Assembly (NCBI GenBank): GCA_031459535.1
Contig: JAVKIJ010000095.1
Coordinates: 1-10,550, forward strand
DNA: 10,550 nt
Origin: Candidatus Fervidifonticultor quintus
GTDB lineage: Bacteria > Sysuimicrobiota > Sysuimicrobiia > Sysuimicrobiales > Humicultoraceae
Reading direction: 5' to 3'
Each line of letters begins with the position of its first letter. The first letter of the stretch is position 1. This document shows positions 1-10,550 of this stretch, one piece after another. The notes under the pieces are model-generated. The model worked only from the letters and a program-made list of their open reading frames with translations. It was not told the DNA's origin and did no database searches. The translations under genes and the position numbers were made by a program.

Positions 1-22
1 TGGGGCGACGCGGTGTATCCTC

Positions 23-820
23 TCACTCCAGTTTGAGCAGGCCGTAGCGACCCAGGACCACCGGGACGGCCTCACCGGGCACCGCCGGCCGGGCCGCGAG
101 GGTCCCGAACTCGGGCGGCACGTCGTCTGCCACCTGCAGGCCGCCCGTGTCGATGTGGAGCGCGAGCCCTTGGAACGCGAACACCAGGGGCCTGGGGCCC
201 CGGAACGACACTTTGGTCCTGGTGGCTGCCGACACGTCGACCCCTACCTCTGCCAGGTTGCGCTGTAGCACGTTCACGTCCACCTCGATCTCCTGGCCCT
301 GCTCGTCCGTGGCCGTGACGCCGAACGACCGTGACTTGAGCGTGCGGGTGATCACCACCACCTGGCCTTCGCCGATGAAGTAGTCGTCGATCACGGGGTT
401 GCCGGCATCAAGCGCGGGACGACGGCCCAGGTACTCGCGCAGCTCGATGATGTCCACCGAGTCGGAGCGCACGTCTTCATAGGAAAATTCCACCTGCCGG
501 GCACGCTCGAAGCCGACCTTGGCGGAGATCGCCAGCGCGCCCAGCGCGGCGAGCAGCTTCCCCAGCAGATGTAGCCCCAGCCCCACGTCGAGCTTATCGG
601 TGCGGCGGCCGGTGATCTGGCCCACGAGTTCGTCTTGCCGCATCGGGGGCGGGGCATCCGCGGTTCGCATCAGCCGCGGCAACGGCCCCAGGTGCCTGGC
701 CGCGCCGGCTCCAGGGCGCTTGCCCACCAGGTCCAGCGGGTAGATGTGCTCCCGCGGCAACTGAATGGGCGTGTAGCCCAGTTCGCGCAGGAAGTCCAGA
801 GAACTCTCTCGACATGCCAT
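23..820 (-). CDS. Bacterial gasdermin (bGSDM)-like pore-forming protein, 265 aa
   Basis: Start reassigned to ATG at 820, 5 nt after a GGGGGGGA SD-like run, giving MACRESSLDFLRELGYTPIQLPREHIYPLDLV. This matches the bGSDM N-terminal pattern as I recall it (MxC...L...GY....P+..I.Pl.l), and Cys3 is the only Cys. Other recalled bGSDM-like elements: VVVITRTLKSRSF, PLVFAFQ, alternating polar/hydrophobic strands, a C-terminal tail ending GLLKLE and a typical length. No search run. Confidence 0.88.
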   Translation of the reverse strand: MACRESSLDFLRELGYTPIQLPREHIYPLDLVGKRPGAGAARHLGPLPRLMRTADAPPPMRQDELVGQITGRRTDKLDVGLGLHLLGKLLAALGALAISAKVGFERARQVEFSYEDVRSDSVDIIELREYLGRRPALDAGNPVIDDYFIGEGQVVVITRTLKSRSFGVTATDEQGQEIEVDVNVLQRNLAEVGVDVSAATRTKVSFRGPRPLVFAFQGLALHIDTGGLQVADDVPPEFGTLAARPAVPGEAVPVVLGRYGLLKLE

Positions 821-838
821 GTCCGTCCCCCCCAAGGG

Positions 839-1636
839 TCACGGCTGGATCCGAAACCGGAAGTACCACTCTCGCAGCTCCGGCGCCCGGTACTGAAGCT
901 CGCTGACGACCTGGAGGCGGGCGCCTGCGCCCCCAAGCAATCCCGCCACCAGCACGCCCTCATCACTGCCCGCCACTCGGGGCACCACCGTGACGAAGAG
1001 CTCATCGACCAGGCCCGCGGCGACCAGCCTGCGGTTGGTCTGTGGTCCGCCCTCGGCCAGCACCCGGCCAACGCCGCGGGAGGCGAGCAGATCCAGCGCG
1101 ACGGCGAGATCCACGTCGCCGTTGGCGTCCGCCGGCACCACCAGCACCTCGGCCCCGGCAACCTCGGCGCGCCGGCGATCGGCGTCGCGGGCCAGTTCCG
1201 TGGTGATGACGATCGAGGCGAAGTCCTGTTGCGCGAAGAACCGCTTGGCCAGCACGGCGTCGGAGAACTCGGCGCGGCGGGAGAGTACCACCGCGGACGG
1301 ATTGGCCGGCCGGCCGGCGGTGGTGCGGGCCTCCTGGAGGTGGCGGTGCGTGGTCGCGATGATATCGTTACGGCGCAGGGTTCCGGCGCCGCTGAGGACA
1401 ACGTCCGCCCAGCCCCGCAACGTCCGGAACAGGTAGTGGTCCACCGCCGACCCGATGGACCACGCTGCGCCACCGATGGCCACCACGCCATCCAGGGTCT
1501 GGACCATGTTGACTGCGACGGCCGGGCGCGAGCCCCTGGGCACGATGGCCAGGTCACGGTACACCCAGGCGAGCGGGACCCTCCGGGTGCCCGGTTCCCG
1601 TTCGTGGTAGACCTGGAAGAGTTCATCGGGTAGCAT
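839..1636 (-). CDS. RibD C-terminal domain / dihydrofolate reductase-family reductase (stand-alone), 265 aa
   Basis: Motifs RPAVAVNMVQTLDG, LRGWADVVLSGAGTLR, VLAEGGPQTN and GLVDELFVTVVP. Start placed at ATG 1636 (MLPDELF); the longer 1876 ORF overlaps the upstream gene and is non-protein-like there. No deaminase domain. Confidence 0.85.
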   Translation of the reverse strand: MLPDELFQVYHEREPGTRRVPLAWVYRDLAIVPRGSRPAVAVNMVQTLDGVVAIGGAAWSIGSAVDHYLFRTLRGWADVVLSGAGTLRRNDIIATTHRHLQEARTTAGRPANPSAVVLSRRAEFSDAVLAKRFFAQQDFASIVITTELARDADRRRAEVAGAEVLVVPADANGDVDLAVALDLLASRGVGRVLAEGGPQTNRRLVAAGLVDELFVTVVPRVAGSDEGVLVAGLLGGAGARLQVVSELQYRAPELREWYFRFRIQP

Positions 1637-1649
1637 CGCAGCCGGCACG

Positions 1650-3062
1650 CTAGAACTCCAACAGCGCGCCGGCTCGCACCAGCCGTTCCTGAATCTCGCG
1701 TACCAGGTCAGGGCGCCCCACAAGTGCGTGGGGAGTAGCGCGGTGGACCACGGCCACAGCCGCCGCCACCCCCGCGCCCTCGCCCATCGCCATCGTGGTG
1801 GCCACGATCCTGGCCGAGCCGGCGGCCTCAAAGGTCGCCGAGAACGCCCGGCTCGCAAAGAAGAGGCGGTCGACATTGGCCGCGATTAGCGACCGTAGCG
1901 GAATCGTGTACGGCGAGCGGACAGGGCTGTTCCCGTACCGCTCGCCGGGCACGTACTGATGCAGATCCACAGGATAGGACGCCGCGCCGATCCGGTCCCA
2001 GAACCGTCTGCGCGTGGCGATATCCTCCCCCGTCAACGTGTAGAGGCCCTGTAGGTGCCGGGTCTCGCGCACGTAGAGCTCGGGCGCGACCTCGACCAGG
2101 CGGGCATCAGAGAAGCCCGGGACACGCTCCCGCAGATACGCCACCAGGCGCGGGACCTCCCGCTTGGCGCGCCGGTAGCCGTCCATGCGCGAAGCACGGT
2201 CCGTGCCGTCCACGTCGTGCACCTGCAGCGAGTTGATCCACGCCGACCCGTCAGGCAGGCGCCCGATGTTGAGATCGTGGGCCGACAGGCGCGGATCGGC
2301 GGGCACGTAGCCGCGCATGAGGCCTCGGAATCCCCACACATACCCCAGGTAGGCGCCGCTGGGCTGCCGGCCGCGCCGGTGCCTGGAGGCGTAGGTGACG
2401 ATCGCGCGCCAGTCGAGGCCACTGACCCGGAACATGAGGGTGGCGGGCATGGCGCGCCGATCCAACCTGAGAGCCTCGCGGCCGAAGGTGAATGGCACGC
2501 CGGCGGCCGCCGCGAGATCGCCGTCGTCGGTGGCGTCTATGGTGACCTGCGCGTTCAGCGTCGCTTCGGTCCCATCCGGCAGGCCCACGATTGCACCAAT
2601 GACGGCCCGGCTCTCGACGATGGGCCGAACCAGGCGCGTCTGGAGCAGCAGGGAGATGCCGGGTTCCGCTTCGACCTTCCGCTGCAGCAGCTCGCGGACC
2701 CGCCGGGGGTCGAAGGTGATGCTTCCGATCTCGCGATAGACCTCGAGGAAGATGCCCCGGGTGAGATGGTGGCCGGTCCGAGGCATGAAGTTGAGGTCCA
2801 CCATGTTGAGCATGGCGCCGGTCCAGACGGTGCCGAGGAAGGGGCGCGGTTCGACGAGGATGACCACCATCCCCTGGCGGGCCGCGGCCAGGGCCGCGGC
2901 GACGCCGGCCGGACTGCCTCCCACGACGAGGACATCGACCCGGAACTCAGGCGGCCACCGGTCGGGCAGCAGCCGCCGCGGGTGGACCATGACCACGCCC
3001 ATCGCGAGCAACACGACGGCCACTGAGAGCGCCAGGGATCGAAGGCCCCTCATCTGCATCAC
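1650..3062 (-). CDS. FAD-dependent oxidoreductase (FAD_oxidored-type) with N-terminal signal/membrane anchor
   Basis: Rossmann motif DVLVVGGSPAGVAAALAAARQG..VILVE, IDATDDGDLAAAAG, YVRETRHLQG and GSARIVATTMAMGEGAG. Basic then hydrophobic N-terminus (RSLALSVAVVLLAMGVVMV). GGGGA lies upstream; the start may be GTG 3062, ATG 3059 or ATG 3053. Confidence 0.85.
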   Translation of the reverse strand: MMQMRGLRSLALSVAVVLLAMGVVMVHPRRLLPDRWPPEFRVDVLVVGGSPAGVAAALAAARQGMVVILVEPRPFLGTVWTGAMLNMVDLNFMPRTGHHLTRGIFLEVYREIGSITFDPRRVRELLQRKVEAEPGISLLLQTRLVRPIVESRAVIGAIVGLPDGTEATLNAQVTIDATDDGDLAAAAGVPFTFGREALRLDRRAMPATLMFRVSGLDWRAIVTYASRHRRGRQPSGAYLGYVWGFRGLMRGYVPADPRLSAHDLNIGRLPDGSAWINSLQVHDVDGTDRASRMDGYRRAKREVPRLVAYLRERVPGFSDARLVEVAPELYVRETRHLQGLYTLTGEDIATRRRFWDRIGAASYPVDLHQYVPGERYGNSPVRSPYTIPLRSLIAANVDRLFFASRAFSATFEAAGSARIVATTMAMGEGAGVAAAVAVVHRATPHALVGRPDLVREIQERLVRAGALLEF

Positions 3063-3139
3063 GCGCCACGGTCCCCAAGGCGTCGGCCCACTGCCAAGGG
3101 AGCTGGACCTCGCCTGGCACCGACGCGGCGGCGACGCCG

Positions 3140-3640
3140 CTAGCGGCGCTCGGACCGAGTGATCGCCGCCAGGGCCTCAGCCACGCGGCTGTACGTTTCG
3201 TCCAGATGCTGGGGCAGTACCTTCGTGTCGCCCAGCACCGGCATGAAGTTCGTGTCGCCCGCCCAGCGAGGTACCACGTGGACGTGCAGGTGATCCTCGA
3301 TGCCGGCACCCGCGGCCCGGCCCAGGTTCAAGCCCACATTGAAGCCTTCGGCGGCCATGGCGCGCTCCAGACCGGCGATCGCCTGGCCGGTCAGCCTGAT
3401 CAGGGCCTCGGCCTCATCGGCGGAGAGTTGATCCAGGCGCGCCACGTGGCGGAAGGGGACCACCATGAGATGGCCGCTGTTGTACGGGTATCGGTTGAGG
3501 AGGACGTATACCAGCTCGCCGCGGTGCACGATGAGCGCCGCGCGGTCGTCGCCCGCCTGGGGCACCTGGCAGAAGACGCACCCGGGCTCCCTGGGACCGG
3601 CCACGTAACTGAGGCGCCAGGGCGCCCACAGCTGTCTCAC
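3140..3640 (-). CDS. HIT-family nucleotide hydrolase/phosphorylase (Ap4A phosphorylase-like subgroup), 166 aa
   Basis: LWAPWR N-terminus, CVFC, LNRYPYNSGHLMVVP, GFNVGLNLGRAAGAGI and the histidine triad HLHVHVVPRW. GTG at 3640 overlaps the rnc stop (GTGA). Confidence 0.92.
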   Translation of the reverse strand: MRQLWAPWRLSYVAGPREPGCVFCQVPQAGDDRAALIVHRGELVYVLLNRYPYNSGHLMVVPFRHVARLDQLSADEAEALIRLTGQAIAGLERAMAAEGFNVGLNLGRAAGAGIEDHLHVHVVPRWAGDTNFMPVLGDTKVLPQHLDETYSRVAEALAAITRSERR

Positions 3641-4407
3641 GGACCGGCGCGCTCCAGCCGACGCAGCCCCTCCGCGGCCGCAGCCTGTTCTGCCTCCTTC
3701 TTGCTCTTGCCGCGGCCTTCGCCCACGACCCGGCCGCCGGCTTCCACCACCGCCACGAACGTGCGGGCGTGGTCGGGCCCTTCCTCCTGCGTGATGCGGT
3801 AGCGGGGCATCTGTCCGCGGCGCTGCAGGCGCTCCTGGAGCTGGCTCTTGAAGTCCTCGCCGGCGCGCTGGATGACCTCGCCGAGCTCGCCGAGCCACCG
3901 GGTGATGAGGTGGTGTGCCACGCCGTAACCCGAATCGATGTACACCGCGCCGATGACGGACTCCACGGCGTCGGCCAGCAGCCCCGGCCGCTGGCGCCCA
4001 CCGCCCTTCTCCTCGCCCCGGCCCAGCAGGATGTAGCGCCCGAGGTCGAGCCTCCGCGCAATGGAGGCCAGCGCCGCCTCGTTGACCACCCGCGCGCGCT
4101 GCTTGGCCAGGCCACCCTCGTCCATGTCCGGGTGCCGGCGGTAGAGATCGTCACTCACGACCAGGCTCAGCACGGCGTCTCCAAGGAACTCGAGTCGCTC
4201 GTAGCTCTTGCCCGGATCGCGGCCCTTCTCATGGCTGAACGATCCGTGCCGAAGCGCCAGGTCCAGCAGCGACCGGTCGCGGAAGCGCACGCCCAACCGT
4301 TCCTCGAGGTGGGCGAGTTGGGCCAGGCGGTCCTGGCTGAGGACCTCTCCGACGGCGCCGGTCTCGTCCGGTGGTACCGGTGGGGGCGGCCTGTGGGGTC
4401 TACGCAT
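3637..4407 (-). CDS. rnc: Ribonuclease III
   Basis: Signature [26 protein letters not shown] and a C-terminal dsRBD (DFKSQLQE...[16 protein letters not shown]). Likely ATG at 4407 overlapping the fabF stop; start less certain than the identity. Confidence 0.96.
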
Positions 4408-5650
4408 ATGCCCTCGCAATCAGGATAGCATTGTGGCCCCCAAAACCAAACGCGTTCGACATGACCGTGCGCAGCCGGGCCGGTCGCGCGGCATTGGGCA
4501 CGTAGTCGAGATCGCACTCGGGATCGGGAACGCGATAATTGATGGTCGGCGGCAGCACCTGGTGCTGGAGGGCCAGAATGCAGGCCACGAACTCGACACC
4601 GCCGGCGGCTCCCAGCAGGTGCCCGGTCATGGACTTGGTTGAACTGATGGCCAGGCGTCGCGCGTGGTCCCCGAACAGGCGCTTGATGGCCAGGGTCTCC
4701 AGACGGTCGTTGTACGGCGTGCTGGTCCCATGGGCGTTGATGTAGTCAATCTCCTCTGCCGCGAGGGCGGCGTCCGCGAGGGCTGCGGCCATGCTGCGCA
4801 GCGCCCCATCTCCTTCCGGGTCGGGCTGCGTGATGTGAAATGCGTCGGTGGTGACGCCGTAGCCGAGCACCTCGGCCAGGATCGGCGCGCCGCGGGCCTC
4901 GGCGTGCTCCAGGGCCTCCAGGACCACCACGCCGGCGCCTTCACCCATGACAAACCCGTCACGGGTGGCATCGAAAGGCCGGCACGCGCGGTCCGGTTCG
5001 TCGTTGCGGGTGGACATGGCCTTCATGGAGCAGAAGCCGGCGATGGACAACGGGGTGATGGCAGCCTCGCTGCCGCCGGCCAGCATCACGTCCGCATCGC
5101 CGCGCTGGATGATGCGGAAGGCATCGCCGATGGCGTTGCCGCCCGTGGCGCAGGCTGTCACCACGCAGGAGCTGGGCCCCTTGGCACCCGTGAGGATGGC
5201 TGTCACGCCGCTGGCCATGTTGACGATCATCATGGGGACGAAGAACGGCGAGACGCGATCGGGGCCGCGTTCCAGCAGCGTCCGGTGCTGCTCCTCCCAG
5301 GTGGCCGCCCCCCCGATCCCGGAGCCGATCAGGACTCCGGTGCGGCCGGCGTTGGCCGGCGTGATGACCAACCGCGCGTGCTCCATCGCCATACGGGTGG
5401 CGGCATAGGCAAACTGCACGAATCGGTCGTTGCGTCGGACTTCCTTTCGGTCCATGTAATCGGAGGGATCGAAGTCCCGCACCTCGGCGGCAATCTGGGT
5501 GGCAAACTTCGACGCATCGAACCGGGTGATCCGACTGACACCAGACCGGCCGGCCACCAGGGCGTTCCAGAAGGCCTCGAGACCGACCCCGATCGGGCTC
5601 ACGACACCCATGCCGGTGACGACTACGCGCCGGCACACGGGGAGCTGCAC
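4400..5650 (-). CDS. fabF: Beta-ketoacyl-ACP synthase II
   Basis: RRVVVTGMG start, catalytic TACATG (Cys), NAHGTST (His), [12 protein letters not shown] (His) and [10 protein letters not shown]. Alternative GTG start at 5638. Confidence 0.97.
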
Positions 5651-5667
5651 GCGCGGGCTCTGCGCGC

Positions 5668-5919
5668 CTATTGCGATCCGGTCTCCTTGGAATGGCTCTC
5701 GATGAAGGCCACCGCGTCACCGACGGTGACTATCTTCTCGGCCTGTTCGTCGGGAATCTCGATCTTGAACTCGTCCTCGAGCGCCATGACCAGCTCAACC
5801 ACATCGAGCGAATCCGCACCAAGATCTTCCACGAATGACGATTCGGGCGTGATGGTCTCCTCTTCCACACCCAACTGGTGTGCGACCCGCGCCCTCACGC
5901 GCTCAAAGACCGTTGCCAT
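5668..5919 (-). CDS. acpP: Acyl carrier protein
   Basis: [20 protein letters not shown] phosphopantetheine attachment motif; 83 aa, acidic; strong SD. Confidence 0.98.
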
Positions 5920-5927
5920 GGAGAGAG

Positions 5928-5934
5928 CCTCCTT
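5928..5934 (-). promoter_or_regulatory. Shine-Dalgarno site of acpP (AAGGAGG)
   Basis: The minus strand reads AAGGAGG-ctctctcc-ATG. Confidence 0.85.
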
Positions 5935-5944
5935 CAGGTACGAC

Positions 5945-6694
5945 CTAGTGCATTACCATACCGCCGTCGACGTTCAAGACCTGCCCGGTGATGTACGCGG
6001 CCTCATCCGAAGCCAGGAAGACGACGGCCGCTGCCACGTCATCGGGTGAGCCGGCTCGCCCGAGGGGGATTTGAGCCATGTACCGGGCCCTTACGTCGTC
6101 TGGTAGCCCCTCGGTCATGCCGGCCGTGATGTAGCCCGGCGCCACGGCGTTCACGGTGATCCCCCGCGAACCGACCTCCCGTGCGATCGCCCGGGTGAGC
6201 CCGATAACCCCGGCCTTCGCGGCCACGTAATTCGCCTGACCCGCGTTGCCGACCTGTCCGGCCGTGGAGGTGACGTTGATGATGCGCCCACGCCGCTGGC
6301 GCACGAACTCCCGGAGCGCGGCGCGAATGCAGTAGAACGTGCCAGTCAGGTTCGTGTCCACGACGGCCTGCCAGTCTTCGTTCTTCATGCGCAGGACCAG
6401 GCCGTCGCGCGCAATCCCGGCGTTGTTCACCAGGATGTCGAGGCGTCCGAAGGCCTCGGTGGCGGCCCCGACCACCGCTGCGGCCTGATCGGGCTTGGAG
6501 AGATCGCCCCCCACGGCCCGGGCGCGGCCTCCGGCGCCCTCGATCTCGGCCACCAGGCGAGCGGCCGCGCCGGCGTTCTGCCAGTAGTGCACGATGACCG
6601 CCGAGCCCTCCAGCGCCAGTGCCACCGCGATGCGGCTGCCAATCCCGCCGGAAGCACCGGTGACCACCGCGACCCGGTTCTCAAGCCGACCCAT
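5945..6694 (-). CDS. fabG: 3-oxoacyl-ACP reductase
   Basis: SDR motifs [21 protein letters not shown] (YxxxK) and [12 protein letters not shown]; located between fabD and acpP. Confidence 0.96.
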
Positions 6695-6706
6695 CGTCCC
6701 GAAGCC

Positions 6707-7657
6707 TCACCCTGGACGACCGCCCGACACAGACACCTTCGGCAGCCTGGCCAGGGCGGCCTCCAGGCTCGCCTGGTTCTCCACCGAGATGACCTCGGCG
6801 TCCGGCACGGTCTTCCGGATCAGGCCGGCCAGGGTCGTACCGGGGCCGGCCTCGACGAAGACGGACGCGCCGAGTTGGCGCAACGTGCGCACTGACTGCT
6901 CCCAGCGTACAGGTGCAGCCACCTGGCTGATCAGCGACGAGCGGATTGCCTCGGGCGCCTCTACCGGCTGGCCGCTGACGTTCGCTACCACCGGCAGGCG
7001 CGCGGGCCGCACCGCGGTGCCCGCGAGAACCGACGCGAGGCGGTCCGCGGCCGGTCGCATGAGCGACGTGTGGAAGGGCGCGCTGACCGCCAGCGGAATC
7101 ACCCGCCTGGCGCCCGCGGCCTTGAGCCTGGCCGTCGCGTCGGCGACCGGACCGGCATCGCCGGCGATGACCACCTGGCCCGGCGCGTTGAAGTTCACGG
7201 CCTCGACGAATCCAGGGGTCTGCTCGCACACCTCGATGACCCGGTCAGCCTCCAGCCCCAGCACCGCGGCCATGGCTGTCTGGCGGTCTCCGGCCGCCTC
7301 CTGCATGAAGCGACCTCGTTGCCGCACAACCGTCACGGCGTCGCCGAAGGCCAGGGCGCCCGCCGCCACCAAAGCCGCGTACTCGCCGAGGCTGAGTCCG
7401 GCGGCCATATCCGGTCTCACGCCGGCCTCGGCCAGCACCGACGCCACGGCCCAGCAGCACGTCAGGATCGCCGGCTGCGTGTTCTCGGTCTCGCGCAGGC
7501 GCGCTGGAGGACCGTCGCGACACAACGCCAGGACGTCCAGCCCGATTGCCTGGCTCGCCTCCGCGAAGACCCGGCGGGCCACATCATAGCGGTCGGCGAG
7601 GTCGACACCCATGCCCACATACTGGGCGCCCTGACCGGGGAAGACGAACGCGATCAC
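6707..7657 (-). CDS. fabD: Malonyl-CoA:ACP transacylase
   Basis: IAFVFPGQGAQ, TQPAI, GLSLGEY (catalytic Ser), VSAPFH and VRW. GTG at 7657 overlaps the fabH stop (GTGA). Confidence 0.96.
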   Translation of the reverse strand: MIAFVFPGQGAQYVGMGVDLADRYDVARRVFAEASQAIGLDVLALCRDGPPARLRETENTQPAILTCCWAVASVLAEAGVRPDMAAGLSLGEYAALVAAGALAFGDAVTVVRQRGRFMQEAAGDRQTAMAAVLGLEADRVIEVCEQTPGFVEAVNFNAPGQVVIAGDAGPVADATARLKAAGARRVIPLAVSAPFHTSLMRPAADRLASVLAGTAVRPARLPVVANVSGQPVEAPEAIRSSLISQVAAPVRWEQSVRTLRQLGASVFVEAGPGTTLAGLIRKTVPDAEVISVENQASLEAALARLPKVSVSGGRPG

Positions 7658-8730
7658 CGCCGGGGCCCGTGGCCCGCCGCCCGCGCCGACGCCTCGCTCC
7701 AGCACATCGCCGCCGCACCCCACGTAAGGCCACCTCCGAACGCCACGAACACCACGTGATCACCCGGACGGATGCGCCCCTGCTCCAGCGCCTCGTACAA
7801 CGCCACGGGCACCGAAGCGGACGACGTATTGCCGTAGCGATCCACATTGATGAAGAAGCGTTCCATGGGCTGCCCCAGGCGCTCGGCGGCCGCCGTGATG
7901 ATCCGGACGTTGGCCTGGTGCGGGATGAAACACTCGATGTCGTCAATCGAGAGACCAGCGGTCGCCACCACCTGTTCGATGGCGCGCGGAATCACGCGCA
8001 CCGCAAACTTGAAGACCTCGCGGCCGTTCATCTTAATGTAGTGGTCACGCGCCGCCACGGTCTGCTCGCTGGCAGGCAGCCGCGACCCGCCAGCCGGTAA
8101 ACTGATCCACTGCCCGCCGGAACCATCCGCGCCCAGATGAAACGCCAGGAAGCCTTCCCCAGGTGGGCATGGCCGCAGCACCACCGCCGCCGCGGCGTCT
8201 CCAAACAGCACGCAGGTGGCGCGATCGGTCCAATCGGTGATGCGCGAGAGGGTCTCGGAGCCGATGACCAGCACGCTCTCCGCCGTGCCCGACGCGATGG
8301 CCGCGTGCCCCATGGCCACGCCATAGGCCCAGCTGCTGCACGCGGCCGAGAGATCGAAGGCACCCGCCCGCTTGGCGCCCAACCGCTCCTGCACCAGGCA
8401 CGCGGTGGCGGGAAAGAGCATGTCCGGCGAAGCGGTCCCCACAATGACCAGGTCCAGGTCGCCAGCGTCGACGCCGGCGTCGAGCAGGGCCTCCTGGGCG
8501 GCTTCCACCGCCAGGTCCGACGTGGCCACATCGGGCGGCGCGACGCGGCGCTCGCGGATGCCGGTGCGGGTCTGAATCCACTCATCAGTGGTGTCCACGA
8601 GCTTCTCGAGATCGTGGTTGGTGAGGATCTCGGCCGGAATCGCCCGCCCGATGCCGGCGATGGTCGACCCTCGCCTGATCCCTGAGCGCATCGCTGGGCG
8701 CACACGCTCGGCCTGTTTGACATACGCCAC
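7654..8730 (-). CDS. fabH: Beta-ketoacyl-ACP synthase III
   Basis: WIQTRTGIRERR, AAC (Cys), LFGD, PHQAN (His), GNTSSAS (Asn) and FGGGLTWG. GTG at 8730 is preferred because GGGGGG lies 6 nt upstream; TTG 8736 or ATG 8691 are possible. Confidence 0.95.
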   Translation of the reverse strand: MAYVKQAERVRPAMRSGIRRGSTIAGIGRAIPAEILTNHDLEKLVDTTDEWIQTRTGIRERRVAPPDVATSDLAVEAAQEALLDAGVDAGDLDLVIVGTASPDMLFPATACLVQERLGAKRAGAFDLSAACSSWAYGVAMGHAAIASGTAESVLVIGSETLSRITDWTDRATCVLFGDAAAAVVLRPCPPGEGFLAFHLGADGSGGQWISLPAGGSRLPASEQTVAARDHYIKMNGREVFKFAVRVIPRAIEQVVATAGLSIDDIECFIPHQANVRIITAAAERLGQPMERFFINVDRYGNTSSASVPVALYEALEQGRIRPGDHVVFVAFGGGLTWGAAAMCWSEASARAAGHGPRR

Positions 8731-8793
8731 GGTCAACCCCCCAACCCCACCGGCCGCCGCTTCCGCAGGCTGGCCCGTAGCTGGCGTCGGTTC

Positions 8794-9003
8794 TCAGGAC
8801 TCCTTCTTCTTCTTCTTCTTCGATCGTGCGGACTCGACCGCGATGACCTCACGCCCCGCATAGTAGCCGCACGAGGGACACACTCGGTGCGGCACGATCA
8901 GAGTCTTGCACTGGGGACACGTGACCAGTGTCACCGGAGCCGCCTTCCACGTACTGCGGCGGCTCCCTGTTCTCGACCTCGGATGCCGACGTTTCTGAGC
9001 CAC
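8794..9003 (-). CDS. rpmF: 50S ribosomal protein L32 (zinc-ribbon type), 69 aa
   Basis: C-terminal part of the 8794..9444 ORF: KRRHPRSRTGSRR...CPQC...PHRVCPSCGYYAGREV. GTG at 9003 with AGGAGG 7 nt upstream; follows yceD. Confidence 0.95.
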   Translation of the reverse strand: MAQKRRHPRSRTGSRRSTWKAAPVTLVTCPQCKTLIVPHRVCPSCGYYAGREVIAVESARSKKKKKKES

Positions 9004-9010
9004 GCACTCT

Positions 9011-9016
9011 CCTCCT
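9011..9016 (-). promoter_or_regulatory. Shine-Dalgarno site of rpmF (AGGAGG)
   Basis: The minus strand reads AGGAGG-agagtgc-GTG. Confidence 0.85.
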
Positions 9017-9046
9017 GTCTCCCGTTGCCGTTCCGCTGTCCACATC

Positions 9047-9622
9047 CTAGCAGCCGCCACCCGACGGCCGACCCTGGCCCCATCGGGAGAGCGGGGCCAG
9101 CCGGGGATCGACCGCGGCGGGCCCTGGGGACTCCCGCGAGCAACGGCACGGCTCGAGGCGAAGATTGGCGCCGCAGCCGGCGCATAGCCCCGGGCAGTCC
9201 GGGCTGCAGTGGGCCGCCATGGGCAGCGCCAGCACCAGCGCATCGCGGGCCAGCGTTTCCAGGTCGAGTTCGATGCTCTCGCCGATCCGGATGAGGTAGC
9301 CGGCCTCGCCCTCGGCCGCTGCTCCCGGTGCGGTCGCCGACCCCCACCCCGCCTCCTCCTCCACCGCTGCATCCAGATGATACGCGAACGGCGAACCGCA
9401 CCGGTCGCAGATGAGCGTCGCCACCGTTCGCAGCCGCCCTTCAATCCGCAGAACGGCGCCGAGATTCGTCAATGTGATCGTGCCCTCGACCGGGTGGACG
9501 AACGGAATCTCGTCAATGCGGCTGGCGACCGTGTCGTGGATCTGGACTGCCAGCGTTGCGCCGCGCTCGGCGCGCACCTGCCGCAGATCCAGCCTCAAGG
9601 CGCGCCCGCTCCCATCAGGCAT
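9047..9622 (-). CDS. yceD: DUF177/YceD family protein
   Basis: CDRC, IELDLETLARDALVLALPM, CSPDCPGLCAGCGANL..C.C and DPRLAPL; directly upstream of rpmF. Confidence 0.92.
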   Translation of the reverse strand: MPDGSGRALRLDLRQVRAERGATLAVQIHDTVASRIDEIPFVHPVEGTITLTNLGAVLRIEGRLRTVATLICDRCGSPFAYHLDAAVEEEAGWGSATAPGAAAEGEAGYLIRIGESIELDLETLARDALVLALPMAAHCSPDCPGLCAGCGANLRLEPCRCSRESPGPAAVDPRLAPLSRWGQGRPSGGGC

Positions 9623-9630
9623 ATCATGCC

Positions 9631-9660
9631 ATTATAGGAACGCGCGAAAAGAGGTGTCAA
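9631..9660 (-). promoter_or_regulatory. Sigma70/SigA promoter, TTGACA-N18-TATAAT
   Basis: The minus strand reads TTGACA (9660-9655) cctcttttcgcgcgttcc TATAAT (9636-9631). Both hexamers are perfect, intergenic and point into yceD. Confidence 0.92.
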
Positions 9661-9705
9661 CGAACGGCGGCGGGACGAGCAATGGCAGCGGCCGTTCTGT
9701 TCGCC

Positions 9706-10164
9706 CTACCGATCGCGTCGGCCCGGTGAGCGCAGCACCTCCCGGCCGCGCCGGATCGTCGCCAGGATCTTTCCGACTTCTTCCTCAAGGCGCTCCAGGA
9801 CCTGCGCGGCGTACTCATCGGCTCCACGTCGCACGCGTTCCGCTTCGCGCCTGGCATCCTCGACCAACGCCTGTCCTCGGGCAGGTGGCGGGCCGGCCGG
9901 CGAGTTCTCGCTCAAGGCTCGTGCGTGCGCCTGAGCGTCGAGCACGATGCGCCGGGCGTCCTCGCGGGCGCGGGCCAGGGTTCGCTCGGCCTCGTGGAGC
10001 AGGCGGGTGGCCTGATGCAGCTCCCTGGGCAGGGCAGCTCGCGCCATCTGCAGCAGCCCCACCACATCGCGCTCGATGACCTGCCGCTCGGCAGCTGGCA
10101 GCCGGAGCGCATGCCGGCGGAGCAAACCTTCCAGGCGGTCGAGGATCTCCAGGGCGGTTTCCAC
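9706..10164 (-). CDS. Coiled-coil protein, DivIVA/SepIVA-like (coaD-adjacent conserved family)
   Basis: Helical, charged sequence (LPRELHQATRLL, AREDARRIV, ARREAERVRRGADEYAAQVLERLE, IRRGREVL). The position between coaD and yceD is typical of this family. Confidence 0.7.
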   Translation of the reverse strand: METALEILDRLEGLLRRHALRLPAAERQVIERDVVGLLQMARAALPRELHQATRLLHEAERTLARAREDARRIVLDAQAHARALSENSPAGPPPARGQALVEDARREAERVRRGADEYAAQVLERLEEEVGKILATIRRGREVLRSPGRRDR

Positions 10165-10166
10165 GG

Positions 10167-10550
10167 CTACGGCTGAACCGGCCAGCGCGCCCGCAGGCGT
10201 CGGACGACCGGGGGCGGACAGATGCCCTCCACCGAGCCGCCCAGGCGCGCCACCTCCCGAATCAGGGACGACGACACAAACGCATACTCGGGATCGGCAA
10301 TGAAGAGCAGGGTGTCCAGTGTGGGCGCCAGACGCCGGTTCATCGCCGACTGCTTCAGCTCATAGTCGAAGTCACCGACCGCCCGCAGCCCTTTGATCAG
10401 GCACGTTGCTCCCCGCGAGAGCGCAAAGTCCACGGTGAGCCCGGAGTACGCGGCCACTTCGACGGACGGCATGCCGCTGAGGGCTTCCTGGAGCATGGCC
10501 ACGCGGTCGGCCAGGGGAAACGCCCCTGGGACCTTCTCCACGTTCTCTGC
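10167..10550 (-). CDS. coaD: Phosphopantetheine adenylyltransferase (5' end outside the window)
   Basis: GLTVDFA, IKGLRAVGDFDYE, MNRRL and FVSSSLIREVA. The frame is open to the window edge. Confidence 0.93.
   Translation of the reverse strand, partial: AENVEKVPGAFPLADRVAMLQEALSGMPSVEVAAYSGLTVDFALSRGATCLIKGLRAVGDFDYELKQSAMNRRLAPTLDTLLFIADPEYAFVSSSLIREVARLGGSVEGICPPPVVRRLRARWPVQP

Follow-up and report, generated by a model that had tools for sequence, protein, structure and literature searches.

A bacterial gasdermin in a variable slot downstream of a fatty acid synthesis gene run, probably without a linked protease

Gasdermins are cell-suicide pore proteins. Bacterial gasdermins (bGSDMs) are understood as protease-triggered suicide effectors that occur in defence islands. 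In the stretch of DNA analysed here, which comes from a hot-spring bacterium, is 10,550 nucleotides long and is called the window below, a gasdermin gene follows a run of fatty acid synthesis genes on the same strand. This raises the question of why it is there. The original prediction, put forward as speculation, was that the gasdermin may have been domesticated and coupled to growth, being expressed together with ACP/FAS-II genes that could supply its acyl chain.

Our preferred reading, with a probability of roughly 0.6, is that the gasdermin is an accessory gene in a variable slot after a RibD_C-type gene, that it is probably an orphan, and that its being near the fab genes is a matter of position, not of function. 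The slot happens to lie downstream of a conserved yceD-rpmF-fabHDG-acpP-fabF-rnc-HIT core.

Gene order and the gasdermin protein

The window spans the whole of contig C134 (G000:C134:1-10550) in a metagenome-assembled genome (MAG), G000, which is 88.85% complete with 5.24% contamination. The contig ends 22 nt past the gasdermin stop. Since the MAG contig stops there, the window alone cannot show whether the gasdermin is at the tail of the run. The features are, in the direction of reading:

9631..9660, minus strand: sigma-70-type promoter-like site, TTGACA-18-TATAAT, 12/12 consensus
9047..9622, minus strand: yceD (PF02620, E 1.4e-23)
about 8794..9000, minus strand: rpmF (Pfam match)
7654..8736, minus strand: fabH (Pfam match)
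6707..about 7657, minus strand: fabD (Pfam match)
5945..6694, minus strand: fabG (Pfam match)
5668..5919, minus strand: acpP (Pfam match)
4400..5650, minus strand: fabF (Pfam match)
3637..4419, minus strand: rnc, RNase III (PF14622, PF00636, PF00035; congeners 84-91% identical)
3140..about 3580 (start uncertain), minus strand: HIT-family protein, last gene of the conserved core (PF01230, E 3.6e-13)
1650..3062, minus strand: FAD-dependent oxidoreductase (FADox) with hydrophobic N-terminus (PF12831, E 2.5e-92)
839..1636, minus strand: RibD_C-type (pyrimidine-reductase-like) reductase, conserved left anchor of the locus (PF01872, E 5e-25)
821..838, minus strand: 18-nt spacer from RibD_C stop to the ATG of the gasdermin, containing a G-rich Shine-Dalgarno-like run (from sequence)
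23..820, minus strand: bacterial gasdermin, 265 aa (PADLOC, NCBIfam, PDB profile, AF2/Foldseek)
1..22, no strand: 3' flank of the gasdermin up to the end of the contig, without a visible start codon for a next gene (from sequence)

Every called gene from 9622 down to 23 is on the minus strand. With the listed starts, the gaps are 77 nt (HIT/FADox), 13 nt (FADox/RibD_C) and 18 nt (RibD_C/gasdermin). The promoter-like site at 9660-9631 is the only one found in the window, where shuffled sequences yield 0.7. Scanning the whole window gave 3 terminator-like sites against 3.1 expected, none of them in an intergenic gap of the run. Folding z-scores are -1.26 for the 77-nt gap, -0.34 for the rnc/HIT gap and +1.30 for the gasdermin 3' end. 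A tRNA search of the window found none, and the 15 ORFs scanned contain no integrase or transposase domains. The gasdermin has a GC3 of 0.860, at the 54th percentile among 2162 long ORFs of the genome, and a codon score of z = +0.44, so codon usage is host-like. The description behind the original prediction thus holds up: co-orientation from the promoter at 9631-9660 down to the gasdermin, the three gap sizes, the lack of a terminator in the run, neighbour-like composition, and no integrase, transposase or tRNA.

PADLOC, applied to the gasdermin plus the 3 genes upstream of it, reports besides bGSDM only a generic, ThsC-like HIT-domain match (E 7e-14). The HIT-family protein scores 169 bits on the NCBIfam ATP adenylyltransferase model, under the cut-off of 290. 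Known defence or mobility genes are not among the neighbours, and on that measure this is not a defence island. A caveat on the described run is that the 3 genes immediately upstream of the gasdermin are neither fab nor ribosomal.

The ORF at 23-820 on the minus strand is an intact bacterial gasdermin, as had been claimed, and the family is already known. It matches the PADLOC bGSDM model PDLC02986 with E 3.3e-61, and scores 175.4 bits on NCBIfam prok_gasdermin NF051890, above the curated cut-off of 100. A profile of PDB 7n51 covers residues 3-264 (E 1e-45). The Pfam set scanned gave no match, and the protein table assigns PF26164. An AF2 model from 116 sequences reaches pLDDT 86.2 and pTM 0.81; an earlier model from 24 close sequences only was poor (pLDDT 52). 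Foldseek puts 7n51 first (E 2e-23, TM 0.77, rmsd 1.8 A, 228 columns). Ranks 1-8 are all bGSDM structures, with GSDMA3 and GSDMD next, so the model has the fold of a gasdermin N-terminal domain.

All 75 columns that are invariant across 24 family members are kept. Cys3 lies within a MACRESS motif and is invariant in 7/7 sequences and nearly so across the 24 family members. It is the conserved N-terminal cysteine, a predicted palmitoylation site. The C-terminal peptide at ~253-265 contains the conserved PVVLxRxGLLxL(D/E) and comes after a variable loop at ~241-252; pLDDT is low at residues 241-245 and 253-265. The protein aligns with 7n51 through residue 263, placing L261 opposite L260 of the Vitiosangium bGSDM, which caps the palmitoyl tunnel in the account of Johnson et al. 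(bioRxiv 10.1101/2021.06.07.447441). Judging from alignment and model, a short and presumably autoinhibitory C-terminal peptide replaces the C-terminal domain.

The site in related genomes

The gasdermin is present in 7/34 genomes of the family, in 4/12 genera. In 6 relatives the variable slot is bordered by RibD_C orthologues with 63-69% identity. Five of these 6 also have FADox at the locus; congener G003 gave no match. The interval between the fab-rnc-HIT core and the gasdermin is a mosaic: besides the missing FADox in G003, some genomes carry a PaaA/C/D-like insert there.

Three arrangements are found at the slot. Congeners G001 and G003, and G014 of another genus, have RibD_C-X-GSDM-Y(-MFS). 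In this cassette X is an LCAT-like alpha/beta-hydrolase, Y a CHAT/C25-like cysteine protease and MFS a transporter, and the insert extends leftwards. Congeners G002 and G004 have DNA-repair genes in the slot (RibD_C-UDG-unknown-PolB-DUF72-SecD), and G012, from a further genus, has nothing in it (RibD_C-DUF72-SecD). These last 3 genomes share the fab-rnc-HIT...RibD_C locus, yet the gasdermin was not found there. The slot contents thus differ among relatives, which marks the position after the RibD_C-type gene as a variable hotspot. The original prediction had proposed this synteny comparison, and would have been contradicted by absence from close relatives and an island extending leftwards. Among the 4 congeners with an assembled locus, 2 have a gasdermin at the slot and 2 do not, and the leftward insert of G001, G003 and G014 comprises four genes. 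The relatives thereby contradict the original prediction on its own terms.

The linkage with fab is not conserved either. Of the 6 gasdermin-bearing relatives, 2 (G001, G003) have the gasdermin within 10 kb downstream of fabF and 3 have it elsewhere; the G014 contig is 5.8 kb long and retains only the FADox-RibD_C flank. In G006, G007 and G023 the gasdermin is at other, unrelated loci.

Coupling to FAS-II could draw on the co-orientation from a strong promoter-like site, the short gaps, the lack of terminators and the native codon usage. RNA-library data also show the gasdermin at a depth similar to its neighbours', with a contig spanning 383-905, across the RibD_C/gasdermin junction, but these are weak, being strandless and possibly carried-over DNA. 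Against this, the gasdermin is patchy, it was not found at the locus in three relatives and lies elsewhere in three others, and between it and acpP/fabF are 5 kb of genes that are not fab genes and vary in content. In addition, according to Johnson et al. bGSDMs palmitoylate themselves, an observation on protein produced in E. coli (bioRxiv 10.1101/2021.06.07.447441). This calls for no dedicated acyl donor next door. A domesticated, growth-coupled gasdermin fed by adjacent FAS-II genes is therefore highly improbable. Nothing links the gasdermin to FAS-II, and the hope that this locus would open up the acyl-donor question is not borne out. Functional membership of a fab/FAS-II operon was considered and rejected, since the linkage is not conserved where the gasdermin occurs.

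What remains of the predicted co-expression is that read-through from upstream would be the simplest route, while growth coupling is unsupported. The placement in a housekeeping tail, outside a defence island, is right in that no recognisable defence or mobility genes adjoin; the gasdermin is however in a variable slot, and the window stops at a contig end.

Partner genes beyond the contig end

Synteny with the three cassette relatives alone would predict a protease gene directly after the gasdermin, which counts against an orphan. Upstream there is no protease next to the gasdermin, as RibD_C is 18 nt away, and the downstream side is readable for 22 nt only.

Logan DNA contigs reach 898, 2545 and 3472 nt further left. 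The longest of these is a 6544-nt contig that covers 1-3072 of the window plus 3472 nt beyond. Gasdermin variant P0239 is also on a contig of 6544 nt, and its R35L corresponds to the SNP at 717 in the run behind that Logan contig. In relatives, the far flank of the slot is marked by DUF72 and SecD. Contig C24 has both, and ends in a truncated Gfo gene. The full-length form (372 aa) is found on two sizes of Logan contig, 6544 and 5701 nt, which are also sizes of gasdermin-bearing contigs. On the basis of these equal sizes, a convergent Gfo/Idh/MocA oxidoreductase gene is placed at most 2.35 kb downstream of the contig end.

Could a complete two-gene gasdermin-protease defence system be hidden there, its protease lost by an assembly break only? 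The protease search leaves the up to 2.35 kb between gasdermin and Gfo unread, room for a gene of up to ~750 aa, and a gene of 1.4 kb would fit. In 3/3 relatives with the gasdermin at this slot, Y starts ~36-45 nt after the gasdermin stop, and 43/50 bGSDMs adjoin a protease in the survey of Johnson et al. (bioRxiv 10.1101/2021.06.07.447441). Y matches the PADLOC 'chat' model PDLC02988 over its full length, with E 1e-34 to 1e-36. But cassette gene X is absent from this lineage, where RibD_C adjoins the gasdermin, so the architecture is already different; X is confined to the 3 cassette genomes among 34. The Y profile, PDLC02988, PF12770 and PF00656 gave 0 matches in G000, itself 88.85% complete. 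Among 69 Y homologues none is on a contig of 6544, 5701, 5702, 4033 or 29475 nt, the sizes of this clade's gasdermin-bearing contigs, although this comparison is indirect, only the longest contig per cluster is shown and a Y copy could hide. By the same comparison four cassette-clade gasdermins do have contig sizes in common with Y matches, at 22953, 4090, 6742 and 5280 nt. No Y homologue turned up at 36%-59% identity, the range expected for this divergent lineage. A protease in the unread interval is thus unlikely. As no CHAT/caspase-type protease was found in this lineage, its gasdermin is probably an orphan, without a linked protease.

Gasdermin lineages and mode of action

The gasdermin subfamily is restricted to Armatimonadota, and trees show three clades, with a rooting that depends on a long outgroup branch. 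Identity between the gasdermin under study and all others is 61-64%, against 80-83% among cassette copies; the flanking RibD_C proteins are 63-71% alike throughout.

An orphan might be a mere relic, left over after a three-gene cassette lost its hydrolase and protease, harmless as long as it is autoinhibited, and drifting. Partner genes were indeed not found, and the divergence from the cassette copies is about twice that expected from the flanking genes. Yet the frame is open and all family-invariant residues are kept. Full-length gasdermins of the same clade occur in other samples at 86-89% identity, one of them on a 29.5-kb contig. Among runs there are 5 SNPs in the gene; 3 are synonymous, and both replacements (R35L, E126G) restore the family consensus. 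Another protease-less clade (G006, G007) is conserved across two genera. This makes decay quite improbable.

G006 and G007 are 94-97% complete and contain no CHAT, C14 or Y-type protease. It is a tentative and rather doubtful extension that two of the three Armatimonadota clades, this one and that of G006/G007, are genuinely protease-less, with Cys3 and tail under selection in ordinary operons. Activation would then have to come from a housekeeping protease not dedicated to the gasdermin, or from a cue that involves no proteolysis, such as membrane, redox or temperature stress in a hot spring. Such gasdermins would couple suicide or permeabilisation to stress rather than belong to a phage-sensor module.

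For this accessory and probably orphan gasdermin, a likely mode of action can be sketched from the family. Given the 18-nt spacer without a promoter-like site, read-through from FADox-RibD_C is proposed for its expression. The protein would be lipidated on Cys3 and kept inactive by the C-terminal peptide (~253-265). A protease cut in the loop at ~241-252 would free it to form lethal membrane pores.

The Vitiosangium sp. bGSDM (PDB 7n51; pore forms 8sl0, 9a84) shares the fold, the N-terminal Cys, the full-length profile match and, instead of a large C-terminal domain, a short C-terminal peptide with a terminal GLLxL motif. Identity in the structural alignment is however just 32%. Johnson et al. 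(bioRxiv 10.1101/2021.06.07.447441) place the Vitiosangium gene in a bGSDM-protease operon beside defence genes of the RM and SIR2 kinds; at the present locus no protease and no defence neighbours are seen. The same preprint describes Cys palmitoylation, peptide autoinhibition and loop cleavage for the Runella zeae bGSDM and its CHAT protease, and these may apply here too. The cassette of the congeners, gasdermin then 'chat' protease, is of the Runella zeae type, whereas the lineage of the window has no detectable CHAT-type gene. The proteases themselves differ: that of Runella is a Roc-COR-CHAT protein, that of the congeners a 465-aa stand-alone protein whose distant homologues carry Peptidase_C25. 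In the Lysobacter four-gene system with a CARD-like domain (PMC10312443) the gasdermin is likewise the effector of a protease cascade. Its two trypsin-like proteases and NLR-like ATPase have no counterpart here or in the congeners' cassette.

The locus thus shows a gasdermin in an ordinary chromosomal neighbourhood, of native composition and probably without its protease. The same site holds hydrolase, gasdermin and protease in some congeners and nothing of these in others, a compact natural series that allows before-and-after comparison. It bears on how gasdermin modules are gained, stripped down and retained, and on how bGSDMs without a linked protease (7/50 in the founding survey of Johnson et al., bioRxiv 10.1101/2021.06.07.447441) are activated.

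The cassette also resembles protease-activated alpha/beta-hydrolase effectors (bioRxiv 10.1101/2025.11.14.688446) in pairing a hydrolase with a caspase-like protease, a likeness that concerns the relatives only, as the window has no hydrolase. The accessible part of that preprint describes no cassette with hydrolase and gasdermin beside one protease. The series also bears on the LCAT-like hydrolase as a possible second protease-activated effector.

The gasdermin and the gene run it ends

The 265-aa ORF at 23-820 on the minus strand is a member of the bacterial gasdermin (bGSDM) family, by all four sequence and structure criteria. It matches the PADLOC bGSDM model with an E-value of 3.3e-61, and scores 175 bits against NCBIfam prok_gasdermin, where the cut-off is 100. 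Its family profile aligns with the Vitiosangium bGSDM (7n51) over residues 3-264 with an E-value of 1e-45. A structure model based on 116 homologues has a pLDDT of 86.2 and a TM score of 0.77 on 7n51, and the next structural matches are other bGSDM structures, then mammalian gasdermins. This larger alignment replaced one of 24 close homologues, from which the model was unusable (pLDDT 52).

The protein has the Cys3 and the C-terminal peptide, and its L261 aligns with a Vitiosangium leucine that the available part of the published description gives as capping the palmitoyl tunnel. All 75 family-invariant residues are kept. There are 5 SNPs in the gene among sequencing runs; 3 are synonymous and 2 go back to the family consensus. 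Judged by these features, the gene does not appear to be decaying. Its composition also resembles that of its host: GC3 is 0.860 and the codon score has a z of +0.44, typical of the genome. The gasdermin is real, intact and compositionally native. The wider family numbers 811 representatives at E <= 0.001. Within it, the subfamily of this gasdermin forms one cluster at 50% identity, and the relatives next in line share 36-37% identity.

The genome (G000) is a 3.1-Mb MAG of 138 contigs, 88.85% complete and 5.24% contaminated, and the window is its complete contig C134. The sequencing runs that contain this DNA are hot-spring metagenomes. From yceD to the left end, the genes are:

Minus strand: yceD, rpmF, fabH, fabD, fabG, acpP, fabF, rnc
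Minus strand: HIT-family gene
Minus strand: FAD-dependent oxidoreductase (PF12831)
839-1636, minus strand: RibD_C-type reductase
23-820, minus strand: the gasdermin

The original prediction described this as a co-oriented run with small gaps, a promoter at 9631-9660 and no terminator, free of tRNA, integrase and transposase genes. Each of these points stood up. All genes are on the minus strand, with the claimed gaps of 77, 13 and 18 nt, and at 9660-9631 a promoter-like site fits the consensus at 12/12 positions. Terminator-like sites number three where 3.1 are expected from shuffles, none of them inside the gaps of the run, and a tRNA search and domain scan of the window returned no tRNA, integrase or transposase. 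Three spacers of the run were folded, and showed no structure above that of shuffles.

Within 9622-9660, the perfect -35/-10 pair stops 9 nt ahead of the yceD ATG. A transcript from it would be leaderless, or nearly so, unless yceD starts further in. Nearby, 9706-10176 holds two overlapping ORFs on opposite strands, neither with a convincing family match. The minus-strand one (152 aa) comes right after a coaD-like gene; the plus-strand one is 148 aa from stop to stop, with a GC3 of 0.86.

A variable slot after the RibD_C gene

The position after RibD_C is a variable slot. The comparison covers loci where they are assembled; the contig of G005 breaks ahead of the slot.

Contents of the slot in relatives, starting from RibD_C
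G001, G003 (same genus): RibD_C, hydrolase X, gasdermin, protease Y, then an MFS transporter
G014 (another genus): RibD_C, X, gasdermin, Y
G002, G004 (same genus): RibD_C, uracil-DNA glycosylase, unknown gene, PolB, DUF72, SecD; without gasdermin
G012 (another genus): RibD_C directly to DUF72 and SecD

Occurrence of the gasdermin is patchy: with G000 counted, it is present in 7 of the 34 species genomes of the family and 4 of 12 genera. When one protein served as the query, 7 of the 41 nearest relatives had it. In the loci lacking it, no remnant of gasdermin, X or Y was found at E-values up to 5; the search yielded just weak similarity to N-terminal extensions of ORFs, which are of low complexity. 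Around the cassette in G001 and G003, no direct or inverted repeats were found beyond short chance-level matches, and there is therefore no att-like evidence of a mobile element.

The run has a second variable point. In G001, G003 and G012, a three-gene block resembling PaaA/PaaC/PaaD separates the HIT gene from the FAD oxidoreductase as an insertion (L009:3635-6273; L008:13161-15787; L021:10796-13471), and is absent from the window. The FAD oxidoreductase itself had no match at the G003 locus.

The three-gene cassettes are located as follows:

L009:8553-12229 (G001): X, gasdermin, Y
L008:8558-12243 (G003): X, gasdermin, Y
L010:430-4148 (G014): X, gasdermin, Y

X is an LCAT/PGAP1-like alpha/beta-hydrolase of about 465 aa with a GHSMGG elbow, and occurs in 3 of the 34 family genomes, which are exactly the three cassette genomes. 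Y, also about 465 aa, carries the motifs YTASHGG and FNFACYSGG and matches, along its whole length, the PADLOC model for the 'chat' protease that accompanies gasdermins (E 1e-34 to 1e-36); its distant homologues carry Peptidase_C25. The cassette of the congeners is clearly a gasdermin-protease system. Protease-activated alpha/beta-hydrolase effectors have been described (bioRxiv 10.1101/2025.11.14.688446, in its available part), which by analogy makes this cassette, outside the window, a plausible two-effector module. X could be a second protease-activated effector; an acyltransferase acting on the gasdermin is a less likely role for it. The database protein P0184 (301 aa) has a precomputed LCAT Pfam domain, yet 42% of its length matches the Y query at 65% identity. 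Hydrolase and protease may be fused in it, or may have been joined by a gene call with a frame shift.

In G006, G007, G023 and one metagenome contig, the gasdermin stands alone at unrelated loci, as OsmC-GSDM-CspA or helicase-GSDM-CspA-STAND. These copies form a clade, and each is followed by a cold-shock protein gene:

L011:8961-9755 (G007): lone gasdermin
L012:6586-7380 (G023): lone gasdermin
L013:10001-10798 (G006): lone gasdermin
L025:10001-10792: lone gasdermin

Searches across G006 (94% complete) and G007 (97% complete) gave no Y, CHAT or C14 protease. A metagenome scan gave two gasdermin loci, one of them a lone copy syntenic with G006. A short hydrophobic ORF downstream of the G006 and L025 gasdermins is conserved at the DNA level. 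G013, an unpublished genome, has a weak Y-like match on which no conclusion depends.

Trees resolve three well-supported gasdermin clades. Identity is 80-83% among the cassette copies and 72-94% among the lone copies, and the window gasdermin is 61-64% identical to every one of both. The flanking RibD_C is 63-71% identical in each pair compared. With 12 outgroups the window clade branches first and the other two group together with 97/100 support, on a tree where the outgroup branch is long. Close relatives of the window gasdermin are limited to two proteins from metagenomes, one 89% and the other 86% identical to it; a 29.5-kb contig carries a variant of the latter.

Expression, activation and the fatty acid genes

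Judging by the spacing, transcription of the oxidoreductase and reductase genes would read through into the gasdermin. The region is present in a metatranscriptome run, where a contig of 522 nt (383-905) crosses the junction between RibD_C and gasdermin. This contig has neither strand nor level and may be of DNA origin, so it speaks neither for nor against co-transcription. By likeness to its family, as far as the available text of Johnson et al. (bioRxiv 10.1101/2021.06.07.447441) describes it, the protein would be lipidated on Cys3 and autoinhibited by residues about 253-265. A cut within the loop of residues about 241-252 would activate it, after which it would form pores.

The original prediction also proposed that this may be a domesticated, growth-coupled gasdermin, co-expressed with FAS-II genes that could supply its acyl chain. 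This idea is without support: half of the gasdermin-bearing relatives have no fab linkage, the locus in G002, G004 and G012 gave no gasdermin, variable non-fab genes lie between it and acpP, and bGSDM palmitoylation is described as self-palmitoylation (Johnson et al., available text). The observation of a gasdermin at the end of this run is confirmed. Against the refuting condition that came with it, absence at this locus in close relatives, most of the interpretation fails.

Beyond the contig end

Searching the G000 MAG with tblastn for the relatives' X, Y, MFS and PaaA gave no matches, and hydrolase X is absent at this locus. Nor did Y, PDLC02988, CHAT or Peptidase_C14 have a match in the assembled 88.85% of the genome. 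The gasdermin stop is followed by 22 nt of contig, not alignable to the relatives' GSDM-Y spacers. The first bases of C134 share no 15-, 21- or 31-mers with other MAG contigs, and blastn-short gave chance matches only, so that the assembly alone offers no join.

Public contigs, each assembled from a single run and together from 3 DNA runs, include the leftmost 1-3 kb of the window and extend 898, 2545 and 3472 nt beyond it. Members of the gasdermin's 90% cluster are on Logan contigs of 6544, 5701, 5702 and 4033 nt; the one on the 6544-nt contig has R35L, which is the variant at position 717 in the 6544-nt contig of run X3. Another contig of G000, C24, ends with SecD (minus strand), DUF72 (plus strand) and, in its final 830 bases (L024:5316-6143), a Gfo/Idh/MocA oxidoreductase gene that the contig end cuts off after 276 codons. 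At its full length of 372 aa, and with 100% identity, this protein is found on Logan contigs no longer than 6544 nt; a form that differs by one residue is found on contigs no longer than 5701 nt. Both proteins occur on matching 6544- and 5701-nt contigs, and therefore the ends of C134 and C24 join. A look-up of the DUF72 protein gave contigs of 51144 and 2462 nt only, from a table whose contig counts are visibly incomplete, and sets no lower bound on the spacer.

With C134 and C24 joined, the Gfo/Idh/MocA gene converges on the gasdermin, close downstream. From stop to stop the distance is at most 3472 - 1119 = 2353 nt, a stretch that may hide one more gene. A Y-type protease there is unlikely. 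None of the 69 Y homologues is on a contig matching in size those that bear the window-clade gasdermin, an indirect test since the table gives only the longest contig per cluster; four cassette-clade gasdermins do share contig sizes with Y matches. The same search found no Y homologues of intermediate identity.

bGSDMs with no protease next to them have been recorded before, 7 of 50 in Johnson et al. (bioRxiv 10.1101/2021.06.07.447441). Among the papers listed by a literature search, none is devoted to orphan bacterial gasdermins, going by title or abstract. This one is probably an orphan.

Thousands of database proteins, including some with the labels Bradyrhizobiaceae or Pseudolabrys, share 85-93% identity with the Gfo/Idh/MocA protein, and no homologue was found at the relatives' loci. 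This suggests that the gene may have entered the same slot recently by horizontal transfer. In codon usage it resembles the host (z +0.32).
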